This document shows, piece by piece, positions 1 to 64,000 of a stretch of 64,000 nt of DNA. The stretch is from Escherichia coli. Lineage in GTDB: Bacteria > Pseudomonadota > Gammaproteobacteria > Enterobacterales > Enterobacteriaceae. Numbering within the stretch: position 1 is the first letter of the stretch; the number at the start of each line of letters is the position of its first letter. The notes below the pieces were generated by a model, which had not been told where the DNA came from, did not search any database, and worked only from the letters and a program-made list of their open reading frames with translations. The position numbers were made by a program, and so were the translations under genes. The stretch lies in NCBI RefSeq assembly GCF_013122565.1, contig NZ_CP053258.1. One strand, 5' to 3'.

Positions 1-1842
1 GGCTGCGAATGCGTGCTGGCGACCGATTATCGTCTGGCGACGCCGGATCTGCGCATCGGTCTGCCGGAAACCAAACTGGGCATCATGCCGGGCTTTGGCG
101 GTTCTGTACGTATGCCACGTATGCTGGGCGCTGACAGTGCGCTGGAAATCATTGCCGCCGGTAAAGATGTCGGCGCGGATCAGGCGCTGAAAATCGGTCT
201 GGTGGATGGTGTAGTCAAAGCAGAAAAACTGGTTGAAGGGGCGATGGCGATTTTACGCCAGGCCATTAACGGCGACCTCGACTGGAAAGCAAAACGTCAG
301 CCGAAGCTGGAACCGCTAAAACTGAGCAAGATTGAAGCCACCATGAGCTTCACCATCGCTAAAGGGATGGTCGCACAAACGGCGGGGAAACATTATCCGG
401 CCCCCATCACCGCAGTAAAAACCATTGAAGCTGCGGCCCGTTTTGGTCGTGAAGAAGCATTAAACCTGGAAAACAAAAGTTTTGTCCCGCTGGCGCACAC
501 CAACGAAGCCCGCGCACTGGTCGGCATCTTCCTTAACGATCAATATGTAAAAGGCAAAGCGAAGAAACTCACCAAAGACGTTGAAACCCCGAAACAGGCC
601 GCTGTGCTGGGCGCAGGCATTATGGGCGGCGGCATCGCTTACCAGTCTGCATGGAAAGGCGTGCCGGTTGTCATGAAAGATATCAACGACAAGTCGTTAA
701 CCCTCGGCATGACCGAAGCCGCGAAACTGCTGAACAAGCAGCTTGAACGCGGCAAGATCGATGGTCTGAAACTGGCTGGCGTGATCTCCACGATCCACCC
801 AACGCTCGATTACGCCGGATTTGACCGCGTGGATGTTGTAGTAGAAGCGGTTGTTGAAAACCCGAAAGTGAAAAAAGCCGTACTGGCAGAAACCGAGCAG
901 AAAGTACGCCCGGATACCGTGCTGGCGTCTAACACTTCAACCATTCCTATCAGCGAACTGGCCAACGCGCTGGAACGTCCGGAAAACTTCTGCGGGATGC
1001 ACTTCTTTAACCCGGTCCACCGAATGCCGTTGGTGGAAATTATTCGCGGCGAGAAAAGCTCCGACGAAACCATCGCGAAAGTCGTCGCCTGGGCGAGCAA
1101 GATGGGCAAAACGCCGATTGTGGTTAACGACTGCCCCGGCTTCTTCGTCAACCGTGTGCTGTTCCCGTATTTCGCCGGTTTCAGCCAGCTGCTGCGCGAC
1201 GGCGCGGATTTCCGCAAGATCGACAAAGTGATGGAAAAACAGTTTGGCTGGCCGATGGGTCCGGCATATCTGCTGGACGTTGTGGGCATTGACACCGCGC
1301 ATCACGCTCAGGCAGTCATGGCAGCAGGCTTCCCGCAGCGGATGCAGAAAGATTATCGCGATGCCATCGACGCGCTGTTTGATGCCAACCGCTTTGGTCA
1401 GAAGAACGGCCTCGGTTTCTGGCGTTATAAAGAAGACAGCAAAGGTAAGCCGAAGAAAGAAGAAGACGCCGCTGTTGACGACCTGCTGGCAGAAGTGAGC
1501 CAGCCGAAGCGCGATTTCAGCGAAGAAGAGATTATCGCCCGCATGATGATCCCGATGGTCAACGAAGTGGTGCGCTGTCTGGAAGAAGGCATTATCGCCA
1601 CTCCGGCAGAAGCGGATATGGCGCTGGTCTACGGCCTGGGCTTCCCTCCGTTCCACGGCGGCGCGTTCCGCTGGCTGGACACCCTCGGCAGCGCAAAATA
1701 CCTCGATATGGCACAGCAATATCAGCACCTCGGCCCGCTATACGAAGTGCCGGAAGGTCTGCGTAATAAAGCACGTCATAACGAACCGTACTATCCCCCG
1801 GTTGAGCCAGCCCGTCCGGTTGGCGACCTGAAAACGGCTTAA
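1..1842 (+). CDS. fadB: Fatty acid oxidation complex alpha subunit (enoyl-CoA hydratase / 3-hydroxyacyl-CoA dehydrogenase), 5' end truncated by window edge
   Basis: Frame 1 is open from position 1; 609 aa visible of the ~729-aa protein; recognised NAD-binding and hydratase regions; immediately followed by fadA with an AGGAG RBS. Confidence 0.93.
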
Positions 1843-3015
<1,173 letters not shown>

Positions 3016-3020
3016 GCACT

Positions 3021-3215
<195 letters not shown>

Positions 3216-3296
3216 GATACGTCATAGATCTAAATGCCACTGAATAACAGTTTAGTTGCCGTTCTTCCCGCCTGTCAGGGGCGGGTTTTTTATATC

Positions 3297-3998
3297 TCAG
3301 ATAAATGCAAACGCATCGCCAAACAGGCGATCTTCCCGCGCATTACGCTCACTGCAAAACAGGTCACGAGCAATTTTCGCCATCTCAAAACGTCCGGCAA
3401 TATAGATATCATGCTCTGCCAGCGTACCGTGATCCTGCAATACCGCCGTTAACACGGTGCCAGTACGCCCACGCCAGCCCGCTTCCGGTTGTTCAACCAC
3501 CGGCACCACTTGCAGACCAGGGTGCTTTAACGAAAGCGCCTCAAGCTCGCAGAGATCATACAGATGCTGCTCTTCACGCCCGCCCCAGTAAATGGTGATA
3601 TCACGGTTTGGGTTACGCGCCAACGCTGTCAGCAAAATCGAGCGGGCATAAGAGAACCCGGTGCCGCCCGCAATCAAAATCATCGGACGCTCTTCATCAT
3701 CGCGCAGCCACGCTTCTCCGTGGGGAATATCGACCACGATTTGATGATCTTTGAGGATGCGGTCCATGACTGCTTTCGCGTAAAGGTTGATTTCAGAAGC
3801 GCCAATATGCAGCTCGATAAACCCTTTTTCATCCGGCGTCGAGGCCATTGAGAACGGACGTTTGTCGCGCTCATCCATCACTACCATCAAATACTGACCA
3901 GCACGAAAAGAAAAGGCCGCGTCTGGCACGATGCGGACACGATATACGGTATCCGTGATAGCTTCTACCGAGGTCACTTTACAGCTTAAGGTTGTCAT
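3297..3998 (-). CDS. fre: NAD(P)H-flavin reductase
   Basis: Track ORF 3297..4031; trimmed to the [15 protein letters not shown] start, giving the known 233 aa. Confidence 0.9.
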
Positions 3999-4043
3999 GC
4001 GCTTTCTCTGTCGGATCGATAAATAGGGCAAAACAAACGCGCA

Positions 4044-5537
4044 TCAGGCGCTTTTACCGTTGTTAAAAATAGCCAGTTCATCCCAGATGGCGTCAATATG
4101 CGCGACAACATCTGGATCTTTTTTGATGGGACGCCCCCATTCACGCTGGGTTTCCCCCGGCCATTTATTCGTGGCATCCAGCCCCATTTTTGAACCCAGC
4201 CCGGAGACAGGCGAGGCAAAATCCAGATAATCAATAGGCGTATTTTCTACCAGAACAGTATCCCGCGCCGGGTCCATACGGGTGGTAATCGCCCAAATCA
4301 CATCGTTCCAGTCGCGTGCGTTGACGTCATCATCGCAAACGATCACAAATTTAGTGTACATAAACTGGCGTAAGAACGACCAGACGCCCATCATGACGCG
4401 CTTCGCGTGTCCGGCGTACTGCTTTTTGATTGTCACTACCGCCAGGCGATAAGAACAGCCTTCCGGCGGCAGGTAGAAATCGACAATTTCCGGGAACTGT
4501 TTTTGCAGAATCGGCACGAACACTTCGTTCAACGCCACGCCCAGCACTGCCGGTTCATCTGGTGGACGGCCGGTATAAGTGGAGTGATAAATCGCATCTT
4601 CACGCTGGGTAATATGCGTCACGGTAAATACCGGGAAACTATCGACTTCGTTATAGTAACCGGTGTGGTCGCCATACGGCCCTTCCGGCGCAGTTTCGCC
4701 TTGTTCGATATACCCTTCCAGCACAATCTCCGCACTGGCGGGCACTTCAAGGTCATTGGAAATACACTTCACCACTTCGGTCTTGGTGCCACGTAGCAAT
4801 CCGGCAAACGCATACTCTGAAAGCGTATCCGGAACGGGAGTGACTGCACCGAGAATCGTGGCGGGATCGGCACCCAGCGCCACAGAAACCGGGAAACGTT
4901 CGCCCGGATGCGCCGCACACCACTCCTGATAATCCAGCGCGCCGCCGCGATGCGACAGCCAGCGCATAATCAGTTTGTTTTTACCAATCAGCTGCTGGCG
5001 ATAAATGCCCAGATTCTGCCGCTCTTTATGCGGGCCGCGCGTCACGGTCAGCCCCCAGGTAATCAGCGGCGCGGCATCTTCCGGCCAGCAGGTCATAATG
5101 GGAATGCGATTGAGATCGACGTCATCGCCAGAGACGATTTTTTGTTGGCAAGGCGCACCACGCAGCCGCTTTGTCGGCATGTTCAATACTTGCTTAAACT
5201 GCGGCAGTTTATCAAACAGGTCGCGGAAACCTTTTGGCGGCTCCGGCTCTTTCAGAAACGCCAATAATTTACCAACTTCACGCAGCGCCGAAACATCTTC
5301 CTGCCCCATGCCCATCGCCACGCGCTTTGGCGTACCGAACAGGTTGCACAGCACCGGCATTGAGTAGCCTTTAGGGTTTTCGAACAACAGCGCAGGCCCA
5401 CCGGCACGCAAAGTGCGGTCAGCAATTTCAGTGATTTCCAGATGCGGATCCACCGGGAGCGTGATACGTTTTAGCTCACCCTGCTGTTCAAGCAGCGTCA
5501 GGAAGTCGCGTAAATCGTTATATTTCATGGCGTCCAT
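4044..5537 (-). CDS. ubiD: 3-octaprenyl-4-hydroxybenzoate decarboxylase
   Basis: 497 aa, recognised UbiD sequence. Confidence 0.93.
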
Positions 5538-5658
5538 TGTAGCCTCTTAATCTACGCCCATTATACGGCGTTCATCTTTGCGATGCTGTAAATTTGTTAA
5601 ATTAGCGTGAACTCTGACGGTATAACGCAAACCGGGGAATATAATTAACTTAGCGTAA

Positions 5659-6971
<1,313 letters not shown>

Positions 6972-7012
6972 CCTGAACTCCATATGACAACCGCCCTGAC
7001 GGGCGGTTGAAT

Positions 7013-7789
7013 TTATTCTTCAGTTTTTTCGCTTTCTGCTTCAGCGTCGTTTTCCTCTTCCCGATTTCGCCCTTTACCAACGTAAAAGCGTGAGAAGAAG
7101 ACACCGATTTCAAACAGGCAGTACATCGGGATCGCTAACAGCGTTTGCGAGAAGACATCTGGCGGCGTCAGCAGCATCCCGACAACGAATGCGCCAACCA
7201 GCACATACGGGCGTTTTTTGCGTAAATCCTCTGGCGAAGTAATCCCCATCCAGCACAACAGCACAATTGCCACCGGCACTTCAAAGGAGACACCAAACGC
7301 CATAAACAACGCCATAACGAAGCTTAAATAGCTGGCGATGTCGGTGGATACCTGTACCCCTTCCGGCGCGGTATTGGCAAGGAAGCCAAATGCCAGCGGA
7401 AAGACCACAAAGTAGGCGAACGCCATGCCGATATAAAAAAGCAGAGAGCTGGAAACCAGCAGCGGCACCACCAGGCGACGTTCATGCTTATACAGCGCTG
7501 GGGCGATAAACGCCCACACCTGATAGAGAATCACCGGCGCTGACAGAATCAGCGACACCATAAAGGTCAGCTTGATCGGCGTAAAGAACGGCGAGGCCAC
7601 GTCGGTGGCGATCATCGTTGAACCTTGCGGCAACTGCTTGATCAATGGCGCGGATACCAGGTGATAGATGTCATTGGCGAAATAGACCAGACACAGGAAT
7701 ATCACGATCACCGCGATAATGCAGTTCAGCAGACGCTTACGCAGCTCAATCAGATGCGTGATAAGCGGTTGAGTATCTTCTACAGACAT
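7013..7789 (-). CDS. tatC: Twin-arginine translocase subunit TatC
   Basis: 258 aa polytopic membrane protein, recognised sequence. Confidence 0.95.
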
Positions 7790-7791
7790 GT

Positions 7792-8307
7792 TTACGGTTT
7801 ATCACTCGACGAAGGGGAAGGTGCAGCGGTTTTCGGTTCAGCGTCCGCAGCAGGTTTTACCACCGGCTCTGGCGTGGTTTCTGGCTTCTGTTCCGGCGAA
7901 CTGGCCTGCGTTTGTGCAGCGGCAGGCGTTACGCCCTCATGCGCAGCTTCATTGTCTTTCACCACCGAGTTATGGATGGTGTGCGCTTCATCGCTCGCCT
8001 TTTCAGGATCGTTTGCAACGTAGGAACGCTTCATCGACTCCGCGGCCTGGCGTAGTTCATCCATCGACGCTTTCAGTTCGGGCGTCAGGTTAGTGAGGCT
8101 CGCCTTTTCAACCTTTTTCAGACTGTCCTGAAACTCCTGGAGTTTTAACTCCTGGGTCAGTTCGTTCTGCACCGTTGTCGCCAGTGAACGCAACGCGCGA
8201 ATCCAGCCCGCTACCGTTTTTACCGCCACAGGCAGTCGTTGCGGCCCCAGAACGACGAGGCCGATGATGAACACCAATAGCAGTTCGCTAAAACCGATAT
8301 CAAACAC
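7792..8307 (-). CDS. tatB: Twin-arginine translocase subunit TatB
   Basis: 171 aa, [26 protein letters not shown]. Confidence 0.95.
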
Positions 8308-8310
8308 GGA

Positions 8311-8580
8311 TTACACCTGCTCTTTATCGTGGCGCTTCGCGTCTTCTGTTTTAGCCTGTTCCTGATTCGTATCCGCCTGCTTATCGGCGATAGTTTTCGC
8401 AGTAAAATCAGCATCCTGACTGGTTTTATCCTGCTTTGGTTCATCATCGCTCATTGCTTTTTTAAAGCCTTTGATCGACGCACCAAGATCGGAACCGATG
8501 GAGCCGAGCTTTTTGGTGCCAAAAAGCAGTACAACGATGACGGCAATAATCAATAACTGCCAAATACTGATACCACCCAT
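8311..8580 (-). CDS. tatA: Twin-arginine translocase subunit TatA
   Basis: Track ORF trimmed to [27 protein letters not shown], 89 aa. Confidence 0.92.
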
Positions 8581-8658
8581 ACATGTTCCTCTGTGGTAGA
8601 TGATGATTAAACAAGGCCGCATTATACGTTACACGGCCCGCCTTGAGCGATGAAAAAA

Positions 8659-10901
<2,243 letters not shown>

Positions 10902-10914
10902 TTCCGGTCTCCTG

Positions 10915-11670
10915 TCAGAACTTATAACCACGATGCAGCGCCACAACCCCTGCCGTCAGATTGTAGTAGTCGACACTTTCGAATCCGGCATCCTGCATCA
11001 TGGCTTTCAGGGTATCCTGATCGGGATGCATACGGATGGATTCTGCCAGATAACGGTAGCTGTCGGCGTCGTTCGCGACCAGTGAGCCAATACGCGGCAG
11101 CACATGGAAGGAGTATGCATCATAGGCTTTGCTCAGCGGCTCGATAATTGGCTTCGAGAACTCAAGCACCAGCAGGCGGCCGCCGGGTTTCAGCACGCGA
11201 TACATTGAACGCAGTGCTTTATCTTTGTCGGTGACGTTACGCAGACCAAACGAAATGGTGATGCAATCAAAGGTGTTATCCGGGAACGGCAGCGCCTCAG
11301 CGTTCGCCTGAACATACTCAACGTTGCCAATCACACCGATATTACGCAGCTTCTCGCGGCCCATTTTGAGCATGGATTCATTGATATCAGCAAGGACCAC
11401 TTTGCCAGTTTCTCCGACCAGGCGGGAGAATTTTGCTGTCAGGTCGCCGGTGCCACCAGCCAGATCCAGCACGGTCTGCCCACGGCGTACGCCGCTGCAA
11501 TCAATCGTGAATCGCTTCCACAAACGATGAATACCGAATGACATCAAATCATTCATGACATCGTATTTCGATGCCACGGAATGGAAAACGTGGGCGACCA
11601 TATCCGCTTTTTGTTCCTTCGCGACGGTCTGAAAACCAAAGTGCGTCGTTTCTTGTGACTTATCCACCAT
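10915..11670 (-). CDS. ubiE: Ubiquinone/menaquinone C-methyltransferase
   Basis: 251 aa, SAM-binding [10 protein letters not shown] motif. Confidence 0.95.
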
Positions 11671-11764
11671 CTCAATGCCTGCTCATCAAAAAATTGTTCC
11701 AGAAGTGTAACAGATTGGGCGTCGATGCCCTAGATTTCTACCCGGCTTAACTACCCCCAATGGG

Positions 11765-13192
11765 CTAGCGCGACTGCTGATTATATTCATCATCGCGTTG
11801 ATAAGCTTCATCATTCGGCTGCTCCGGAACCGACCGAAGTCGATACTCTTCATCCTGGCTCACCGCCTGTTCAGCCAAATCCGGATTAATCTCGCGTTTA
11901 ATTTCTACTCCTAAACCGCGAAACGCTTCTGCCTGCGCCAGCACATTTCCGCGACCTGAAGAGAGTTTTTTCATTGCCTGGCGGTAGTTATCCTGCGCTT
12001 TGTCGAGACTTTGACCAATCGCTGACATGTCATCGACGAACAAACGCATCTTGTCGTACAGCTTGCTGGCACGATCGGCGATTTGCTGGGCGTTGCGGCT
12101 TTGATGCTCATAACGCCACAGGTTGGCGATAGTGCGCAGCGCCACCAGCAGCGTAGTCGGGCTAACCAGCATGATATTGTTTTTCAACGCTTCGGTGATC
12201 AGCTCCGGCTGGCGGTCAAGCGCCAGTAAAAAAGCGGGTTCAACGGGAATAAACATCAGCACGTAATCCAGGGTTCGCAGCCCCGGCAGCTGTTGATAAT
12301 CTTTGCGTCCCAGCAAACGGATATGGTTACGCACCGACGCGATATGTTCCTGTAGCGCGCTTTCGCGGGTGTAGTCGTCTTCGGCGTTAAAATAGCGTTC
12401 ATAGGCGACCAGCGTCATTTTGGCGTCGATCACCACATCTTTTCCCTGCGGCAGCCGCACGATGACATCCGGCTGCATCCGCGAGCGGGCGTCATTTTCG
12501 ATGCTGACCTGGGTTTCATATTCATACCCTTCACGCAGACCGGAAGCCTCCAGCACCCGCGTCAATACTACCTCGCCCCAGTTGCCCTGGGTTTTATTGT
12601 CGCCTTTCAGCGCGCGCGTCAGGTTGATCGCTTCCTGGGCCATTTGCGCGTTGAGCTGCTGGAGATTGCGAATTTCGTGGGTCAGGGTATGGCGTTCTTG
12701 TGCTTCTTTACCAAAGCTGTCCTGAACCTGACGGCGGAAACCGTCCAGTTGTTCACGTAGCGGCGACAACAGGCTGTTCAGGCTCTGACGGTTTTGCTCA
12801 TCAACCCGGCGATTGCTGTGCTCAAAAATACGGTTGGCGAGGTTTTCAAACTGCTCACTGAGGCGCTGCTCGCTGTTAATCATCTGGCGAATTTTATCGT
12901 CAGCATGTTGCTGTGCGGCTTCCATCCGCGTGGTTACTTCACGCAGATCGGCCTCCAGAGAGGTGTTAATACTTTGCAGGCTGCGCACTTCGTTATTGAG
13001 TAACTCGCACTCTGCACGCCAGTGCTCGCTTAGGGTAATTTGTTGTTTTGCCGCGCTTAACTCCGCGACCATCTCTTCACGTTCAGCTAATTGCTCGGCT
13101 TTTTGCTGCGCATGTTGATAACTGGCAAACAGCCAGCCAATTGCCACACCCACCAACGCAATAACTGCGTAAACCATGATTGAGAAATCCAC
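11765..13192 (-). CDS. rmuC: DNA recombination protein RmuC
   Basis: 475 aa, N-terminal TM segment then long coiled-coil, RmuC C-terminal domain. Confidence 0.9.
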   Translation of the reverse strand: MDFSIMVYAVIALVGVAIGWLFASYQHAQQKAEQLAEREEMVAELSAAKQQITLSEHWRAECELLNNEVRSLQSINTSLEADLREVTTRMEAAQQHADDKIRQMINSEQRLSEQFENLANRIFEHSNRRVDEQNRQSLNSLLSPLREQLDGFRRQVQDSFGKEAQERHTLTHEIRNLQQLNAQMAQEAINLTRALKGDNKTQGNWGEVVLTRVLEASGLREGYEYETQVSIENDARSRMQPDVIVRLPQGKDVVIDAKMTLVAYERYFNAEDDYTRESALQEHIASVRNHIRLLGRKDYQQLPGLRTLDYVLMFIPVEPAFLLALDRQPELITEALKNNIMLVSPTTLLVALRTIANLWRYEHQSRNAQQIADRASKLYDKMRLFVDDMSAIGQSLDKAQDNYRQAMKKLSSGRGNVLAQAEAFRGLGVEIKREINPDLAEQAVSQDEEYRLRSVPEQPNDEAYQRDDEYNQQSR

Positions 13193-13283
13193 AACGCCTC
13201 CTGACGCAACAACTTACCCGCACAAAATAGAATTGTGCTGTACAAACGTCCAGTTGGAAAGGCATTTCCTGCGAGGTGCTACG

Positions 13284-13317
13284 CAAAAATACAAAAGGCC
13301 GAACGCGTCGGCCTTCA
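13284..13317 (-). terminator. Rho-independent terminator downstream of udp
   Basis: Minus-strand hairpin aaggccgacgcgttcggcctt followed by a T-rich run. Confidence 0.6.
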
Positions 13318-13332
13318 GACAGGAGAAGAGAA

Positions 13333-14094
13333 TTACAGCAGACGACGCGCCGCTTCCACCACGATTTTCACCGCTTGGCTTTCAGTTTGTTTCATCGTCT
13401 CAGCATTCGGGATCTCTTGCTGGGTGCGGTTAACGATAACACCCGCTACCATACCGGCACGCAGGCCCTGAGTTGCACACATGGTCAGCAGGGTTGCAGA
13501 TTCCATTTCATAGTTCATTACGCCCATCGCCTGCCACTCTTCCATAGAACCTTTAAAGTGACGAACTACGCGACCAGAGTAAGTATCGTAACGTTCCTGA
13601 CCTGGGTAGAAGGTATCAGAAGAAGCTGTCACGCCAACGTGAGTTGTCGCGCCAATGGATTTCGCAGCTTCAACCAGCGCAGTCGTACATTCGAAATCAG
13701 CGACAGCCGGGAATTCCAGCGGTGCGAAGTGCAGGCTCGCGCCATCCAGACGGACAGACGCCGTGGTAACCAGGACATCACCCACATTAATATGCGGCTG
13801 AATAGCGCCCGTTGTACCGATACGCAGGAAGGTGCGAATGCCCAGCTGTGCCAGCTCTTCAACAGCAATAGAGGTAGAAGGGCCACCGATACCGGTAGAG
13901 CAGACAATAACAGGTTTACCATCCAGCTCTGCACGCCAGGTGGTGAATTCGCGGTGAGATGCCAGCTTAACCGGCTTATCCATCAGCGCGGCGATCTTTT
14001 CCACACGATCCGGGTCGCCAGGGACGATGGCAAGCGTAGCCCCTTGTAAATCGTTTTTAGTGAGGCCGAGATGAAAAACATCAGACTTGGACAT
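13333..14094 (-). CDS. udp: Uridine phosphorylase
   Basis: Trimmed to [19 protein letters not shown], 253 aa. Confidence 0.93.
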
Positions 14095-14355
14095 ATACAA
14101 CTCCTCTGTGAATCGGTTTAGTCAGAAGAAGCAAAAAGACACTTTACCGAAGGGTTTAACATTTTTTCGTGATACTCATCACCATGACGCAAATGCGTTG
14201 CATAAATTTACCCACCAAAAGTGATGCAAATCACATAAATCACTCTTCATTCTGCAGGACTGCATAAAAGATGAGCCGATTCAGGCAATGTGATTTGTTG
14301 CATGCTGACTATAGTTAACATTGCGCAACATTTTTATAAGGGTACGGAGAATACC

Positions 14356-15171
14356 ATGGCAACAACACAACAATCTGGATTTGCACCTGCTGCATCGCCT
14401 CTCGCTTCGACCATCGTTCAGACCCCGGACGACGCGATTGTGGCAGGCTTCACCTCTATCCCTTCACAAGGGGATAACATGCCTGCTTACCAGGCAAGAC
14501 CAAAGCAAAGCGATGGCCCACTGCCAGTGGTCATTGTAGTGCAGGAAATTTTTGGCGTGCATGAACATATCCGCGACATTTGTCGCCGTCTGGCGCTGGA
14601 GGGGTATCTGGCTATCGCACCTGAACTTTACTTCCGCGAAGGCGATCCGAATGATTTTGCCGATATCCCCACGTTGCTTAGCGGTCTGGTAGCAAAAGTG
14701 CCTGACTCGCAGGTGCTGGCCGATCTCGATCATGTCGCCAGTTGGGCTTCCCGCAACGGCGGCGATGCTCATCATTTAATGATCACCGGATTCTGCTGGG
14801 GTGGACGTATCACGTGGTTGTATGCCGCGCATAATCCACAGCTAAAAGCCGCAGTGGCGTGGTATGGCAAACTGACGGGCGATAAGTCGCTGAATTCACC
14901 GAAACAACCTGTTGATATCGCAACCGATCTTAACGCGCCGGTTCTCGGCTTATATGGTGGTCAGGATAACAGCATTCCGCAGGAGAGCGTTGAAACCATG
15001 CGCCAGGCGCTGCGGGCTGCTAATGCGAAAGCAGAGATTATCGTGTACCCGGATGCCGGGCATGCATTCAACGCTGATTATCGCCCGAGCTATCATGCCG
15101 AATCTGCAAAAGATGGCTGGCAACGAATGCTGGAATGGTTCAGGCAGTATGGTGGGAAGAAGTCACTGTAA
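14356..15171 (+). CDS. ysgA: Dienelactone hydrolase family protein (putative carboxymethylenebutenolidase)
   Basis: Trimmed to [14 protein letters not shown] with ggaga RBS, 271 aa; divergent from udp. Confidence 0.8.
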
Positions 15172-15210
15172 TGATAAAAGGCCGGGTGGCGTTGCCACCC
15201 GGTTCGGATT

Positions 15211-17472
15211 TTACCCCCGACGCAAATTCTGCGCCGCCTGCACCATGTTCGCCAGTGCCGCGCGGGTTTCTGGCCAGCCGCGCGTTTTCAGGCCACAGTC
15301 CGGGTTGACCCACAGGCGCTCTGCCGGAATGCGTTTTGCCGCTTTCTTCAGCAAGGCTTCAATCCATTCCACGCTCGGTACGTTTGGCGAGTGAATGTCA
15401 TAGACGCCTGGACCGATTTCATTCGGATAATCAAACTCTTCGAACGACTCCAGCAACTCCATGTCAGAACGCGAGGTTTCGATGGTGATGACGTCTGCGT
15501 CCAGCGCCGCAATCGAATCCATGATGTCGTTGAACTCGCAATAACACATGTGGGTGTGGATTTGTGTGTCATCTTTCGCCACGGCGGCGTTGATACGGAA
15601 GGCCTCTACGCCCCACTGGAGATAGGCATCCCAGTCGCTACGACGCAGCGGTAAACCTTCGCGCAGCGCCGGTTCATCAATCTGGATGATGCCAATTCCT
15701 GCGGCTTCCAGGTCCGCCACTTCATCACGCAGCGCCAGCGCAATTTGTTTGGCGATGGTTTCACGGCTGACATCTTCACGCGGGAACGACCAGCAGAGAA
15801 TGGTCACCGGGCCAGTCAGCATCCCTTTCACCGGTTTATCAGTCAGAGATTGCGCATACTTCGCCCACTCCACGGTAATCGGTGCCGGGCGGCTAACGTC
15901 ACCAATGACAATCGGTGGCTTCACGCAGCGGGAACCGTAGCTCTGTACCCAACCGTTTTGCGTAAAGACAAAACCGTCGAGGTGCTCGCCAAAGTATTCC
16001 ACCATGTCATTACGCTCAGCCTCGCCATGAACCAGCACATCCAGTCCCAAACGTTCCTGCTCAACAATGGCCTGCTTGATATGTTCCGCAATGCCCGTGC
16101 GGTAGTTGTTAGCGTCGAGATTACCCTTTTTGAAATCCAGACGCAGGGTACGAATTTCCGTAGTTTGCGGGAAAGAACCAATCGTGGTGGTCGGCCATGC
16201 TGGGAGTTTAAAACGCGCACGCTGGGCTTCAGCACGCACTTCATAGACATTCGCACGCTGACTGTCCTGAGCGGTGATCGCTGCCAGACGCTTTTCCACC
16301 GCCGGATTATGTACGCGGGTTGAGTGACGACGCGCCTGAATCGGGGCGCTCCACTCTGCCAGAGCTGCCGTGTCACCACTGTTCAGCGCATCGCGCAGCA
16401 GTGCCAGTTCATGGCATTTTTGTAGGGCGAAGGCAAACCAGCTTTTCACTTCTGCATCAAGACGCGTTTCCACGCTCAGGTCGATGGGGCTGTGCAACAG
16501 TGAGCAGGAAGATGCCACCCACAAATCGCGTTTGCCGACAATGTCCTTAATTTGCGCATATTTCTCGGTAAGATCGGCGCGCCAGACGTTACGACCATTG
16601 ATCAGACCCGCAGACAGCAACCAGTCAGAAGGCAGGCGCTTGTGCAGTTCAGCAACGTCATCTTTACCATGTACAAGGTCCACATGCAGCCCCTGAACAG
16701 GCAGCGCAGTAATCGTGTCGAGGTTTGGCGTTACGCCTTCAAAATAAGTGGTCAGCAGCAGTTTCACCTGGCCCTGGAGCGCGTCGTAAGCGGGTTTGTA
16801 TGCGTCCAGCCACGCCTGCGGTAGTTCCAGTACCAGCGCGGGTTCGTCGATCTGTACCCACTCAATGCCGCGTTTTGCCAGTTCTGCCAGCACTTGCTGA
16901 TAAACCGGCAGAATGTCGTTCAGCAGGCTCAGGCGGTCAAATTGTTCACCTTTCACTTTCCCCAGCCACAGCCAGGTAACCGGCCCCAGCAGCACAGGTT
17001 TCACCTTGTGGCCCAGCGCCAGCGCCTCGTCCACTTCGTCCAGCAGCTGCGTCCAGGTCAGTTTGAACTGTTGGCCTTTAACGAACTCCGGCACCATGTA
17101 GTGATAGTTGGTGTTAAACCATTTGGTCATTTCCGCTGCCGCCGCAGGTTCGCCAGTCGGCGCACGTCCACGACCAATACGGAACAGGGTGTCGATATCT
17201 ACCGAACCATCTTTGTTCTGATGACGCGCCGGAACGTTACCCAGCAGCAGACTGGTGGTCAGTACATGATCGTACCAGGCAAAATCGCCCACCGGCAGCA
17301 GGTCGATACCCGCTTGCTTTTGTTGATCCCAGTGACGAGCACGCAATTCACGCCCTACCGCCAGCAGTTCTTCACGCGTGGAGTTCCCCGCCCAATAACT
17401 CTCTTGCGCTTTTTTCAGCTCGCGACGCAGGCCAACGCGAGGGAAACCGAGGGTGTGATTAAGAATTGTCAT
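15211..17472 (-). CDS. metE: Cobalamin-independent methionine synthase
   Basis: 753 aa, [29 protein letters not shown]. Confidence 0.96.
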
Positions 17473-17499
17473 TATATGCCCCTTATGGAATTTTTAGTA

Positions 17500-17560
17500 T
17501 TTAGCCGTCCAGATGTTTACACATCCATAATTGGCGGTTACTGTATATTCCTCAAGCGCA
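17500..17560. promoter_or_regulatory. metE-metR divergent control region with tandem MetJ-box-like octamers
   Basis: agccgtcc agatgttt acacatcc resembles three tandem degenerate AGACGTCT met boxes, between divergent metE and metR starts. Confidence 0.45.
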
Positions 17561-17589
17561 AATTATTCATGCCGAAGTGAAGGACTTTC

Positions 17590-18543
17590 ATGATCGAAGT
17601 AAAACACCTGAAAACGCTACAAGCGTTGCGGAACTGCGGCTCGCTCGCAGCCGCTGCGGCGACGTTGCATCAGACGCAATCCGCCCTGTCTCACCAGTTT
17701 AGCGATCTGGAACAACGCCTTGGCTTCCGGCTATTTGTGCGTAAGAGCCAGCCGCTTCGCTTTACACCGCAGGGAGAAATCCTGTTGCAACTGGCAAACC
17801 AGGTGCTGCCGCAAATCAGCCAGGCACTGCAAGCCTGCAATGAACCGCAGCAGACGCGTCTGCGCATTGCCATTGAGTGCCATAGCTGTATTCAGTGGCT
17901 GACGCCCGCGTTAGAAAATTTCCATAAGAACTGGCCGCAGGTAGAGATGGATTTTAAATCGGGCGTGACGTTTGACCCGCAGCCTGCGTTGCAACAGGGC
18001 GAGCTGGATCTGGTGATGACCTCCGATATCCTGCCGCGCAGTGGCCTGCATTATTCGCCGATGTTCGACTATGAAGTGCGTCTGGTGTTAGCACCTGATC
18101 ATCCACTGGCGGTGAAAACGCGAATCACGCCGGAAGATCTCGCCAGCGAGACGCTGTTGATTTATCCGGTGCAGCGTAGCCGACTGGATGTCTGGCGGCA
18201 TTTTCTTCAGCCGGCAGGCGTCAGCCCGTCACTGAAAAGCGTCGATAACACCTTATTGTTGATTCAGATGGTTGCCGCGCGGATGGGTATTGCCGCGCTA
18301 CCGCATTGGGTAGTAGAGAGTTTTGAGCGCCAGGGTCTGGTGGTGACCAAAACCCTGGGCGAAGGCTTGTGGAGCCGACTGTACGCCGCCGTGCGCGATG
18401 GCGAGCAGCGTCAGCCGATTACAGAAGCATTTATTCGCTCAGCGCGCAATCACGCCTGCGATCATCTGCCGTTTGTGAAGAGCGCGGAGCGACCCACTTA
18501 CGATGCACCCACAGTGAGGCCAGGATCACCAGCGCGCCTGTAA
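17590..18543 (+). CDS. metR: LysR-family transcriptional activator MetR
   Basis: 317 aa, N-terminal [40 protein letters not shown]. Confidence 0.95.
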
Positions 18544-19330
18544 TAAACGTTGGCCAGTGCGGCTGTTGGTGCCAGATAGCCAGGTTTACCAGCAGCCCTG
18601 CCGGAACGTGCATATTATTCATAATGCCCAGCGTTCCGGCGTCTACTTGGGTTGCGCCGTAGTTCCACATAAAGTAGCCAATCCCGGAAGCCACCACGCC
18701 AAGAAACACCAGAATGCCCCATTGCAACGTGGTTTGCGGCATTTTCTGCGCATTTCCCAGCAAGAACCATGCAATTACCGCCACCAGGAACGCGCCAAGA
18801 TAGAACCACGCAAAGGCGTTATGCTGCGGCATCGGGCGAGTTTCCATCAGGCGTTTGTAACCCACCATGCCGATGGCAAAAGTGATATTGGAGAGTTGCA
18901 CCAGCAACAAGCCAGTCCAGAAATGGTCGGTGACCTGATCATAGCGAATAATCCCGGCACCAATCACCGCCAGCAAGGCGCTAAAAGCATAGCCCCAGCG
19001 CAGACGGCGCTTACTCATGATGTCATAAATCAGCGTGATGTAGAGCGGCGTCAGCACGGTGAACAGCAGCAGCTCGGAAACCGTCAGGTAGAGATAGGCG
19101 CGGAAACTCAGCATATACATCACGCCAAGCTGCATCGCGCCCACCAGCATATACAGGCCGACCGTTTTCAGGCTATTGCCACGGGTACGCAGAAACGGCA
19201 GAAAAACGAGTGCCGCCAGGCCAACGCGCACCAGCACGGCAAAATAGCTATCGACGTGCCCCGCAAGGTACTCGCCATAAAAACTAAAGGAGAAGGCCCA
19301 CAAAATCGTGGTGATGATAAGTAGCGCCAC
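18431..19330 (-). CDS. yigM: EamA/DMT-family transporter (biotin uptake)
   Basis: 299 aa, ~10 TM helices; 3' end overlaps metR 3' end by ~113 nt on the opposite strand. Confidence 0.85.
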
Positions 19331-19405
19331 AATGGAAAACTCTTTGATTAACGAGTATCCATTGTAGCGAAGTATCAGGTTGACAACTGACCAAATAAAG
19401 AACGA

Positions 19406-20206
19406 TTACGATAAATAGAGTTTACGCAGATAATGCGGCACCGCGTCGTCGGCATTAGTACCAATCACTTCCAGCTCGGGATGAAGGTCTTTCAGACGCT
19501 GGTGCGCACTGCCCATAATGCAGCCTTTCCCCGCCATCGACAGCATTTCGGCATCGTTCATCCCGTCACCAAACGCAATACAATCCTTCAGGCTGTAGCC
19601 CAGTTTCTTCGCCACCGCTTCCAGCGCATGGCCTTTTGAAACGCCGCCCGCCATCACTTCCAGACAGGTTAAGGTAGAGAAACTGACGTTGACGCGATCG
19701 CCCCAACGAGCGTTAATCGCCTGCTCCAGCGGCAGCAGTTGTTCATGGGAATCGCAGGTGAAGAACACTTTGCTGACGCCTTCCGGCTCCAGTAATCCAG
19801 GCTCATACAGCGCATATTTGAACACCGCTTCTTTAAAAAAGCGCATCTCTTCCGGGCGATGGCGATTCATAAACCATTCGTCGTCGCGATAAACGTTAGT
19901 AATGATGTCCGGATTGTCGTTGACTACGCCAAACAGATCGCTGGCAATGTCGCGATCCAGGTTATGAGCAAAAATCAGATTACCATCCAGATCGTGAACG
20001 CGCGCACCATTGGAGGTAATCATGTAAGACTTAATCTCCAGATTATCGCGAATTTGCCCCACATCAACGTGGTGACGACCGGTCGCAAACACAAAGTTGA
20101 TGCCGCGCGCGGTGAGCAGCTTCAGGGTTTCTTTGGCGTAAGGGGATAACGTATGGTCGGGAGAAAGTAACGTGCCATCTAAATCAGACGCAACAACCTG
20201 GTACAT
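19406..20206 (-). CDS. yigL: HAD-family sugar/pyridoxal phosphatase
   Basis: Trimmed to MYQVVASDLDGTLL (HAD motif I), 266 aa. Confidence 0.88.
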   Translation of the reverse strand: MYQVVASDLDGTLLSPDHTLSPYAKETLKLLTARGINFVFATGRHHVDVGQIRDNLEIKSYMITSNGARVHDLDGNLIFAHNLDRDIASDLFGVVNDNPDIITNVYRDDEWFMNRHRPEEMRFFKEAVFKYALYEPGLLEPEGVSKVFFTCDSHEQLLPLEQAINARWGDRVNVSFSTLTCLEVMAGGVSKGHALEAVAKKLGYSLKDCIAFGDGMNDAEMLSMAGKGCIMGSAHQRLKDLHPELEVIGTNADDAVPHYLRKLYLS

Positions 20207-20213
20207 AAGAAAT

Positions 20214-21236
20214 TTAAACCTCTGTAGAGCGGTTTCCGCTGGGTGAGTTATGCCTGTTGAAAAAATCAACGATGGCGTGGAGCGCGACTGAGCGCATTGC
20301 GTCCTTTTCAAAAAGGATCTCATGGTAAGCACCTTTAATTACCAACGGCCGTCCTCCTTCGACAGGATGGCCCGCGGCGGTGCGGAGTTCACAAAAACGG
20401 TCATGCATGCGGTTATCCACCACGCGTTCCTCTTCAGCCTGCAAGAGAAGCGTTGGCGTGGCGTCATCACCCGCACCGGCTAACACCTGTTCGCCAGCCA
20501 GAATACTTTCGCGTACCCAATGGTAGGTCGGCCCACCGACGCGAATCGTTGGGTCATCAGCATAGAAGCGTAAGTTACGTCGATATCGCTGTCTGCTGTG
20601 GGTCAGTACGTTGATAGCAAACGGCAACGCGCGCCAGCGCCCGGTGCCTATTGCATAGCCATCACGGAAACGTGGATGCGCTTCGGCCCAGTTGAGGATC
20701 TGCCGTGCCATAAATGACGGCATACGAATCACGATCCCAAACATTGGCGCAGTTAGCGCAATGGCGTCACATACACCTGGATGGCGTTGCAGAAATAATG
20801 TGGAGATCGCACCGCCCATCGAGTGCGCCAGTATATAGCGTTTACGCCACGGACCGGGCTGAACCTCCTGTTGCCAGAATGCCGCCAGATCATCAACATA
20901 ATCATTAAAGCGATTAACATGCCCGAGATGCGGATCGGCTAACAGGCGACCGGAACGTCCCTGCCCGCGATGGTCGATGATTAAGACATCAAACCCCAAA
21001 TGGAACAGGTCGTAGGCCAGTTCCGCATATTTTACGTAGCTCTCAATACGCCCCGGGCAGATGACTACCACCCGGTCATGGTGCTGTGCGCGAAAACGGA
21101 CAAAGCGCACCGGAATGTCATCCACACCAGTAAATTCTGCTTCATCACGCTGACGCCAGAAATCAGTCAGCGGTCCCATGGTAAAAGCAGCAAACGCGTT
21201 TTCTCTTGTTTCCCAGTCTTTTTGCTGCTGAAACAT
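20214..21236 (-). CDS. pldB: Lysophospholipase L2
   Basis: 340 aa, alpha/beta hydrolase with HSMGG nucleophile elbow. Confidence 0.93.
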   Translation of the reverse strand: MFQQQKDWETRENAFAAFTMGPLTDFWRQRDEAEFTGVDDIPVRFVRFRAQHHDRVVVICPGRIESYVKYAELAYDLFHLGFDVLIIDHRGQGRSGRLLADPHLGHVNRFNDYVDDLAAFWQQEVQPGPWRKRYILAHSMGGAISTLFLQRHPGVCDAIALTAPMFGIVIRMPSFMARQILNWAEAHPRFRDGYAIGTGRWRALPFAINVLTHSRQRYRRNLRFYADDPTIRVGGPTYHWVRESILAGEQVLAGAGDDATPTLLLQAEEERVVDNRMHDRFCELRTAAGHPVEGGRPLVIKGAYHEILFEKDAMRSVALHAIVDFFNRHNSPSGNRSTEV

Positions 21237-21346
21237 CGGGTAATCTGCCTCTTAAACCACGTAAAATCGTTTTTTTAAGCGTGCCTGACACAACGCTGCG
21301 ACAGTAGCGTATTGTGGCACAAAAATAGACACACCGGGAGTTCATC

Positions 21347-21967
21347 ATGACCTTAGAATGGTGGTTTGCCTACCTGCTGACATCGATCATTTTAAGCCTG
21401 TCGCCAGGCTCTGGCGCAATCAACACCATGACCACCTCGCTCAACCACGGTTATCGCGGCGCGGTGGCGTCTATTGCTGGGCTTCAGACCGGACTGGCGA
21501 TTCATATTGTGCTGGTTGGCGTGGGGTTGGGGACGCTATTTTCCCGCTCAGTGATTGCGTTTGAAGTGTTGAAGTGGGCGGGCGCAGCTTATCTGATTTG
21601 GCTTGGGATCCAGCAGTGGCGCGCCGCTGGCGCAATTGATCTTAAATCGCTGGCCTCTACTCAATCGCGTCGACATTTGTTCCAGCGCGCAGTGTTTGTG
21701 AATCTTACCAATCCCAAAAGTATTGTGTTTCTGGCGGCGCTATTTCCGCAATTCATCATGCCGCAGCAGCCACAACTGATGCAGTATATCGTGCTCGGCG
21801 TCACCACTATTGTGGTCGATATTATTGTGATGATCGGTTACGCCACCCTTGCTCAACGGATTGCTCTATGGATTAAAGGACCAAAGCAGATGAAGGCGCT
21901 GAATAAGATTTTCGGCTCGTTGTTTATGCTGGTGGGAGCGCTGTTAGCATCGGCGAGGCATGCGTGA
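21347..21967 (+). CDS. rhtB: Homoserine/homoserine-lactone efflux protein (LysE family)
   Basis: 206 aa, [27 protein letters not shown]. Confidence 0.93.
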
Positions 21968-21976
21968 AAAATAATG

Positions 21977-22020
21977 TCGGATGCGGCGTAAACGCCTTAT
22001 CCGACTTACTCTGATGACGC
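21977..22020. repeat. REP element between convergent rhtB and rhtC
   Basis: tcggatgcggcgtaaacgccttatccgac palindromic unit. Confidence 0.75.
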
Positions 22021-22028
22021 GTCTGGCA

Positions 22029-22649
22029 TCAACGCGAAATAATCAAATGAATGCCAAATCCGGCAAATAACGCCCCGGCAAAACCATCAATCCACTTCGC
22101 CAGACGTTGATAACCACGGCGCATTTGCGGCAGGGCAAACAGGCTGGCAACGACGGTAAACCACGCCAGTGTTTCGACAATAATCAACGCGAAAATGCCC
22201 CAGCGCTCGGTGGTGCCGACGTTATCGCCGACAAACAGCGAGAATACCGAACCAAAGTAGATAATCGCTTTCGGATTGGCGAGATTAGTCAGTAAACCTT
22301 TCAGGAAACTGCGCCCGCTTTTCGCCAGCTCGACCTGTGGCGCAGGTGCAGAAACAGCCTCTTTTTTCAGAGCACCACGCAGCATCTGATAACCCATCCA
22401 GCAGAGATACAGGCCACCGCCCACCATAATCAGCGTATGCAGCCAGGCCATTTTTTCGATAATCAAATGCAGGCCAAGCAACGCAATCCCAGCCCAAACC
22501 ATTACGCCGCAGGTAATGCCCAGCACGCCCATCATCGCTTCTTTACGGGAACGACTGACAGCGGTCTGAGAGACAAAAAAGAAATCGGGACCGGGGCTCA
22601 TAAGCGCCACAATGTGCACCATGGCGACGGTGAGGAATAACATCAACAT
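22029..22649 (-). CDS. rhtC: Threonine efflux protein (LysE family)
   Basis: 206 aa, MLMLFLTVAMVHIVALMSPGPDFFFV. Confidence 0.93.
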   Translation of the reverse strand: MLMLFLTVAMVHIVALMSPGPDFFFVSQTAVSRSRKEAMMGVLGITCGVMVWAGIALLGLHLIIEKMAWLHTLIMVGGGLYLCWMGYQMLRGALKKEAVSAPAPQVELAKSGRSFLKGLLTNLANPKAIIYFGSVFSLFVGDNVGTTERWGIFALIIVETLAWFTVVASLFALPQMRRGYQRLAKWIDGFAGALFAGFGIHLIISR

Positions 22650-22712
22650 ACATTAGACTCGCGGGGGAAACGTTTACGGAGTCTTCATCCTGGCACTTTT
22701 TTATCCTGCTGA

Positions 22713-24542
22713 CTACTCTTCGTCATCGCCATCAACATGTGCACGAATCAGCGCCATAAACGGTTTGCCAAAGCGTTCCAGCTTGCGCATCCCAACGCCG
22801 TTAACGCTGAGCATTTCGCTGGCAGTGATCGGCATCTGTTCAGCCATCTCAATCAAGGTCGCGTCGTTAAACACCACGTACGGCGGGACATTGCTTTCAT
22901 CGGCAATCGATTTACGCAGTTTGCGTAATTTGGCGAACAGTTTGCGATCGTAGTTGCCGCCGAAGGATTTCTGCATCGCTTTCGGTTTGAGCGCCACGAT
23001 ACGTGGCACGGCAAGTTGCAAAGAGGATTCGCCGCGCAGCACCGGACGCGCAGCCTCTGTCAGTTGTAGGGCAGAATGCTGGGCAATATTTTGCGTCACC
23101 AGGCCGAGGTGAATCAGCTGGCGGATCACGCTCACCCAATGTTCATGGCTTTTATCACGGCCCATGCCATAGACTTTCAGTTTGTCATGACCATAGTCGC
23201 GGATACGCTGGTTATTAGCGCCACGAATCACTTCCACCACATAACCCATCCCAAACCGCTGATTCACCCGACCAATGGTGGAAAGGGCAATCTGTGCATC
23301 GGTTGAACCATCGTACTGTTTCGGCGGATCGAGGCAAATATCGCAGTTCCCGCACGGCTCCTGCCGCCCTTCGCCAAAATAGTTCAGCAATACCAGACGA
23401 CGGCAAGTTTGCGCTTCGGCAAAAGCGCCCATCGCATTGAGTTTATGACGTTCGATATCCTGCAACTGCCCCTGCGGCTTCTCTTCCAGGCAACGGCGCA
23501 GCCACGCCATATCCGCCGGATCGTAAAACAGCATCGCTTCCGCGGGCAGGCCATCACGCCCGGCGCGTCCGGTTTCCTGATAATAGGATTCGATATTGCG
23601 CGGAATGTCAAAATGCACCACGAAGCGGACGTTAGGTTTGTTGATGCCCATGCCGAACGCCACCGTCGCCACCACAATTTGCAGGTCATCGCGCTGGAAT
23701 TTCTCCTGCACGTCGGCGCGAATATTATTTTCCAGCCCGGCATGATAGGCCGCCGCGCTGATACCCTTGCTTTGCAGACGCGCGGCGGTGTCTTCTACTT
23801 TCGCCCGACTGTTGCAGTAAATAATCCCCGACTTACCGCGTTGTTCCTGCACGTAGCGCATCAGCTGATCGAGAGGTTTGAACTTCTCCATCAGCATGTA
23901 GCGAATATTCGGACGGTCAAAACTGCTAATTTGAATCAGCGGATCGTTCAGCCCCAGCAGGCGCACGATATCCTGGCGCGTGGTGTCGTCGGCTGTGGCG
24001 GTCAGCGCCATAAACGGCAGCGTCGGGAACCGCTGGCGCAACTGACCGAGCGCGGCATATTCCGGGCGGAAATCGTGGCCCCATTGGGAGATACAGTGCG
24101 CTTCATCAACGGCTAATAACACCGGATTCCAGTGCGCCAGATGCTCAAGAAAGTTATCCAGCATCAGGCGTTCCGGCGCGATATACAGTAAGCGAATTTG
24201 CCCGGTGCGACAGCCTGTCATCACGTCAAGTTGCTGCTCGCGGGTTTGCGTCGAGTTAAGGCACGCCGCCGCCACGCCGTTGGCTTGCAGTTGATCCACC
24301 TGATCTTTCATCAACGAAATCAGCGGTGAAACAACCACAGTAAGGCCGTTTAGCAATAAGGCAGGAATTTGATAGCAAAGGGATTTTCCGCCACCAGTGG
24401 GCATGACAACCAGGCAATCGCGACCGGAAAGCACAGTGTCGATAATTTCTTCCTGGCCGGGGCGAAACTGTTGGTAGCCAAAGGTTTCTTGTAAAACCTG
24501 TTTAGCTCCGGACTCCAGATTCAACACTTCCGCCTGCGCCAC
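22713..24542 (-). CDS. recQ: ATP-dependent DNA helicase RecQ
   Basis: Track ORF 22713..24548 (611 aa, GTG shown as M); trimmed to the second GTG giving [11 protein letters not shown] and 609 aa; DEAH box, RQC and HRDC regions present. Confidence 0.93.
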
Positions 24543-24558
24543 ATTCACCCCGATTGCC

Positions 24559-24591
24559 TGAAATAAAAACAGGCGCTATTTTCAGCGCCTG
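24559..24591 (-). terminator. Rho-independent terminator just upstream of recQ
   Basis: Minus-strand hairpin caggcgctgaaaatagcgcctg followed by tttttatttc. Confidence 0.65.
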
Positions 24592-24611
24592 CGCGAGAAA
24601 CTGCAATGCTT

Positions 24612-25070
24612 TTAGTCTCTGAGAGGGTAATCCTGGATACTGGATTCCAGATTTGTCAGGATCAAAGCGACATCGGCATCCGCCAAACGAAACTCCGCCT
24701 GCCATATATTCTCTGACGTATGAAACGTAGGGCATAGCCCGCAAGCCAGTATCACATTGATAATAATGACATCACCGGAATACCCTGTGTATTCGAACTC
24801 CAGGCATGGCTCGGTAAATTCCAGATTTTTCTCTGGGTAGCCATCGGGAGAAGGGCGCTGCAACAATGTGGTAAACCACCTATGAAGCTTTGTTAAGTCA
24901 TATGTCCCTATTGCCGGATCTATCTTTTCAAACCGCTGATTTCCCTGCGTCACGCCCACTTTGAGGAATAACCAGTTACCATCCCAGAAATTACTGGTAT
25001 CAGGATACTGATACCCCATAACATCCAGCGTCAAAGTAACGGCCAGCTCACTATTGCTTAACGTAATCAT
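24612..25070 (-). CDS. Hypothetical 152-aa soluble protein, no family recognised
   Basis: Uninterrupted 459-nt ORF between pldA stop and the terminator, in a region that looks lower in GC than its neighbours; no obvious Shine-Dalgarno; not a gene I recall at this K-12 locus. Confidence 0.5.
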   Translation of the reverse strand: MITLSNSELAVTLTLDVMGYQYPDTSNFWDGNWLFLKVGVTQGNQRFEKIDPAIGTYDLTKLHRWFTTLLQRPSPDGYPEKNLEFTEPCLEFEYTGYSGDVIIINVILACGLCPTFHTSENIWQAEFRLADADVALILTNLESSIQDYPLRD

Positions 25071-25118
25071 AGCATTTGATTTTTAAACAAAAATTAGGTG
25101 CTGGCACTCTACCATGCA

Positions 25119-25988
25119 TTAAAACAGGTCGTTTAGCATAACTCCCACACCGACGCGGGTCTGGTTAAAGTTATAGTCGATGAGCGATTCGCCGTAACCG
25201 CTGTAGACCTGGGTATAAAGACGTACATGTTTGGTGATCGGGTAACTTAAGCCTAACTCCGCGCCGCCGTAGCCGGTGTTCCAGTTGTACTGTCCTTTCG
25301 CACTGAGCACCGCATCACCGAGGTGATAGCCGATTTTAAGCTGGTAGTAACCCATATATTTGGTGATATCCGGGTTATCGTCAGTATTACCCACCACATA
25401 CCACGGCTTCACTTCTACCAGCCAGTTACCGTTTTCTGCCATCAGGCGAGTATAAAGGCGGTTCCAGCTGCGGGAGGTCGGGTCTGAACGCCCGTTAGAG
25501 TCGTGGTTATACCCCATCTCTACATCGCGCAACGTCCAGCCTGCAAAACGGTAATCGGTGGCAAAACCGAGGAACAATTGCGGTTCGTAGTTGGTTTCAC
25601 GAAACGGTGAAGACTCTTCGCTATTGGACAGTTGCCACCAGGATTTTTGCGTATAAGACGCACCCAACACCGAGTTCGGGCCTAAAATCCCACGCCACAG
25701 CGGAAATGCCAGGCTCAACTGAAACTTTACTTCATCCTTACGCGCATTTTCCGCCCAGTCGTAACTGGCAATAGCTTCTTTATTCAGATCGCTGGTTTGT
25801 GTGTAGATGAGGTAGTTGGTGTCATAAGGATAGAGCGTGAACGGATTGTCATGCTCCTGCAGCATATTGGCGATAATACTGCCACGCACCGCTGGCGCGT
25901 CATGCACCTCTTTCACCGTTGCCTCTTGTGCATATACTGCCATAGGCAACATAAACACCGGCAACAACCAGCCCTGCAGAGTCCGCAT
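25119..25988 (-). CDS. pldA: Outer membrane phospholipase A
   Basis: 289 aa, signal peptide MRTLQGWLLPVFMLPMAVYA then OMPLA beta-barrel. Confidence 0.95.
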   Translation of the reverse strand: MRTLQGWLLPVFMLPMAVYAQEATVKEVHDAPAVRGSIIANMLQEHDNPFTLYPYDTNYLIYTQTSDLNKEAIASYDWAENARKDEVKFQLSLAFPLWRGILGPNSVLGASYTQKSWWQLSNSEESSPFRETNYEPQLFLGFATDYRFAGWTLRDVEMGYNHDSNGRSDPTSRSWNRLYTRLMAENGNWLVEVKPWYVVGNTDDNPDITKYMGYYQLKIGYHLGDAVLSAKGQYNWNTGYGGAELGLSYPITKHVRLYTQVYSGYGESLIDYNFNQTRVGVGVMLNDLF

Positions 25989-26152
25989 CGATCGTGTTCT
26001 CCGTAACGAATTATTGATAAGGTGAATATTTTTCTGCGGGCTATTTTACATACTTAACTCCATAGCCGTTAGTTATCCCTTCCTAAAGTAGAAACCAACA
26101 ACAAAGAAGCATAAAATCAACATTTCATTAACCAATGAAGTGTAAGGATGAT

Positions 26153-26620
26153 ATGTCTGCCGTACTGACCGCTGAACAAGCCCTGAAATTAGTGGGTGAG
26201 ATGTTTGTTTATCACATGCCATTTAACCGCGCATTGGGGATGGAACTGGAGCGTTACGAAAAAGAGTTCGCACAGCTGGCCTTTAAAAATCAGCCAATGA
26301 TGGTGGGCAACTGGGCGCAAAGCATTTTGCACGGCGGGGTCATTGCGTCGGCGCTGGATGTCGCCGCCGGTCTGGTGTGCGTGGGAAGTACCTTAACCCG
26401 CCACGAAACCATCAGTGAAGATGAACTACGCCAGCGACTATCGCGGATGGGGACCATTGATCTTCGCGTCGATTATCTGCGCCCAGGCAGAGGCGAGCGT
26501 TTTACTGCTACCAGTAGCCTGTTGCGTGCAGGCAATAAAGTCGCCGTCGCCCGCGTTGAATTACACAATGAAGAACAGCTTTATATTGCCAGTGCCACCG
26601 CCACCTATATGGTAGGTTGA
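26153..26620 (+). CDS. yigI: Hotdog-fold acyl-CoA thioesterase (PaaI/YigI family)
   Basis: Trimmed to [16 protein letters not shown], 155 aa. Confidence 0.85.
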
Positions 26621-26671
26621 TAACGTAAAAGCAGGTAAACTGCTGTTACCAATTAAAAATGAGTATTCCCG

Positions 26672-27559
26672 ATGGATGCAAAACAAACGCGGCAGGGCGT
26701 ATTACTCGCTCTTGCCGCTTATTTTATTTGGGGTATTGCGCCAGCGTACTTCAAGCTGATTTACTACGTGCCCGCCGATGAGATCCTGACGCATCGCGTG
26801 ATCTGGTCGTTTTTCTTTATGGTGGTGCTGATGAGCATTTGCCGCCAGTGGTCCTATTTAAAAACGCTGATTCAGACGCCACAGAAAATTTTTATGCTGG
26901 CAGTCTCTGCCGTGCTGATTGGTGGCAACTGGCTACTGTTTATCTGGGCGGTGAACAATCACCATATGCTGGAAGCGAGCCTTGGTTACTTTATTAACCC
27001 GCTGGTGAACATTGTGCTGGGGATGATTTTCCTCGGCGAGCGATTCCGCCGGATGCAATGGCTGGCGGTGATTCTGGCGATATGTGGCGTGTTGGTCCAG
27101 CTGTGGACTTTTGGTTCGCTACCTATTATCGCGCTGGGGCTGGCATTTAGTTTTGCCTTCTACGGCCTGGTGCGCAAGAAGATTGCGGTAGAAGCACAAA
27201 CCGGCATGTTAATTGAAACCATGTGGCTGCTGCCCGTGGCAGCGATTTACCTGTTTGCTATTGCCGACAGCTCAACCAGCCATATGGGGCAAAACCCGAT
27301 GTCGCTGAATTTACTGCTGATCGCCGCCGGTATTGTCACTACCGTACCGCTGTTGTGTTTTACTGCAGCTGCGACACGCCTGCGTCTCTCAACGTTAGGC
27401 TTTTTCCAGTATATTGGCCCGACGCTGATGTTTCTGCTGGCTGTGACGTTTTATGGTGAAAAACCGGGTGCCGATAAGATGGTGACTTTCGCCTTTATTT
27501 GGGTGGCGCTGGCAATTTTTGTGATGGATGCGATTTATACGCAGCGTAGAAAAAGTTAG
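26672..27559 (+). CDS. rarD: EamA/DMT-family transporter RarD
   Basis: 295 aa, 10-TM RarD sequence. Confidence 0.92.
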   Translation: MDAKQTRQGVLLALAAYFIWGIAPAYFKLIYYVPADEILTHRVIWSFFFMVVLMSICRQWSYLKTLIQTPQKIFMLAVSAVLIGGNWLLFIWAVNNHHMLEASLGYFINPLVNIVLGMIFLGERFRRMQWLAVILAICGVLVQLWTFGSLPIIALGLAFSFAFYGLVRKKIAVEAQTGMLIETMWLLPVAAIYLFAIADSSTSHMGQNPMSLNLLLIAAGIVTTVPLLCFTAAATRLRLSTLGFFQYIGPTLMFLLAVTFYGEKPGADKMVTFAFIWVALAIFVMDAIYTQRRKS

Positions 27560-27605
27560 GCATTAACATGGGTAGGCCATTTAAAAAGCCTACCCACTGA
27601 CTTAT

Positions 27606-27923
27606 CTATCTTTTTTTGAAAAAAATTAAGATAAGAAAAAGTACGATATTTGTTACAGGAAATACACCCAAAACTCCCCAGTACTTACTCCATCCTAGAG
27701 ACATTGTATATCTACCAAGGATTTGACAAAACCCAAAACTTAACCCTATACCTATACTTCTTAAATTTAATGTCGTAGTCAGGCTTAAAATAAATAGAAC
27801 AAGGATGGTAATAGCCCACCACAATAACCACGCCTTAACAAAATCAGATTTTTTGCTGTAAGGTTCTTTACCCAAGAACAACTGCCAAAAATTACCATTT
27901 TCCATATAGAAACCATTCACCAA
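27606..27923 (-). CDS. yigG: Small inner-membrane protein
   Basis: 105-aa ORF with 2-3 predicted TM helices in a markedly AT-rich islet; position matches yigG; start codon uncertain. Confidence 0.5.
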   Translation of the reverse strand: MVNGFYMENGNFWQLFLGKEPYSKKSDFVKAWLLWWAITILVLFILSLTTTLNLRSIGIGLSFGFCQILGRYTMSLGWSKYWGVLGVFPVTNIVLFLILIFFKKR

Positions 27924-28109
27924 AAGTATTATTCATGGAAACAAATATTATTTAATTATATTTAGTCCCCCTCAATAAAAACTTACACACTCTAAATTAC
28001 TACTGTATAGTTATCAATACAAAGGCTGTCATATTGCATGGATATAACAAGCATATGCTCTAAATAATGTATATACACTTAAACCAATCATATACTAAAC
28101 AATATAAAA

Positions 28110-28496
28110 ATGTTTAAACCATCTATTAAAAATATGTTTTACCCATCCACACTTGAGCGTTTATCACGTTTGCAGTTCATAATTTACACATTAATATCAT
28201 GGACAATATTAATAACTTTGAATGATATCAACCTGGCTTTGAGTTTCATTCTGGTCATCACTAATACGTATGTGAATATCAATATCGGAGCTAAAAGAAT
28301 AAGAGATACTGGATGTAAGGCAATCTACTTCGTATTGATTTCATTGGGTTTGACACTTTTTTCTATTATCTCTGCAGCAATTGAAGGGGTGAGATGTGAT
28401 TCATTAAGCGTCCAACTGAACGTGGCATGGATAGTATTCACAACAATTATGTTATCTGCGATTCCCTCGGCTAAAATGTCGCTGTCAGCACACTAA
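28110..28496 (+). CDS. yigF: Small inner-membrane protein
   Basis: 128-aa ORF, hydrophobic, AT-rich; divergent from yigG; position matches yigF. Confidence 0.55.
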   Translation: MFKPSIKNMFYPSTLERLSRLQFIIYTLISWTILITLNDINLALSFILVITNTYVNINIGAKRIRDTGCKAIYFVLISLGLTLFSIISAAIEGVRCDSLSVQLNVAWIVFTTIMLSAIPSAKMSLSAH

Positions 28497-28520
28497 CTTA
28501 CTCACAGCGACATCGTATAG

Positions 28521-29471
28521 TTACAGCCAGTTCTTCCGCTTAAAGTACAGATACGGTGCCAGGCCCGCGAGGATCATAAAGATAATCGCGCCTGGGTAGC
28601 CGAAGCTCCACTTCAGTTCTGGCATAAACTCAAAGTTCATCCCGTAGCTGGAAGCAACCAGCGTTGGCGGCAGGAACACGACGGATACCACCGAGAAAAT
28701 TTTGATGATGCGGTTCTGCTCGATGTTGATAAAACCCATTGCCGCCTGCATCAGGAAGTTCACCTTCTGGAACAGGGATTCGTTATGCGGCAGCAGGGAT
28801 TCGATATCTCGCAGGATTTCACGCGCCTGCTCCAGTTGACCACCCGGTAAACGCGCCTTACGCACCAGGAAGTTGAGCGCACGCTGGGTATCCATCAGAC
28901 ACAGGCGCACTTTCCAGCCGATATCTTCCAGTTCCGCCAGCGTGGAGAGCGCCTCGTCGTACTCATCGCCCTGATGCCCTTCCATAATCACCCGACTCAA
29001 CTGCTCCAGGTCGCTATAGATATTTTCAATTTCATCTGCCAACTGTTCGATTTTGGTTTCGAACAGATCCAGCAGCAGCTCGTAGGCGTTACCGTCTACC
29101 ATCGACTGGCTACGAGCACGCATACGATACAGACGAAAAGCGGGCAGTTCACGCTCACGCAGAGTAAACAGACGACCATCACGGATGGTAAATGCCACAG
29201 TGGAGTTACCGGCGTGATCTTCCGCATCTTCAAAGAAGAAGAAGGAGTGAATATGCAGGCCGTCGTCGTCTTCAAAGAAACGTGCCGATGCTTCGATGTC
29301 TTCCAGTTCCGGGCGGGTTGCCAGGCTCTGGCCAAGTTCAGATTGTACGCGCAGTCGCTCGTCGTCGTCCGGTTCGACAAGATCAATCCATACTGCATTT
29401 ACAAGGGGTTGTGACTCTTCGACTTCCAGCCGGGTCAGTCGGTTATTTTCCAGTTGAAATGCGCTCAGCAT
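28521..29471 (-). CDS. corA: Magnesium/cobalt/nickel transporter CorA
   Basis: Trimmed to [17 protein letters not shown], 316 aa; C-terminal GMNF motif. Confidence 0.95.
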
Positions 29472-29840
29472 GACCGGGACTCCCAATGCTTAAAATATCG
29501 GACAGTTCGGTGGGCACACAGAAACAAATTGGGTTTCAGACCATTAAACAGCCTGACTCAGCGCGACGGGAAAAATTGAGGTCGCTGACAACCGCTAAGG
29601 CTATCAGCAAAAAGGGATAGCCTTAGGAGTTGATCCTGGATGACAGGATAGTGAGCCAGTATCTACTGGGTGTGTCCAAGGCGAATGTCCTCTTAGAGTG
29701 ATCGTGCGCGCATGTTACGCCAGCAAAATTTTGCCGTCAACACGCAACAGAACACCACAGAACAATAGTTGAACTTCGCGCTTTTTGGTACTCGTCAAGG
29801 TCGCTAACAGGATAAAAAAATCCCACATCCAGGACCTATA

Positions 29841-30605
29841 ATGGCGCATCGGCTACTCATTGGTAAAGGAATGATCACCTTGAATCTCAAACGGATTTTT
29901 CTCGCCCTCACCTTACTTCCCTTGTTTGCTGTTGCCGCTGATGATTGCGCACTCTCAGATCCGACGCTGACCGTACAGGCGTATACCGTTAATCCTCAAA
30001 CAGAGCGGGTGAAAATGTACTGGCAAAAAGCCAATGGCGAAGCGTGGGGAACGTTACATGCTCTGCTGGCGGAGATGAATAGTCAGGGTCAGGTGCAGAT
30101 GGTGATGAACGGCGGCATCTATGATGAAAGCTATGCGCCACTCGGTTTGTACATCGAAAACGGTCAGCAGAAGGTGGCGTTAAATCTCGCTTCAGGTGAA
30201 GGGAATTTCTTTATCCGTCCTGGCGGCGTGTTTTATGTCGCGGGAGATAAAGTCGGCATCGTTCGTCTGGATGCCTTTAAAACCAGTAAAGAGATTCAGT
30301 TTGCGGTGCAGTCAGGGCCAATGTTGATGGAAAACGGCGTAATTAATCCGCGTATTCATCCCAACGTCGCCTCACGCAAAATTCGTAACGGTGTTGGGAT
30401 TAATAAACATGGGAACGCCGTGTTTTTGTTGAGCCAGCAGGCGACAAATTTTTATGATTTTGCCTGTTATGCCAAAGCGAAACTGAACGTTGAGCAGTTG
30501 CTTTACCTTGATGGCACGATTTCACATATGTATGTGAAAGGAGGCGAGATCCCCTGGCAGCGTCATCCTTTTGTCACCATGATTGCCGTCGAGCGGAAAG
30601 GTTAG
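29841..30605 (+). CDS. yigE: Uncharacterised secreted protein YigE
   Basis: 254 aa with N-terminal signal peptide (LLPLFAVAADD). Confidence 0.8.
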   Translation: MAHRLLIGKGMITLNLKRIFLALTLLPLFAVAADDCALSDPTLTVQAYTVNPQTERVKMYWQKANGEAWGTLHALLAEMNSQGQVQMVMNGGIYDESYAPLGLYIENGQQKVALNLASGEGNFFIRPGGVFYVAGDKVGIVRLDAFKTSKEIQFAVQSGPMLMENGVINPRIHPNVASRKIRNGVGINKHGNAVFLLSQQATNFYDFACYAKAKLNVEQLLYLDGTISHMYVKGGEIPWQRHPFVTMIAVERKG

Positions 30606-30640
30606 AATGATAGTTTTGTGTCAGATACTAAATATGGTGC

Positions 30641-30750
30641 TGATGCCGGATGCGACGTAAACGCCTTATCCGGCCTACATGACGTTGCAATTTATTGAAT
30701 CTGAATGATTTTTAGGCCAAATAAGGTGTGCAGCACCGCATCCGGCAACG
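30641..30750. repeat. Composite REP element with central IHF-like site (RIP/BIME type) between yigE and uvrD
   Basis: Inverted gccggatgcg...cgccttatccggcctac arms flanking tgcaatttattgaat. Confidence 0.75.
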
Positions 30751-32913
30751 TTACACCGCCTCCAGCCGGGCGTAAGCCGCCACCAGCCATTTGATTCCCT
30801 GGCCCTGGAATGCCACCTGCAAACGGCTATGTTCACCGCTGCCTTCCATATTGACGATGGTGCCTTCACCAAACTTAGCGTGGCGTACGCGCTGGCCGAG
30901 CTTGTAGCCGCTGTCGTTCTCGACCATCGGCGTACCCATACGCTGATGGCTGACCGGGCGGCTTACCGTAGCGCGTAAACGCACCTCTTCCACACACTCT
31001 TCCGGCAGCTCGCCGATAAAGCGCGACGGGCGATGGTAAACCTCTTTACCATACAGACGGCGAGTTTCCGCGTAGGTCAGCGTCAGTTTCTGCATCGCGC
31101 GGGTTACGCCAACGTAGGCCAGACGGCGTTCTTCTTCCAGACGTCCGCCTTCATCCAGCGACATCTGGCTTGGGAACATGCCCTCTTCCATACCGACAAT
31201 AAACACCTGCGGAAACTCCAGACCTTTCGCCGAGTGTAGCGTCATCAACTGCACCGCATCCTGCCAGGTATCCGCCTGCCCTTCACCTGCTTCCAGCGCC
31301 GCATGGGAGAGGAACGCCTGCAGCGGCATTAAATCTTCGTCTTCTTCGTTGTAGCTGAACTGGCGCGTTGCCGTCACCAGTTCCTCTAAGTTTTCGATAC
31401 GCGTCTGACCTTTTTCGCCCTTCTCCTGCTCGTACATGGTGCGCAGGCCGGAGTCTTTAATTACCCGGTCAGTCTGTACATGCAGCGGCATATCGGCAGT
31501 TTCCTGCGCTAAGGCGTCGATTAATTCCATAAACCGCTGTAAGGCGCTGGCAGCACGTCCGGCGAGGGCTTTTTCCTGCAACAGTTCACGACATGCCTGC
31601 CAGAGTGTTAACTGGCGATCGCGCGATGTCTGACGTACCACGTCCAGCGTCCGGTCACCAATACCCCGCGTTGGCGTATTCACCACACGCTCAAACGCCG
31701 CGTCATCATTACGGTTGGCAATCAGGCGCAGATACGAGAGCGCATCTTTGATTTCCTGGCGTTCGAAGAAGCGCATCCCGCCGTAAATACGGTACGGCAT
31801 ACTCGCCTGCAACAGTGCCTCTTCCAGCACACGCGACTGGGCGTTGCTGCGGTAGAGAATGGCGCACTCGGCAAGCGCCCCGCCGTTGTCCTGCCAGGTT
31901 TTGATGCGGTTAACCACAAAACGCGCTTCGTCGAGTTCGTTAAAAGCGCAATAGAGGGAAATAGGCTCACCGTCCGCGCCATCGGTCCACAATTTTTTAC
32001 CCAGACGCCCGTTGTTGTTTTCAATGAGGGCGTTCGCGGCGCTCAGAATATTGCTGGTAGAGCGGTAGTTCTGCTCCAGACGGATAGTTTCAGCACCGGG
32101 GAAATCATTGAGGAAACGCTGAATATTCTCGACCTGCGCCCCGCGCCAGCCGTAGATTGATTGATCGTCATCGCCAACGATCATCACTTTGCCGGTGTCG
32201 CCCGCCAGCAGGCGGATCCACGCGTACTGAATGTTGTTGGTATCCTGGAATTCGTCCACCAGGATGTTGGTAAAACGTTCGCGGTAGTGTTGCAGGATAT
32301 GCGGCTTGTTAAGCCACAACTCGTGAGCGCGCAGCAGCAGCTCGGCGAAGTCCACCAGGCCCGCACGATCGCACGCTTCCTGATACGCCTGATACACTTT
32401 CTGCCAGGTCTGCTCCACCGGATTACCGTAGCTTTGAATATGATGCGGACGCAGGCCTTCATCTTTCTGGCTGTTGATGTACCACATTGCCTGGCGCGGC
32501 GGCCACTGCTTCTCGTCGAGGTTCATGGCTTTGATCAGACGCTTAAGCAGGCGTAGCTGGTCTTCACTGTCGAGGATCTGGAAATCCTGCGGCAGATTGG
32601 CGTCCATATGGTGCGCACGCAGCAAACGGTGCGCCAGCCCGTGGAAGGTGCCGACCCACATGCCGCCCTGGCTGGTGCCCATCAGTTGCCCGATACGATG
32701 ACGCATCTCCGCCGCCGCTTTGTTGGTAAACGTCACAGCCATAATCGAGTAAGGCGAGCAGTTTTCCACGCTCATCAGCCAGGCGATACGATGCACCAGT
32801 ACGCGCGTCTTACCACTGCCCGCGCCCGCCAGCACCAGAAGGTTGCTGCGTGGCGCGGCCACCGCTTCGCGCTGTTTGTCATTAAGGCTATCGAGCAGGT
32901 AAGAAACGTCCAT
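30751..32913 (-). CDS. uvrD: DNA helicase II (UvrD)
   Basis: Track ORF extends to 33102; trimmed to MDVSYLLDSLNDKQREAVAAP for 720 aa; Walker A GAGSGKT. Confidence 0.95.
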   Translation of the reverse strand: MDVSYLLDSLNDKQREAVAAPRSNLLVLAGAGSGKTRVLVHRIAWLMSVENCSPYSIMAVTFTNKAAAEMRHRIGQLMGTSQGGMWVGTFHGLAHRLLRAHHMDANLPQDFQILDSEDQLRLLKRLIKAMNLDEKQWPPRQAMWYINSQKDEGLRPHHIQSYGNPVEQTWQKVYQAYQEACDRAGLVDFAELLLRAHELWLNKPHILQHYRERFTNILVDEFQDTNNIQYAWIRLLAGDTGKVMIVGDDDQSIYGWRGAQVENIQRFLNDFPGAETIRLEQNYRSTSNILSAANALIENNNGRLGKKLWTDGADGEPISLYCAFNELDEARFVVNRIKTWQDNGGALAECAILYRSNAQSRVLEEALLQASMPYRIYGGMRFFERQEIKDALSYLRLIANRNDDAAFERVVNTPTRGIGDRTLDVVRQTSRDRQLTLWQACRELLQEKALAGRAASALQRFMELIDALAQETADMPLHVQTDRVIKDSGLRTMYEQEKGEKGQTRIENLEELVTATRQFSYNEEDEDLMPLQAFLSHAALEAGEGQADTWQDAVQLMTLHSAKGLEFPQVFIVGMEEGMFPSQMSLDEGGRLEEERRLAYVGVTRAMQKLTLTYAETRRLYGKEVYHRPSRFIGELPEECVEEVRLRATVSRPVSHQRMGTPMVENDSGYKLGQRVRHAKFGEGTIVNMEGSGEHSRLQVAFQGQGIKWLVAAYARLEAV

Positions 32914-32971
32914 TGGCACCGCCGCGTAAAAATAGGTTGGGCGGAGAAGCGCAACGCCCTCCGCCAAAAAG

Positions 32972-32987
32972 CTGGGTATATATACAG
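32972..32987. promoter_or_regulatory. LexA (SOS) box upstream of uvrD
   Basis: ctgggtatatatacag fits CTG-N10-CAG, ~60 nt upstream of the uvrD start. Confidence 0.7.
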
Positions 32988-32996
32988 ATTTGCTGA

Positions 32997-33713
32997 TTAT
33001 ATCAGCGAGGTCAGAGATGCCAACCGGGAAATTTCCAGATGCGGCAGTAAACGGCTGTCCCAGGTTTGCATCAGATCGCCATTTTCCGGTCTGATCCAAC
33101 AAGCCTGCATTCCGCTGCGAATTGCCCCACCCACGTCAGTGGTGAGATCGTCCCCAACATGTAAGATCTCGCCGATCGGCACGTTGAGTTTTTCCGCAGC
33201 CAAAAAGTACATATCGCTGAACGGTTTTGAGCGCCCGTGCGGGCCAGCGCGCAGCACAAACTCAAAATAATCCCCCAAACCAAACAGTTCCGGCTGGGCG
33301 TTACCGTTGGTGATCGCCACCAGCGGCCATTTCTTCGCCAGCTGTTTTAAGGTGTCGTGGGTTTGCTGCGGGACATCGATCCGGCTGCGCCATTTGGCAA
33401 AGTTGATCATTGCTGCGTGTGCGCCTGCACTGGCTTCTTCGGCACTCAGCCCGGCGTCGAGCATCGCTTGTTCTATTGAGCGAAAACGCCAGCGCGTCAC
33501 GTCGTGATAAATCTCGGGTTCCGCTTCCCGTACCGCCTGGCGCAGACGTTGCAGATCTTCATTCTGGAAGCTGCGCAGCGCCGGATGATAATTTTGCACA
33601 AAGGTAAGCGCCTCTCGCTCGGTGCGCAAAATCACCGGACGGTTATCGTAAAGGGTATCATCCAGGTCAAAGGTGAGCGCCGAGATGCGCCCCAAAGGCC
33701 GGTAAAAACGCAT
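32997..33713 (-). CDS. yigB: HAD-family phosphatase (5-amino-6-ribitylaminouracil phosphate / FMN phosphatase)
   Basis: 238 aa, [12 protein letters not shown] motif. Confidence 0.9.
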
Positions 33714-34609
33714 TATTTCCCCCGTTTGGCGCGTGGATGCGCCGCATCGTACACCGAGGCAAGGTGTTGAAAATCAAGATGAGTATAGATTTGCGTGGTA
33801 GAGAGGTTGGCATGACCCAGCAGCTCCTGCACACCACGAAGATCGCCGCTCGACTCCAGCATATGCGTAGCGAACGAGTGACGTAATTTATGCGGGTGAA
33901 CGTGATTATTCAGCCCTTGTTTTATGCCCCATTCGGCAAAGCGTTTCTGCACATTACGCGCGGAGATACGCTTGCCCAGTTTCGACAGAAAAAGCGCGTC
34001 GTCTTCGCTACCAAACAGGTCGCGCAAATCAAGCCAGTGCTCAATCCACGCCACAGCGTTGCGACCAATCGGCAGGCGGCGCTCTTTGCTGCCTTTCCCC
34101 ATTACCCACACTTCACCAGACTCCAGGTCGAGGTGTTTGATATCCAGCCCCACCAGTTCGGACAGACGCAGACCCGCGCCGTACATCACTTCCAGCATTG
34201 CACGGTCGCGCACAGCAAGGGGATCGTTGATATCAATATCCAGCAGCCGATTCATATCGTCGACGTCGATATTTTTCGGCAGATGACGCGGCGCTTTCGG
34301 TGCCGAAACACCTTTCGCCGGGTTAGCTTTGAGTTCGTTCTGGCTGACCAGCCAGTCAAAAAAGCTACGTAGCGCAGAAAGCCGTAACGCCAGACTTGCT
34401 GCTCCCAGCCCTTTACGGCGACTGCGTACAGCAAAATTGCGCACCATCGTCACATCACATTGTTGCCAGCTTTGCAGGCCGTTTTCGCTGGCAAAATTAA
34501 TGATCGCCTCAAGCTGACGCTGGTAGTTAAGCAGGGTTATCGGGCTCAGCTGGCGCTCCACGCTCAGATAACGTAGGTAGCGTTCTACATCGGTGTGTAA
34601 ATCGGTCAT
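33713..34609 (-). CDS. xerC: Tyrosine site-specific recombinase XerC (chromosome dimer resolution)
   Basis: 298 aa, [24 protein letters not shown]-terminal catalytic RHxxR...Y. Confidence 0.95.
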
Positions 34610-35313
34610 ACGCGTTCAATCCAACGCTCCAGAAGCTCCGGCAACATCAGCGCAATTTTATGAAGTAACTGCGTTCCCTGCCCTTGTTGATAGTGACTGG
34701 CATCGCGACTGGTAAACAGCACAACACCCAAATCAGCATCGCTTCCCAGCATCGACATCGCCACCGATCCCACCGCTTTCGCTTCAGGTAGCACCACCAG
34801 CAGCTCCGGTCCGTTAAGCGGCCCAAGATAGTGCTGTTCCTGCCCCAGACGCTGAATACGCAGCGGTTCGAAAGACTGACGGCTTAATGCCAGATGAGTG
34901 TGGTTCGACGGCGCACCTAAGCGCCAGCGATCCGGAAACAGGCGCAGACTCGCACCAGCCAGGCCGAGATCGCGCGCCCAGCGGTGAAAGCGCATCAGCA
35001 TATCGTCGAGACTGCTGGCGGCGGTGAGACTGCGCTGCAGGTAGAGTAGGCGATAAAACAGGCCTTCGTTGGCGATAGCCTGTTCCATCAACAGCGCCAT
35101 GTTCTCTTCCAGAACATGAATATGGTTACGCGCGCGAGCCATATGCCATTCGACCAACGAAACGGTGCCGCGTACCGGATGCGGCACACGTATCGCTTCT
35201 ACTGCGCGCGCATTGCGGATAAAAAACTCAGGATTTTTAATCAGATAATCGACAACCGCCCGGTCATCGAGCTCCGTGAGTGTTTCCTGCAGTTCTTCCC
35301 CTGGTTGCTTCAT
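34606..35313 (-). CDS. yigA: DUF484-family protein YigA
   Basis: 235 aa; overlaps xerC and dapF by 4 nt each. Confidence 0.85.
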
Positions 35314-36134
35314 AGATGAATAAATCCGTCGTAAACATGTACTGCCGGACCCGTCATATATAACGGATGACCCGGACCTTTCCAGGCGATATCAAGACGA
35401 CCACCAGGGAGTTCCACGCGTACTTCTTCGGCCAGCAAACCTTGCTGGATCCCTACCGCCACCGCCGCACACGCGCCGCTGCCGCAGGCCTGGGTTTCTC
35501 CTGCCCCACGCTCATAAACGCGTAAACGAATATGCTCGCGCTTAACCACTTGCATAAAACCGATATTGGCTCGCTCCGGAAAACGCTCGTGGCTTTCCAG
35601 AACAGGACCAAGCGTTTCTACCGCCGCGGTATCGACATCATCGACCTGAATCACGCAATGCGGATTTCCCATCGACACCACGCCGCATAAGATTGTCTGC
35701 TCGGCGGCGCGCATAATATAGGTCTTTTCCGCTTTGTTAGCGCGAAACGGCACAGCGGAAGGTTCGAAGTTGGGTTCGCCCATATTTACGCGGACCAGAT
35801 CATCATCGGTGACGGTCAGAACCATCCGCCCGTTGGCGGTGCTGACGCGGATATCGCGCTTATTGGTCAGCCCTTTCAGACGCACGAAACGGGCAAAGCA
35901 GCGCGCGCCGTTGCCGCACTGCGCCACTTCACTGCCATCAGCATTGAAAATGCGATAGTGAAAATCCAGTTCAGGATCATACGGCGGCTCAACCACCAGC
36001 AACTGATCAAACCCTACCCCCAGGTGCCGATCCGCCAGGCGACGAATCAGTTCCGGTGAAAAAAAGACATTCTGCGTTACCGCGTCGACGACCATAAAAT
36101 CGTTGCCAAGGCCATGCATTTTCGAGAACTGCAT
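35310..36134 (-). CDS. dapF: Diaminopimelate epimerase
   Basis: Trimmed to [17 protein letters not shown], 274 aa. Confidence 0.95.
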
Positions 36135-36170
36135 CATTTACTCCAATCACGCGGGTACAGAAACTGACTT

Positions 36171-36374
36171 TTAGTAATTCACCTGGGATGGACCATCGCC
36201 AGTGGCACGGTCGTTTTTATCCGGCACCGTGGATTGCGTTTGTGTCTCTACCGGTTTGGTCGGCGGCGGTGCATTTTTATCTGCAGGCGGGAAATAGAGC
36301 GGACCTTTCAGACCGCAGCCCGTCAGGCTGAAGAGAGTAAGTAATACAGTGAGTGCCTTAAACACGTTTTTCAT
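36171..36374 (-). CDS. yifL: Small lipoprotein YifL
   Basis: 67 aa, lipobox LTGC in MKNVFKALTVLLTLFSLTGCG. Confidence 0.85.
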   Translation of the reverse strand: MKNVFKALTVLLTLFSLTGCGLKGPLYFPPADKNAPPPTKPVETQTQSTVPDKNDRATGDGPSQVNY

Positions 36375-36562
36375 TATGGATTGCCTGTAAAGTTCATCGC
36401 TTTCTGCTTTCTATCATCGCAGGAGAAGGCGTAAAAGCAAGCGTTTAGCGACTCTTTATGAAGTCTGAAAAGTGAGGAAATGCTGCGAGTATAACGCTTA
36501 CTCGTGGGGATTTATGTTTTGCTGGTAGTTTCGTGATCGGCACCTCGCGCCAGGATGGCTTT

Positions 36563-38041
36563 ATGCACTATCGCAATGTGGTTTGTTTGTTGTCTTGTTC
36601 GTTGTTTTTATCATCGGCATGGGGATGTCGGCTTGATCCGCCTGAACATAATATTTACCAGAAACAGGGAAAAGGCGTGGAATACCTGCGCCCTTATAAA
36701 GAAACAAATCTTTCTCTACCTGACGTGAATTACAAGAGTTTGCGTCGTTTACCTAATTTATTAATAGACGCAACAACACAAGATGAATGGAATAAAGAAC
36801 CACCTCTGACTGATCTAACAACTGACAACCTCTATGAGGGCGCACAAGCCTGGTATCCCCATTACTCCTGGCATAGCGATGGTCGCTATATCCTCTACGC
36901 GGGTGAAGTTGTGCAAAACCCGCCAGACAAACCTCCCGTCGATGTCGCCTCGTTCAAGGCGTGGGGTGATTTTGCCGCAGATAAACACAGTCTCTATTTC
37001 GAAGGCAAGCGCACCGATAACAATGGCGGGGGAAATCGCTTAGATATCAAAACACTGCATCAGGTGGAATTCCGGCCTCCCTGGGATCCTGACTTACTGG
37101 GGCTGATATTACGTGACGCTAATTTCTTGTATATCAATGGGCATCGCCTCGCAGATCCCGATAGTTTTCGTGTGCTGGCACAAAAGTCATGGGATCAGCG
37201 AGGAAAGTTTTCTACCGCGTTTAATCCCTGTGTGGCTATGCCATTTGGACCCTGGGATACCCTGGCTCGTACACGGACCAAAATCCTGATCAACGGCGAA
37301 CAGCTTGATGCCGACCCGGACACCTTTTCCGTCGTGCGCTGGATGCCCGGCTCACTCTTGACCTGGCGTGATAAAAACGGGCTGCAGCGTAAAGTCCTCG
37401 ACAAGGAAAATCTGGCGTGGGATGAAGATTTAACAAAGCACTGTCTGGATTTTTCTCTGCTGGAAAAGAAAGTGTTCTGGCGTAAAGGGCCTGCTTGTAA
37501 ACAGGAAGAATTACCGGGGCTCGATCCTGAACAGTTCCACCCCATCAGTGATGCTGTCGCCCAGTATCAGGATTCGCTTTATACCATCATCGAAACAGAG
37601 TCTGGTGACCGCAAGCTGGAGATCGTGAAACTTGATGATCCCAATCTTATTATCAACAAACGTTTCAACGCCGGGAAACGCCACGGCTATTTACTTACGC
37701 GTGCCGAAGGGTGGCCATACCATTCCGGTTTACACGTGTTTGAATCTGACGGACCGCTGATCTTACTGGATAACCGCTCTCCGGATGAACGCGAAGCCCA
37801 TCTTAATGACCATCCCTTTTTGCGCAGATGGTATGCCCGCGATAACCGCTACGTTTACAGCTTTGATGGCGCGCAGCTCTGGCGATACCGCACTGCGGAT
37901 CCGAAACAAGTTCGCTTAATCTGGAAGGAACAACATTCGGGATATGGCTACGGGGTAAATTACAAAACGGGATATCTGGACGGAAAAATTACCGATGACG
38001 GCGAATTTATTCCTGCCCCGCGCAATGAGGCGACAAAATGA
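36563..38041 (+). CDS. Putative secreted repeat protein, DKNYY-like repeats (paralog A)
   Basis: Track ORF starts at 36533; the ATG at 36563 has an aggatgg SD. Hydrophobic N-terminal signal peptide; repeated DK-x-x-LYF-x-G and x-G-x-x-L-x-DPD-[ST]-F motifs; clear homology to the downstream ORF. Confidence 0.65.
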   Translation: MHYRNVVCLLSCSLFLSSAWGCRLDPPEHNIYQKQGKGVEYLRPYKETNLSLPDVNYKSLRRLPNLLIDATTQDEWNKEPPLTDLTTDNLYEGAQAWYPHYSWHSDGRYILYAGEVVQNPPDKPPVDVASFKAWGDFAADKHSLYFEGKRTDNNGGGNRLDIKTLHQVEFRPPWDPDLLGLILRDANFLYINGHRLADPDSFRVLAQKSWDQRGKFSTAFNPCVAMPFGPWDTLARTRTKILINGEQLDADPDTFSVVRWMPGSLLTWRDKNGLQRKVLDKENLAWDEDLTKHCLDFSLLEKKVFWRKGPACKQEELPGLDPEQFHPISDAVAQYQDSLYTIIETESGDRKLEIVKLDDPNLIINKRFNAGKRHGYLLTRAEGWPYHSGLHVFESDGPLILLDNRSPDEREAHLNDHPFLRRWYARDNRYVYSFDGAQLWRYRTADPKQVRLIWKEQHSGYGYGVNYKTGYLDGKITDDGEFIPAPRNEATK

Positions 38042-39348
38042 ATGGTCAAATAATCACTGTTGCACTCATCCTGTTGGGGCACATATTTCTGACTCCTGCT
38101 GTACAGGCCATAGGGTTCGACTATTACAATGATCACGGTGTCATGTCTTACGGTAAAGGTTATGGGGAGGATGAGAAAATCATTGCCCAATTTCCGAAGA
38201 TGAACAGGGCCGATTTGCGCCTTGTGAAAAATATCTCTGGGAAGACGGGCTATATACCCACCGATGAAATAAGCATAAAAAATGAGGAATACCACTGGGT
38301 GACAGACGGCCACGTTATTCTCTGGCGTGGCAAAATCGTTAGCAATCCACCGGGAACACCCACTGTCGATATTGCCAGCTTTCAGGCTATGGGCCGCTTC
38401 GCGGTCGATAAATATAGCCTCTATTTTGACGGACAGCGTACCGAAAGTAATAGCGGCGCGTCACGTGTTGATCTGGCGACACTAAAAGCTATCGAAGGTA
38501 ACTCTACCACGCTGGTGGATAGTAAAAATCTCTATTTGTCCGGTCGACGTCAGGGGAGCAGCAGTAATGTTACTGTATTAGAAAAAAGATGGTGGGGTAT
38601 TAATCCACGTCTTATGAGTGTAAACAGAAATTTGTATTCCAATGATCTGCTTATCCGCAGTGGGCAGAATATTTATTTAAATGGCGTTCACCTTACGGCG
38701 AATGCAGACTCATTTGAGATAATTCGCTGGATACCTCATTCACTGCTGGTTTTTCGCGACAATAAGGGTATGCATCGTTATCCCTTTGGGCAATTGTCTG
38801 GCAAAGCGATACCCGTAGATGATGACGTCTCTTTTGAAGTAGGGGAAAGTCGCGTTCGCTGGCGTAAACAGCTCACGTCCGACCGTCAGTGGAGCAAGTG
38901 GATAGACCTACCAGATATTGAACCTGAACAATTCCATCTGATTACTGGCAATATTGCGCAATATAAAGATCGGTTGTATGTAACAAAATTATCGACATTT
39001 GGTGAAGACCAGCTTGAGATAATCCCGCTGGATACGCCAGACCTGGTCATTGATCGCTCATTTAATAGCGGCAAACAGCATGCTTATTTTATCCGCCAAT
39101 TACGGTCAAAGAGCGTGCAAATTATTCCAGTTAACGGTCCGCTAACTAAAAACGATCGCTTCGCTTATGACGATCGCAATGTTTATACATGGACCGATAC
39201 AGAGGTAAGGATTACGCCCTCCCCCTGCCCGGCGAAAACACGCGTCAGAGAAGAGAATGTGCGTGAACTTCACAACAGAGACATTATTATTCCGTTGACG
39301 GATGAATCATGCCAGAACGCAGCAGACGAGCAAACTTTGAAGCCCTGA
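38038..39348 (+). CDS. Putative secreted repeat protein, DKNYY-like repeats (paralog B)
   Basis: 436 aa; start overlaps the upstream stop (ATGA); gagg SD; signal peptide ending AVQA; shares PEQFH...IAQY...LEI..LD.P.L.I...FN.GK.H blocks with paralog A; region looks lower in GC than the core genes. Confidence 0.65.
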   Translation: MNGQIITVALILLGHIFLTPAVQAIGFDYYNDHGVMSYGKGYGEDEKIIAQFPKMNRADLRLVKNISGKTGYIPTDEISIKNEEYHWVTDGHVILWRGKIVSNPPGTPTVDIASFQAMGRFAVDKYSLYFDGQRTESNSGASRVDLATLKAIEGNSTTLVDSKNLYLSGRRQGSSSNVTVLEKRWWGINPRLMSVNRNLYSNDLLIRSGQNIYLNGVHLTANADSFEIIRWIPHSLLVFRDNKGMHRYPFGQLSGKAIPVDDDVSFEVGESRVRWRKQLTSDRQWSKWIDLPDIEPEQFHLITGNIAQYKDRLYVTKLSTFGEDQLEIIPLDTPDLVIDRSFNSGKQHAYFIRQLRSKSVQIIPVNGPLTKNDRFAYDDRNVYTWTDTEVRITPSPCPAKTRVREENVRELHNRDIIIPLTDESCQNAADEQTLKP

Positions 39349-49896: not shown

Positions 49897-51132
49897 TTAC
49901 TTACTCACCACCAGCAAATGTGCCTGCATAATGTCACTGGCCGGGCGACCGTGCGCCAGCAAATCAGCCATTGCTTTAAGATATGGCGGTAGATGGCGGA
50001 AATAACGCTGATACCCGGCACACAAATAATTCAGCCCCGGTTTGCCGCTGGCATCGAGCATGAAGCGGTGTTTCGGGCAGCCTCCCCAACATGCTTTTAA
50101 CACGTTACAACTGCGACACTGCGCCGGTAACTGCTTAAATTTATCTTCACCAAACACCTGCTGTTGCGGGGAATCGATCATTTCTGCAATTGTTTGCTGA
50201 TGCATATTCCCCAGTCGATATTGCGGATAAACATAGTGATCGCAGGCGTAAACGTCGCCGTTGTGCTCAACAATCACCGAGCGCCCACAGGTTGGCTGAT
50301 GATGGCAAACCGCACCCGGCGCACCGACAAAATTGGCAAACGCCCATTCGATATTCATCACGAAAATCTTGCCGACGTCGCGTTTGATCCAGTGGTCGAA
50401 TATCGCCACCAGAAATTCACCAAATTCATCGGGGCGCACCGACCATTCCGTCAGTTCCCCCTGAATATCACCAGGCGCATGCAATTTCAGTCCATCGCGG
50501 GCAGCTGTTTCATCAGCCAGACGCTCGACCACCGGAATAAACTGGATGAATTCGACTCCCGCATCGCACAAAAAATCATAAACCTGCAACGGTTGCTGCG
50601 CGCTGGTGCGGTTGACGCAGACCAGCACGTTATAGTCGACATGATGTTTTTGCAGCAGCGTCAGGGCACGCATCACCAGCTTATGCGTTGGTCTGCCACC
50701 TTTGGTCACGCGATATTGATTGTGGATCTCAGCCGGACCGTCCAGCGATAACCCAACAAGAAAATGATTTTCTGCCAGAAATGCACACCATTCATCATCG
50801 AGCAGCACGCCGTTAGTCTGGAAGCTGTTACTTATCTTCCTGCCAGCACCGTATTTCGCCTGTAACTTTACGGCACGGCGGTAAAAATCCAGCCCGAGTA
50901 ACGTTGGTTCGCCGCCCTGCCAGGTAAAAGCCACTTCGTTTTGGGTTTCGCTGGCAGCGATATAGTGACGGACATACGCTTCCAGCGTGTCATCGTCCAT
51001 ATGCGTGACTGGCTTTTCGCGGTAAAGGGATTGTTTTTCGAGATAAAAACAGTAGTCACAGTTCAGATTACAATCGGAACCGCTCGGTTTCGCCATCACA
51101 TGAAAAGCACGCGTTGGAACCTGTTGCAGCAT
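49897..51132 (-). CDS. aslB: Anaerobic sulfatase-maturating enzyme (radical SAM)
   Basis: Trimmed to MLQQVPTRAFHVMAKPSGSDCNLNCDYCFY, 411 aa; CxxxCxxC radical-SAM motif. Confidence 0.9.
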   Translation of the reverse strand: MLQQVPTRAFHVMAKPSGSDCNLNCDYCFYLEKQSLYREKPVTHMDDDTLEAYVRHYIAASETQNEVAFTWQGGEPTLLGLDFYRRAVKLQAKYGAGRKISNSFQTNGVLLDDEWCAFLAENHFLVGLSLDGPAEIHNQYRVTKGGRPTHKLVMRALTLLQKHHVDYNVLVCVNRTSAQQPLQVYDFLCDAGVEFIQFIPVVERLADETAARDGLKLHAPGDIQGELTEWSVRPDEFGEFLVAIFDHWIKRDVGKIFVMNIEWAFANFVGAPGAVCHHQPTCGRSVIVEHNGDVYACDHYVYPQYRLGNMHQQTIAEMIDSPQQQVFGEDKFKQLPAQCRSCNVLKACWGGCPKHRFMLDASGKPGLNYLCAGYQRYFRHLPPYLKAMADLLAHGRPASDIMQAHLLVVSK

Positions 51133-51244
51133 GGTCACTCCTTGCCTGAAGTCATCCTTCAATACGTTAAGGGCGAAATCATACCGTGGGGCAATGAGTT
51201 ATTACGGGCGTTTATTGCGAAGGAAGGGTGATAGAATGCACAGA

Positions 51245-51275
51245 AAACAAAAAACCCCGCCGAAGCGGGGTTCAA
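51245..51275 (-). terminator. Rho-independent terminator of the tRNA operon
   Basis: Minus-strand hairpin ccccgcttcggcgggg followed by tttttt, directly after the proM 3' end. Confidence 0.8.
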
Positions 51276-51278
51276 AAT

Positions 51279-51355
51279 TGGTCGGCGAGAGAGGATTCGA
51301 ACCTCCGACCCACTGGTCCCAAACCAGTTGCGCTACCAAGCTGCGCTACTCGCCG
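51279..51355 (-). tRNA. proM: tRNA-Pro (anticodon UGG)
   Basis: Minus-strand CGGCGAGTAGCGCAGCTTGGTAGCGCAACTGGTTTGGGACCAGTGGGTCGGAGGTTCGAATCCTCTCTCGCCGACCA, 77 nt. Confidence 0.95.
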
Positions 51356-51397
51356 AAATACTGCTTTTTGAATTTTTAGTTCAATTCTTTAAAGTCG

Positions 51398-51484
51398 TGG
51401 TGCGAGGGGGGGGACTTGAACCCCCACGTCCGTAAGGACACTAACACCTGAAGCTAGCGCGTCTACCAATTCCGCCACCTTCGC
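51398..51484 (-). tRNA. leuT: tRNA-Leu (anticodon CAG)
   Basis: Minus-strand GCGAAGGTGGCGGAATTGGTAGACGCGCTAGCTTCAGGTGTTAGTGTCCTTACGGACGTGGGGGTTCAAGTCCCCCCCCTCGCACCA, 87 nt. Confidence 0.95.
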
Positions 51485-51504
51485 ATTGTCACAACTTCTA
51501 ATAA

Positions 51505-51581
51505 TGGGGTGGCTAATGGGATTCGAACCCACGACAACTGGAATCACAATCCAGGGCTCTACCAACTGAGCTATAGCCACC
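51505..51581 (-). tRNA. hisR: tRNA-His (anticodon GUG)
   Basis: Minus-strand GGTGGCTATAGCTCAGTTGGTAGAGCCCTGGATTGTGATTCCAGTTGTCGTGGGTTCGAATCCCATTAGCCACCCCA, 77 nt with the extra 5' G typical of tRNA-His. Confidence 0.95.
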
Positions 51582-51638
51582 ACTACAAATCTTGTTACGC
51601 GGTATTACTACCACCGCAGCTCAAGCGCCGGGACTAAA

Positions 51639-51715
<77 letters not shown>

Positions 51716-51817
51716 TTAGCGCCGTTGCGGGGGTGGATAATACGGACTTCCCACCCCTCTGTCTAGTCCCTTTTTAAATAAATTGCGCGTTTGGTTACGG
51801 TTTGTGCGTTTTGCTGC

Positions 51818-53203
51818 TTATTCCTCCAGTTTATGCGCTTTACCGTGGCGATTAAGCCCAAAAACTTTATAAATCGCCGTCACCGCCAGCATAAAGATGA
51901 TGCCGACAAACAGCGACATACGCGTATCTTCATTAAAGTACATGCCGATCAAAACACAAATCAGGAATGCCATTGTTACGTAGTTGGCCCACGGGAACAG
52001 GATTGAGCGGAACGGATGGCTGGCAATCGCCGCTTTATGTGCACGCCGAAAACGCAGCTGGCTTATCAATATCACAAACCATGGCACCATCCCCGGAAGC
52101 ACGCTGGCACTGTAGACGTAGACAAACACACGCTGCGGATTGGGAATGATGTAGTTCAGGCATGAGCCAATTAGCAGAATAGCAATAGATACTGCCACAC
52201 CCGCAACCGGTACGCCGTGACGGGAAACTTTCGCCATCGCCGCCGGTAACTGACGGTTTTTCGCCAGTGCGTAGAGCATACGTCCGCAACTGTACATGCC
52301 GCTGTTACAGCCAGAGAGCGCAGCCGTCAGCACCACAAAGTTGATAATACCCGCCGCTGCGGTAATGCCGATTTTGGCGAAAGTCAGTACGAACGGGCTG
52401 CCGTTGCTGCCTATTTCATTCCACGGGAAGATGGTGACGATAACGAAAATCGCGCCTACGTAAAAAATCAGGATCCGCCACAGCACCTTGCCTACGGCAC
52501 TGCGCAGCGTCACCTGCGGATTCTTCGCTTCACCGGCAGTAATGCCAATCAGCTCCACGCCCTGGTAGGACGCCACCACAATACACAGCGCGGTCAGGAA
52601 CCCTTTCCAGCCACCCGCAAAGAAACCGCCATGCTCTGTGAGATTGCTAAAACCAATCGACTGCCCGCCATTGCCAAAGCCAAAGAAAATCACGCCCAGG
52701 CCAATGACAATCATCACGATAATCGTGGTGACTTTGATCATCGCGAACCAGAACTCGATTTCGCCGTACAACCGCACCGCCGCCAGATTCGCCAACGCCA
52801 CCAGCGCCACTGCGATCAATGCGGGTATCCACTGCGCCATCTCCGGGAACCAGAACTGGACATAAACGCCAATGGCGGTGATTTCTGAGATCCCCACCGC
52901 CATCCACATAAACCAGTAAGACCAGGCGGTGAGATAGCTAAAAAACGGGCTCATATAACGATGCGCATAAACGGCGAACGAACCGGTAACCGGTTCGAGG
53001 AACAACATTTCGCCCATTGAACGCATGATGAAAAAGACGAACAGCCCGGCGATGATATAGGCCAACAATACGGATGGCCCGGCCCATTTCAGGGTACTGG
53101 CGGCCCCCATAAACAGGCCGACGCCAATGGTGCCCCCCAGGGCGATGAGTTCGATATGTCGAGCTTCCAGCCCACGCTGTAGCTCTGGTTTGTTATCTGC
53201 CAT
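51818..53203 (-). CDS. yifK: APC-family amino acid permease
   Basis: 461 aa, 12-TM amino-acid permease. Confidence 0.9.
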
Positions 53204-53393
53204 AAATCCTCGTGTTGTGTTTGCATGCTTTCCGGTGTTACCGGTTATCGTTATGGGTACATCGAGTGTTGCGAATGTTTTCGTAATTCAGGAGAAATGG
53301 CAAATAAAGCATTAAAAATTTGAATGCTTTGTGTAATAAAAAGACAGGCAGGCGACGAAGTGACCACTCCGTCGCTATACAAAGAGAGGAAAA

Positions 53394-54134
53394 TCAGAGG
53401 TTGCCGGTGTAGTGCCAGCGTAAATAACGCAGCAAACGAAGCTGACGCTTAATGCGGCTCGGCTGCGAAAGCAGGCGGTAGAGCCACTCCAGCCCCAGCG
53501 TTTGCCAGATTTTCGGTGCACGTTTTACGTGACCGGTGAAAACATCATAAGTCCCGCCAACGCCCATATACAGCGCATCTGGATGCACCAGACGGCAGTC
53601 GCGCATGAAGATCTCCTGCTTTGGCGATCCCATCGCAACGGTGACGATTTGCGCTCCGCTGGCATGAATGCGTTCAAACAGCGCCTGACGCTGCTCGGGT
53701 TTAAAATAACCATCCTGACTGCCAACGATATTCACATTCCACTGGTTGCGCAGTTTAGCTTCAGTTTGCGCCAGCACTTCAGGTTTACCGCCCACAAGAA
53801 ATACCGGCGTCCCTTCTTTGCCTGCGCGCGCCATCAGCTCTTCCCAGAGATCAGCACCGGCAACGCGGGAAACCTGCGCCTGCGGGTACTTTTTACGTAC
53901 TGAACGTACAACGCTGATGCCATCCGCATATTTAAATTCGGCAGCGTTAATTAACTCCCTGACCTCGGCGTTATCTTCAATGGTCAGCATTTTTTCAGCA
54001 TTAATGGCAACCAGCGTTCCCTGCTTAAGCTGCCCGTCAGCGAACAGATAATCGAGGGCGTGCTGCATATCACGCCAACCGATCAACTGTAAGCCACGCA
54101 GCGTATAGGTCGGTGCCGTGGTGTTGTTATTCAT
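53394..54134 (-). CDS. wecG: UDP-N-acetyl-D-mannosaminuronic acid transferase (ECA)
   Basis: 246 aa, WecB/TagA/CpsF glycosyltransferase; last gene of the wec operon. Confidence 0.9.
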
Positions 54135-54136
54135 TG

Positions 54137-55489
54137 TTATCCTTCAACCTGCGTCCGGAGCGATGATTTTGTACGTTTATGAATGAGTCCGGCGCTTTCA
54201 AAAAGCCAGTACAACAGTTTTGCGATCATCAGACATGCGCCGAAGACCACGATAAAAAAGACTACGCGTGAGACAAACGAATCCAGCCCTTCACGTGCCA
54301 GCACGATCATATTGAAGATCGCCCCGAAGCAGAAACTGTGCAATATCGCAGCCTTATAGCGATTAGTCTCGCGGTTGCCCAGCTCATACAGCCAGTCGAA
54401 CCATTTGATGATCAGTCCAACCACAATCGCCCCGAGTGGGATGAACAACGCGCCGCCCATAACAACCAGTGAGCCTATAAGCGTAGGCGAGATCGCCAGT
54501 CCGGAGTGGTTGTTCAGCACTTCCCAGGTAAAGTAGTTGGCGGAGTTCAGCACCATACTCGGGCGACCCGGCCACAGCCAGGAAGGGATAAAGACATAGA
54601 AATCGCGGACAATTGGCGCCAGGCCCTGGAAGTCGATGTTGTCGTAGTTCTGCAACAGCAACGCCAGATTCTCCCACGGCGAGAAGGTGTCGCGAGTGAG
54701 ATAGAGAAACGTATAGAACGCTTCATCGCCGCTCACATTCATTCCATAGCGTTTTAGCGCCAGCCAGAACATGCCCACAATCCCCAGCACGCCCGCCGCC
54801 GCCAGCATCCACAACGAAATCCAGCCGCGAATAATGCCAATAAACAGGAAGATAGCGAATGCGATGATGATATTGGCGCGAGTGCCGCCGACAATCATAT
54901 AAGTCAGCAAGCCAAAGGCGACCGTGCTGACGAGGAAAAACAGCCACGCTTTGCTGTCCTGGCGCAGAAAGTAGACCACCAGCATCGCCGGGATGAAAAA
55001 GTAAAAGAAGCGTTTTAACGCCACGCCGGAGACTTCACTGGAAAAGATCTGACTGTAGGAGTTAAGCCGGAACAGCAAAAAGCCGTTGTGCATGAAGAAG
55101 ATGCCGACGCTTACCAGCGCGATGCCCATCAGGATCACCCACGTAAGATTGGTCTCCACGCGGTTCATGGTAAACAGCGGACGGCGCGGTACATCAGCAA
55201 CGCGTTTGCGTAGGCGGGTTTTGTAGGTGACATAGTAAACCGCGTAGAAGCAGCCCGCAGAAAGCAACGCCTGCAACAAGATTTCTGGCGGCGCGACACC
55301 AACATCAAAGCGAAATACCAGCACGCTGGTCAGCGGGAAGCCGAAGAAAAAGGTGAGCAAAAACAGCAATGAAAAGAAGACATTGAAGTTAAAACGCACA
55401 CGGCGAAACTCAAACCAGGTCAGCGTGGCAATAAATAGCGTGCAGAGCAGCCAGACAACAAACAGGCCACTGAATTGCAGCAGACTCAT
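54137..55489 (-). CDS. wzyE: ECA polysaccharide polymerase
   Basis: 450 aa polytopic membrane protein at the expected position. Confidence 0.88.
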
Positions 55490-56565
55490 GCGACCTCCCC
55501 GGCGGCCATCGCCAACGCCCGCTGCCAGCCTTGTAGATAGTTAGGGCTAAAGAAGGCAATGGTGTTTTTATCCACCGACGCCAACTGGCGCTGCGCTTCA
55601 CGCACAATATCCTCGTTGAGATCGTCGGTAGTAAACAGCACTGGCACATGCTGTTCCGTCATATCCTGCCAGAACGGATTTTCCCGGTTAAGCACACAAG
55701 GAATGCCCGCCTGAATCAGTAAGCAAAGCGTACCAATGCCCTGCTGGCGGGCAAAAATAAAGTAACCAAGATCGCACTGACGAAGTAGCGCCAGATAGGC
55801 GTCAAATTCCAGTTTTTCGCTCAAAATTTGCAGATTTTCTTCGCTGAATAACTCCAGCCCCGCCTGACGAACTTCCTCAATGTACGCTTCGTTATTAGGC
55901 GGATATCCCATCGGCACCACCACTTTTACCGTATCGCCAAATTGCTGATGAACGGCGCGCAAGGCAGCAATATGCTCATTGCTGCGGTCGCCGGAGTTCC
56001 CCACCAGAATGGTCATTTTCCCTTCACGTTGCCGATCATTCGTCATCGTATTGAGTGAAGGGTCCATCCGCGTCGGGAAGTACAGCAGTTCGCCCCGCAC
56101 CTTTGGATGCGTTTTGGCAAAAAAGCTCAAATCACCGCGGGTGGCAAATACACAGCCGACTCGCTTTTGCGCCAGGCGACGTAGCGGGTAAAAAAGCTTA
56201 TATCTCAAGCCACTGGAAAGCTCATACAGGTCTGCCCCCCAGATATGCCAGAAAAACTGGCGGGACTTAATGCCACCACTCAGCAGAGCCAGCCACAGTG
56301 TGGGATTGAACTGACCGTGGAAGAAAAAACGCTGCTGACGGTTAGCTTTTGCTTTCGCGATGACCGCTTCCGCCAGCGATTTTTTCCCAGGGAAAAATTG
56401 CACAGAAAGCGCCGGACAGCTATCACTTAAGCCGTCGTCCTTGCCAACAACCATAAACTCGCGCGCGTCCTCGCTCGCCGCGGCCAGCGCGTCATTGAAA
56501 AACCGCAAAACGGTTCGGTTATGGTGAGGGATATCCGATCCCAGTACGTGAATCAGTACAGTCAT
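55486..56565 (-). CDS. wecF: TDP-Fuc4NAc:lipid II Fuc4NAc transferase
   Basis: 359 aa, 4-nt overlaps with both neighbours. Confidence 0.88.
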
Positions 56566-57812
56566 GCCCGCCTACGCCAGAGTAAAAACACGCCACAACA
56601 AAGAGAAAAATAGACGATATAGGTTGCCATATAGGCCTGCGCCGCGCCCAGTGCACCATGCGCAGGGATTAGCCAGTGGGCAAATACCATCAATAAAGTG
56701 AACTGGCTGACTTCCGCCAGAATATAAAACCGCAATGAAGCTTTGGCGATCACCAGATAACCAAAGACATAAGCGCCCACTTTTAACACATCACCCACTA
56801 ACTGCCAGGCAAAGAGATCACGCATAGCGGTAAATTTATTCGACAACAGCAGCCAGATAGCAAAATCACGCAGCAACCAGACGGTAAAACTCGCTGCCGC
56901 TACTGCCGGTAAGACGAATTTCAGCGATTTAACCACTTCCCGGGTGATATCGCGCTTTTCCGTTAGCCGCGACAACGTGGGCAGCAAATATACGCTGAAC
57001 GATGCCGTAATAAATTGCAGGTAGGCATCGGAAATACTGCTCACCCCTTGCCAGATCCCCACCTCATCCCAGCTATACTGCGCCGCCAGCAGTTTACGCA
57101 TCATGATGTAAGCAACAGGCAAGGTCACCGACGTAATCAACGCCATGAGCGTAAATTTGCTCAACTGCCCTGCCAGACCGTTATCCCAGCTGGGTTTCAG
57201 ATAGCTTAACGGGATGACACCACGTTTGATCAACATGATGGCGGCAGGAATTACCACCAGCGCGGGAATCAGCGCCAGACCCAGCAACGCCCCTTCATAA
57301 CCGCCCAAACGGTAACTGACGTAGTACGCGAGAACGCCAATCAAGCTGCCGACAATCAGCGATAACGCATTACCTGCGGCATCGCGAAAGCCTTTCATCA
57401 GCGCCAGTAACAGGTTGCCCCAGGCGATCCCCATTTGCACCAGCGCCACTAAACGCACCAGCCCCTGATAGTCGGTATTACCAAACAATCCCTGGCTGAT
57501 TGGCGCAGCTGCCAGCACAAAAACCAGCGCCATCAGCGTAGAGAAACCAAGTACCATCGCTGATGAAGTGCCGACCACGCGGCGCAACTGTTGCGGATTA
57601 TCATGGTACTGGGCAACGTATTTGGTTACGCCGTTAAAGATGCCAGCCCCGGCAAGCACGCCGAGCACGGTAATCAACTGGCGGAAATTTGCCGCCAGCC
57701 CAAGCCCCGCCGGACCAAATGACACCGCCAGCAACTTACCGACCAGTAACCCGGCACCAATCTTGACCAGTGTACTGGCCGCCGTCCACAAGGACGCTTT
57801 CGCCAACGACAT
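56562..57812 (-). CDS. wzxE: ECA lipid III flippase
   Basis: 416 aa, 12-TM Wzx-type. Confidence 0.88.
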
Positions 57813-57813
57813 A

Positions 57814-58944
57814 TCAGGAGAAGTAGTTCAACAAAGTCGCAATTACCGTACGCTGATTGACGGGCGACAGGTTGTAGAACAGCGGCAGGCGCAGCAGGCG
57901 CTCGCTCTCTTTGGTGGTGTAGCGATCTTCACCGTGGAACTCACCAAAGCGTTCCCCCGCAGGGCAACCGTGCAAAGGAATGTAATGGAACACCGCCATG
58001 ATTTCCGCTTCTTTCAGAAAGTTAATCAACGCGCTCCGGTCATCAATATCCCGCAGTTTAATGTAGAACATATGCGCGTTCTGTACGCAGCCATCGGGAA
58101 TCGACGGCAGCTCGATACGCCCTGCTTTCGCCAGAGGCGCTAACGCATCGTAGTAGTTTTGCCACAGCGCCAGACGTTGCTGGTTGATACGATCCGCTGC
58201 CTCCAGTTGCGCCCACAGGTACGCAGCTTGCAGATCGGACATCAAATAGCTGGAGCCGATATCGCGCCAGGTATATTTATCGACCTGACCACGGAAGAAC
58301 TGGCTGCGGTTTGTGCCTTTTTCACGGATGATCTCGGCTCGTTCGATCAACGCTTTATCGTTAATCAGCGTCGCACCGCCTTCACCACCCGCCGTGTAGT
58401 TTTTGGTTTCATGGAAGCTAAAGCAGCCAATATGACCAATGGTTCCCAGTGCACGCCCTTTGTAAGTGGACATCACGCCCTGAGCGGCATCTTCTACCAC
58501 AAACAGATTATGCTTTTTCGCCAACGCCATAATGGTGTCCATTTCGCAGGCCACACCCGCGTAATGGACCGGCACGATAACGCGCGTTTTGTCGGTGATC
58601 GCCGCTTCAATCAGCGTTTCGTCGATGTTCATGGTGTCCGGGCGAACATCCACAAAGACGATTTTCGCGCCACGCAGCACAAAGGCATTGGCGGTGGAGA
58701 CAAAGGTGTAGCTCGGCATGATCACTTCATCGCCAGGCTGGATATCGAGCAGCAGCGCCGCCATCTCCAGCGAAGCGGTGCAGGACGGCGTCAGTAACAC
58801 TTTGGCGCTGCCAAAACGTTGCTCCAGCCACTGCTGGCAACGACGGGTAAAACCGCCATCGCCACACAGTTTGCCGCTACCCATTGCCGACTGCATATAG
58901 TCGAGTTCGGTTCCCACCACCGGCGGTGCGTTAAATGGAATCAT
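57814..58944 (-). CDS. wecE: dTDP-4-amino-4,6-dideoxygalactose transaminase
   Basis: 376 aa DegT/DnrJ/EryC1 aminotransferase. Confidence 0.92.
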   Translation of the reverse strand: MIPFNAPPVVGTELDYMQSAMGSGKLCGDGGFTRRCQQWLEQRFGSAKVLLTPSCTASLEMAALLLDIQPGDEVIMPSYTFVSTANAFVLRGAKIVFVDVRPDTMNIDETLIEAAITDKTRVIVPVHYAGVACEMDTIMALAKKHNLFVVEDAAQGVMSTYKGRALGTIGHIGCFSFHETKNYTAGGEGGATLINDKALIERAEIIREKGTNRSQFFRGQVDKYTWRDIGSSYLMSDLQAAYLWAQLEAADRINQQRLALWQNYYDALAPLAKAGRIELPSIPDGCVQNAHMFYIKLRDIDDRSALINFLKEAEIMAVFHYIPLHGCPAGERFGEFHGEDRYTTKESERLLRLPLFYNLSPVNQRTVIATLLNYFS

Positions 58945-58948
58945 GTGA

Positions 58949-59623
58949 TCACCTGTATAACCAGTACGCGGTGCTTTCTACATTCGCACCACTTTGTATG
59001 TATCGTTTAAGCGCGGCGGTGTTACCCATTTGGGTCGCCACCCGCAAAGTTGTTTTACCGCGAGCATACGCCCAGTTTAGCGCCGTTTGCATCAGCTCAG
59101 CACCTGCACCGCGTCCAGCCAGCAGGCCAATTCGCGCATCTGTCGCATTGAGTTCCCGTAAAGAGACATAGCCGCGAATATCGCCGGACGCCGCACGTAA
59201 AATCAGACATTGATGATCAAAGGTGCCGCGCACGGCATTTTCAATCCACTGTGCATAAAAGCGTCCGCTGGCGTCAGGCGCATACCACGGCGCACGAAAA
59301 CGGCTTTGCGCAAATGCTGCGCTGGCTAACTGACGTAATGCGGGAATATCGGTCTCTTGTGCCACTACAGCACCACTATCACTGACATTGTTCACGGGTA
59401 GCGCCAAATCAACTTCACCTTCGACCAGGGAGAATCCCAGCTGTTGCAGGGCATCCAGTTCACCCGTATTTGATGCCGCAATTTTCGCCTGCACCCGTGA
59501 CCACGGCGCTAACGCGTCTGACGTCAGGAGCGGTGCTTCAGGCGTGATGCGCACGATGGCGCTGTTAACACCAAAGAAGGCGTTTTCCCAGGTTAGTGGC
59601 TCAATACTGGCGCGGACGGGCAC
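58949..59623 (-). CDS. wecD: dTDP-fucosamine acetyltransferase (GNAT)
   Basis: 224 aa; 5' end overlaps the rffH 3' end by ~23 nt. Confidence 0.85.
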
Positions 59624-60482
59624 GAAGTAACTCCAGCAGATATTGGCCGTAGCCAGTTTTCGCTAATGAACTGGCAGCACGCTTCACACCCTCGTCATCG
59701 AGCCAGCCGTTACGCCAGGCGATCTCTTCCAGGCAGGCAATCTTAAAGCCCTGGCGTTTTTCCACCGTCTGTACAAAGGTGCTGGCTTCAATCAGGCTGT
59801 CGTGAGTGCCAGTGTCCAGCCAGGCAAATCCGCGCCCGAGCAGTTCAACGGTCAGGTTGCCCGCCTCGAGGTACATCTGGTTGATGGAGGTAATCTCCAG
59901 TTCACCACGCTCCGACGGCTTCACCTGCTTTGCGTACTCCACGACTTTACTGTCGTAGAAATAAAGCCCGGTCACCGCCCAGTTTGACTTCGGCTGTTTT
60001 GGCTTTTCTTCCAGCGAGATAGCGCGGAAATTGTCGTCAAACTCCACCACGCCAAAGCGTTCCGGGTCCATCACCTGATAGCCAAAAACCGTCGCCCCTT
60101 CCGTACGCGCCGCAACATGACGCAGCTTCGGACTGAAGCCCTGACCGAAGAAGATGTTATCGCCCAGCACCAGACAAGAAGGTTCACCATTAAGGAAGGT
60201 TTCACCGATGATAAAGGCCTGCGCCAGACCGTCCGGGCTGGGCTGTTCGGCATATTCCAGCTGGATACCGAACTCACTACCATCGCCCAGCAGGCGCTGG
60301 AAATAACCTTTATCTTCCGGCGTAGTGATGATGAGAATTTCGCGGATACCGGCCAGCATCAGCACCGACAGCGGATAGTAAATCATTGGCTTATCGTAAA
60401 TCGGCAACAGTTGCTTCGATACGCCGCGCGTAATCGGATGCAATCGGGTGCCGGAACCGCCCGCCAGGATAATACCTTTCAT
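59601..60482 (-). CDS. rffH: Glucose-1-phosphate thymidylyltransferase
   Basis: 293 aa, [18 protein letters not shown]. Confidence 0.95.
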
Positions 60483-60500
60483 GTTTGCCTCCGATGAAAA

Positions 60501-61568
60501 TTAGCCTTTCAGACCTAAACGCTCGCCCTGATAGCTGCCGTCCTGCACCTGCTTCCACCAGCTTTCATTAGCCAGATACCACTGAACCGTTTTACGCATT
60601 CCACTTTCAAAGGTTTCCTGCGGCAGCCAGCCAAGTTCACGGGCAATTTTCGAAGCATCAATGGCATAACGCAGATCATGCCCCGGACGGTCAGCGACAA
60701 AGGTGATCAGGTCACGATAGTGCGCCACGCCGTGCGGCTTGTTCGGAGCCAGTTCTTCCAGCAGCTCGCAAATGGTTTCCACAACATCGAGATTCTTACG
60801 CTCGTTGTGACCACCAATATTATAGGTTTCACCGACTTTCCCGGTGGTCGCCACGCAATACAGCGCGCGGGCGTGATCTTCCACATACAGCCAGTCACGG
60901 ATTTGCTGCCCGTTGCCATATACCGGCAGCGGTTTACCCGCCAGCGCGTTGAGGATCATCAGCGGGATCAGTTTTTCCGGAAAGTGGTAAGGGCCGTAGT
61001 TATTCGAGCAGTTGGTGATAAGCGTCGGCAGACCATAGGTCCGCAGCCAGGCGCGCACCAGATGGTCGCTGCTGGCTTTTGACGCGGAATAAGGGCTGCT
61101 CGGCGCATACGGCGTGGTTTCGGTGAAGAAATCATCCGTCGAGTGCAGGTCACCATATACTTCGTCAGTGGAGATATGATGAAAACGGAACGCTGATTTT
61201 TTATCTTCCGTTAGCGCATTCCAGTAAGCCCGCGCCGCTTCAAGCAATGTATAAGTCCCGACAATGTTGGTTTCAATAAACGCTGCCGGGCCGTCAATAG
61301 AACGGTCAACATGGCTTTCGGCTGCCAGATGCATGACACAGTCTGGCTGATGCTCAGTGAATACGCGCGCCAGTTCTGCCCGATCGCAGATATCAACTTT
61401 CTCAAAGGCAAAGCGCTCGCTTTGCGCGACCGGTGCCAGCGACATCAGGTTTCCGGCGTAGGTCAGCTTATCGACCACTACCACCGCATCGCTCGTTTCG
61501 TTGATGATATAACGCACCAGCGCCGAGCCAATAAACCCGGCACCGCCTGTTATCAGAATCTTTCTCAT
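60501..61568 (-). CDS. rffG: dTDP-glucose 4,6-dehydratase
   Basis: 355 aa, [20 protein letters not shown] Rossmann N-terminus. Confidence 0.95.
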
Positions 61569-62830
61569 CAGCGCCAGACTCCTTTGGCATCGACGACATA
61601 TTGCTGACGAACGTTGTCGCCGCTGATGGCTTTGAACTGGATATGATCGACCAGCATCACCAGCACATCTGCCGTTGCCAGCGCCTCGTCAAGCTGCGCC
61701 AGAGTACAAAGCCCGGTCAGTTTTTTCGGCAACTGGTGGATGTTAGGCTCAACAACCAGCGTTTCGCCGCTATGCCACTGGGCGATCAGTTCAGCGATTT
61801 CCATCGCCGGGCTTTCGCGCAGGTCATCAATATTCGGTTTAAACGCCAGACCAAAGCAGGCGATTTTCAGTTCACTGGCGCGTTTATCGGTAGCAGCAAG
61901 GCAGTCGGCAACCGCCGCTTTCACCTGATCGATAACCCAGAACGGTTTGTGATCGTTCACTTCGCGCGCAGTACGGATAAGCCGCGCCTGCTGGGGGTTC
62001 TGTGCCACGATAAACCACGGATCAACAGCAATGCAGTGACCGCCCACGCCAGGGCCTGGCTGAAGAATATTAACGCGAGGGTGACGATTCGCCAGGCGAA
62101 TCAGCTCCCAGACGTTAATCCCCTGATCGGCACAAATCAGCGACAGTTCGTTAGCAAAAGCGATATTCACATCGCGGAAACTGTTTTCGGTGAGCTTACA
62201 CATTTCCGCCGTCCGCGAGTTAGTGACGACACACTCACCTTCGAGGAAAATTTTGTACAGTTCGCTGGCGCGGGCCGAACAAACCGGCGTCATACCACCA
62301 ATCACGCGATCGTTTTTAATCAGCTCAACCATAACCTGGCCCGGTAACACGCGTTCCGGGCAGTAAGCAATGTTGACGTCCGCCAACTCGCCCACCTGCT
62401 GTGGGAAAGTGAGATCTGGACGCATCTCTGCTAACCATTCTGCCATCTTCTCGGTTGACCCCACCGGCGAGGTGGATTCAAGGATCAACAGCGCGCCTTT
62501 TTTCAGCACAGGCGCAATGGAGCGAGCAGCCGATTCAACGTAGGTCATATCTGGCTCATGATCGCCTTTAAACGGCGTGGGTACAGCAATCAGCCAGGCA
62601 TCCGCTTCAACCGGCGTCGTGCTCGCTCGTAAAAAACCGCCTTCTACGGCAGTTTTTACTACGCTCGCCAAATCAGGTTCGACGATATGAATTTCGCCAC
62701 GATTGATGGTATCAACCGCGTGTTTGTTGATATCGACACCAATCACCTGTTTTTGCCGTGAGGCAAACGCTGCCGCCGTTGGCAGCCCGATATAACCCAG
62801 TCCGATAACAGAAATGGTCGCAAAACTCAT
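61568..62830 (-). CDS. wecC: UDP-N-acetyl-D-mannosamine dehydrogenase
   Basis: 420 aa, [23 protein letters not shown]. Confidence 0.95.

Positions 62831-64000: not shown

Follow-up and report, generated by a model that had tools for sequence, protein, structure and literature searches.

Why should two genes that face each other end inside one another, and does such an arrangement serve a purpose? The question is raised by metR and yigM of Escherichia coli, a tail-to-tail pair on opposite strands whose 3′ ends are common to both. The window is the whole stretch of 64,000 nucleotides that was analysed (contig NZ_CP053258.1 of assembly GCF_013122565.1); unless K-12 is named, coordinates refer to it. 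According to the list of open reading frames, the features are:

17590..18543, plus strand: metR coding sequence, ATG start, 317 aa, LysR-type activator of metE/metH
18431..19330, minus strand: yigM/bioP coding sequence, GTG start, 299 aa, biotin transporter of the EamA/DMT family
18431..18543, both strands: convergent coding overlap of metR and yigM, 113 nt

For each gene this amounts to the stop, 36 complete sense codons and part of one more. The original prediction had taken this overlap for real, and had read from it overlapping 3′ untranslated regions or transcripts and possible antisense interference between methionine regulation and the transporter.

Two genuine genes and a genuine overlap

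Both open reading frames are genuine genes, as judged by their Pfam domains, the annotation of K-12 and RefSeq, the published function of BioP and the PDB structures of MetR domains. MetR contains HTH_1 at residues 5-63 and LysR_substrate at residues 86-288 (4.3e-18 and 3.4e-47). Its residues 1-92 align with PDB 5fo5, the DNA-binding domain of E. coli MetR, and residues 87-296 with PDB 4ab5, the regulatory domain of a Neisseria MetR. The combination of HTH_1 with a LysR substrate-binding domain, and a metE gene lying divergently at 15211..17472 on the minus strand, fits a LysR-type regulator. For MetR, AlphaFold2 gave no usable model (mean pLDDT 47.9), and the domain boundary was taken from Pfam and PDB sequence homology. 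In YigM, Pfam recognizes EamA in two stretches, the last of which ends at residue 275. K-12 and RefSeq annotate the gene as bioP, biotin transporter, and the function of BioP has been published (PMC5120140, PMC4049904), with ten helices stated for the protein (PMC4049904). The AlphaFold2 model of YigM (mean pLDDT 84.2, pTM 0.81) has 11 helical segments, which we read as ten predicted transmembrane helices, segments 231-239 and 241-253 being one helix split by a one-residue break.

The overlap of these genes is equally real. It is evident from the list of open reading frames and the sequence, and K-12 and RefSeq annotate it too. The K-12 coordinates (bioP 4011076..4011975, metR 4011863..4012816; b3827/b3828) give an identical overlap of 113 nt, and exactly the same metR/bioP overlap is annotated in PGAP-annotated genomes. 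Of 5426 complete E. coli genomes, 5425 carry the locus, with 95-99% identity. Compared with K-12, the window carries 39 substitutions over the 1741 nt from one start codon to the other, none of them within the overlap.

According to Palleja et al. (2008, PMC2478687), long overlaps are often misannotations, and it is only when convergent that overlaps of more than 60 bp can be real. One gene might end earlier and leave no coding overlap, and shorter forms of YigM do occur in some strains. Neither frame of the window has an earlier stop, however, and the lengths of 317 aa for MetR and 299 aa for YigM, which the original prediction had called the expected ones, equal those of the K-12 reference proteins. 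Since convergent overlaps hinge on stop codons alone and not on the choice of start, errors of ORF calling do not account for the overlap. A scan with YigM, taking one genome per species, gave 80 Enterobacteriaceae loci, or 81 sequences including the window. In this set the stops are canonical in 80/81 (yigM) and 70/81 (metR) sequences, with earlier stops in just one yigM and two metR genes. On the grounds of stop-codon geometry, canonical lengths and the rarity of earlier stops we reject an annotation artefact, to which we give next to no credence.

The metR/bioP overlap is already annotated and published, real and ordinary. Cote et al. (2016, mBio) remarked that yigM "overlaps substantially" with metR (PMC5120140). 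In their work, strains deleted for metR behaved like those deleted for yigM, in that the deletion was synthetic-lethal with bioA and made cells sensitive to a BioA inhibitor; the authors ascribed the phenotype of the metR deletion to a disrupted yigM, the Keio metR deletion phenocopying the yigM deletion (PMC5120140). The K-12 bioP-metR pair of that study is the same locus with the same 113-nt overlap and protein lengths, and structurally there is no difference from the window. An analysis of how conservation and constraint are handed over between the two genes was not found in the literature searched, and is presented here.

Conservation in and beyond the Enterobacteriaceae

The 1741 nt spanned by the two genes, start codon to start codon, are free of indels in all 81 Enterobacteriaceae sequences. 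In 70 sequences the overlap has the 113 nt of the window; in the remaining 11 it ranges from 68 to 116 nt. Such constancy goes beyond a frame left open by chance. The position of the yigM stop is unchanged in 80/81 sequences, the exception being a yigM truncated at codon 285. The metR stop is unchanged in 70/81; it has moved downstream by one codon in nine sequences and upstream by five in two.

Loci beyond the Enterobacteriaceae were obtained via MetR clusters. There, the overlap is 116 nt in Nissabacter, 98 nt in Dickeya dadantii, 95 nt in Rahnella and 56 nt in Serratia odorifera. In these four the overlap length modulo 3 is 2, and the phase is thus the same as in the Enterobacteriaceae. MetR has 307-324 aa and YigM 281-299 aa outside the family. 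Conservation in other enterobacteria, proposed earlier as a check, is therefore borne out by 81/81 Enterobacteriaceae sequences and by several outside the family. In Mixta gaviniae, metR and yigM are convergent but 471 nt apart with zero overlap, and the proteins have 281 aa (YigM) and 307 aa (MetR). In Pantoea, the gene downstream of metR is not yigM.

The Mixta gaviniae gap (L094, 3425-3895) holds an 82-aa open reading frame and two G+C-rich hairpins. The hairpin beside yigM is followed by a T run, and both flanking proteins are without long tails.

A word-indexed protein search with YigM returned relatives of at least 82% identity and no other families, and exposed truncated variants. An exhaustive search of representatives gave the homologues P0125, P0126 and P0129 (at most 51% identity), which do not lie beside metR and are uninformative on the origin of the overlap. 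The fragment representatives P0128 and P0130 were left out, neighbour genes at their loci being called only as fragments. Some loci (L087, L088 and L089) keep the order yigL-yigM-metR-metE, with yigL, metR or metE called only as fragments; their genomes are probably decaying and possibly belong to symbionts. In the Dickeya dadantii locus (L084, 556-1455, a Logan assembly), yigM runs out of frame over residues ~205-240 and then returns, which suggests assembly errors or a compensated frameshift. From this locus the gene ends alone were used.

The control region on the other side of metR is variable. The divergent metE-metR intergenic region spans 117 bp in the window (17473-17589) versus 236 bp in K-12 (L003, 2318-2553). 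The additional ~119 bp of K-12 form a nested imperfect palindrome with the inner arms CCCCGGTCACTTACT and AGTAAGCTCCCGGGG, which we take to match the core of the ERIC/IRU repeat. Over the 81 Enterobacteriaceae sequences the region is dimorphic, 38 being short (115-126 bp) and 43 long (200-262 bp), and short and long forms coexist within single genera.

Each gene supplies the stop codon of its partner

The two ends of the overlap are set by the following stops:

18433-18431, minus strand: yigM stop TAA, antisense of positions 2-3 of MetR Phe281 (TTT) and position 1 of Ile282 (ATT)
18541..18546, plus strand: tandem metR stops TAA TAA, antisense of YigM F262-I263-T264

The 3′ end of yigM reads GAA TAA and that of metR CTG TAA TAA. 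MetR Phe281 is encoded by TTT in 81/81 and Ile282 by ATT in 80/80 sequences. The alternative Phe codon TTC would turn the yigM stop into TGA. As either Phe codon followed by a codon that begins with A yields a stop on the opposite strand, loss of the yigM stop requires changes in conserved MetR residues. The metR stop, in turn, lies one codon later exactly where YigM residue 264 is Leu or Val (FILG, FIVG; eight species) or Met (E. albertii).

Constraint changes hands inside the overlap

The phase of the overlap places codon position 1 opposite position 1, position 2 opposite position 3 and position 3 opposite position 2. A synonymous change in one gene thus alters the middle base of a codon in its partner. 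In the per-site diversity of the 81 sequences, the period-3 pattern of variation switches inside the overlap, which divides into three parts:

18434..18483: MetR-dominated half, MetR I282-S298 opposite YigM R283/S284 and tail 285-299
18484..18496: doubly constrained 13-nt core, MetR A299-E-R-P302 (plus strand) and YigM W279-V-A-P282 (minus strand)
18497..18540: YigM-dominated half, YigM T264-K278 (last transmembrane helix) opposite MetR tail 303-317

In the first part, MetR I282-S298 closes the regulatory domain and includes the conserved FV[KR][SN] motif. Diversity at MetR codon positions 1/2/3 is 0.053/0.046/0.286 (81 sequences), so that the variation falls on MetR position 3, that is, YigM position 2. 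Here, constraint is strong for MetR only. On the YigM side, R283/S284 are still largely conserved and the tail 285-299 is variable. The third part is the mirror image: diversity at YigM positions 1/2/3 is 0.097/0.109/0.340 (81 sequences), variation at YigM position 3 being variation at MetR position 2, and YigM alone is constrained.

Between the two lies the least variable 13-mer of the entire 1741-nt alignment (18484-18496, rank 1 of 1729). Even the synonymous choices of this core are frozen, including rare codons (rare CGA in 80/80 and rare CCC in 81/81 sequences, GTC in 80/81, GCT in 76/76 and CCG in 81/81). Purifying selection is strong in both frames only here; elsewhere one frame prevails. 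Mean pairwise amino acid identity of the proteins is as follows:

MetR: residues 1-279, 0.927; residues 280-302, 0.955; residues 303-317, 0.539
YigM: residues 1-261, 0.875; residues 262-284, 0.834; residues 285-299, 0.674

The C-terminal tails are probably mostly passengers

The structured part of MetR ends at about residues 296-302, homology reaching residue 288 in Pfam and residue 296 in the PDB (Neisseria MetR), with the tail outside. The last transmembrane helix of YigM ends at about residues 284-287. In the YigM model this last helix covers residues 259-287, pLDDT falls below 50 over residues 286-299, and the tail 286-299 is predicted to be disordered. The standard Keio design, if used for metR, would presumably remove YigM from residue ~269 onward, that is, within its last transmembrane helix.

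True dual coding would mean that both tails are functional and selected and that the 113 nt are needed by both proteins. Features that could be functional are present: the YigM tail is basic, cytoplasmic and ends in Ser-Glu, and the MetR tail is Pro-rich with conserved Asp305 and Ser313. Moreover, the canonical tail lengths are kept in 80/81 (YigM) and 70/81 (MetR) Enterobacteriaceae sequences. Resampling, diversity and codon-fixation statistics, all of which ignore the phylogenetic non-independence of the 81 sequences, bear on this reading in both directions: under synonymous resampling the YigM tail is expected to be open in a fraction of 0.87 and is observed to be open in 80/81, and the MetR tail is expected to be open in 0.59 and is observed to be open in 79/81. 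Part of the openness of the tails is thus a free by-product of the partner's protein sequence. The excess seen for the MetR tail, which favours dual coding, derives mainly from YigM Val268, which is GTG in 78/81 sequences, equalled in invariance by no background Val column; with GTT or GTC in its place, codon 313 of MetR would become a stop.

With the same proviso on phylogeny, synonymous diversity of MetR opposite the YigM tail is reduced (0.270 vs 0.385), and only 0.8% of background windows are as low, which again speaks for selection. The MetR codons that are unusually fixed, Ala285 GCG, Cys290 TGC, Ile282 ATT and Phe281 TTT, preserve YigM A296, R291 and E299 as well as the TAA stop, and frozen synonymous choices in YigM likewise preserve MetR D305 and S313. 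Against this, YigM shows no such reduction opposite the MetR tail, its synonymous diversity matching the background (0.430 vs 0.421). Identity of the tails is just 0.54-0.67, the YigM tail being predicted disordered. Their lengths vary in Yersiniaceae, Pectobacteriaceae and Erwiniaceae, and Mixta manages with short proteins and no overlap. Finally, YigM has been truncated independently in nature at 278-285 aa. Taken together, dual coding over the full 113 nt is unlikely, and we conclude that both tails are largely carried along, the YigM tail being under weak selection.

These truncations merit a closer look. YigM variants of 278-286 aa occur in E. coli, Salmonella, Kluyvera, Citrobacter, Serratia and Mixta, for instance:

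Salmonella Gaminara: truncated YigM, 285 aa
Kluyvera species: truncated YigM, 284 aa
Citrobacter portucalensis: truncated YigM, 285 aa

In an E. coli lineage, a YigM of 278 aa (P0286) is found on at least 75 contigs. The allele changes yigM W279 from TGG to TAG, corresponding to C to T at window position 18495 (position 2336 in L095/L096). The change is silent in metR (P302, CCC to CCT) and cuts the overlap to 50 nt. A shorter functional YigM had been named as what would speak against the coding overlap. Shorter open reading frames (278-286 aa) do occur in nature, to judge from their sequences, but yigM of the window is full length.

Transcription and termination

If both mRNAs are full length they must overlap, because the coding sequences do. 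A terminator scan found no intrinsic-terminator-like site near the overlap on either strand. The sole terminator-like hit falls within the metR gene, at 18144 on the plus strand and thus ahead of the stop, and is no more than expected by chance. A bidirectional intrinsic terminator between or within the gene ends was considered and rejected, there being no G+C-rich hairpin flanked by an A-tract and a T-tract. Rfam has no match at the overlap, and folding of the alignment revealed no covarying RNA structure (covariation term -0.74, one compensatory pair). Base composition may point to another mode of termination:

18600..18850, plus strand: C-over-G tract downstream of the metR stop, candidate Rho-loading region; GC skew -0.13 to -0.21
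18250..18400, minus strand: C-over-G tract just past the yigM stop, candidate Rho-loading region; plus-strand GC skew +0.21 to +0.27

For the yigM strand, Adams et al. (2021) reported Rho-dependent termination in a region that peaks at K-12 position 4011704 (PMC7815308, supplementary file 2), with a Rho score of 5.07 and p = 1.3e-12 in 800-nt windows. The peak corresponds to about position 18702 of our window, within yigM and ~270 nt ahead of its stop. At a resolution of ~800 nt, it may reflect termination past the stop followed by 3′ trimming. The tables of that study contain no Rho entry for metR, and neither of the two genes has a curated 3′ end in them (PMC7815308). The metR and yigM transcripts thus likely overlap, as the original prediction had implied, and are likely ended by Rho, the published Rho support being for the yigM strand only.

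Could this transcript overlap be the point of the arrangement? In a regulatory excludon, convergent transcription would make metR and bioP mutually antagonistic, either because RNA polymerases collide or because RNase III cuts the mRNA duplex, and would couple methionine/SAM status with biotin uptake. Biotin synthesis consumes SAM, which lends such a link a conceivable logic. The arrangement is old, no terminator separates metR from bioP, and bioP-metR is in fact listed by ExcludonFinder, from RNA-seq coverage, among 165 convergent excludons in at least 50% of 58 MG1655 transcriptomes (PMC12288877). Such a listing is near-automatic for overlapping coding sequences, however, and is silent on reciprocal expression. 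We detected no conserved RNA structure and no conservation beyond what both proteins explain, the genes lie 471 nt apart in Mixta, the metR neighbour differs in Pantoea, and Rho already limits read-through on the yigM strand (PMC7815308). A literature search found no study of bioP and metR as a pair, whether on reciprocal expression, on RNase III processing of a duplex or on a phenotype of the overlap.

A parallel is offered by the convergent mscL-arfA excludon of E. coli, which, as outlined in PMC10070815, shares with bioP-metR the 3′ transcript overlap of convergent neighbours. For mscL-arfA an antisense regulatory effect is reported there. The bioP-metR overlap differs in being coding on both strands rather than untranslated. 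On balance, mutual antagonism of metR and bioP is very unlikely. A more specific variant, which strikes us as even less probable, holds that an excludon-type switch retained the overlap in Enterobacteriaceae, Yersiniaceae and Pectobacteriaceae: derepression of MetJ control at low SAM would raise metR and lower full-length bioP mRNA, or the reverse, linking methionine/SAM to biotin uptake, and the extra synonymous constraint (MetR codons 281-298 and YigM V268) would then act at the RNA level and not through the tails.

Probably an old convergent pair with superposed tails

In our judgement, metR and yigM are probably an old convergent pair whose poorly constrained C-terminal tails are superposed on the coding ends of the partner. 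Past the structured end of MetR or YigM, each frame carries on, antisense to the conserved end of its partner, up to a first stop. This first stop is built from partner codons, MetR Phe-Ile providing the TAA of yigM and YigM Phe-Ile-Thr the TAATAA of metR. As codon position 3 faces position 2, synonymous substitutions in the constrained gene alter the tail of its partner, so that tail sequence varies and tail length stays fixed. The 13-nt hinge at 18484-18496 is the sole stretch constrained for both proteins.

On the RNA level, the arrangement leaves no room for an intrinsic terminator, and both mRNAs would thus read into the partner gene as antisense. Both are probably terminated by Rho after translation stops. 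The overlap would need no regulatory purpose. A special significance of the overlap is not supported, and nothing in the sequence calls for the antisense interference that had been envisaged.

Long convergent overlaps are found elsewhere in prokaryotes. In E. coli, 75 convergent overlapping pairs have been counted (Huvet and Stumpf 2014, PMC4161906), and Palleja et al. (2008) arrived at 54 plausible long convergent overlaps, most of them conserved only among very close species (PMC2478687). The metR/yigM pair, which is not mentioned in the supplementary files of the latter study (PMC2478687), resembles other long prokaryotic convergent overlaps in being tail-to-tail and set by the position of stop codons. 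Unlike most of the Palleja cases, it is kept family-wide, and with varying length in several Enterobacterales families.

In practical terms, neither metR nor bioP can be mutated, deleted, interrupted by an insertion or recoded at its 3′ end without a change in the partner. A genetic screen, for instance, was misled by its Keio metR mutant via the yigM overlap (PMC5120140), and in a natural E. coli lineage one base change that is silent in MetR (18495 C to T) cuts BioP short. Should the small residual constraint seen in the tails, or an antisense effect, prove real, the locus would provide an extra link between methionine and biotin, which none of the present results demands. In any case, metR and yigM show that a long convergent overlap can persist throughout a family at almost no cost, the double burden falling on 13 nt only.

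Follow-up and report, generated by a model that had tools for sequence, protein, structure and literature searches.

At closely spaced, co-oriented bacterial genes, terminators and promoters may overlap. Such arrangements form a general class rather than a curated family: a strong terminator insulates the downstream gene, and the promoter that overlaps it restarts transcription. The junction between pldA and recQ analysed here resembles this class, and differs from it in that its promoter is proposed from conservation and agrees with the sigma-70 consensus at 7 of 12 positions. A different kind of element, the LexA box, is a 16-bp palindrome, CTGT-N8-ACAG, with CTG and CAG 10 nt apart. Irino et al. 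are said to have announced evidence for SOS regulation of recQ in the title of a paper from 1986.

The closest described counterpart of our locus is the junction of Escherichia coli K-12, whose pldA terminator has the same sequence, and lies at the same distance from recQ, as the one in the window (by which we mean the whole 64-kb stretch of E. coli DNA analysed; Table 1). Of 5425 complete E. coli genomes, at least 5339 carry the 69-nt spacer with 100% identity. As the first-pass annotation of the window had proposed, we compared the K-12 spacer, and in an alignment with K-12 and Nissle the identity begins 15 codons before the end of the ORF that precedes the hairpin and runs through the hairpin, T-tract and Shine-Dalgarno (SD) sequence to the recQ GTG. 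The strains differ further upstream. Here an intact 152-aa WapI-family ORF in the same orientation ends 20 nt before the stem (stop at 24612), whereas in K-12 there are 82 nt between the end of pldA and the stem, with a WapI remnant behind pldA. The locus is the ordinary E. coli pldA-recQ junction with its catalogued pldA terminator, and as such it is already known. Noticing a hairpin so close to recQ is a rediscovery of that terminator and of its long-known closeness to recQ, which carries little weight beyond annotation.

Table 1. Features of the pldA-recQ junction, in window coordinates
Feature	Position	Strand	Basis or remark
recQ, ATP-dependent DNA helicase	22713..24542	minus	GTG start 24542..24540
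SD-like GGGGTGA of recQ	24551..24545	minus	read from sequence; GGGG/GGAG before GTG conserved in alignment
LexA-like string CTG-N9-CAG, CTGTTTTTATTTCAG (ctgaaataaaaacag)	24558..24572		over T-tract; rejected as a LexA box
T-tract TTTTATTT	24568..24561	minus	reads TTTTTATTT if T24569 is included
Terminator stem-loop GCAGGCGCT-GAAA-AGCGCCTGT	24592..24569	minus	direct sequence reading and pattern scan
Core 8-bp stem CAGGCGCT/AGCGCCTG, loop GAAAAT	within 24569..24592	minus	
GAAAAT, hairpin loop, candidate -10	24583..24578	minus	predicted TSS about 24572..24570
TTGCAG, candidate -35	24606..24601	minus	sigma-70 PWM and conservation
WapI-family immunity protein gene, 152 aa	24612..25070	minus	between pldA and terminator; stop TAA 24614..24612
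pldA, outer-membrane phospholipase A, 289 aa	25119..25988	minus	ORF and annotation in matching E. coli records

Materials and methods

Window positions x were converted to MG1655 coordinates as 4005864 + (24542 - x). To count as a strict terminator, a site needed 9 or more pairs, including 6 or more G-C, and at least 7 T in 9; such sites were sought on both strands and compared with 20 Markov-1 simulations. Homologous loci came from two sources, namely a genome scan with the RecQ N-terminus, which gave 12 Enterobacterales loci, and a plain-DNA metagenome scan anchored in the 5' coding sequence of recQ, which gave 75 further loci with 48 distinct upstream sequences. The position weight matrix (PWM) for LexA was made from 28 canonical boxes of E. 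coli, then rendered symmetric; the uvrD and rmuC boxes belong to this training set.

Results

A strong terminator 18 nt ahead of recQ

By pattern scan the hairpin has 10 pairs, 6 of them G-C, and a loop of 4; its stem is GC-rich and 9-10 bp long, with a folding energy of -16.1 kcal/mol. A permissive terminator scan of the 64-kb window yielded 5 sites compared with 2.8 +/- 1.9 in shuffled sequence, which is no enrichment, and the fold z-score of the 61-nt piece was merely -1.4. The strict definition left 3 sites in the window, both strands taken together, compared with a simulated mean of 0.05. A terminator of such strength is not expected to occur by chance. No terminator was found in the interval from pldA to the WapI ORF.

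Between the last T of the T-tract and the recQ GTG there are 18 bases (24560..24543), so that no promoter fits in between. On both the presence of a terminator hairpin just ahead of GTG 24542 and the lack of room for a promoter behind it, the first-pass annotation was right. The GTG itself corresponds to the RefSeq start of K-12 recQ (4005864, with recQ at 4005864..4007693), and all 13 Enterobacterales in the alignment share it. An alternative in-frame GTG at 24548, the choice of the automatic ORF listing, is not conserved.

Termination and read-through in K-12 cells

The hairpin (24569..24592) corresponds to MG1655 4005814..4005837. In SMRT-Cappable-seq of K-12 in M9, a transcription start site (TSS) at 4004814 is linked to a termination site (TTS) at 4005841 (Yan 2018, PMC6131387, Supplementary Data 1). 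The former lies 48 nt upstream of pldA, the upstream co-oriented gene, and the latter is window position 24565, inside the T-tract, so that pldA transcripts end at the hairpin. The nearest known TTS in the same table is the RegulonDB terminator of pldA (b3821), whose centre, 4005825, is the hairpin loop (PMC6131387). The read counts are small: 64 reads begin at the TSS, 17 stop exactly at the TTS, another 30 stop within 50 bp downstream of it and 1 passes, and the site is classed as 'terminator' (PMC6131387). With 47 reads stopping and 1 passing, the reservation that the hairpin might not terminate in vivo is contradicted. We are highly confident that the hairpin and T-tract make up a working Rho-independent terminator, as shown in vivo for K-12, where the sequence is identical. 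Adams 2021 lists no 3' end for recQ or pldA, and Romero 2014 (PMC4681348) has no entry for either gene.

Read-through from pldA into recQ is rare and occurs in K-12 (at least one transcript), and a primary transcript that runs over recQ without full coverage of pldA is also present. The operon variants listed are b3821|b3822 (pldA-recQ) and b3822|b3823 (recQ-rhtC) (PMC6131387). With them the RegulonDB operon pldA was extended to pldA-recQ, and recQ to recQ-rhtC, at least one full-length primary read being sufficient for extension (PMC6131387).

A WapI-family gene reduced to a remnant in most E. coli

The 152-aa ORF matches the Pfam profile WapI (PF24716) with E=1.5e-21 and 77.5 bits against a cut-off of 27, and the match is full-length (residues 12-149, profile positions 9-138 of 138). 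The identical protein WP_171460068.1 is named 'WapI family immunity protein [E. coli]' by NCBI. The ORF is therefore a member of this known family, with a predicted immunity function. It has the full-length profile of WapI-family proteins and differs from them in that no toxin gene lies alongside: no cognate polymorphic toxin gene is adjacent, and since its only neighbours are pldA and recQ, it would be an orphan immunity gene. Close relatives of the protein exist in E. fergusonii, and E. albertii carries a 44%-identical allele at the same site.

By megablast, only 2 of the 5426 complete genomes of E. coli have the intact ORF between pldA and recQ, and all others match only from about 24655 downward. 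Alignment and translation show that K-12 and most E. coli keep just a remnant of 15 codons; the K-12 reading frame ends in LANLESSIQDYPLRD and that of the window in LTNLESSIQDYPLRD, each followed by the stop. Because K-12 keeps the last 15 codons, its pldA-recQ spacer is in part the deletion remnant of a WapI-family gene, a modest addition to what is known of the junction.

The terminator block stays with recQ across Enterobacterales

In Escherichia, Citrobacter, Enterobacter and Superficieibacter, recQ is preceded at 22-28 nt by the block TTGCAG...CAGGCGCTGAAAATAGCGCCTG-T-tract. Metagenome contigs of Klebsiella- and Enterobacter-like type have the block at this position as well, and Photorhabdus has a diverged form. 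It accompanies recQ irrespective of the upstream gene. In Superficieibacter a thioredoxin-like gene lies upstream (the context of locus L007) and the block is retained; the same holds for Photorhabdus and locus L012, where the upstream genes are divergent and a decayed pldA remnant alone is left. The block is absent from locus L111 (2 of the 75 metagenome contigs), where a 1.1-kb insertion, which carries two ORFs on the opposite strand, has taken the place of the whole segment from the stop of pldA as far as the T-tract; judging by this locus, the block is dispensable to recQ. We also considered whether a terminator is a general trait of RecQ genes and rejected this: an upstream terminator match of some kind was found at 16 of 80 recQ loci, compared with 5% of background windows, and the placement 22-28 nt before the gene is confined to the homologous Enterobacterales block and one Shewanella.

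Within the block, variation is distributed very unevenly. Among nine Enterobacteriaceae, 9 of the 11 columns upstream of TTGCAG are variable, compared with 1 of 6 in TTGCAG itself; all 5 columns before the stem vary, compared with 0 of 8 and 1 of 8 in the stem arms and 0 of 6 in the loop GAAAAT; and from the T-tract to the SD sequence variation returns to 9 of 9. Stem pairing is kept in 97.1% of cells in the alignment of 13 Enterobacterales. The changes that do occur in the stem are one-sided and to G.U only, that is, RNA-legal on the recQ-sense strand. Compensatory pairs number 0 in both the 13 Enterobacterales and the pooled distinct sequences, the hairpin thus lacking covariation support because its sequence is nearly invariant. 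The convergent spacer between rhtC and rhtB served as a control in the same genomes, and there each genus has a wholly different hairpin or none. Since the control terminator turns over among the same genera, the hairpin next to recQ is unusually conserved, and this near-invariance of the stem-loop across enteric genera, set against turnover of the control, is one of the points that we report as new.

A candidate promoter within the terminator

We found no mapped recQ TSS in the tables searched, among them Kim 2012 (which has nothing for pldA either), and no relevant literature on a recQ promoter, and a scan at 9 of 12 consensus positions gave no promoter near the recQ start. The best match to the sigma-70 PWM in the 260 nt upstream of recQ is TTGCAG-N17-GAAAAT with 5.39 bits. 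It falls within about the top 0.1% of background, a level at which about one such match per 260 nt is expected by chance. The candidate -35 begins 5 nt past the WapI stop codon, in the terminator itself, and the candidate -10 is the hairpin loop. The block also holds an antisense promoter-like pair, which in E. coli scores 8.5 bits, above the sense site. Since the opposite strand scores higher, the PWM alone does not discriminate between the two, and conservation alone favours the sense site; the antisense (plus-strand) promoter was rejected because its -35 is not conserved despite this score.

The conservation pattern is what draws attention to the sense site. Each of 42 distinct sequences has TTG exactly 17 nt from GAAAAT, although spacer positions 29-32 and 34 differ among them; in the set of 39 distinct sequences, both TTG and GAAAAT are present without exception. 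The variants of the -35 in the pooled set are TTGCAG, TTGAAG and TTGCAC. An invariant TTG and GAAAAT at a fixed spacing, with a spacer that drifts, is the pattern of conservation that a -35 and a -10 would leave, and it suggests a weak promoter in the terminator. Other candidates were discarded: three promoter-like sites in the 3' end of the WapI ORF (24686, 24665 and 24659; 4.98-5.21 bits), none of which is conserved outside Escherichia, and TTGGCA-N18-CAGGAT (5.79 bits), which is created by the K-12 junction and is likewise not conserved outside Escherichia. The first-pass annotation had reasoned that recQ transcription must start upstream of or within the terminator, in the 3' end of the 152-aa ORF, or else depend on read-through. 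Both routes are seen in K-12 long reads; as to position, the best promoter candidate is not in the 3' end of that ORF but in the terminator (24606..24578).

Discussion

The early observation on this junction is confirmed and its interpretation is partly supported; most of the reasoning holds, and its hint at LexA fails. To the known terminator we add, modestly, the WapI remnant and the possibility of an embedded promoter. In our proposed explanation, the hairpin and T-tract, which end pldA transcripts in K-12, would end pldA-wapI transcripts in this strain, and the terminator would shield recQ, which starts 18 nt further on, from upstream transcription. Low-level expression of recQ is then achieved in two ways: by rare read-through of the terminator, and by a separate start, for which a weak sigma-70 promoter that forms part of the terminator would be the most likely source. 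In such a promoter the -35 TTGCAG would lie directly 5' of the stem, the 17-nt spacer would consist mostly of the 5' arm and the -10 GAAAAT would sit in the loop. Initiation would be expected within the 3' arm, and transcripts that begin there without the 5' arm could form no hairpin, leaving a leader of about 28 nt with the SD sequence leading into recQ. A start inside the 3' arm would in this way put the new transcript beyond the reach of the hairpin. We consider this explanation, taken as a whole (terminator, read-through and embedded weak promoter), to be probable. The embedded sigma-70 promoter taken by itself, with its position and TSS as read from sequence conservation, is a more tentative assignment that falls somewhat short of even chances. 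We are a little more hesitant still about the most general form of the idea, namely that the block might be a dual-use module across Enterobacterales, a terminator as RNA, and as DNA a recQ promoter with the loop as its -10 and the TTG 17 nt upstream as its -35, from which starts in the 3' arm escape the hairpin.

One competing view is that the hairpin does nothing more than end pldA/wapI transcription, that recQ lacks a promoter of its own nearby and that the low level of RecQ derives from the few percent of upstream transcripts that escape termination, whether these begin at the pldA promoter or within pldA or wapI. The recorded pldA-recQ read (b3821|b3822) fits with this, as do the roughly 1 in 48 reads that pass the terminator and the failure to find a strong promoter nearby; possible internal sources include a sigma-28 SELEX peak inside pldA (PMC5493296) and the weak promoter-like sites of 4.98-5.21 bits in the 3' end of wapI. 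Those wapI-internal candidates, however, are not conserved outside Escherichia. Read-through alone also leaves the invariant TTG at 17 nt and the invariant loop unexplained, as well as the conservation relative to the control terminator, and it does not account for the persistence of hairpin and T-tract at L013 and L012, two loci with a decayed pldA remnant and divergent upstream genes. We regard it as unlikely to be the full answer, although it is the most serious of the alternatives.

Alternatively, recQ transcripts might begin further upstream, within the spacer or pldA/wapI, with the hairpin acting as a conditional leader terminator whose read-through responds to a protein, an sRNA or nucleotide pools. 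Its placement directly 5' of the SD sequence, similar to that of leader terminators, and its extreme sequence conservation would agree with regulated attenuation, and the number of transcriptional contexts recorded for recQ is 1 in M9 and rises to 2 in rich medium (PMC6131387). Against this, the site was classed by SMRT-Cappable-seq as 'terminator' and not as 'attenuator' (PMC6131387), no Rfam match appears up to E=10, there is no evident leader peptide, and no conserved antiterminator partner is present, the 5 nt directly ahead of the stem and the 11 nt upstream of TTGCAG both varying freely. On balance such regulation seems improbable. Invariance might also be accounted for if the 22-bp perfect palindrome CAGGCGCT-N6-AGCGCCTG were additionally, or instead, an operator for a dimeric regulator, or if the 5' block were the seed of an Hfq-dependent sRNA from the pldA 3'UTR. 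A terminator with a long U-tail is a standard Hfq module, and the 0 compensatory changes in 39-42 distinct sequences suggest that the sequence itself is constrained besides its pairing. Yet the few natural changes in the stem are of the G.U type, which keep RNA pairing and break DNA symmetry; 5' of the stem only TTGnA is conserved, with no longer seed; we found no literature on an sRNA from the pldA 3'UTR; and we know of no regulator whose motif matches the palindrome. Either possibility strikes us as very improbable.

The LexA-like string over the T-tract would overlap the predicted TSS, a typical position for an operator, and like genuine LexA boxes it has CTG and CAG flanking an AT-rich core, with a resemblance to the T-rich uvrB box. 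The first-pass annotation had described it as similar to CTG-N10-CAG without an exact fit, and indeed its triplets lie 9 nt apart instead of 10, one base short. The best 20-mer register over the T-tract, GCCTGTTTTTATTTCAGGCA, reaches 1.2 bits and rank 83 in the window, compared with 12.7-27.8 bits for the training boxes, and none of the top 15 matches in the window falls in the pldA-recQ region; the matrix does recover the uvrD box (32970..32989, 19.6 bits) and the rmuC box (13236..13255, 18.3 bits), both of which were in its training set. The right half-site, with its CAG, is not conserved, reading TTTCAGG, TTTAAGG, TTTCTGG or TTTTGGG across genera. In the text of a Salmonella SOS-regulon survey recQ has 0 occurrences, and we found no open-access source with data on LexA binding to the spacer or on lexA-dependent induction of recQ. 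With spacing, score and variable half-site all against it, a LexA operator that makes recQ damage-inducible deserves practically no credence, and a tempting but wrong reading of the T-tract can be removed.

The pldA-recQ spacer of K-12, which passes for intergenic, is in part a dead immunity gene, and knowing this should help in interpreting the spacer. As for the terminator, a dual constraint on RNA and DNA would, if true, explain why it has stayed nearly unchanged across genera while neighbouring terminators turn over. The comparative data thus offer a cheap prediction of the position of the recQ promoter. If it is confirmed, the junction would be a tidy case of a low-abundance repair helicase that is shielded from the transcription of its neighbour and yet expressed.

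Terminator, candidate promoter and LexA-like sequences

Defining a strong hairpin/T-tract site by at least nine pairs, at least six of them G-C, and at least seven T residues in nine positions, we found only two further sites in the window that match the strength of the pldA/recQ terminator (see table). At this terminator, a promoter candidate facing away from recQ outscores the inferred recQ promoter on the minus strand (TTGCAG-N17-GAAAAT). The predicted antisense promoter would direct transcription into wapI and pldA; its -35 element varies from genus to genus. Two matches of the LexA position weight matrix (PWM) score close to the bottom of the range for real LexA boxes; the genuine uvrD and rmuC boxes are listed with them.

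Features located in the window (unless another locus is named)
Feature	Position	Strand	Remarks
Strong hairpin/T-tract site	6988-7009	+	
Strong hairpin/T-tract site	51252-51273	-	
Antisense promoter candidate TTGCCT-N17-TATTTT	24554-24582	+	Opposite recQ; 8.5 bits
LexA-PWM match TACTGTATATTCCTCAAGCG	17539-17558		12.9 bits; metR-metE intergenic region
LexA-PWM match TGCTGCTTATTCCTCCAGTT	51812-51831		13.2 bits; adjoins thrP/yifK and a tRNA-Arg
Genuine uvrD LexA box	32970-32989		
Genuine rmuC LexA box	13236-13255		
recQ-rhtC spacer	22650-22712		Conserved blocks AAAAAGTGCCAGGATG and CCCGCGAGT
Convergent rhtC/rhtB spacer	21968-22028		Holds REP-like hairpin GTCGGATAAGGCGTTTACGCCGCATCCGAC
WapI gene 3' end (remnant in K-12)	24612-24658; 698-744 in the K-12 locus (L001)		
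Insertion of ~1.1 kb between pldA and recQ	5300-6515 in L111		Enterobacter-like metagenome contigs

Spacers flanking recQ

Both blocks of the recQ-rhtC spacer are common to Escherichia, Citrobacter, Enterobacter and Superficieibacter, and they may be rhtC regulatory sequence; in K-12 long reads, recQ and rhtC lie on one transcript. At the rhtC/rhtB spacer position, other genera carry hairpins unrelated to the REP-like one, or none.

On the other side of recQ, the last ~15 codons of a WapI-family immunity gene persist in the pldA-recQ 'intergenic' spacer of K-12 and most E. coli, and this stretch is a deletion remnant of that gene. Of 5426 complete E. coli genomes, just 2 have the gene intact at this position, as does E. 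fergusonii; E. albertii carries an allele there that is 44% identical. In L111, a metagenome variant of the locus, the insertion supplants the conserved block as far as the T-tract and holds two ORFs on the opposite strand, one of 122 aa with no Pfam match and one for a DUF3828 lipoprotein (PF12883, 8e-32). With this insertion and the WapI gene both lying there, small accessory genes appear to insert recurrently into the pldA-recQ spacer.

Follow-up and report, generated by a model that had tools for sequence, protein, structure and literature searches.

A WapI-family gene between pldA and recQ in Escherichia coli and its apparent deletion scar in K-12

We found that a 152-aa open reading frame (ORF) lying between pldA and recQ in Escherichia coli contig NZ_CP053258.1 is a real gene and not a chance open frame, and that its product is best explained as an acidic member of the WapI-like immunity family, cytoplasmic and built of a single domain. 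(Throughout, "the window" denotes the whole 64,000-nucleotide stretch of this contig that was analysed.) The site behaves as a replaceable cassette, in which a 152-aa allele, a 160-aa allele and a deleted null allele occur between near-identical arms, and comparison with other E. coli spacers points to the short pldA–recQ interval of K-12 being the scar of a deleted WapI-like gene. As to function, we lean somewhat toward an orphan immunity protein that would block an incoming polymorphic-toxin tip and would be expressed, as such a cassette, from the pldA transcript.

The gene, its family and its predicted fold

Features of the locus, and the settings of homologues elsewhere, are collected in Table 1. 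The original prediction had placed the frame between pldA and the terminator in front of recQ, with a GC content below that of either neighbor, and both points held: the translation begins MITLSNSELAVTLTLDVMGYQYPDTSNFWDGNWLFLKVGV, the same as the sequence quoted there, and GC content (GC3 in parentheses) is 46.5% (52.6%) for the ORF against 51.1% (61.2%) for pldA and 54.9% (62.6%) for recQ. The GTG used here for recQ, at 24548, is the start given in the ORF list; the RefSeq start lies two codons further downstream.

Table 1. Features of the pldA–recQ locus (positions in the window) and settings of WapI-family homologues (X, the WapI-family gene; positions following an L number are those within that locus)
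Feature	Position	Strand	Basis or remarks
152-aa ORF (459 nt), WapI-family (PF24716) gene	24612..25070	minus	ATG start; ORF list and Pfam match
pldA (outer-membrane phospholipase A)	25119..25988	minus	289-aa ORF; pldA annotation in orthologous loci
recQ	22713..24548	minus	ORF list and annotation at orthologous loci; terminator between recQ and the 152-aa ORF
Leader, pldA stop to ORF start, 48 nt, A/T-rich	25071..25118	minus	Sequence read and promoter/terminator scan
5' arm of ORF, codons 1–17, MITLSNSELAVTLTLDV	25020..25070	minus	Common to 152-aa and 160-aa alleles; protein alignment and sliding nucleotide identity
Hypervariable ORF core	24655..25019 (bounds approximate)	minus	Sliding nucleotide identity and protein alignment
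3' arm, final 15 codons and stop, …NLESSIQDYPLRD then stop	24612..24658	minus	Alignments; kept as scar in the ORF-less E. coli sampled
Segment missing from K-12-type and B2-type E. coli, 446 bp	24659..25104		No strand; leader, start codon and codons 1–137; pairwise alignments
Intrinsic terminator, common to pldA and ORF	24559..24592	minus	20 nt past ORF stop, just upstream of recQ
hpt→X→tamA, Gilliamella (four species)	L007 6294..6749; L008 8001..8456; L009 and L010 8001..8453
msrP→X→msrQ	L037 5334..5786; L038 586..1038
yfbR→X→ADP-ribosylglycohydrolase gene, Methylomonas koyamae plasmid pFW12EY	L034 6001..6516
Sel1-repeat gene→X, Leminorella
acrB-like→X			Homologue setting
DUF4352 gene→X			A glycosidase-like gene lies opposite and is transcribed convergently
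hslV-like→X			Homologue setting; one homologue adjoins an Unstab_antitox gene
X flanked by a divergent and a convergent gene			One neighbor encodes a Zn-peptidase, the other an unidentified product

The same prediction had described the ORF as unannotated-looking and of no recognizable family, and this did not stand. The protein is a full-length member of PF24716 ("Immunity protein WapI-like"; E = 1.8e-21, 77.2 bits, residues 12–149 on positions 9–138 of the 138-position model) and is annotated accordingly in RefSeq, where the product of the orthologue in strain N3 is named "WapI family immunity protein"; the accompanying guess that the gene encodes an orphan immunity protein is supported by both the Pfam assignment and this name. 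The 160-aa allele described below also matches the family (E = 5.7e-20), and precomputed PF24716 labels are found on all relatives. An identical protein is already on record (WP_171460068.1 / QJU26171.1; P0154), and 308 contigs are listed for WP_042003081.1, a 96%-identical variant that differs at six residues. These records, together with the Pfam match, a dN/dS of 0.2–0.3 and a model of high confidence (see below), make the ORF more than a chance frame. A HMMER search of 1.84 billion representatives returned 572 relatives, with identities above 50% in a single cluster, which is the pldA–recQ locus itself; outside this locus, no relative closer than about 50% identity was found among 5.8 billion proteins. 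NCBIfam gave only noise (E about 0.1), a sequence search of the PDB gave nothing at E ≤ 10, and a Pfam scan at E ≤ 10 yielded WapI alone, leaving the Imm42 profile unmatched.

AlphaFold2, run with an 81-sequence alignment, produced a model of two ββββα units (pLDDT 94.8, pTM 0.89), and the predicted fold is that of the Whirly/PUR/MRP-type sPC4L proteins (Pfam clan CL0609), with two sheets and two packed helices. The 160-aa allele (B7LU34) is predicted with the same confident fold (TM 0.90 to the 152-aa model). When searched against AFDB50, the model matched hundreds of uncharacterised bacterial proteins at TM 0.8–0.9; AFDB proteins named "Immunity protein 42" superposed at TM 0.85–0.90 (E about 1e-11, 23–25% identity), and Bacillus proteins of 141–143 aa, none of which is the WapI of strain 168, matched at TM 0.89–0.96. 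Across 81 diverse members of the family Y20, W33, W65 and P149 are invariant and E87-P88 nearly so, and the family-invariant residues are retained in both the 152-aa and the 160-aa alleles. With a pI of 4.33 and a net charge of −12 (a whole-protein value rather than a surface map), the protein is strongly acidic, as is the family (pI below 6 in 91% of 81 relatives, median 4.7).

Because MRP1/2, Whirly (StWhy2, PBF-2) and PUR-alpha are its best matches among solved structures, and because the gene lies directly upstream of recQ, one might take the protein for a Whirly- or PUR-like binder of single-stranded nucleic acid, possibly acting with RecQ in DNA repair or recombination. We regard this as quite improbable. 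Those proteins bind nucleic acids, whereas the window protein shares only 6–13% sequence identity with them and carries an acidic charge that argues against Whirly-like binding and fits an inhibitor of a nucleic-acid-cleaving enzyme; moreover, a strong terminator separates the gene from recQ, its linkage is to pldA, and in the settings examined its homologues elsewhere are never adjacent to recQ. The sPC4L fold is in any case already known in CdiI immunity proteins (PMC9424270), and sPC4L-Imm1, sPC4L-Imm2, the CdiI of Enterobacter cloacae (4NTQ_B) and CdiI 5FFP_A have the same ββββα-ββββα topology.

The ORF is under purifying selection that is far looser than that on pldA. Within the 152-aa allele class dN/dS is 0.2–0.3, not near 1, as compared with 0.01–0.07 for pldA; between the window and locus L031 the ORF shows 9 synonymous differences and 10 non-synonymous ones, where neutrality would give a ratio of about 1:3.5 (binomial p = 0.012), and the frame is intact, not frameshifted, in all of the more than 20 loci fetched from three species. 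The deletion of the gene from almost every E. coli, its lack of a Shine-Dalgarno sequence and a dN/dS well above that of its neighbors would suit a functionless leftover that is disappearing and happens to remain open in a few lineages. This is again improbable to our minds, since the frame is intact at those fetched loci and listed on hundreds of contigs, its dN/dS is significantly below 1, and both alleles keep the invariant residues and a confident fold.

The signals around the ORF are consistent with transcription by read-through from pldA, as had been proposed. The leader ends ...TTGTTTAAAAATCAAATGCT-ATG and, as also predicted, contains no convincing Shine-Dalgarno sequence, there being no GGAG-like motif anywhere in its 48 nt. 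A promoter and terminator scan found neither a sigma-70-like nor a terminator-like site in this interval; the scan also misses the pldA promoter, so its negative is weak evidence. Downstream, the terminator consists of a GC-rich 10-bp stem with 6 G-C pairs followed by UUUUUAUUU (24592..24569), with a T tract that extends to about 24559; it folds with an energy of −17.5 kcal/mol and is invariant in all four aligned strains. Judged from these sequence signals, the ORF appears to be co-transcribed with pldA. A terminator-like flag inside the ORF (24996..25015), a perfect 8-bp inverted repeat, GGTATCAG TATC CTGATACC, encoding GYQYPDT, was rejected as a real terminator because it lies within the coding frame and lacks a true T tract; it is probably due to chance. 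Between 24400 and 25300, Rfam gave only chance-level matches and thus no known RNA gene.

Loss and exchange of alleles at the pldA–recQ site

Of 5,426 complete E. coli genomes in RefSeq, only those of N3 and GF43 carry the ORF, both at pldA–recQ, and it is absent from more than 99.9% of the set with no sign of replacement. Its absence from K-12 together with a short spacer there had been anticipated, and the spacer is indeed 132 bp in K-12-like E. coli and 124 bp in a B2 strain (ATCC 25922) as compared with 570 bp in the window. The gene had, however, been taken for a small single-gene insertion between conserved genes, and the comparison reverses this direction. We sampled 29 ORF-less genomes spread evenly down a ranking of 5,425 (5,423 matching genomes beyond N3 and GF43), and all 29 match the query up to base 156–159, corresponding to window 24655–24658, which is inside the ORF. 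K-12-type and B2-type spacers both consist of 14 nt past the pldA stop, the junction, the final 15 codons of the gene with their stop (ANLESSIQDYPLRD, then stop) and the terminator, and in pairwise alignments the junction is the same in K-12 and B2, the B2 spacer being 8 bp shorter. A junction common to K-12 and B2 indicates one old deletion of 446 bp rather than an insertion in the window strain, and because E. albertii and E. fergusonii carry homologues at the same site, the K-12 state is a deletion. On this sequence comparison the window would hold either the older state or a re-imported copy. The survival of the scar could be due to constraint on the terminator, to constraint on the recQ promoter, or to chance.

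In one K-12-like locus (L002 2544..2675), the end of the WapI-like gene is still in frame and matches window 24612..24658, from which it differs by one synonymous substitution and one known polymorphic substitution and by nothing else.

The strains that carry the ORF are not an outlying clade. Compared with K-12, pldA differs at 8 of 870 positions in L031 and at 19 of 870 in the window but at 55 of 870 in B2, and recQ differs at 57 of 1,830 positions in the window and at 56 in B2. It follows from the pldA differences that recombination has carried either the scar or the intact gene from one lineage to another. Assignment to a cryptic Escherichia clade (best 14-kb identity 97.4%) was considered and rejected, as pldA and recQ are no more divergent than is usual in E. 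coli.

A scan of species-representative genomes identified a 160-aa homologue, 44% identical to the window protein, between pldA and recQ in E. albertii and preceded by the same 48-nt leader. Besides E. fergusonii and E. albertii, a few E. coli have the 160-aa allele (B7LU34_ESCF3), though none of the 5,426 complete E. coli genomes does; carriers of the 152-aa allele are E. coli and E. fergusonii. The order pldA→ORF→recQ was found at all loci fetched. The scan used a 4-sequence alignment that reaches close relatives only, and it would miss a third divergent allele in Salmonella, Citrobacter or other Escherichia species.

In a sliding-window comparison the two allele classes are mostly 93–100% identical in the flanks and arms (from the final ~250 nt of pldA through the leader and codons 1–17, and again from the last ~15 codons through the terminator into the start of recQ), apart from two 60-nt windows at about 87–88%, whereas the ORF core shows 23–65% nucleotide identity and the proteins 44% amino-acid identity. 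The leader is 98–100% identical among the window, E. fergusonii and E. albertii, as against 80–90% for pldA further upstream. Synonymous divergence shows the same discordance: for the 152-aa allele, dS between E. coli and E. fergusonii is 0.07 in the ORF and 0.41 in pldA, and for the 160-aa allele, dS between E. fergusonii and E. albertii is 0.05 in the ORF and 0.85 in pldA. Because dS in the ORF is far below that in pldA, the sequences indicate that alleles crossed species recently through the conserved arms; no mobile-element signature was found at the ORF.

Several loci show mosaicism or local rearrangement of their own. The allele of N3 and GF43 ends in IQHYPARR, as does the 160-aa allele (L001 6113..6160), while the window (24612..24660) and the K-12 scar have IQDYPLRD; the 160-aa-type C-terminus of N3 places a recombination breakpoint within the 3' end of the gene. 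A mosaic pldA (L027 2083..2952) occurs in one E. coli-labelled assembly with the 160-aa allele; its 5' half is E. fergusonii-like and 80–90% identical to the window, its 3' half 95–100% identical to the window. Between yigF and corA, N3 (L001 9973..11642) and GF43 (L004 9813..11482) have a corA fragment and YPO3983-family and DUF943 genes, an insertion for which the ORF layout of the window leaves no room. At about 6079..6483 of three other loci (L023 and L026, from records named E. fergusonii, and L024, a run assembly of the same layout), an Rpn-type (Transposase_31) gene follows rhtC, in the position of rhtB in E. coli.

Homologue settings and candidate functions

Toxin linkage is the usual basis for calling an immunity gene. 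Neither in the window nor in nine other homologue settings examined did we find an adjacent toxin gene, with no Rhs, CdiA, LXG or WapA-type neighbor; the settings were those of Leminorella, four Gilliamella species, four metagenomic contigs and a Methylomonas plasmid. In the branch examined, therefore, the immunity label stands without any observed toxin linkage, and the gene is dispensable in nearly every complete E. coli genome. The inspected homologues are lone small genes amid unrelated, mostly housekeeping genes (Table 1). In Gilliamella the WapI-family gene is 52–54% identical between lineages, as compared with 72–92% for its neighbors. In both msrP–msrQ loci it starts 4 nt past the msrP-like stop and overlaps the msrQ-like start by 8 nt, and is thus wedged inside what is normally a two-gene operon.

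Such settings bear on the possibility that the protein inhibits or regulates an endogenous enzyme, for instance a housekeeping RNase, or acts as a general decoy, with the WapI of Bacillus subtilis as one specialised case. The absence of a toxin gene from all ten settings, the hpt-X-tamA synteny in four Gilliamella species, which looks like stable vertical inheritance, and the several residues invariant across 81 diverse members would all agree with such a role. Nevertheless, we consider it unlikely, for the gene is missing from all but two complete E. coli genomes with nothing in its place, and the exchange of 44%-identical alleles across species better fits a changing external target.

The original prediction also entertained an anti-phage or addiction function, and a single-gene defense or toxin-antitoxin element might be suspected from the mere presence of a small accessory gene between core genes, from the Unstab_antitox gene beside one homologue, and from the Methylomonas homologue's surroundings, which include BREX brxA/brxB-like genes and toxin-antitoxin pairs and look like a conflict-gene island. 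This is very improbable, however, and the speculation was not borne out: neither allele matched a PADLOC family at E ≤ 1, PHROGs gave no match, tblastn against phages found no homologue, and the gene has neither a partner gene nor a mobile-element signature. Against plasmids, tblastn gave only two distant matches, in Methylomonas and Streptomyces, and the gene is thus not plasmid-borne in Enterobacteria.

The orphan immunity interpretation draws on the family, the immunity-type fold, the acidity, the relaxed constraint, the allelic divergence, the exchange and the presence/absence polymorphism. Divergent alleles between conserved arms, their exchange, and presence or absence of the gene are together a typical pattern of inter-bacterial conflict genes, and what we found is an immunity-family gene without a linked toxin that is polymorphic in the population. 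Under this interpretation, a competitor would deliver a polymorphic toxin through an Rhs/T6SS, CdiA or similar system, and the protein would bind to that toxin's C-terminal domain and block it; by analogy the target domain would most likely be an RNase or tRNase. The selective benefit would be protection of a bearer that does not itself produce the toxin. With no promoter or Shine-Dalgarno sequence of its own, the gene would ride on pldA transcription and end at the shared terminator before recQ. Its alleles move by homologous recombination among the three Escherichia species.

Of the characterised systems, the B. subtilis WapI (YxxG) is the reference for the family, having been shown experimentally to be an immunity protein to the WapA tRNase (PMC5566331; PMC3967940). 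The ORF product resembles it in size (about 140–160 aa) and in being a single-domain cytoplasmic protein with strain-diverse alleles, and is linked to it through the full-length PF24716 match, that is, through Pfam's definition of the family. However, wapI is encoded directly downstream of wapA (PMC3967940), whereas the window gene has no toxin neighbor and sits at pldA–recQ in a Gram-negative genome. Imm42 was linked by Zhang et al. 2012 (PMC3482391) to the predicted two-histidine RNase toxin Ntox18; here the likeness is structural only, in that the models superpose and both are α+β with mostly hydrophobic conserved residues, but sequence identity to the window protein is low (the 23–25% noted above) and the latter has no Ntox18 toxin nearby. 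The orphan immunity genes of Rhs, CDI and T6SS loci in Enterobacteriaceae are likewise toxin-less, polymorphic and exchanged by recombination. Those classical orphans, however, sit in arrays that follow rhs or cdi loci and are often accompanied by toxin-tip fragments (PMC3967940), unlike the window gene, which is alone inside a housekeeping transcription unit and far from rhs/cdi loci.

Meaning for the locus and the family

Our literature search found no paper on a gene at the pldA–recQ locus, and we have not found described the K-12 scar, the two-allele cassette in three Escherichia species, or the habit of this family to occur as lone genes in operons. The WapI family label is already in RefSeq, current understanding is not overturned, and a specialist in inter-bacterial competition would not be surprised; the matter is thus a modest one. 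One could go further and propose both that the site is a long-lived, trans-species immunity-cassette locus under balancing or frequency-dependent selection, with two idiomorph-like alleles and a null scar swapped through conserved arms, and that WapI-like proteins are mostly free-standing, broad inhibitors of RNase toxins, encoded by promoter-less single genes in housekeeping operons (pldA-X, hpt-X-tamA, msrP-X-msrQ, hslV-like-X, acrB-X). This combined proposal is tentative, and we would not expect it to hold in full.

The K-12 pldA–recQ spacer can be read as the scar of a gene and not as a plain spacer, and the lone-gene-in-housekeeping-operon habit of the homologues examined raises the question of what most of the WapI "immunity" family does. 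If the orphan immunity interpretation is true, rare E. coli lineages and many E. fergusonii and E. albertii would hold a stand-alone shield against the toxin of another gut bacterium, and the allele present at pldA–recQ would predict who survives whom.

Follow-up and report, generated by a model that had tools for sequence, protein, structure and literature searches.

Results

A divergent gene pair in an AT-rich block between rarD and corA

The window analysed here is a stretch of 64,000 nucleotides of Escherichia coli DNA in which the convergent genes rarD (27559 is its last position; 26672-27559, plus strand), encoding an EamA-family transporter of 295 aa, and corA (28521-29471, minus strand; 316 aa) enclose two small open reading frames. 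ORF99 (27606-27905, minus strand) encodes a small membrane protein of an orphan family with three predicted transmembrane helices, and ORF128 (28110-28496, plus strand) encodes a YigG-family, DUF805-like protein with four, predicted to reside in the inner membrane with, judging by the positive-inside rule, an N-in/C-in topology. Between them lies a divergent intergenic spacer (27906-28109). This layout agrees with an earlier, sequence-only reading of the region, which had described two divergent ORFs of 105 and 128 aa (found at 27606-27923, minus strand, and 28110-28496, plus strand) with small hydrophobic membrane products, separated by a very AT-rich spacer of ~190 bp; we measured 186-204 bp and 25.5% GC. 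Its caution about start codons was justified for ORF99, which may start at ATG 27905 (99 aa), GTG 27920 (104 aa) or TTG 27923 (105 aa, the version spanning 27606-27923). The ATG is the start chosen by PGAP in relatives, and the GTG lines up with an ATG in Pseudocitrobacter. Reading the sequence directly, no recognisable Shine-Dalgarno sequence precedes either gene.

The claim that the kilobase between rarD and corA is far more AT-rich than its surroundings is borne out by windowed GC: the islet (27560-28520) has a GC content of 0.330 vs. a window mean of 0.524 (SD 0.035; 961-bp sliding window). This is ~5.5 SD below the mean rather than within the normal genomic range, 19 percentage points lower than the flanks, and the sole stretch below 0.40 in the 64 kb. 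GC at third codon positions is 0.32 and 0.37 in the two ORFs, compared to 0.61 in rarD and 0.62 in corA. W-tracts of at least 6 nucleotides occur at 26 per kb in the islet vs. 7.9, and TpA steps at 111 per kb vs. 43.

In comparisons with K-12-like genomes (blastn), similarity is confined to the flanks and ends in the last rarD codons and at the corA stop codon. The block takes the place of everything between the two genes: it includes the last rarD codons (from ~27552) and extends to the corA stop codon, which forms its right-hand limit. The rarD product ends in QRRKS here, in QRRTSK in K-12-type alleles and in a QRRTRLGN-like sequence at empty sites. The cassette also brings its own hairpins for both neighbouring genes. 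The left-end hairpin (GGGTAGGCC...GCCTACCC; 27569-27598, inverted repeat I2) sits where rarD and ORF99 converge, is cassette-specific and is kept in a deletion-scar allele; it has folding energies of -16 kcal/mol (plus strand) and -20.3 kcal/mol (minus strand), with z-scores of -3.9 and -4.7. The right-end hairpin (28476-28513, inverted repeat I1) overlaps the ORF128 stop codon and folds with -15.5 and -23.2 kcal/mol (z ~-3.9). Since UUUU comes after it when read on the corA strand, this hairpin is likely the corA terminator, supplied by the cassette. A simple terminator scan flagged neither end hairpin because the U-tracts are displaced or absent, and both were established by folding. An Rfam scan of 27000-30000 (E <= 1) returned two chance-level matches, both outside the islet.

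Both open reading frames are conserved as genes

ORF99 and ORF128 are both intact in the E. coli-type variants L001, L002, L005 and L008. Among these four variants, dN/dS is 0.05-0.36 for both ORFs except in one pair: the values are 0.14-0.36 for ORF128 and 0.05-0.21 for ORF99, with one ORF99 pair at 0.78 on four substitutions only. The islet thus encodes two real protein-coding genes that diverge from a spacer of ~200 bp and 25% GC, and both are under purifying selection. ORF99 is annotated in relatives as a hypothetical protein. ORF128 is without a CDS call in the RefSeq genomes L001 and L002 (PGAP) and no named NCBI protein covers its full length. Although conserved and under selection, the gene has probably escaped annotation in most of the ~1,400 complete E. 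coli genomes with the cassette.

The cassette is distinct from the K-12 yigG-yigF pair

According to the sequence-only reading, the two ORFs occupy positions matching yigG and yigF. This is not borne out, as blastn to K-12 aligns the flanks only. The K-12 yigG-yigF islet (b3818-b3817; ~0.9 kb, ~34% GC) has the rarD/corA junction in common with the cassette described here, has its boundaries at the same gene ends, and likewise combines a YigG-family protein with a second small membrane protein. It has no nucleotide similarity to our cassette, however, and the genes are arranged differently: K-12-type yigG and yigF encode 126 aa each, lie 13 bp apart and are both co-directional with rarD, whereas the genes here are divergent. 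The YigG-like gene is next to rarD in K-12 and next to corA here, so that it is the YigG homologue ORF128, and not a YigF-like gene, that adjoins corA. The partner gene is YigF (DUF2628) in K-12 and the orphan ORF99 here; YigF/DUF2628 gave BLASTP E-values of only 1.4-1.5 and no Pfam match against ORF99 and ORF128. Naming genes by position therefore gives wrong names at rarD-corA, and the present genes are not yigG and yigF.

ORF128 aligns with K-12 YigG at 27% identity over 123 aa (BLASTP, E 4e-5) and matches the YigG equivalog model NF008474 / PRK11371 over residues 8-119 (30.6 bits, E 2.9e-7), falling far short of the curated 217-bit cut-off. For comparison, K-12 YigG scores 255.6 bits against NF008474, and an allele at 79% identity scores 210.4 bits. 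Residues R20, R63, R65, D66 and G68 are invariant in 13 YigG-family sequences from eight genera, and ORF128 carries the invariant N-terminal Arg plus the loop motif N-x-N-[AC]-x-R-x-R-D-x-G. It is also tied by tblastn to the YigG-position genes of Phytobacter, Kosakonia and Mangrovibacter. By these sequence comparisons, ORF128 is a distant full-length homologue of YigG, belonging to the YigG family in a broad sense.

Some sources call YigG-family members DUF805. Against Pfam DUF805 (PF05656; gathering threshold 25.7 bits), ORF128 scores 14.7 bits (E 0.044) and K-12 YigG 17.3 bits (E 0.0069), and 11 of the 13 YigG-family members match at E <= 0.1 but below threshold; no tested sequence reached 25.7 bits. 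DUF805 proteins, small inner-membrane proteins of the YhaH/YhaI type, have a size and helix layout like those of ORF128, which also has a DUF805-like N-terminal Arg-containing segment ahead of the first helix and a basic loop of the R-x-R-D-x-G type. The basic loop of DUF805 is RRLHD-like, and the family typically has an SGWW segment, which is not seen in the YigG family. Overall, the likeness of ORF128 and the YigG family to DUF805 is suggestive. Our search of the DUF805 literature did not find a functional study.

ORF99 resembles neither YigG nor YigF. Its family has only 18 representatives among 1.84 billion proteins, and its hhalign link to the YigG and YigF families is not significant (probability 0.4% for ORF99-YigF; the YigG and YigF families match each other at 2.9%). 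The idea, formed by eye, that ORF99 and ORF128 are demonstrable paralogues was dropped given the non-significant hhalign results. ORF99 itself has zero match to DUF805; its relative P0050 matches nearly the whole model (E 1.3e-4) with 22.8 bits, the best score among ORF99 relatives and below the 25.7-bit threshold. P0050 and a second remote relative, P0047, come from short metagenomic contigs with uninformative context. Neither ORF matched Pfam above threshold, and a Foldseek search of the AF2 models (pLDDT 78.6 for ORF99 and 81.8 for ORF128) against the PDB gave nothing below E = 2. ORF99, possibly 104 aa long, is a predicted three-helix protein of a very small orphan family.

Allele states of the rarD-corA junction

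Among 5,426 complete E. coli genomes, the cassette described here (type B) is present in 1,429, about a quarter, with carriers including O157:H7 (such as Sakai/EDL933), O26 and O111 strains and SCU-172. The yigG-yigF cassette is found in 2,962 of these genomes, and a deletion-scar allele (MP1-type) in which both genes are gone at once in ~28; composite alleles also occur, and a few genomes (H31, H61, H62 and H78) have the region interrupted by IS1 copies. The presence/absence survey proposed with the earlier reading thus reveals a patchy rather than uniform distribution. Most other Enterobacterales sampled have a rarD-corA gap of 50-130 bp with a single hairpin, and for this reason we regard the islet as an insertion into an otherwise compact junction. 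A sample of 80 other Enterobacterales loci lacked the cassette, which outside Escherichia was found only in Pseudocitrobacter corydidari (CP087880.1). There, both gene families recur at this junction with the divergent layout unchanged (corA-(127 aa)-(98 aa)-rarD), and the proteins are 62% identical to ORF99 and 46% identical to ORF128, but the spacer cannot be aligned with the one here. P. faecalis, a member of the same genus, has an empty site, and in other genera a YigG-family gene is paired with YigF in a co-directional arrangement. That cells can do without the genes is evident from the scar allele and from the large number of empty sites. In E. coli, the cassette alternates with the non-homologous yigG-yigF cassette and the deletion scar, and we consider the islet likely to be one allele (type B) of an AT-rich cassette of two genes that varies between strains and lies where the 3' ends of rarD and corA converge.

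A further component of the junction is the DUF3289/DUF943 module, an experimentally supported, colicin-M-like type VI effector-immunity pair (Geller et al. 2024, PMC11148199). The module is optional (2,627 of the 5,426 genomes), shares the junction with the cassette in many strains and lies directly downstream of it in O157:H7-type strains. Ahead of the module stands a duplicated 147 nt from the 3' end of corA. The pair is unrelated in sequence to ORF99 and ORF128, and a tblastn search of the whole window with its two proteins found neither gene.

Promoter-like sites and putative silencing by H-NS

The spacer contains overlapping promoter-like hexamer pairs on both strands, with -10 examples TATAGT (28006-28011, plus strand) and TAGAGT (27994-27989, minus strand). 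Half (11 of 22) of the sigma-70-like matches of the surrounding 20 kb fall within 330 bp (27947-28276), and a 1.3-kb region has 11 matches vs. 4.8 +/- 1.9 in shuffled sequences, as counted by a simple consensus scan and not by PlatProm. Such a cluster may be the signature of a 'promoter island', defined as an abnormally high density of promoter-like sites over at least 300 bp (Panyukov and Ozoline 2013). Conservation of the spacer as a sign of a regulatory element was considered and dropped, as it is limited to the closer E. coli alleles and does not extend to Pseudocitrobacter. The high-affinity H-NS 10-mer TCGATAAATT is absent from the islet allowing up to 2 mismatches, compared to 1.06 per kb elsewhere, and so lends silencing no support.

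H-NS silencing has been demonstrated for the non-homologous allele that K-12 carries here: the K-12 islet is a promoter island (PMC3661553) and an extended protein occupancy domain (PMC8282354), and its yigG contains an H-NS-repressed intragenic promoter (PMC7229825). By analogy with that allele, and because of the AT content, the density of W-tracts and TpA steps and the promoter-like cluster, the cassette is probably also bound and largely silenced by H-NS, and would hold many spurious promoter-like sites. With two unrelated AT-rich cassettes in one chromosomal context, nature provides a comparison that can show if composition is enough to bring about H-NS silencing and 'promoter island' behaviour.

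Discussion

Several other explanations for the islet need to be weighed. The ORFs could have arisen by chance in non-coding, AT-rich DNA or be pseudogenes in decay, with the region being a mere spacer or promoter island. The missing PGAP call for ORF128, the lack of Shine-Dalgarno sequences, the absence of Pfam matches above threshold and the dispensability evident from scar alleles would fit this, but it is very unlikely given frames that are intact across five divergent copies, dN/dS of 0.05-0.36 in every pair but one, amino-acid identities to Pseudocitrobacter of 62% (ORF99) and 46% (ORF128) that are kept even though synonymous sites are saturated, motifs kept in the 13 YigG-family members of eight genera, and confident AF2 models for both proteins. 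That the islet is the ordinary K-12 yigG-yigF pair, with orthologous genes at their expected positions, is almost certainly wrong: the junction, total length (~0.9-1.0 kb), AT content and protein sizes are alike, but the interior of the block is without nucleotide similarity, the gene orientation differs, ORF128 reaches 30.6 bits against a cut-off of 217 that K-12 YigG passes with 255.6, and a YigF/DUF2628 homologue is absent. The flank-only blastn alignment, the NF008474 scores and the lack of a YigF homologue in the window together rule out a K-12 yigG/yigF identity. Recent insertion by a mobile element, be it a phage remnant, an integrative island or an IS-mediated event, might be suspected from the GC content 19 points under that of the flanks and from the IS1 copies in H31, H61, H62 and H78. 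We hold this to be highly improbable, and the suggestion that the DNA was recently acquired is not supported. The islet has no integrase or transposase ORF, and no tRNA or bracketing direct repeats were found at the cassette. A tblastn search of plasmids matched only chromosomes mislabelled as plasmids (1.0 and 4.8 Mb), and PHROGs and PADLOC scans of all six cassette proteins gave nothing usable, so that at the protein level neither product matches a phage protein family or a defence model. Moreover, another genus has the same cassette at this site, and cassette divergence, including dS, keeps pace with that of the flanks out to that genus. ORF128 dS is 2-4x flank dS vs. two of the three E. 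coli-type copies (L002 and L005). We infer instead that the strain-variable cassette is old at rarD-corA and has often been lost, and that its alleles would be swapped between lineages via homologous recombination in the conserved flanking genes, without a site-specific element.

As to function, both proteins, when expressed, might enter the inner membrane and change envelope or surface properties or how well the cell tolerates stress. Such speculation draws on an analogy with Salmonella, where yigG mutants have attachment and chlorine-tolerance phenotypes (PMC3579871), with the proviso that Salmonella YigG is only distantly related to ORF128. A different and rather doubtful idea is that the junction is a long-lived balanced polymorphism, maintained by frequency-dependent selection, in which the cassettes are orphan protective genes: the YigG-like protein, together with a partner that varies (YigF or ORF99), would provide immunity to membrane-acting toxins such as type VI effectors, colicins or microcins, or would exclude phages. 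Several non-homologous or highly diverged alleles do coexist at the locus, both within E. coli and across genera, and the elevated ORF128 dS relative to the flanks vs. L002 and L005 points the same way. The immunity proteins of pore-forming colicins are of similar size, with three to four membrane helices, and the cassette proteins recall them in both respects. In addition, about half of E. coli genomes have the DUF3289/DUF943 pair (PMC11148199) immediately alongside at this locus. Against this, no toxin gene is paired with the cassette in the window, PADLOC and PHROGs are without a match, dN/dS is well under 1 with no diversifying selection seen, scar and empty alleles are common, and the published Salmonella yigG work assayed attachment and chlorine tolerance, not immunity (PMC3579871). 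If true, a balanced polymorphism would explain the coexistence of non-homologous cassettes, a scar and a type VI pair at one site, and an immunity role would be the first function for the YigG branch of DUF805-like proteins. It is less credible still, and indeed most improbable, that the cassette works like a toxin-antitoxin module, with one of the small hydrophobic proteins acting as a membrane toxin and its antidote supplied by the divergent gene or by an antisense RNA. The small hydrophobic products, the divergent layout and the probable tight silencing would suit such a module, but proteins of 99-128 aa with three to four helices are far above the size of type I toxins, an Rfam match is absent, and in other genera the YigG-family gene has a different, co-directional partner in YigF.

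The scar allele loses both genes together and so is uninformative on toxin-antitoxin pairing. Enterobacteria commonly have variable, AT-rich islets where two genes converge, and the one described here is an ordinary feature with a modestly interesting population structure. Several natural alleles, a clean natural deletion and an adjacent toxin-immunity module nevertheless offer a practical start for phenotype screens.

Gene content of the rarD-corA junction

The rarD-corA junction of the window is occupied by an AT-rich accessory islet of a known kind, in an alternative allele with other genes, another layout and one unannotated gene. Gene order is yigI (+), rarD (+, 26672-27559), the islet (27560-28520) and corA (-, 28521-29471). 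In 961-bp sliding windows over the whole window, the GC content of the islet is 0.330, compared to a mean of 0.524 (SD 0.035), and values elsewhere stay at or above 0.40. The minus-strand ORF has a GC3 of 0.32 and the plus-strand ORF one of 0.37, versus 0.61-0.62 for rarD and corA. The two ORFs, ORF99 (27606-27923, minus strand, 105 aa from a TTG) and ORF128 (28110-28496, plus strand, 128 aa), diverge from a spacer with a GC content of 25.5%. An earlier sequence-only reading had described an AT-rich islet with two divergent ORFs, and these claims on composition and structure are correct, since the GC values are low and both ORFs exist. Its assignment of the genes to yigG and yigF does not hold. 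At the K-12-type junction both yigG and yigF are co-directional with rarD, encode 126 aa each and lie 13 bp apart, whereas the pair in the window is divergent. Pairwise blastn similarity to the K-12 type is confined to the flanks, ending at 27551 in the last rarD codons and restarting exactly at 28521 with the corA stop codon; the entire intergenic block has therefore been replaced. A megablast search with 27400-28700 gave full-length matches in 1,430 of 5,426 complete E. coli genomes, and in K-12-like genomes the flanks alone match (26% of the query). The C-terminus of RarD also varies with the allele, reading QRRKS in the allele of the window (type B), QRRTSK in the K-12 type and a longer QRRTRLGN kind at empty sites. 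The initial observation was thus real, and its interpretation partly right.

Coding status and protein families

We compared five copies of the cassette: those of the window, SCU-172 (L001, 96% nucleotide identity), O157:H7 (L002, 92%), a more distant Escherichia-type genome (L005) and Pseudocitrobacter corydidari (L008), which has the same two divergent genes between corA and rarD. Judged from these sequences, ORF99 and ORF128 are real genes. Neither frame is broken in any of the five copies, and Nei-Gojobori dN/dS is 0.14-0.36 for ORF128 and 0.05-0.21 for ORF99; the one exception is 0.78 for ORF99 between L001 and L002, near-identical sequences with just four substitutions between them. Between the window and Pseudocitrobacter synonymous sites are saturated, yet protein identity is still 46% for ORF128 and 62% for ORF99. 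The annotation pipeline PGAP calls the minus-strand gene a 99-aa hypothetical protein in the RefSeq genomes of SCU-172 and O157:H7, and in neither is there a PGAP CDS for ORF128 (L001 2211-2597; L002 2222-2608). Full-length copies of ORF128 are present in a large protein collection, none of them named, and the gene is probably missed systematically by annotation in the ~1,400 cassette-carrying complete E. coli genomes. Start codons had been considered uncertain from the outset, a doubt borne out for ORF99 by three candidates: ATG 27905 (99 aa), GTG 27920 (104 aa) and TTG 27923 (105 aa). The GTG aligns with an ATG in Pseudocitrobacter (L008, upstream of 6001), and the N-G-F-Y residues that separate it from the annotated ATG (window 27906-27923) are partly conserved there; the true product may therefore be 104 aa long. 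Both genes lack a clear Shine-Dalgarno sequence. A 27-nt direct repeat upstream of ORF128 (28060-28086 and 28095-28121, 74% identity, 35-nt spacing), the second copy of which spans the ATG, may be a chance product of AT-rich DNA.

Of the two K-12 proteins YigG and YigF, ORF128 aligns only with the former, along the entire length of ORF128 (27% identity, E 4e-5). Residues 8-119 match the NCBIfam YigG equivalog NF008474 with a score of 30.6 bits, where the cut-off is 217 and K-12 YigG reaches 255.6. An alignment of YigG-position proteins (13 sequences, eight genera) shows an invariant N-terminal Arg and an invariant loop R-x-R-D-x-G, and 11 of the 13 have sub-threshold DUF805 matches (best E 2e-4). 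A profile search returned 80 relatives; all those with an organism name belong to Enterobacteriaceae, and in some sources they are named DUF805. For ORF99, a collection of 5.8 billion proteins contains close relatives only, and a search of 1.84 billion cluster representatives gave just 18 at E <= 0.001. Two remote relatives give near-full-length DUF805 matches below threshold (E 1.3e-4 and 0.031), and profile-profile comparison of the ORF99 family with the YigG and YigF families gave no significant match. Because of these alignments and profile results, ORF128 is classed as a divergent YigG-family, DUF805-like protein and ORF99 as a predicted orphan small membrane protein that resembles DUF805 only faintly. 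AF2 gives confident models, with four long helices for ORF128 (pLDDT 81.8) and three for ORF99 (pLDDT 78.6), and neither has an informative neighbour in the PDB. The Lys/Arg distribution of ORF128 fits an N-in/C-in topology, in which the conserved basic loop would be cytoplasmic.

Distribution and age of the alleles

A presence/absence survey, as the sequence-only reading had suggested, revealed a patchy distribution. Interior probes against the 5,426 complete E. coli genomes detected type B in 1,429, the yigG-yigF allele (type A) in 2,962, including ~554 with a sub-allele only 79% identical, and a DUF3289 + DUF943 module in 2,627. Outside E. coli, we anchored 80 Enterobacterales loci on CorA, located rarD in each and classified the intervening DNA. 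Most genera have an empty junction of 50-130 bp with a single hairpin and normal GC (Citrobacter, Enterobacter, Klebsiella, Kluyvera, Cedecea, Trabulsiella, Yersinia, Erwinia, Hafnia, Atlantibacter hermannii and Pseudocitrobacter faecalis). Inserts of 0.9-1.1 kb and 34-46% GC with a YigF + YigG-family pair occur in Escherichia sp. E1V33, Phytobacter, Atlantibacter subterranea, Superficieibacter, Pseudescherichia, Kosakonia, Mangrovibacter and one strain labelled Enterobacter sp.; the E. albertii contig stops just past a yigF of the divergent (79%) sub-allele. Serratia, Pectobacterium, Pantoea and others have an unrelated GC-normal insert of 1.1-1.9 kb. In Salmonella, yigG was reported in Typhimurium and absent from Enteritidis (PMC3579871). 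Among the sequences surveyed, type B was detected solely in E. coli-type genomes and P. corydidari. Empty junctions in most genera, and presence or absence varying within genera, thus show that the islet is accessory DNA inserted into a junction that was ancestrally compact. SCPM-O-B-8794, labelled E. coli, has an empty 55-bp junction with one hairpin (L013 5949-6006) and the long RarD C-terminus (QRRTRLGN) seen at empty sites of other genera.

The DUF3289/DUF943 module lies downstream of type A or type B (fetched loci L011 1952-3621, L009 2410-4078, L005 4412-6086 and L004 1627-2969), with a 147-nt duplicate of the corA 3' end ahead of it. It also occurs alone beside a yigG fragment, which marks the lone form as a deletion derivative. 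The module is absent from the window, where type B directly adjoins intact corA. With a junction-specific probe this arrangement is rare (51 genomes at >= 80% coverage, 23 with the full junction). The remaining matches (22 listed, 28 by subtraction) start at query base 69. One of these, E. coli MP1, has a scar allele produced by a clean 834-bp deletion (window 27614-28447; L096 2546-2673) at a short TTATCT repeat, with both genes gone and both end hairpins kept; about 28 complete E. coli genomes would carry it. IS1 copies break into yigG-yigF or the type B cassette in a few E. coli genomes (H31, H61, H62 and H78 among the search matches).

Synonymous divergence of the cassette tracks that of its flanks. 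For the window versus SCU-172, dS is 0.12/0.11 for rarD/corA and 0.09/0.10 for ORF99/ORF128; the corresponding values are 0.06/0.07 and 0.10/0.24 versus O157:H7, 0.26/0.25 and 0.14/0.56 versus L005, and about 1.0/0.86 and saturation versus Pseudocitrobacter. These data fit an old resident allele, inherited together with its flanks, that would move by homologous recombination within them and be lost frequently. A recent mobile-element insertion is a poor fit, as cassette dS follows flank dS and neither a mobility gene (integrase or transposase) nor a tRNA or bracketing direct repeat was found at the islet. Plasmid matches of the cassette proved to be mislabelled chromosomes, and neither protein matches any phage protein family. 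The type B copy of the window is 96% identical to its nearest allele among complete E. coli genomes, and the uvrD-xerC-yigB-yigA flank (30700-34700) reaches at best 98.3% in the 5,426 genomes; these genomes therefore do not include the lineage of the window.

Regulation and possible function

Stable hairpins lie at the left (27569-27598) and right (28476-28513) ends of the islet, and on the corA strand UUUU follows the latter, so that each cassette supplies the 3' end structures of its neighbours. Half of the sigma-70-like hexamer pairs in a 20-kb scan (11/22) fall within 27947-28276, and the 1.3-kb region has 11 matches compared to 4.8 +/- 1.9 in shuffles. The K-12 allele is a promoter island (PMC3661553), its yigG contains an intragenic promoter repressed by H-NS (PMC7229825), and it forms a small extended protein occupancy domain (PMC8282354). 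By analogy with that allele, and given its composition, type B is likely silenced by H-NS; the high-affinity H-NS 10-mer is absent from the islet.

Phenotypes are limited to Salmonella yigG mutants, which attach less and grow less under chlorine (PMC3579871). The allelic diversity at the junction could suggest that the cassette proteins are immunity or exclusion factors, as could the adjacent DUF3289/DUF943 module, for which roles as a colicin-M-like type VI effector and its immunity protein have experimental support (PMC11148199). However, the window has no paired toxin, the cassette proteins have no match in a defence database and dN/dS is well below 1, making such a role improbable.

The nearby yigE-uvrD interval is variable too (window 29841-30720; L004 4325-6074; L096 4088-4990). 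Some genomes have an extra SAM hydrolase/halogenase-family gene there, which MP1 carries without yigE, and in the window yigE is followed by a REP-like palindrome.

Follow-up and report, generated by a model that had tools for sequence, protein, structure and literature searches.

The stem-loop at positions 29595-29626 of the window (the whole 64,000-nucleotide stretch of Escherichia coli DNA analysed here) is almost certainly stem-loop C of the corA leader, which acts as the ON (anti-termination) arm of a Rho-dependent attenuator coupled to translation. The hairpin is an already known element, and its recognition amounts to a sequence-only rediscovery of a known regulatory RNA helix. It forms half of a switch through which intracellular Mg2+ and translation govern, via Rho-dependent attenuation, the expression of the main Mg2+ channel of enteric bacteria, CorA; this switch has been established experimentally in Salmonella (2015, 2017) and in E. 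coli (2024).

The hairpin reads ctaaggctatc-agcaaaaagg-gatagccttag; 29595-29605 and 29616-29626 form 11 perfect Watson-Crick pairs around a loop of 10 nt, which confirms the perfect stem-loop reported in the preliminary description. A repeat search extended the arms to 17 nt each (29589-29605 and 29616-29632); in corA-sense RNA, the extended hairpin at 29589-29632 is CAACU-C-CUAAGGCUAUC / GAUAGCCUUAG-C-GGUUG, comprising 16 pairs (one of them U·G) and a single C·C mismatch. Its predicted folding energy was -20.4 kcal/mol (z = -6.0), and none of 200 shuffled sequences folded equally well. Perfect hairpins of at least 11 bp (loop of 3-20 nt) occur twice in the 64-kb window, the corA-leader hairpin being one of the two, compared with 0.3 per window in dinucleotide shuffles, and the exact pattern was absent from 100 shuffles. 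A dispersed palindromic repeat of the REP/BIME type was considered and rejected, since such a repeat should be present in many copies and the hairpin arm is single-copy in the window; across 5,425 E. coli genomes, a 701-bp query centred on the hairpin had a median of one match per genome. The other perfect hairpin of at least 11 bp is located at 47448-47477 (AACGCCTGCTC-ttattacg-GAGCAGGCGTT), 4 nt past the stop of an open reading frame at 46845-47444 (+); the seven A's upstream of it are seven T's on its 3' side on the minus strand, and it looks like an ordinary intrinsic terminator, possibly a bidirectional one.

A comparison of 29300-30000 with the Rfam models (cmscan, E-values up to 10) returned chance matches only, with no Mg-sensor or M-box; the best of them, mir-76, scored 20.9 bits against a gathering score of 75 (E = 0.13). 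The corA leader (29469-29705) has no family in Rfam 15, though it is experimentally characterised and conserved in Enterobacterales, and is a candidate for curation.

Over 29300-30000 the window matches E. coli chromosomes at 100% identity, and the region was found in 5,425 of 5,426 complete genomes. Gene coordinates were transferred from a stretch of identical sequence annotated in RefSeq, by adding 27799 to each locus coordinate. Using the RefSeq start of yigE, the spacer between the divergent corA and yigE genes measures 369 bp rather than the 354 bp first given, and the hairpin lies 124-155 nt upstream of the corA ATG, in line with the earlier estimate of about 125-155 nt; the yigE ATG, on its other side, is about 215 bp away. 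The corA promoter was the only sigma-70-like site detected when both strands of 29440-29880 were scanned, and it is nearly invariant in the orthologous upstream regions of Enterobacterales. Leader nucleotides are numbered here as n = 29706 - coordinate, with a transcription start that follows from the promoter spacing and the published numbering and is uncertain by 1-2 nt; on this scale the hairpin occupies +80 to +111 of the corA leader, about 80 nt downstream of the promoter. The oligonucleotide oFM4, used to construct a Ptet fusion, joins the tet promoter at GAGCAC followed by GATCACTCT, the native sequence being GCGCAC followed by GATCACTCT (PMC11552253). The numbering in the E. coli study is not self-consistent when laid over the sequence: its oligonucleotide names corA41-71txR and corA68-99txR place +1 at 29703 (an offset of 2), and its termination sites G216-U220 fit GCAUU at 29489-29485 and place +1 at 29704, while the Salmonella numbering fits 29705. 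The positions of all features are compiled in Table 1.

Table 1. Positions of the corA leader elements and flanking features in the window (nt, leader numbering with +1 at 29705)
Feature	Coordinates	Strand	Details and basis
corA coding sequence	28521..29471	-	Mg2+/Co2+ channel, the regulated gene; A of the ATG at 29471; RefSeq
yigE	start 29841	+	RefSeq
corA promoter	29712..29740	-	-35 TTGACG 29740-29735, 17-nt spacer, -10 TAACAT 29717-29712; motif scan
corA transcription start	29703..29705	-	A29705, 7 nt past the -10 hexamer, is +1 in the Salmonella numbering
corL (ysgD) upstream open reading frame	29623..29679	-	UUG 29679-29677 (+27), 18 codons, UAA 29625-29623 (+81 to +83); RefSeq CDS
Stem A, 5' strand	29676..29682	-	nt 24-30, GCCUUGG, including the corL UUG; partner nt 80-86 (OFF); 7 pairs
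Stem-loop C, core (the hairpin)	29595..29626	-	nt 80-90 with 101-111; loop nt 91-100, CCUUUUUGCU; folding, published mutations
Stem-loop C, full	29589..29632	-	nt 74-117; lower helix CAACU/GGUUG plus core, mismatch C79·C112; folding, covariation
Stem-loop B	29583..29609	-	nt 97-123, OFF competitor; uses the stem C 3' arm (nt 101-107, 113-117); predicted -16.0 kcal/mol
Stem-loop D	29559..29587	-	nt 119-147, ON with C; pyrimidine-rich loop ACCUCAAUUUUUCCCGU; minimum-energy fold
Published rut region	29531..29617	-	Salmonella nt 89-177, approximately E. coli nt 89-175; PMC5314796
Stem-loop E	29536..29556	-	Salmonella nt 152-172, E. coli approximately nt 150-170; M19, M24 and M20 at offset -2
In vitro Rho-dependent termination sites	29484..29494	-	U211, G216-U220; PMC11552253; placed via GCAUU 29489-29485, uncertain by 1-2 nt

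The upstream open reading frame corL is annotated as ysgD and is translated as (M)DTPSRYWLTILSSRINS followed by the stop. The oligonucleotide that was used to mutate the corL start codon changes TTG to AGG at exactly the ysgD TTG (PMC11552253), and therefore ysgD and corL are one open reading frame; moreover, YsgD was detected as a tagged, translated small protein in an independent study. The UAA of corL is formed by bases 2-4 of the 5' arm of stem C. Among the aligned orthologous leaders (described below), the start codon was UUG in 79 of 79, the frame had 18 codons in 74, and the stop fell at the same base of the 5' arm in 78. No runs of regulatory codons were evident in corL. Neither this reading frame with its stop in the 5' arm, nor the competing pairings A and B, nor Rho-dependent attenuation had been noticed in the preliminary description.

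Nucleotide-level correspondence with the published mutations carries the identification of the hairpin. The Salmonella corA leader adopts either stem-loops A and B or stem-loops C and D, with corL overlapping stem A; the B conformer exposes the rut site and leads to Rho-dependent termination, and efficient translation of corL favours B (Kriner & Groisman 2017, PMC5314796). In that leader, the substitutions M1 (G84 G85 C86) and M2 (G105 C106 C107) each break stem-loop C and in combination restore it, M1* (G24 C25 C26) restores A, and M7 (T97, C99), M5 (G121, G123) and M6 (C143, C145) define B and D (PMC5314796). With +1 set at 29705, each of the 13 nucleotides of M1*, M1, M7, M2 and M5 finds an identical base in the window, at offset 0 only; the two nucleotides of M6, which bring the mapped total to 15, fit at offset 0 and also at -2. 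The GGC of M1 corresponds to 29622-29620 and the GCC of M2 to 29601-29599, within the two arms of the hairpin; M1* maps to the 5' strand of stem A, M7, M2 and M5 to stem B, and M5 and M6 to stem D. Eight further Salmonella mutation sets fit at offset -2 and the corA start codon at -4, which points to small indels 3' of stem D. The original structure probing of the Salmonella corA leader was reportedly that of Kriner & Groisman in 2015, which reaches us second-hand through later papers.

The E. coli mutants of Vezina Bedard et al. (2024) lead to the same helix. The ON-state mutant carries the changes CAACTC to GTTGTG and GGTTG to ACAAC (PMC11552253); applied to the window, these edits make stem C a perfect 17-bp helix and remove its alternative partners. 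In the OFF-state mutant, the 3' arm is changed from GATAGCC to GACACGG and corA expression is severely reduced (PMC11552253); this edit destroys the 3' arm of stem C and keeps stem B.

Folding of the leader was consistent with two mutually exclusive states. The minimum-energy folds of the 237-nt leader (z = -4.2), whose start is inferred, and of nt 1-160 both contained stems C and D, which counts in favour of the RNA reading in the preliminary description. Enforcing A and B gave -44.9 kcal/mol compared with -51.7 kcal/mol for the fold with C and D, a cost of about 7 kcal/mol. When nt 66-96, approximately the footprint of a ribosome at the corL stop, were blocked, the predicted fold flipped from C to stem-loop B. 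The first YC cluster of the rut region, U89 C90 C91, coincides with the top of stem C and the beginning of its loop, and the tracts at nt 89-100 (the C loop) and nt 124-140 (the D loop) are pyrimidine at 11 of 12 and 13 of 17 positions, respectively. Stem-loop B together with the following CCUCAAUUUU (29582-29610, minus strand) was flagged as terminator-like by a consensus scan, although the published mechanism is Rho-dependent; in vitro, about 24% termination was reported without Rho, at downstream sites (PMC11552253).

A long-range helix, CUGGCUC/GAGUCAG, pairs 29653-29659 with 29553-29559 (nt 47-53 with 147-153) and encloses an inner hairpin and the region of C, B and D. Both the minimum-energy fold for E. 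coli and the RNAalifold consensus contain it, and four of its seven pairs are invariant in the 79 leaders, the other three varying slightly. A passage of the Salmonella study mentions a possible long-distance pairing that competes with stem E in that leader (PMC5314796).

These data agree with the published two-state model, set out here for a leader transcribed from the minus strand with a start near 29705. Nucleotides 74-90 can pair either downstream with nt 101-117, forming C, or, through nt 80-86, upstream with nt 24-30, forming A, and nt 97-107 can alternatively pair with nt 113-123 to form B. Once C is formed, D would form as well, and the pyrimidine-rich rut tracts would be held within the C and D hairpins; with the tracts so held, Rho should load poorly, RNA polymerase should pause less near the start codon and corA would be transcribed. 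Efficient translation of corL to its UAA would place a ribosome over the 5' arm of stem C and allow the 3' arm to fold into B, whereupon the rut tracts would be exposed and Rho would terminate transcription about 100 nt downstream. A poorly initiating or lagging ribosome would leave the 5' arm free, so that C and then D could form first. At high intracellular Mg2+, corL is translated more and corA is expressed less. We infer that occupancy of the corL stop by the ribosome is the physical step that prevents C.

The published function of the leader agrees with such a switch. In E. coli, repression between 20 and 50 uM Mg2+ is conferred by the leader and not by the promoter: corA promoter fusions showed no Mg2+ regulation, and the leader conferred regulation behind the tet promoter (PMC11552253). 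Rho and NusG terminate transcription at U211 and G216-U220, and in the Rho R66S mutant the occupancy of RNA polymerase in the open reading frame increased (PMC11552253). Abolishing corL initiation raised corA expression, an AUG start codon lowered it, and corL translation rises with Mg2+ (PMC11552253). In Salmonella, where the rut region spans nt 89-177 with its first YC cluster at 89-91, stem-loops C and D also suppress a pause of RNA polymerase at the corA start codon (PMC5314796). A 2025 review counts corA among the Rho attenuators mediated by upstream open reading frames. The two conformers, the Rho dependence, the effect of corL and the response to Mg2+ are thus results of others. The ON-state mutant had lower, not higher, expression at low Mg2+ (PMC11552253), and therefore stabilising C does not simply raise corA.

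The present analysis contributes the recognition of the hairpin as stem C, a fold prediction that switches from C to B, and the conservation and covariation of stem C, which were determined across Enterobacterales. One genome per species with CorA was sampled, giving 80 loci, of which 79 leaders (72 distinct) were aligned and one, that of Serratia sp. Ag1 (L072), was left out; the genera covered were Escherichia, Citrobacter, Enterobacter, Klebsiella, Kosakonia, Serratia, Pectobacterium, Dickeya, Yersinia, Erwinia, Pantoea, Hafnia and Edwardsiella. In the 72 distinct leaders, stem C was 96.8% paired, compared with 13-46% when the partner was slid by 1-3 columns. Double changes were observed at four pairs of C, namely C74-G117 to U-A (five distinct sequences), U81-A110 to G-C, U87-A104 to C-G and U89-A102 to C-G, with 10 double-change cells against 1.7 expected. 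Among 500 column shuffles of stem C, none reached its covariation score or its count of double-change cells; over all the observed values, the number of shuffles that equalled them was 0 to 2. Four of the 16 pairs never vary and four depart by mismatches only, so that covariation lends C modest support, chiefly through the lower helix and three pairs of the core. The covariation analysis that had been proposed for Enterobacteriaceae yielded, in these relatives, high pairing, compensatory changes at four pairs and wobbles specific to one strand.

The competing structure was conserved too. In the 72 distinct sequences, the A and B pairing was 98.9% paired and the seven pairs of stem A 99.0%. The common substitutions are compatible with both conformers: A104G makes a U·G pair in C and a G·U pair in B, and G117A is accompanied by C74U in C and makes a U-A pair in B. 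In 20 of the 72 distinct sequences a U·C mismatch takes the place of U81:A110, since the stop codon fixes U81, its first base, and A110 lies free in the B loop. The RNAalifold consensus of the 79 leaders contained stem B and not C, which, with the conservation of C, is the pattern expected of a bistable region. Given this family consensus and the U81:A110 mismatches, covariation alone would therefore not single out C. Taken together, the comparison adds to the published work that the switch, the UUG start and the stop within the stem are kept from Escherichia to Yersinia, Erwinia and Dickeya.

In Yersinia aldovae (L071:949-1107), a natural variant, the corL UAA is replaced (CACGAAGG), corL is seven codons longer with a UGA in the 3' arm, and the compensating changes U81G and A110C turn stem C into a perfect 17-bp helix of -30.7 kcal/mol. 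Four leaders, from Serratia silvae and Pectobacterium spp. (L058, L064 and L065) and from Serratia sp. Ag1 (L072), carry G105C in the 3' arm (GAUACCC); in the first three this breaks C86:G105 and makes both stems weaker, C at about -10 kcal/mol and B at about -12 to -13 kcal/mol, and the switch may be tuned differently in the G105C lineages. In stem D, one double change was found at each of the three pairs of an inner register (columns 131-133 with 152-154), which is not the register that M5 and M6 define in the published work. Covariation in the leader is clearest, and stronger than in stem C, in a small hairpin within corL, UCCUG...CAGGA at 29634-29650 (nt 56-72), in which U-A is swapped to A-U in 28 sequences and CCUG/CAGG changes to CCCG/CGGG and CCUA/UAGG.

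The preliminary description had left two readings side by side, an RNA element in the corA leader and a protein-binding palindrome. The first is upheld by the promoter about 80 nt upstream, by the minimum-energy fold, by the compensatory and strand-specific wobble changes in Enterobacterales and by the published stem C. The second, in which the sequence is a double-stranded DNA operator for a dimeric regulator of the divergent corA/yigE region and the RNA hairpin is incidental, is very unlikely. A perfect 11-bp palindrome in E. coli, placed in the spacer between two divergent genes and highly conserved, would suit an operator; however, a site some 80-110 bp beyond the corA start and about 215 bp short of the yigE ATG is atypical for one, and the symmetry is kept as RNA pairing and not as a DNA palindrome. 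On the corA-sense strand, 93 cells (8.1%) of stem C are G·U and 4 (0.3%) are A·C, so that pairing stands at 96.8% for the sense RNA, 89.0% for the antisense RNA and 88.7% for a DNA palindrome. The 93 G·U against 4 A·C cells therefore indicate that pairing is kept on the corA-sense RNA strand only. Each arm is additionally constrained by its alternative partners in stems A and B, and the Mg2+ regulation that came from the leader behind the tet promoter was absent at the corA promoter itself (PMC11552253). The same asymmetry of wobble pairs, favouring the minus strand, speaks against an element of a plus-strand transcript, such as a yigE 5' leader or an antisense RNA, instead of the corA mRNA. 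The core stem is perfectly Watson-Crick in E. coli and would fold in such a transcript too, but no promoter-like site for the plus strand was present in 29440-29880 and the 5' arm holds the stop of the minus-strand corL in 78 of 79 species, leaving this reading with hardly any credibility.

A strong hairpin in a leader also brings to mind a Rho-independent terminator or attenuator. Neither strand has a U-run after the hairpin (its 3' flank is GCGGUUGUCAGCG), as the preliminary description had judged, and the terminator scan gave no call on it; the published termination sites, moreover, are some 100 nt farther downstream and require Rho and NusG (PMC11552253). The chance that the hairpin is an intrinsic terminator is accordingly negligible. 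As a calibration, the sequence-only reading had picked a functional RNA element and had correctly excluded a terminator. A further proposal is compatible with the switch, namely that stem C additionally serves as an RNase III entry site in the corA 5' UTR, so that the ON conformer would be cleaved and degraded. According to passages of papers citing Lim et al. 2012, the corA 5' UTR is cleaved by RNase III, which determines the half-life of the mRNA; no local duplex in the leader is longer than stem C, with its 16 pairs around one mismatch; and the ON-state mutant, with its perfect 17-bp stem C, is less expressed (PMC11552253). On the other side, a stem of about 22 bp is needed according to a passage from the laboratory of Lim et al., and stem C is shorter; longer composite helices in the full-leader fold could serve instead. 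We regard an entry site at stem C as doubtful.

Returning to the attenuator, the near-invariant position of the corL stop within the 5' arm (78 of 79) would allow a sharper version of the model, in which the sensed step is the dwell or release of the ribosome at the UAA, rather than its elongation speed, and stem C is also the RNase III entry site; this combination is improbable. If it held, RNA polymerase would read through the ON conformer and the same conformer would be degraded preferentially, and the lower expression of the mutant with stabilised C would be explained. Even then, the UAA-dwell and RNase III readings would be refinements of the known switch and not a new kind of element.

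Related logic operates in other leaders. The mgtA leader of Salmonella and E. coli, with its upstream frame mgtL, likewise responds to Mg2+: a short reading frame lies within a stem A, an A and B conformer and a C conformer exclude each other, and in Salmonella Mg2+ acts on Rho-dependent termination by way of mgtL translation. Gene and sequence are different, however; mgtL depends on proline and acidic codons and mgtA is additionally controlled by PhoP at its promoter, whereas corA is regulated through its leader alone, in response to intracellular Mg2+. In ribosome-mediated attenuators of the trp type, the place of a ribosome on a leader-peptide frame decides between overlapping hairpins, and the corA hairpin has the part of the anti-terminator; the output in corA is Rho loading at an exposed rut site, in place of an intrinsic terminator hairpin with a U-run. 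In the tnaC and speFL Rho attenuators, the stop codon of an upstream frame adjoins a rut site and a ribosome there controls the access of Rho; a stalled ribosome in those leaders masks rut directly and prevents termination, whereas efficient corL translation promotes it by remodelling the RNA structure.

The closest known system is the element itself: the hairpin shares with stem-loop C of the Salmonella and E. coli corA leaders the gene, the position at +80 to +111, the mutated bases, the accompanying stems A, B and D, the corL reading frame and the edited helix. The differences from the Salmonella leader are confined to the E. coli numbering, which is shifted by 1-2 nt, and to the length of the E. 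coli leader, which is 2-4 nt shorter 3' of stem D.

Follow-up and report, generated by a model that had tools for sequence, protein, structure and literature searches.

Two BIME-1/RIP-type REP elements between convergent genes of Escherichia coli

Introduction

The spacer between the convergent genes yigE and uvrD holds a pair of inverted REPs around a long linker, and a second structure of this kind lies between aslA and aslB in the same window, the 64,000-nt stretch of DNA analysed here. We asked what these two structures, termed E1 (yigE–uvrD) and E2 (aslA–aslB), are, whether one is a recent copy of the other, as a preliminary description of this DNA had suggested, and what they might do for the transcripts that run into them.

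BIME-1/RIP elements have been known since the early 1990s. The name BIME-1 reportedly belongs to the nomenclature of Bachellier, Gilson and Hofnung, and the names RIP and RIB are said to come from Oppenheim et al. in 1993 and from Boccard and Prentki in 1993, respectively.

In the literature, a BIME-1 consists of a y and a z1 REP, present as a single copy, with a long and well-conserved L linker that often contains an IHF site (PMC3333891; PMC2817692). Our analysis indicates that E1 and E2 are very probably two separate, old members of the known BIME-1/RIP (RIB) family. The family itself has long been known, and the consequence overall is small, since it has tens of copies per E. coli genome and both copies are conserved in K-12. 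What can be added is a correction and some specialist points: E1 and E2 are not recent duplicates and should not be flagged as a case of recent repeat mobility or gene conversion, their y arms are on opposite sides of the linker and are partnered by non-z1 arms, and interior-deleted alleles occur at both loci.

Genomic setting and anatomy of the elements

The window is a segment of an E. coli-type chromosome, reverse-complemented with respect to MG1655, that runs from fadA through uvrD and aslA/aslB to an argX-type tRNA cluster. None of the complete E. coli genomes in RefSeq (5,426) matches the window exactly; identity reaches 97.9% over 6 kb, 96.5% around yigE/uvrD and 98.3% around aslA/aslB. 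Both elements lie between convergent 3′ ends (yigE at 30605 and uvrD at 30751; aslA at 49729 and aslB at 49897), in spacers of 145 nt and 167 nt, respectively, as had been described. The places first given for them were right; the limits could be narrowed, slightly for E1 (originally 30641..30750) and more for E2, for which 49740..49870 was rather wide (Table 1). There is one unit per spacer, and searches with blastn-short and nhmmer found no further REPs in 30606..30750 or 49730..49896. The GenBank record of K-12 presumably carries a 'RIP' annotation in the uvrD–yigE spacer. In RefSeq NC_000913.3, where this spacer spans 4000146..4000291, no repeat feature is annotated.

Table 1 Features of the two elements, their flanking genes and the comparator REP cluster (positions are those of the window)
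Feature	Position	Strand	Detail
yigE	29841..30605	+	DUF2233 / phosphodiester glycosidase family; converges on E1 from the left
E1, whole BIME-1/RIP-type element	30644..30747	− (canonical family orientation)	sequence; nhmmer paralog-only model
E1 arm A, y-type REP	30645..30678	+	GCCGGATGCGACGTAAACGCCTTATCCGGCCTAC; 32/34 identical to the y consensus of the family sample
E1 long linker (L), 34 nt	30679..30712	−	minus strand AAAATCATTCAG ATTCAATAAATTGCA ACGTCAT; aligns to the family linker
E1 IHF-consensus-like 13-mer	30688..30700	−	ATTCAATAAATTG; within the shared 15-mer 30686..30700; 1 mismatch to WATCAANNNNTTR; predicted only
E1 arm B, divergent REP	30713..30746	−	GCCGGATGCGGTGCTGCACACCTTATTTGGCCTA; CTAC degenerated to CTAA
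uvrD	30751..32913	−	DNA helicase II; converges on E1 from the right; stop TAA at 30753..30751
aslA	48074..49729	+	arylsulfatase; converges on E2 from the left
E2, whole BIME-1/RIP-type element	49757..49862	− (canonical family orientation)	sequence; nhmmer paralog-only model
E2 arm A, 36-nt hybrid REP	49758..49793	+	GCCGGATGCGATGCTGACGCATCTTATCCAGCCTAC; long z 83%, y 82%, short z 72%
E2 long linker (L), 34 nt	49794..49827	−	minus strand ATGATCGTGCAA ATTCAATAAATTGCA GCGTTCT
E2 IHF-consensus-like 13-mer	49803..49815	−	ATTCAATAAATTG; within the shared 15-mer 49801..49815; predicted only
E2 arm B, y-type REP	49828..49861	−	GCCTGATGCGGCGTAAACGCCTTATCCGGCCTAC; 32/34 identical to the y consensus; 94% to E1 arm A
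Terminator-like hairpin 3′ of E2 in the aslA sense	49872..49898	+	AGGCGGC-gacaaaaug-GCCGCUU, then UUUUU; RNAfold −11.3 kcal/mol
aslB	49897..51132	−	anaerobic sulfatase maturase; converges on E2 from the right
Comparator REP cluster	3021..3206	+	two y + long-z pairs, 14–15-nt linkers, BIME-2-like

Inverted REP arms were found around a linker in both spacers, in agreement with the preliminary description, although the arm that it quoted, gccggatgcg...cgccttatccggcctac, is the left arm only in E1; in E2 the same sequence forms the right arm, on the reverse strand. In each element one arm is clearly y-type and its partner is divergent or hybrid. Arm B of E1 scores best as a y-type REP (80%), followed by long z (72%) and short z (69%), and its inner stem, GGTG/CACC, still pairs where the y stem has GGCG/CGCC. 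Each arm considered alone is predicted to fold, arm A of E1 at −14.1 kcal/mol in the yigE sense and arm A of E2, with the inner stem GAUGC/GCAUC, at −15.3 kcal/mol. The inner stems thus vary and yet pair (GGCG/CGCC in the y arms, GGUG/CACC in arm B of E1, GAUGC/GCAUC in arm A of E2), and complementary variation of this kind is a known REP pattern (PMC3333891).

Membership of the BIME-1/RIP family

To place the two elements among their relatives, we scanned one genome per bacterial species with the strict pattern core-N7-GTAGGC, so that the resulting sample is biased to exact cores. It yielded 18 loci, with Escherichia, Citrobacter and Pseudocitrobacter accounting for nearly all of them, and all 18 are built alike: a y-type REP whose CTAC end meets a 34-nt linker of the form AAAAnnnTGCAA-ATTCAATAWATTGCA-Gnnnnnn, after which come GTAG and a second, inverted REP. 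A paralog-only nhmmer profile was then built from the 12 members that are not orthologous to E1 or E2. It aligned across arms and linker, and it also found further members in the flanks of the sampled loci. E1 scored 62.0 bits on the minus strand (E 2e-18) and 49.6 bits on the plus strand, and E2 scored 78.0 bits (E 2e-23) and 45.3 bits, respectively; since the best scores fall on the minus strand of the window, the canonical orientation of both elements is fixed. E1 had the lowest score of all full-length members against this model. BLAST matches to the 50-nt linker consensus turned up in 5,425 of the 5,426 E. coli genomes, with a median of no fewer than 28 sites in each, a figure that is a lower bound.

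The assignment to RIP/BIME-1 made in the preliminary description, with inverted REPs on both sides of a conserved long linker for which an IHF site has been reported, is therefore upheld by most of the features that define the type. Two inverted REPs turn their CTAC/GTAG ends towards the linker in both elements (CTAA in arm B of E1), the conserved L linker is 34 nt long in both, with ATTCAATAWATTG at its centre, one arm of each is y-type (arm A of E1 and arm B of E2, each 32/34), and the unit is single and non-tandem in both spacers. The elements also resemble BIME-1 in their position at the 3′ ends of transcription units and in belonging to a group with tens of copies per E. coli genome. They depart from it in the second arm. 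The short z arm seen in canonical members of the sample, GCCTGATGCGCTACGCTTATCAGGCCTAC, which from its position there and from the published consensus is probably z1, is 69% identical to arm B of E1 and 72% identical to arm A of E2, so that neither element has a z1-type second arm; in E1, moreover, the y arm takes the flank of the linker that is occupied by the z arm in canonical members. E1 and E2 are thus slightly atypical rather than textbook BIME-1s, combining the L linker with non-z1 partner arms.

The cluster near the start of the window, given as 3021..3215 in the preliminary description, which had named it as a comparator, shares only arms with E1 and E2; its linkers are 14–15 nt long and lack the L core. 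It is built from the same REP building blocks, with y arms 94–97% identical to the y consensus and a long z that the long arm of E2 resembles (83%). BIME-2 elements, for which gyrase cleavage has been reported (PMC6379681), are, however, tandem arrays of y and z2 REPs with short S linkers, and E1 and E2, being single units with 34-nt L linkers, are not of that type. Within the cluster, positions 3074..3151 on the minus strand match the Rfam family naRNA4 (RF02564), the only REP locus in the window with an Rfam match; at the gathering threshold, no Rfam covariance model matched E1 or E2. A small-RNA gene at E1 or E2 was considered and rejected, there being neither a promoter nor an Rfam match. 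Like single REPs or palindromic units, every arm of E1 and E2 folds alone into a stable hairpin; unlike single REPs, of which the window has a solo example at 21976..22009, both elements are composite, carry a linker motif and have arms that can pair with each other into a hairpin of about 100 nt.

Relationship between E1 and E2

The preliminary description regarded the two elements as near-identical and attributed this to recent copy/paste or gene conversion. What they share most strikingly is the core of the linker: the 64 kb contain just two exact copies of the 15-mer TGCAATTTATTGAAT, one at 30686 and one at 49801, whereas none was expected from 100 shuffles. The core as originally quoted, the 16-mer ctgcaatttattgaat with a leading c, is exact in E2 only, the copy in E1 starting with t. 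The one point in favour of a chance likeness of two GC-rich palindromic spacers is that the IHF consensus itself carries little information, but the 15-mer count, the profile E-values of 2e-18 and 2e-23 and the tens of related copies per genome led us to reject chance likeness, and its probability is negligible.

A real shared core does not make the elements near-identical, and in this respect the earlier claim failed. Global alignment gave 88/118 identical positions (75%) when the elements were aligned in one orientation and 92/120 (77%) when one of them was reversed, core-anchored 108-nt windows gave 77%, and the linkers agree at 26 of 34 positions. These values lie inside the range of 73–82% found among unrelated members: identity to other loci was 73–77% for E1 and 74–82% for E2, and E1 and E2 compared across all ortholog pairs gave 74–81%. 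The proposal of recent copying or conversion of one element by the other draws on the 15-mer that is confined to E1 and E2 within the window, on y arms that are 94% identical and on the ATAAAT core variant that both carry, most sampled canonical members having ATATAT. Against this, the two y arms flank the asymmetric core on opposite sides, and the non-y arms, GCCGGATGCGGTGCTGCACACCTTATTTGGCCTA in E1 and GCCGGATGCGATGCTGACGCATCTTATCCAGCCTAC in E2, are only 78% alike. The exact 15-mer, moreover, recurs at two or more further loci of the family sample (L003/L009/L020 and L013), and the E2 ortholog of E. albertii has the ATATAT variant, which shows that the core varies independently of E1.

E1 is kept at yigE–uvrD in MG1655, strain 88-3493 and E. 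whittamii (L016), at 90–99% identity. E2 is kept at aslA–aslB, at 92–95%, both within E. coli, in MG1655 (L025) and E69 (L008), and outside it, in E. whittamii (L017) and E. albertii (L004). The loci in E. whittamii, E. albertii and E69 were placed by tblastn of the flanking proteins. Each element is therefore far closer to its own ortholog in another species than to the other element, and the orthologs retain the locus-specific arms and differences. Since both have own-locus orthologs in other Escherichia and show no special closeness to each other, both copies predate the split of these Escherichia species. Recent copying or conversion is accordingly highly improbable, and on sequence grounds E1 and E2 appear to be old copies with no special kinship to each other.

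IHF and the linker

The centre of both linkers, ATTCAATAAATTG, matches the IHF consensus WATCAANNNNTTR at 12 of 13 positions. Matches with at most one mismatch are, however, present in the window at chance level (60 found against 47.7 expected), so that the case for IHF binding lies in membership of the family rather than in the motif match. By analogy with the family literature, IHF would bind and bend the linker DNA, with ATTCAATAAATTG at the centre as the reported site, and the elements could possibly act in topological insulation (PMC6907758), the insulating role that had been proposed alongside a stabilizing one. The text of an IHF/HU ChIP-seq paper (PMC3333857) does not mention REP, BIME or RIP, and a full-text literature search found nothing linking IHF to yigE/uvrD or aslA/aslB.

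RNA folding and transcript 3′ ends

As RNA, both strands of E1 and E2 fold far better than shuffled sequences (z −5.2 to −6.0), with energies of −10.6 to −19.8 kcal/mol for single arms and −47 to −59 kcal/mol for whole elements. Position and very stable hairpins on both strands could also suggest bidirectional intrinsic (Rho-independent) terminators that resemble REPs by accident. Yet no U run follows E1 or E2 on either strand, scans found no consensus intrinsic terminator (and no promoter) in either spacer, and a dispersed family with at least 28 copies per genome is not what a locus-specific terminator would look like. In the aslA sense, a separate and weak hairpin with a U run does follow E2 (Table 1), which argues that E2 itself is not the terminator. 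This makes the terminator reading very unlikely. The separate hairpin overlaps the aslB stop codon and was missed by the consensus scan on account of its 9-nt loop; the MG1655 sequence differs at this position.

For Rho-terminated transcripts, REP hairpins have been described as defining and protecting the 3′ ends (PMC6061677), and the suggestion that E1 and E2 are mRNA-stabilizing structures fits both this literature and the stable folding on both strands (z about −5). The yigE and uvrD transcripts, like those of aslA and aslB, would run into the element from both sides; whichever strand is transcribed, the RNA of the element would fold into a very stable REP hairpin or into the long hairpin formed between the two REPs; and, by blocking 3′-to-5′ exonucleases, this hairpin would determine where transcripts without an intrinsic terminator end at steady state. 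That both converging transcripts enter the element and have their 3′ ends defined and protected by a REP hairpin is, judging from structure and literature together, rather probable. The RepRanger supplements, searched for mapped 3′ ends, make no mention of yigE, uvrD, aslA or aslB.

A further effect may concern translation. REPs that lie no more than 15 nt from a stop codon are reported to make terminating ribosomes stall and to reduce translation (summarized in PMC12306157). In the uvrD sense, the E1 hairpin begins 3 nt past the stop codon and thus falls inside this window, and ribosome stalling with lowered translation of uvrD may follow, which we put at somewhat short of an even chance.

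Allelic variation and mobility

The distribution of the elements among the 5,426 complete E. coli genomes revealed that neither locus is uniform. At yigE–uvrD, the full arrangement with E1 is present in 2,986 of 5,426 genomes, and 2,413 (~45%) have an alternative allele in which an extra gene of the SAM hydrolase/halogenase family lies between yigE and uvrD; the two alleles together account for 5,399 of the 5,426. The alternative allele, found for example in strain G3X16-2, keeps only a 33-nt near-perfect hairpin beside uvrD, tgccggatgcggtgtggcgcaccgcatccggca, which corresponds to E1 minus 30655..30724. At aslA–aslB, full E2 is found in 2,236 genomes (~41%), about one-third of genomes lack the left arm of E2 together with the 3′ part of aslA (as in ACN001, where aslA is a pseudogene), and a short allele, tgccggatgcgatgctgacgcatccgacaatc, with a hairpin of ~27 nt, carried for example by SCU-204, occurs in ~790 genomes at a match of 99% or more (~15%). 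Outgroup species have the full elements, so that internal deletion is the simplest origin for the short alleles. Their junctions lie at CGCATC direct repeats in E2 and at a 1-nt microhomology in E1; compared with the published C|T cleavage by TnpA-REP, they gave no clear match.

Both elements are thus dispensable in natural E. coli. Because the linker is absent from each locus in a large share of natural E. coli, the roles discussed above are inessential at these loci, and the commonness of the short alleles means that an IHF-dependent function is not required there. The hairpin beside uvrD behaves differently from the interior with its IHF-like site: at a distance of 3 to 14 nt from the uvrD stop codon, a hairpin persists in all alleles of yigE–uvrD.

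These patterns bear on the view that E1 and E2 are selfish or neutral MITE-like BIMEs, spread by the Y1 transposase TnpA-REP (RAYT), that have no host function and whose 3′ position is merely a tolerated site of insertion. According to a published proposal, TnpA-REP acts on BIMEs, which would themselves be non-autonomous (PMC2817692; PMC3333891), and E1 and E2 share with such elements (REPtrons) a dispersed family, boundaries formed by inverted REPs and presence/absence among strains, here at both loci, with the IHF-core interior missing in ~45% of genomes at E1 and ~15% at E2. Unlike them, E1 and E2 have no adjacent transposase gene and no visible target-site duplication, and both are old copies that have stably kept their places across Escherichia species, with no recent mobility to be seen. 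The short alleles likewise look like internal deletions and not like clean excisions, their junctions fitting simple deletion rather than C|T cleavage, and the retention of the hairpin beside the uvrD stop codon in every allele, even where the interior is gone, suggests that the hairpin itself is retained. Neutral spread is compatible with the family assignment and competes only with the functional part of our reading; as an account of E1 and E2 we consider it doubtful. We therefore favour the reading of both as old BIME-1/RIP-type elements whose hairpins would serve transcript 3′ ends.

The full alleles and those reduced to the outermost stem (33 nt at uvrD, ~27 nt at aslA–aslB) might be footprints of a recurrent removal or insertion of BIME-1 interiors, a tentative idea that we think rather unlikely; palindrome-driven slippage and TnpA-REP (RAYT) activity could be the processes behind it. 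If it were true, the two loci would be natural test cases for BIME turnover and for whether the IHF interior or the terminal hairpin alone is of consequence to the flanking genes; the interior is dispensable, and a hairpin beside the uvrD stop codon is always retained. The allele change at uvrD is linked to gain or loss of the neighbouring SAM hydrolase-family gene.

Alleles of the yigE–uvrD and aslA–aslB spacers

The spacer between yigE and uvrD, which in the window holds the BIME-1-type element E1, is polymorphic in gene content in E. coli (loci L021, L022 and L026). An additional 903-nt gene of the SAM hydrolase/SAM-dependent halogenase family lies between yigE and uvrD in 2413 complete E. 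coli genomes, including BLR(DE3), strain C and G3X16-2, and in these genomes E1 is replaced by a 33-nt hairpin. E1 is present and the 903-nt gene absent in 2986 genomes, the type to which the window and K-12 belong. The left breakpoint of the polymorphism coincides exactly with the yigE stop codon, and the right one is located immediately left of ggtgctgatgccggatgcg.

At least three alleles were found in E. coli for the aslA–aslB spacer (loci L023 and L024), the first of which carries the full second element, E2. A short hairpin is found instead in the second (for example, SCU-204), a structure consistent with a deletion between CGCATC direct repeats. The third allele, exemplified by ACN001, in which aslA is annotated as a pseudogene, has lost most of aslA through a deletion that stops within the left E2 arm; from even-step sampling, roughly one-third of genomes are estimated to carry this allele. 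When the spacer is read in the aslA direction, E2 is followed by a weak hairpin that resembles a terminator, has a U run and overlaps the stop codon of aslB. In MG1655 this site is occupied by another, shorter sequence, ggcggccgccgatttc.

Comparison of the window with 5,426 complete RefSeq E. coli genomes revealed at most approximately 98% identity to any of them (97.9% at best over 6 kb, and 96.5% at yigE–uvrD), and the lineage of the window therefore has no close representative among these genomes.

Other REP elements and RNAs

The window also contains a BIME-2-like REP cluster directly after a gene ending near position 3015, composed of two pairs of y and long-z arms with 14–15-nt linkers. 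The naRNA4 match within this cluster, detected at the Rfam gathering score, probably reflects generic REP similarity and not a true naRNA4 locus. A lone y-type REP, GTCGGATGCGGCGTAAACGCCTTATCCGACTTAC, lacks a partner arm and is 88% identical to the y consensus of the sampled family.

BIME-1 elements have been described as single copies, whereas Escherichia sp. E1V33 (locus L011) carries three BIME-1-type elements within approximately 2.1 kb, two of them separated by only about 80 nt. Typical E. coli BIME-1 sequence was also observed in short contigs labelled as Desulfosporosinus sp. OT (L006, 262 nt), an Alistipes MAG (L007, 5.3 kb, containing yigE–E1–uvrD) and Alkalicoccobacillus porphyridii (L013, 720 nt, coverage of about 1); these contigs almost certainly represent E. 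coli contamination of the respective assemblies.

Coordinates of features in the window and in locus L011
Feature	Sequence	Position	Strand	Remark
BIME-2-like REP cluster	window	3021..3206		
naRNA4 match	window	3074..3151	-	RF02564, 93.5 bits
'Erse' sRNA model	window	10296..10547	-	Rfam RF02757, 314 bits
Lone y-type REP	window	21976..22009		
yigE–uvrD spacer	window	30606..30750		
GlmZ sRNA	window	47443..47649	-	Rfam; just upstream of aslA
aslA–aslB spacer	window	49730..49896		
Terminator-like hairpin	window	49872..49898		
Four tRNA genes	window	51282..51715	-	Rfam
BIME-1-type elements	L011	141..244; 323..425; 2160..2263
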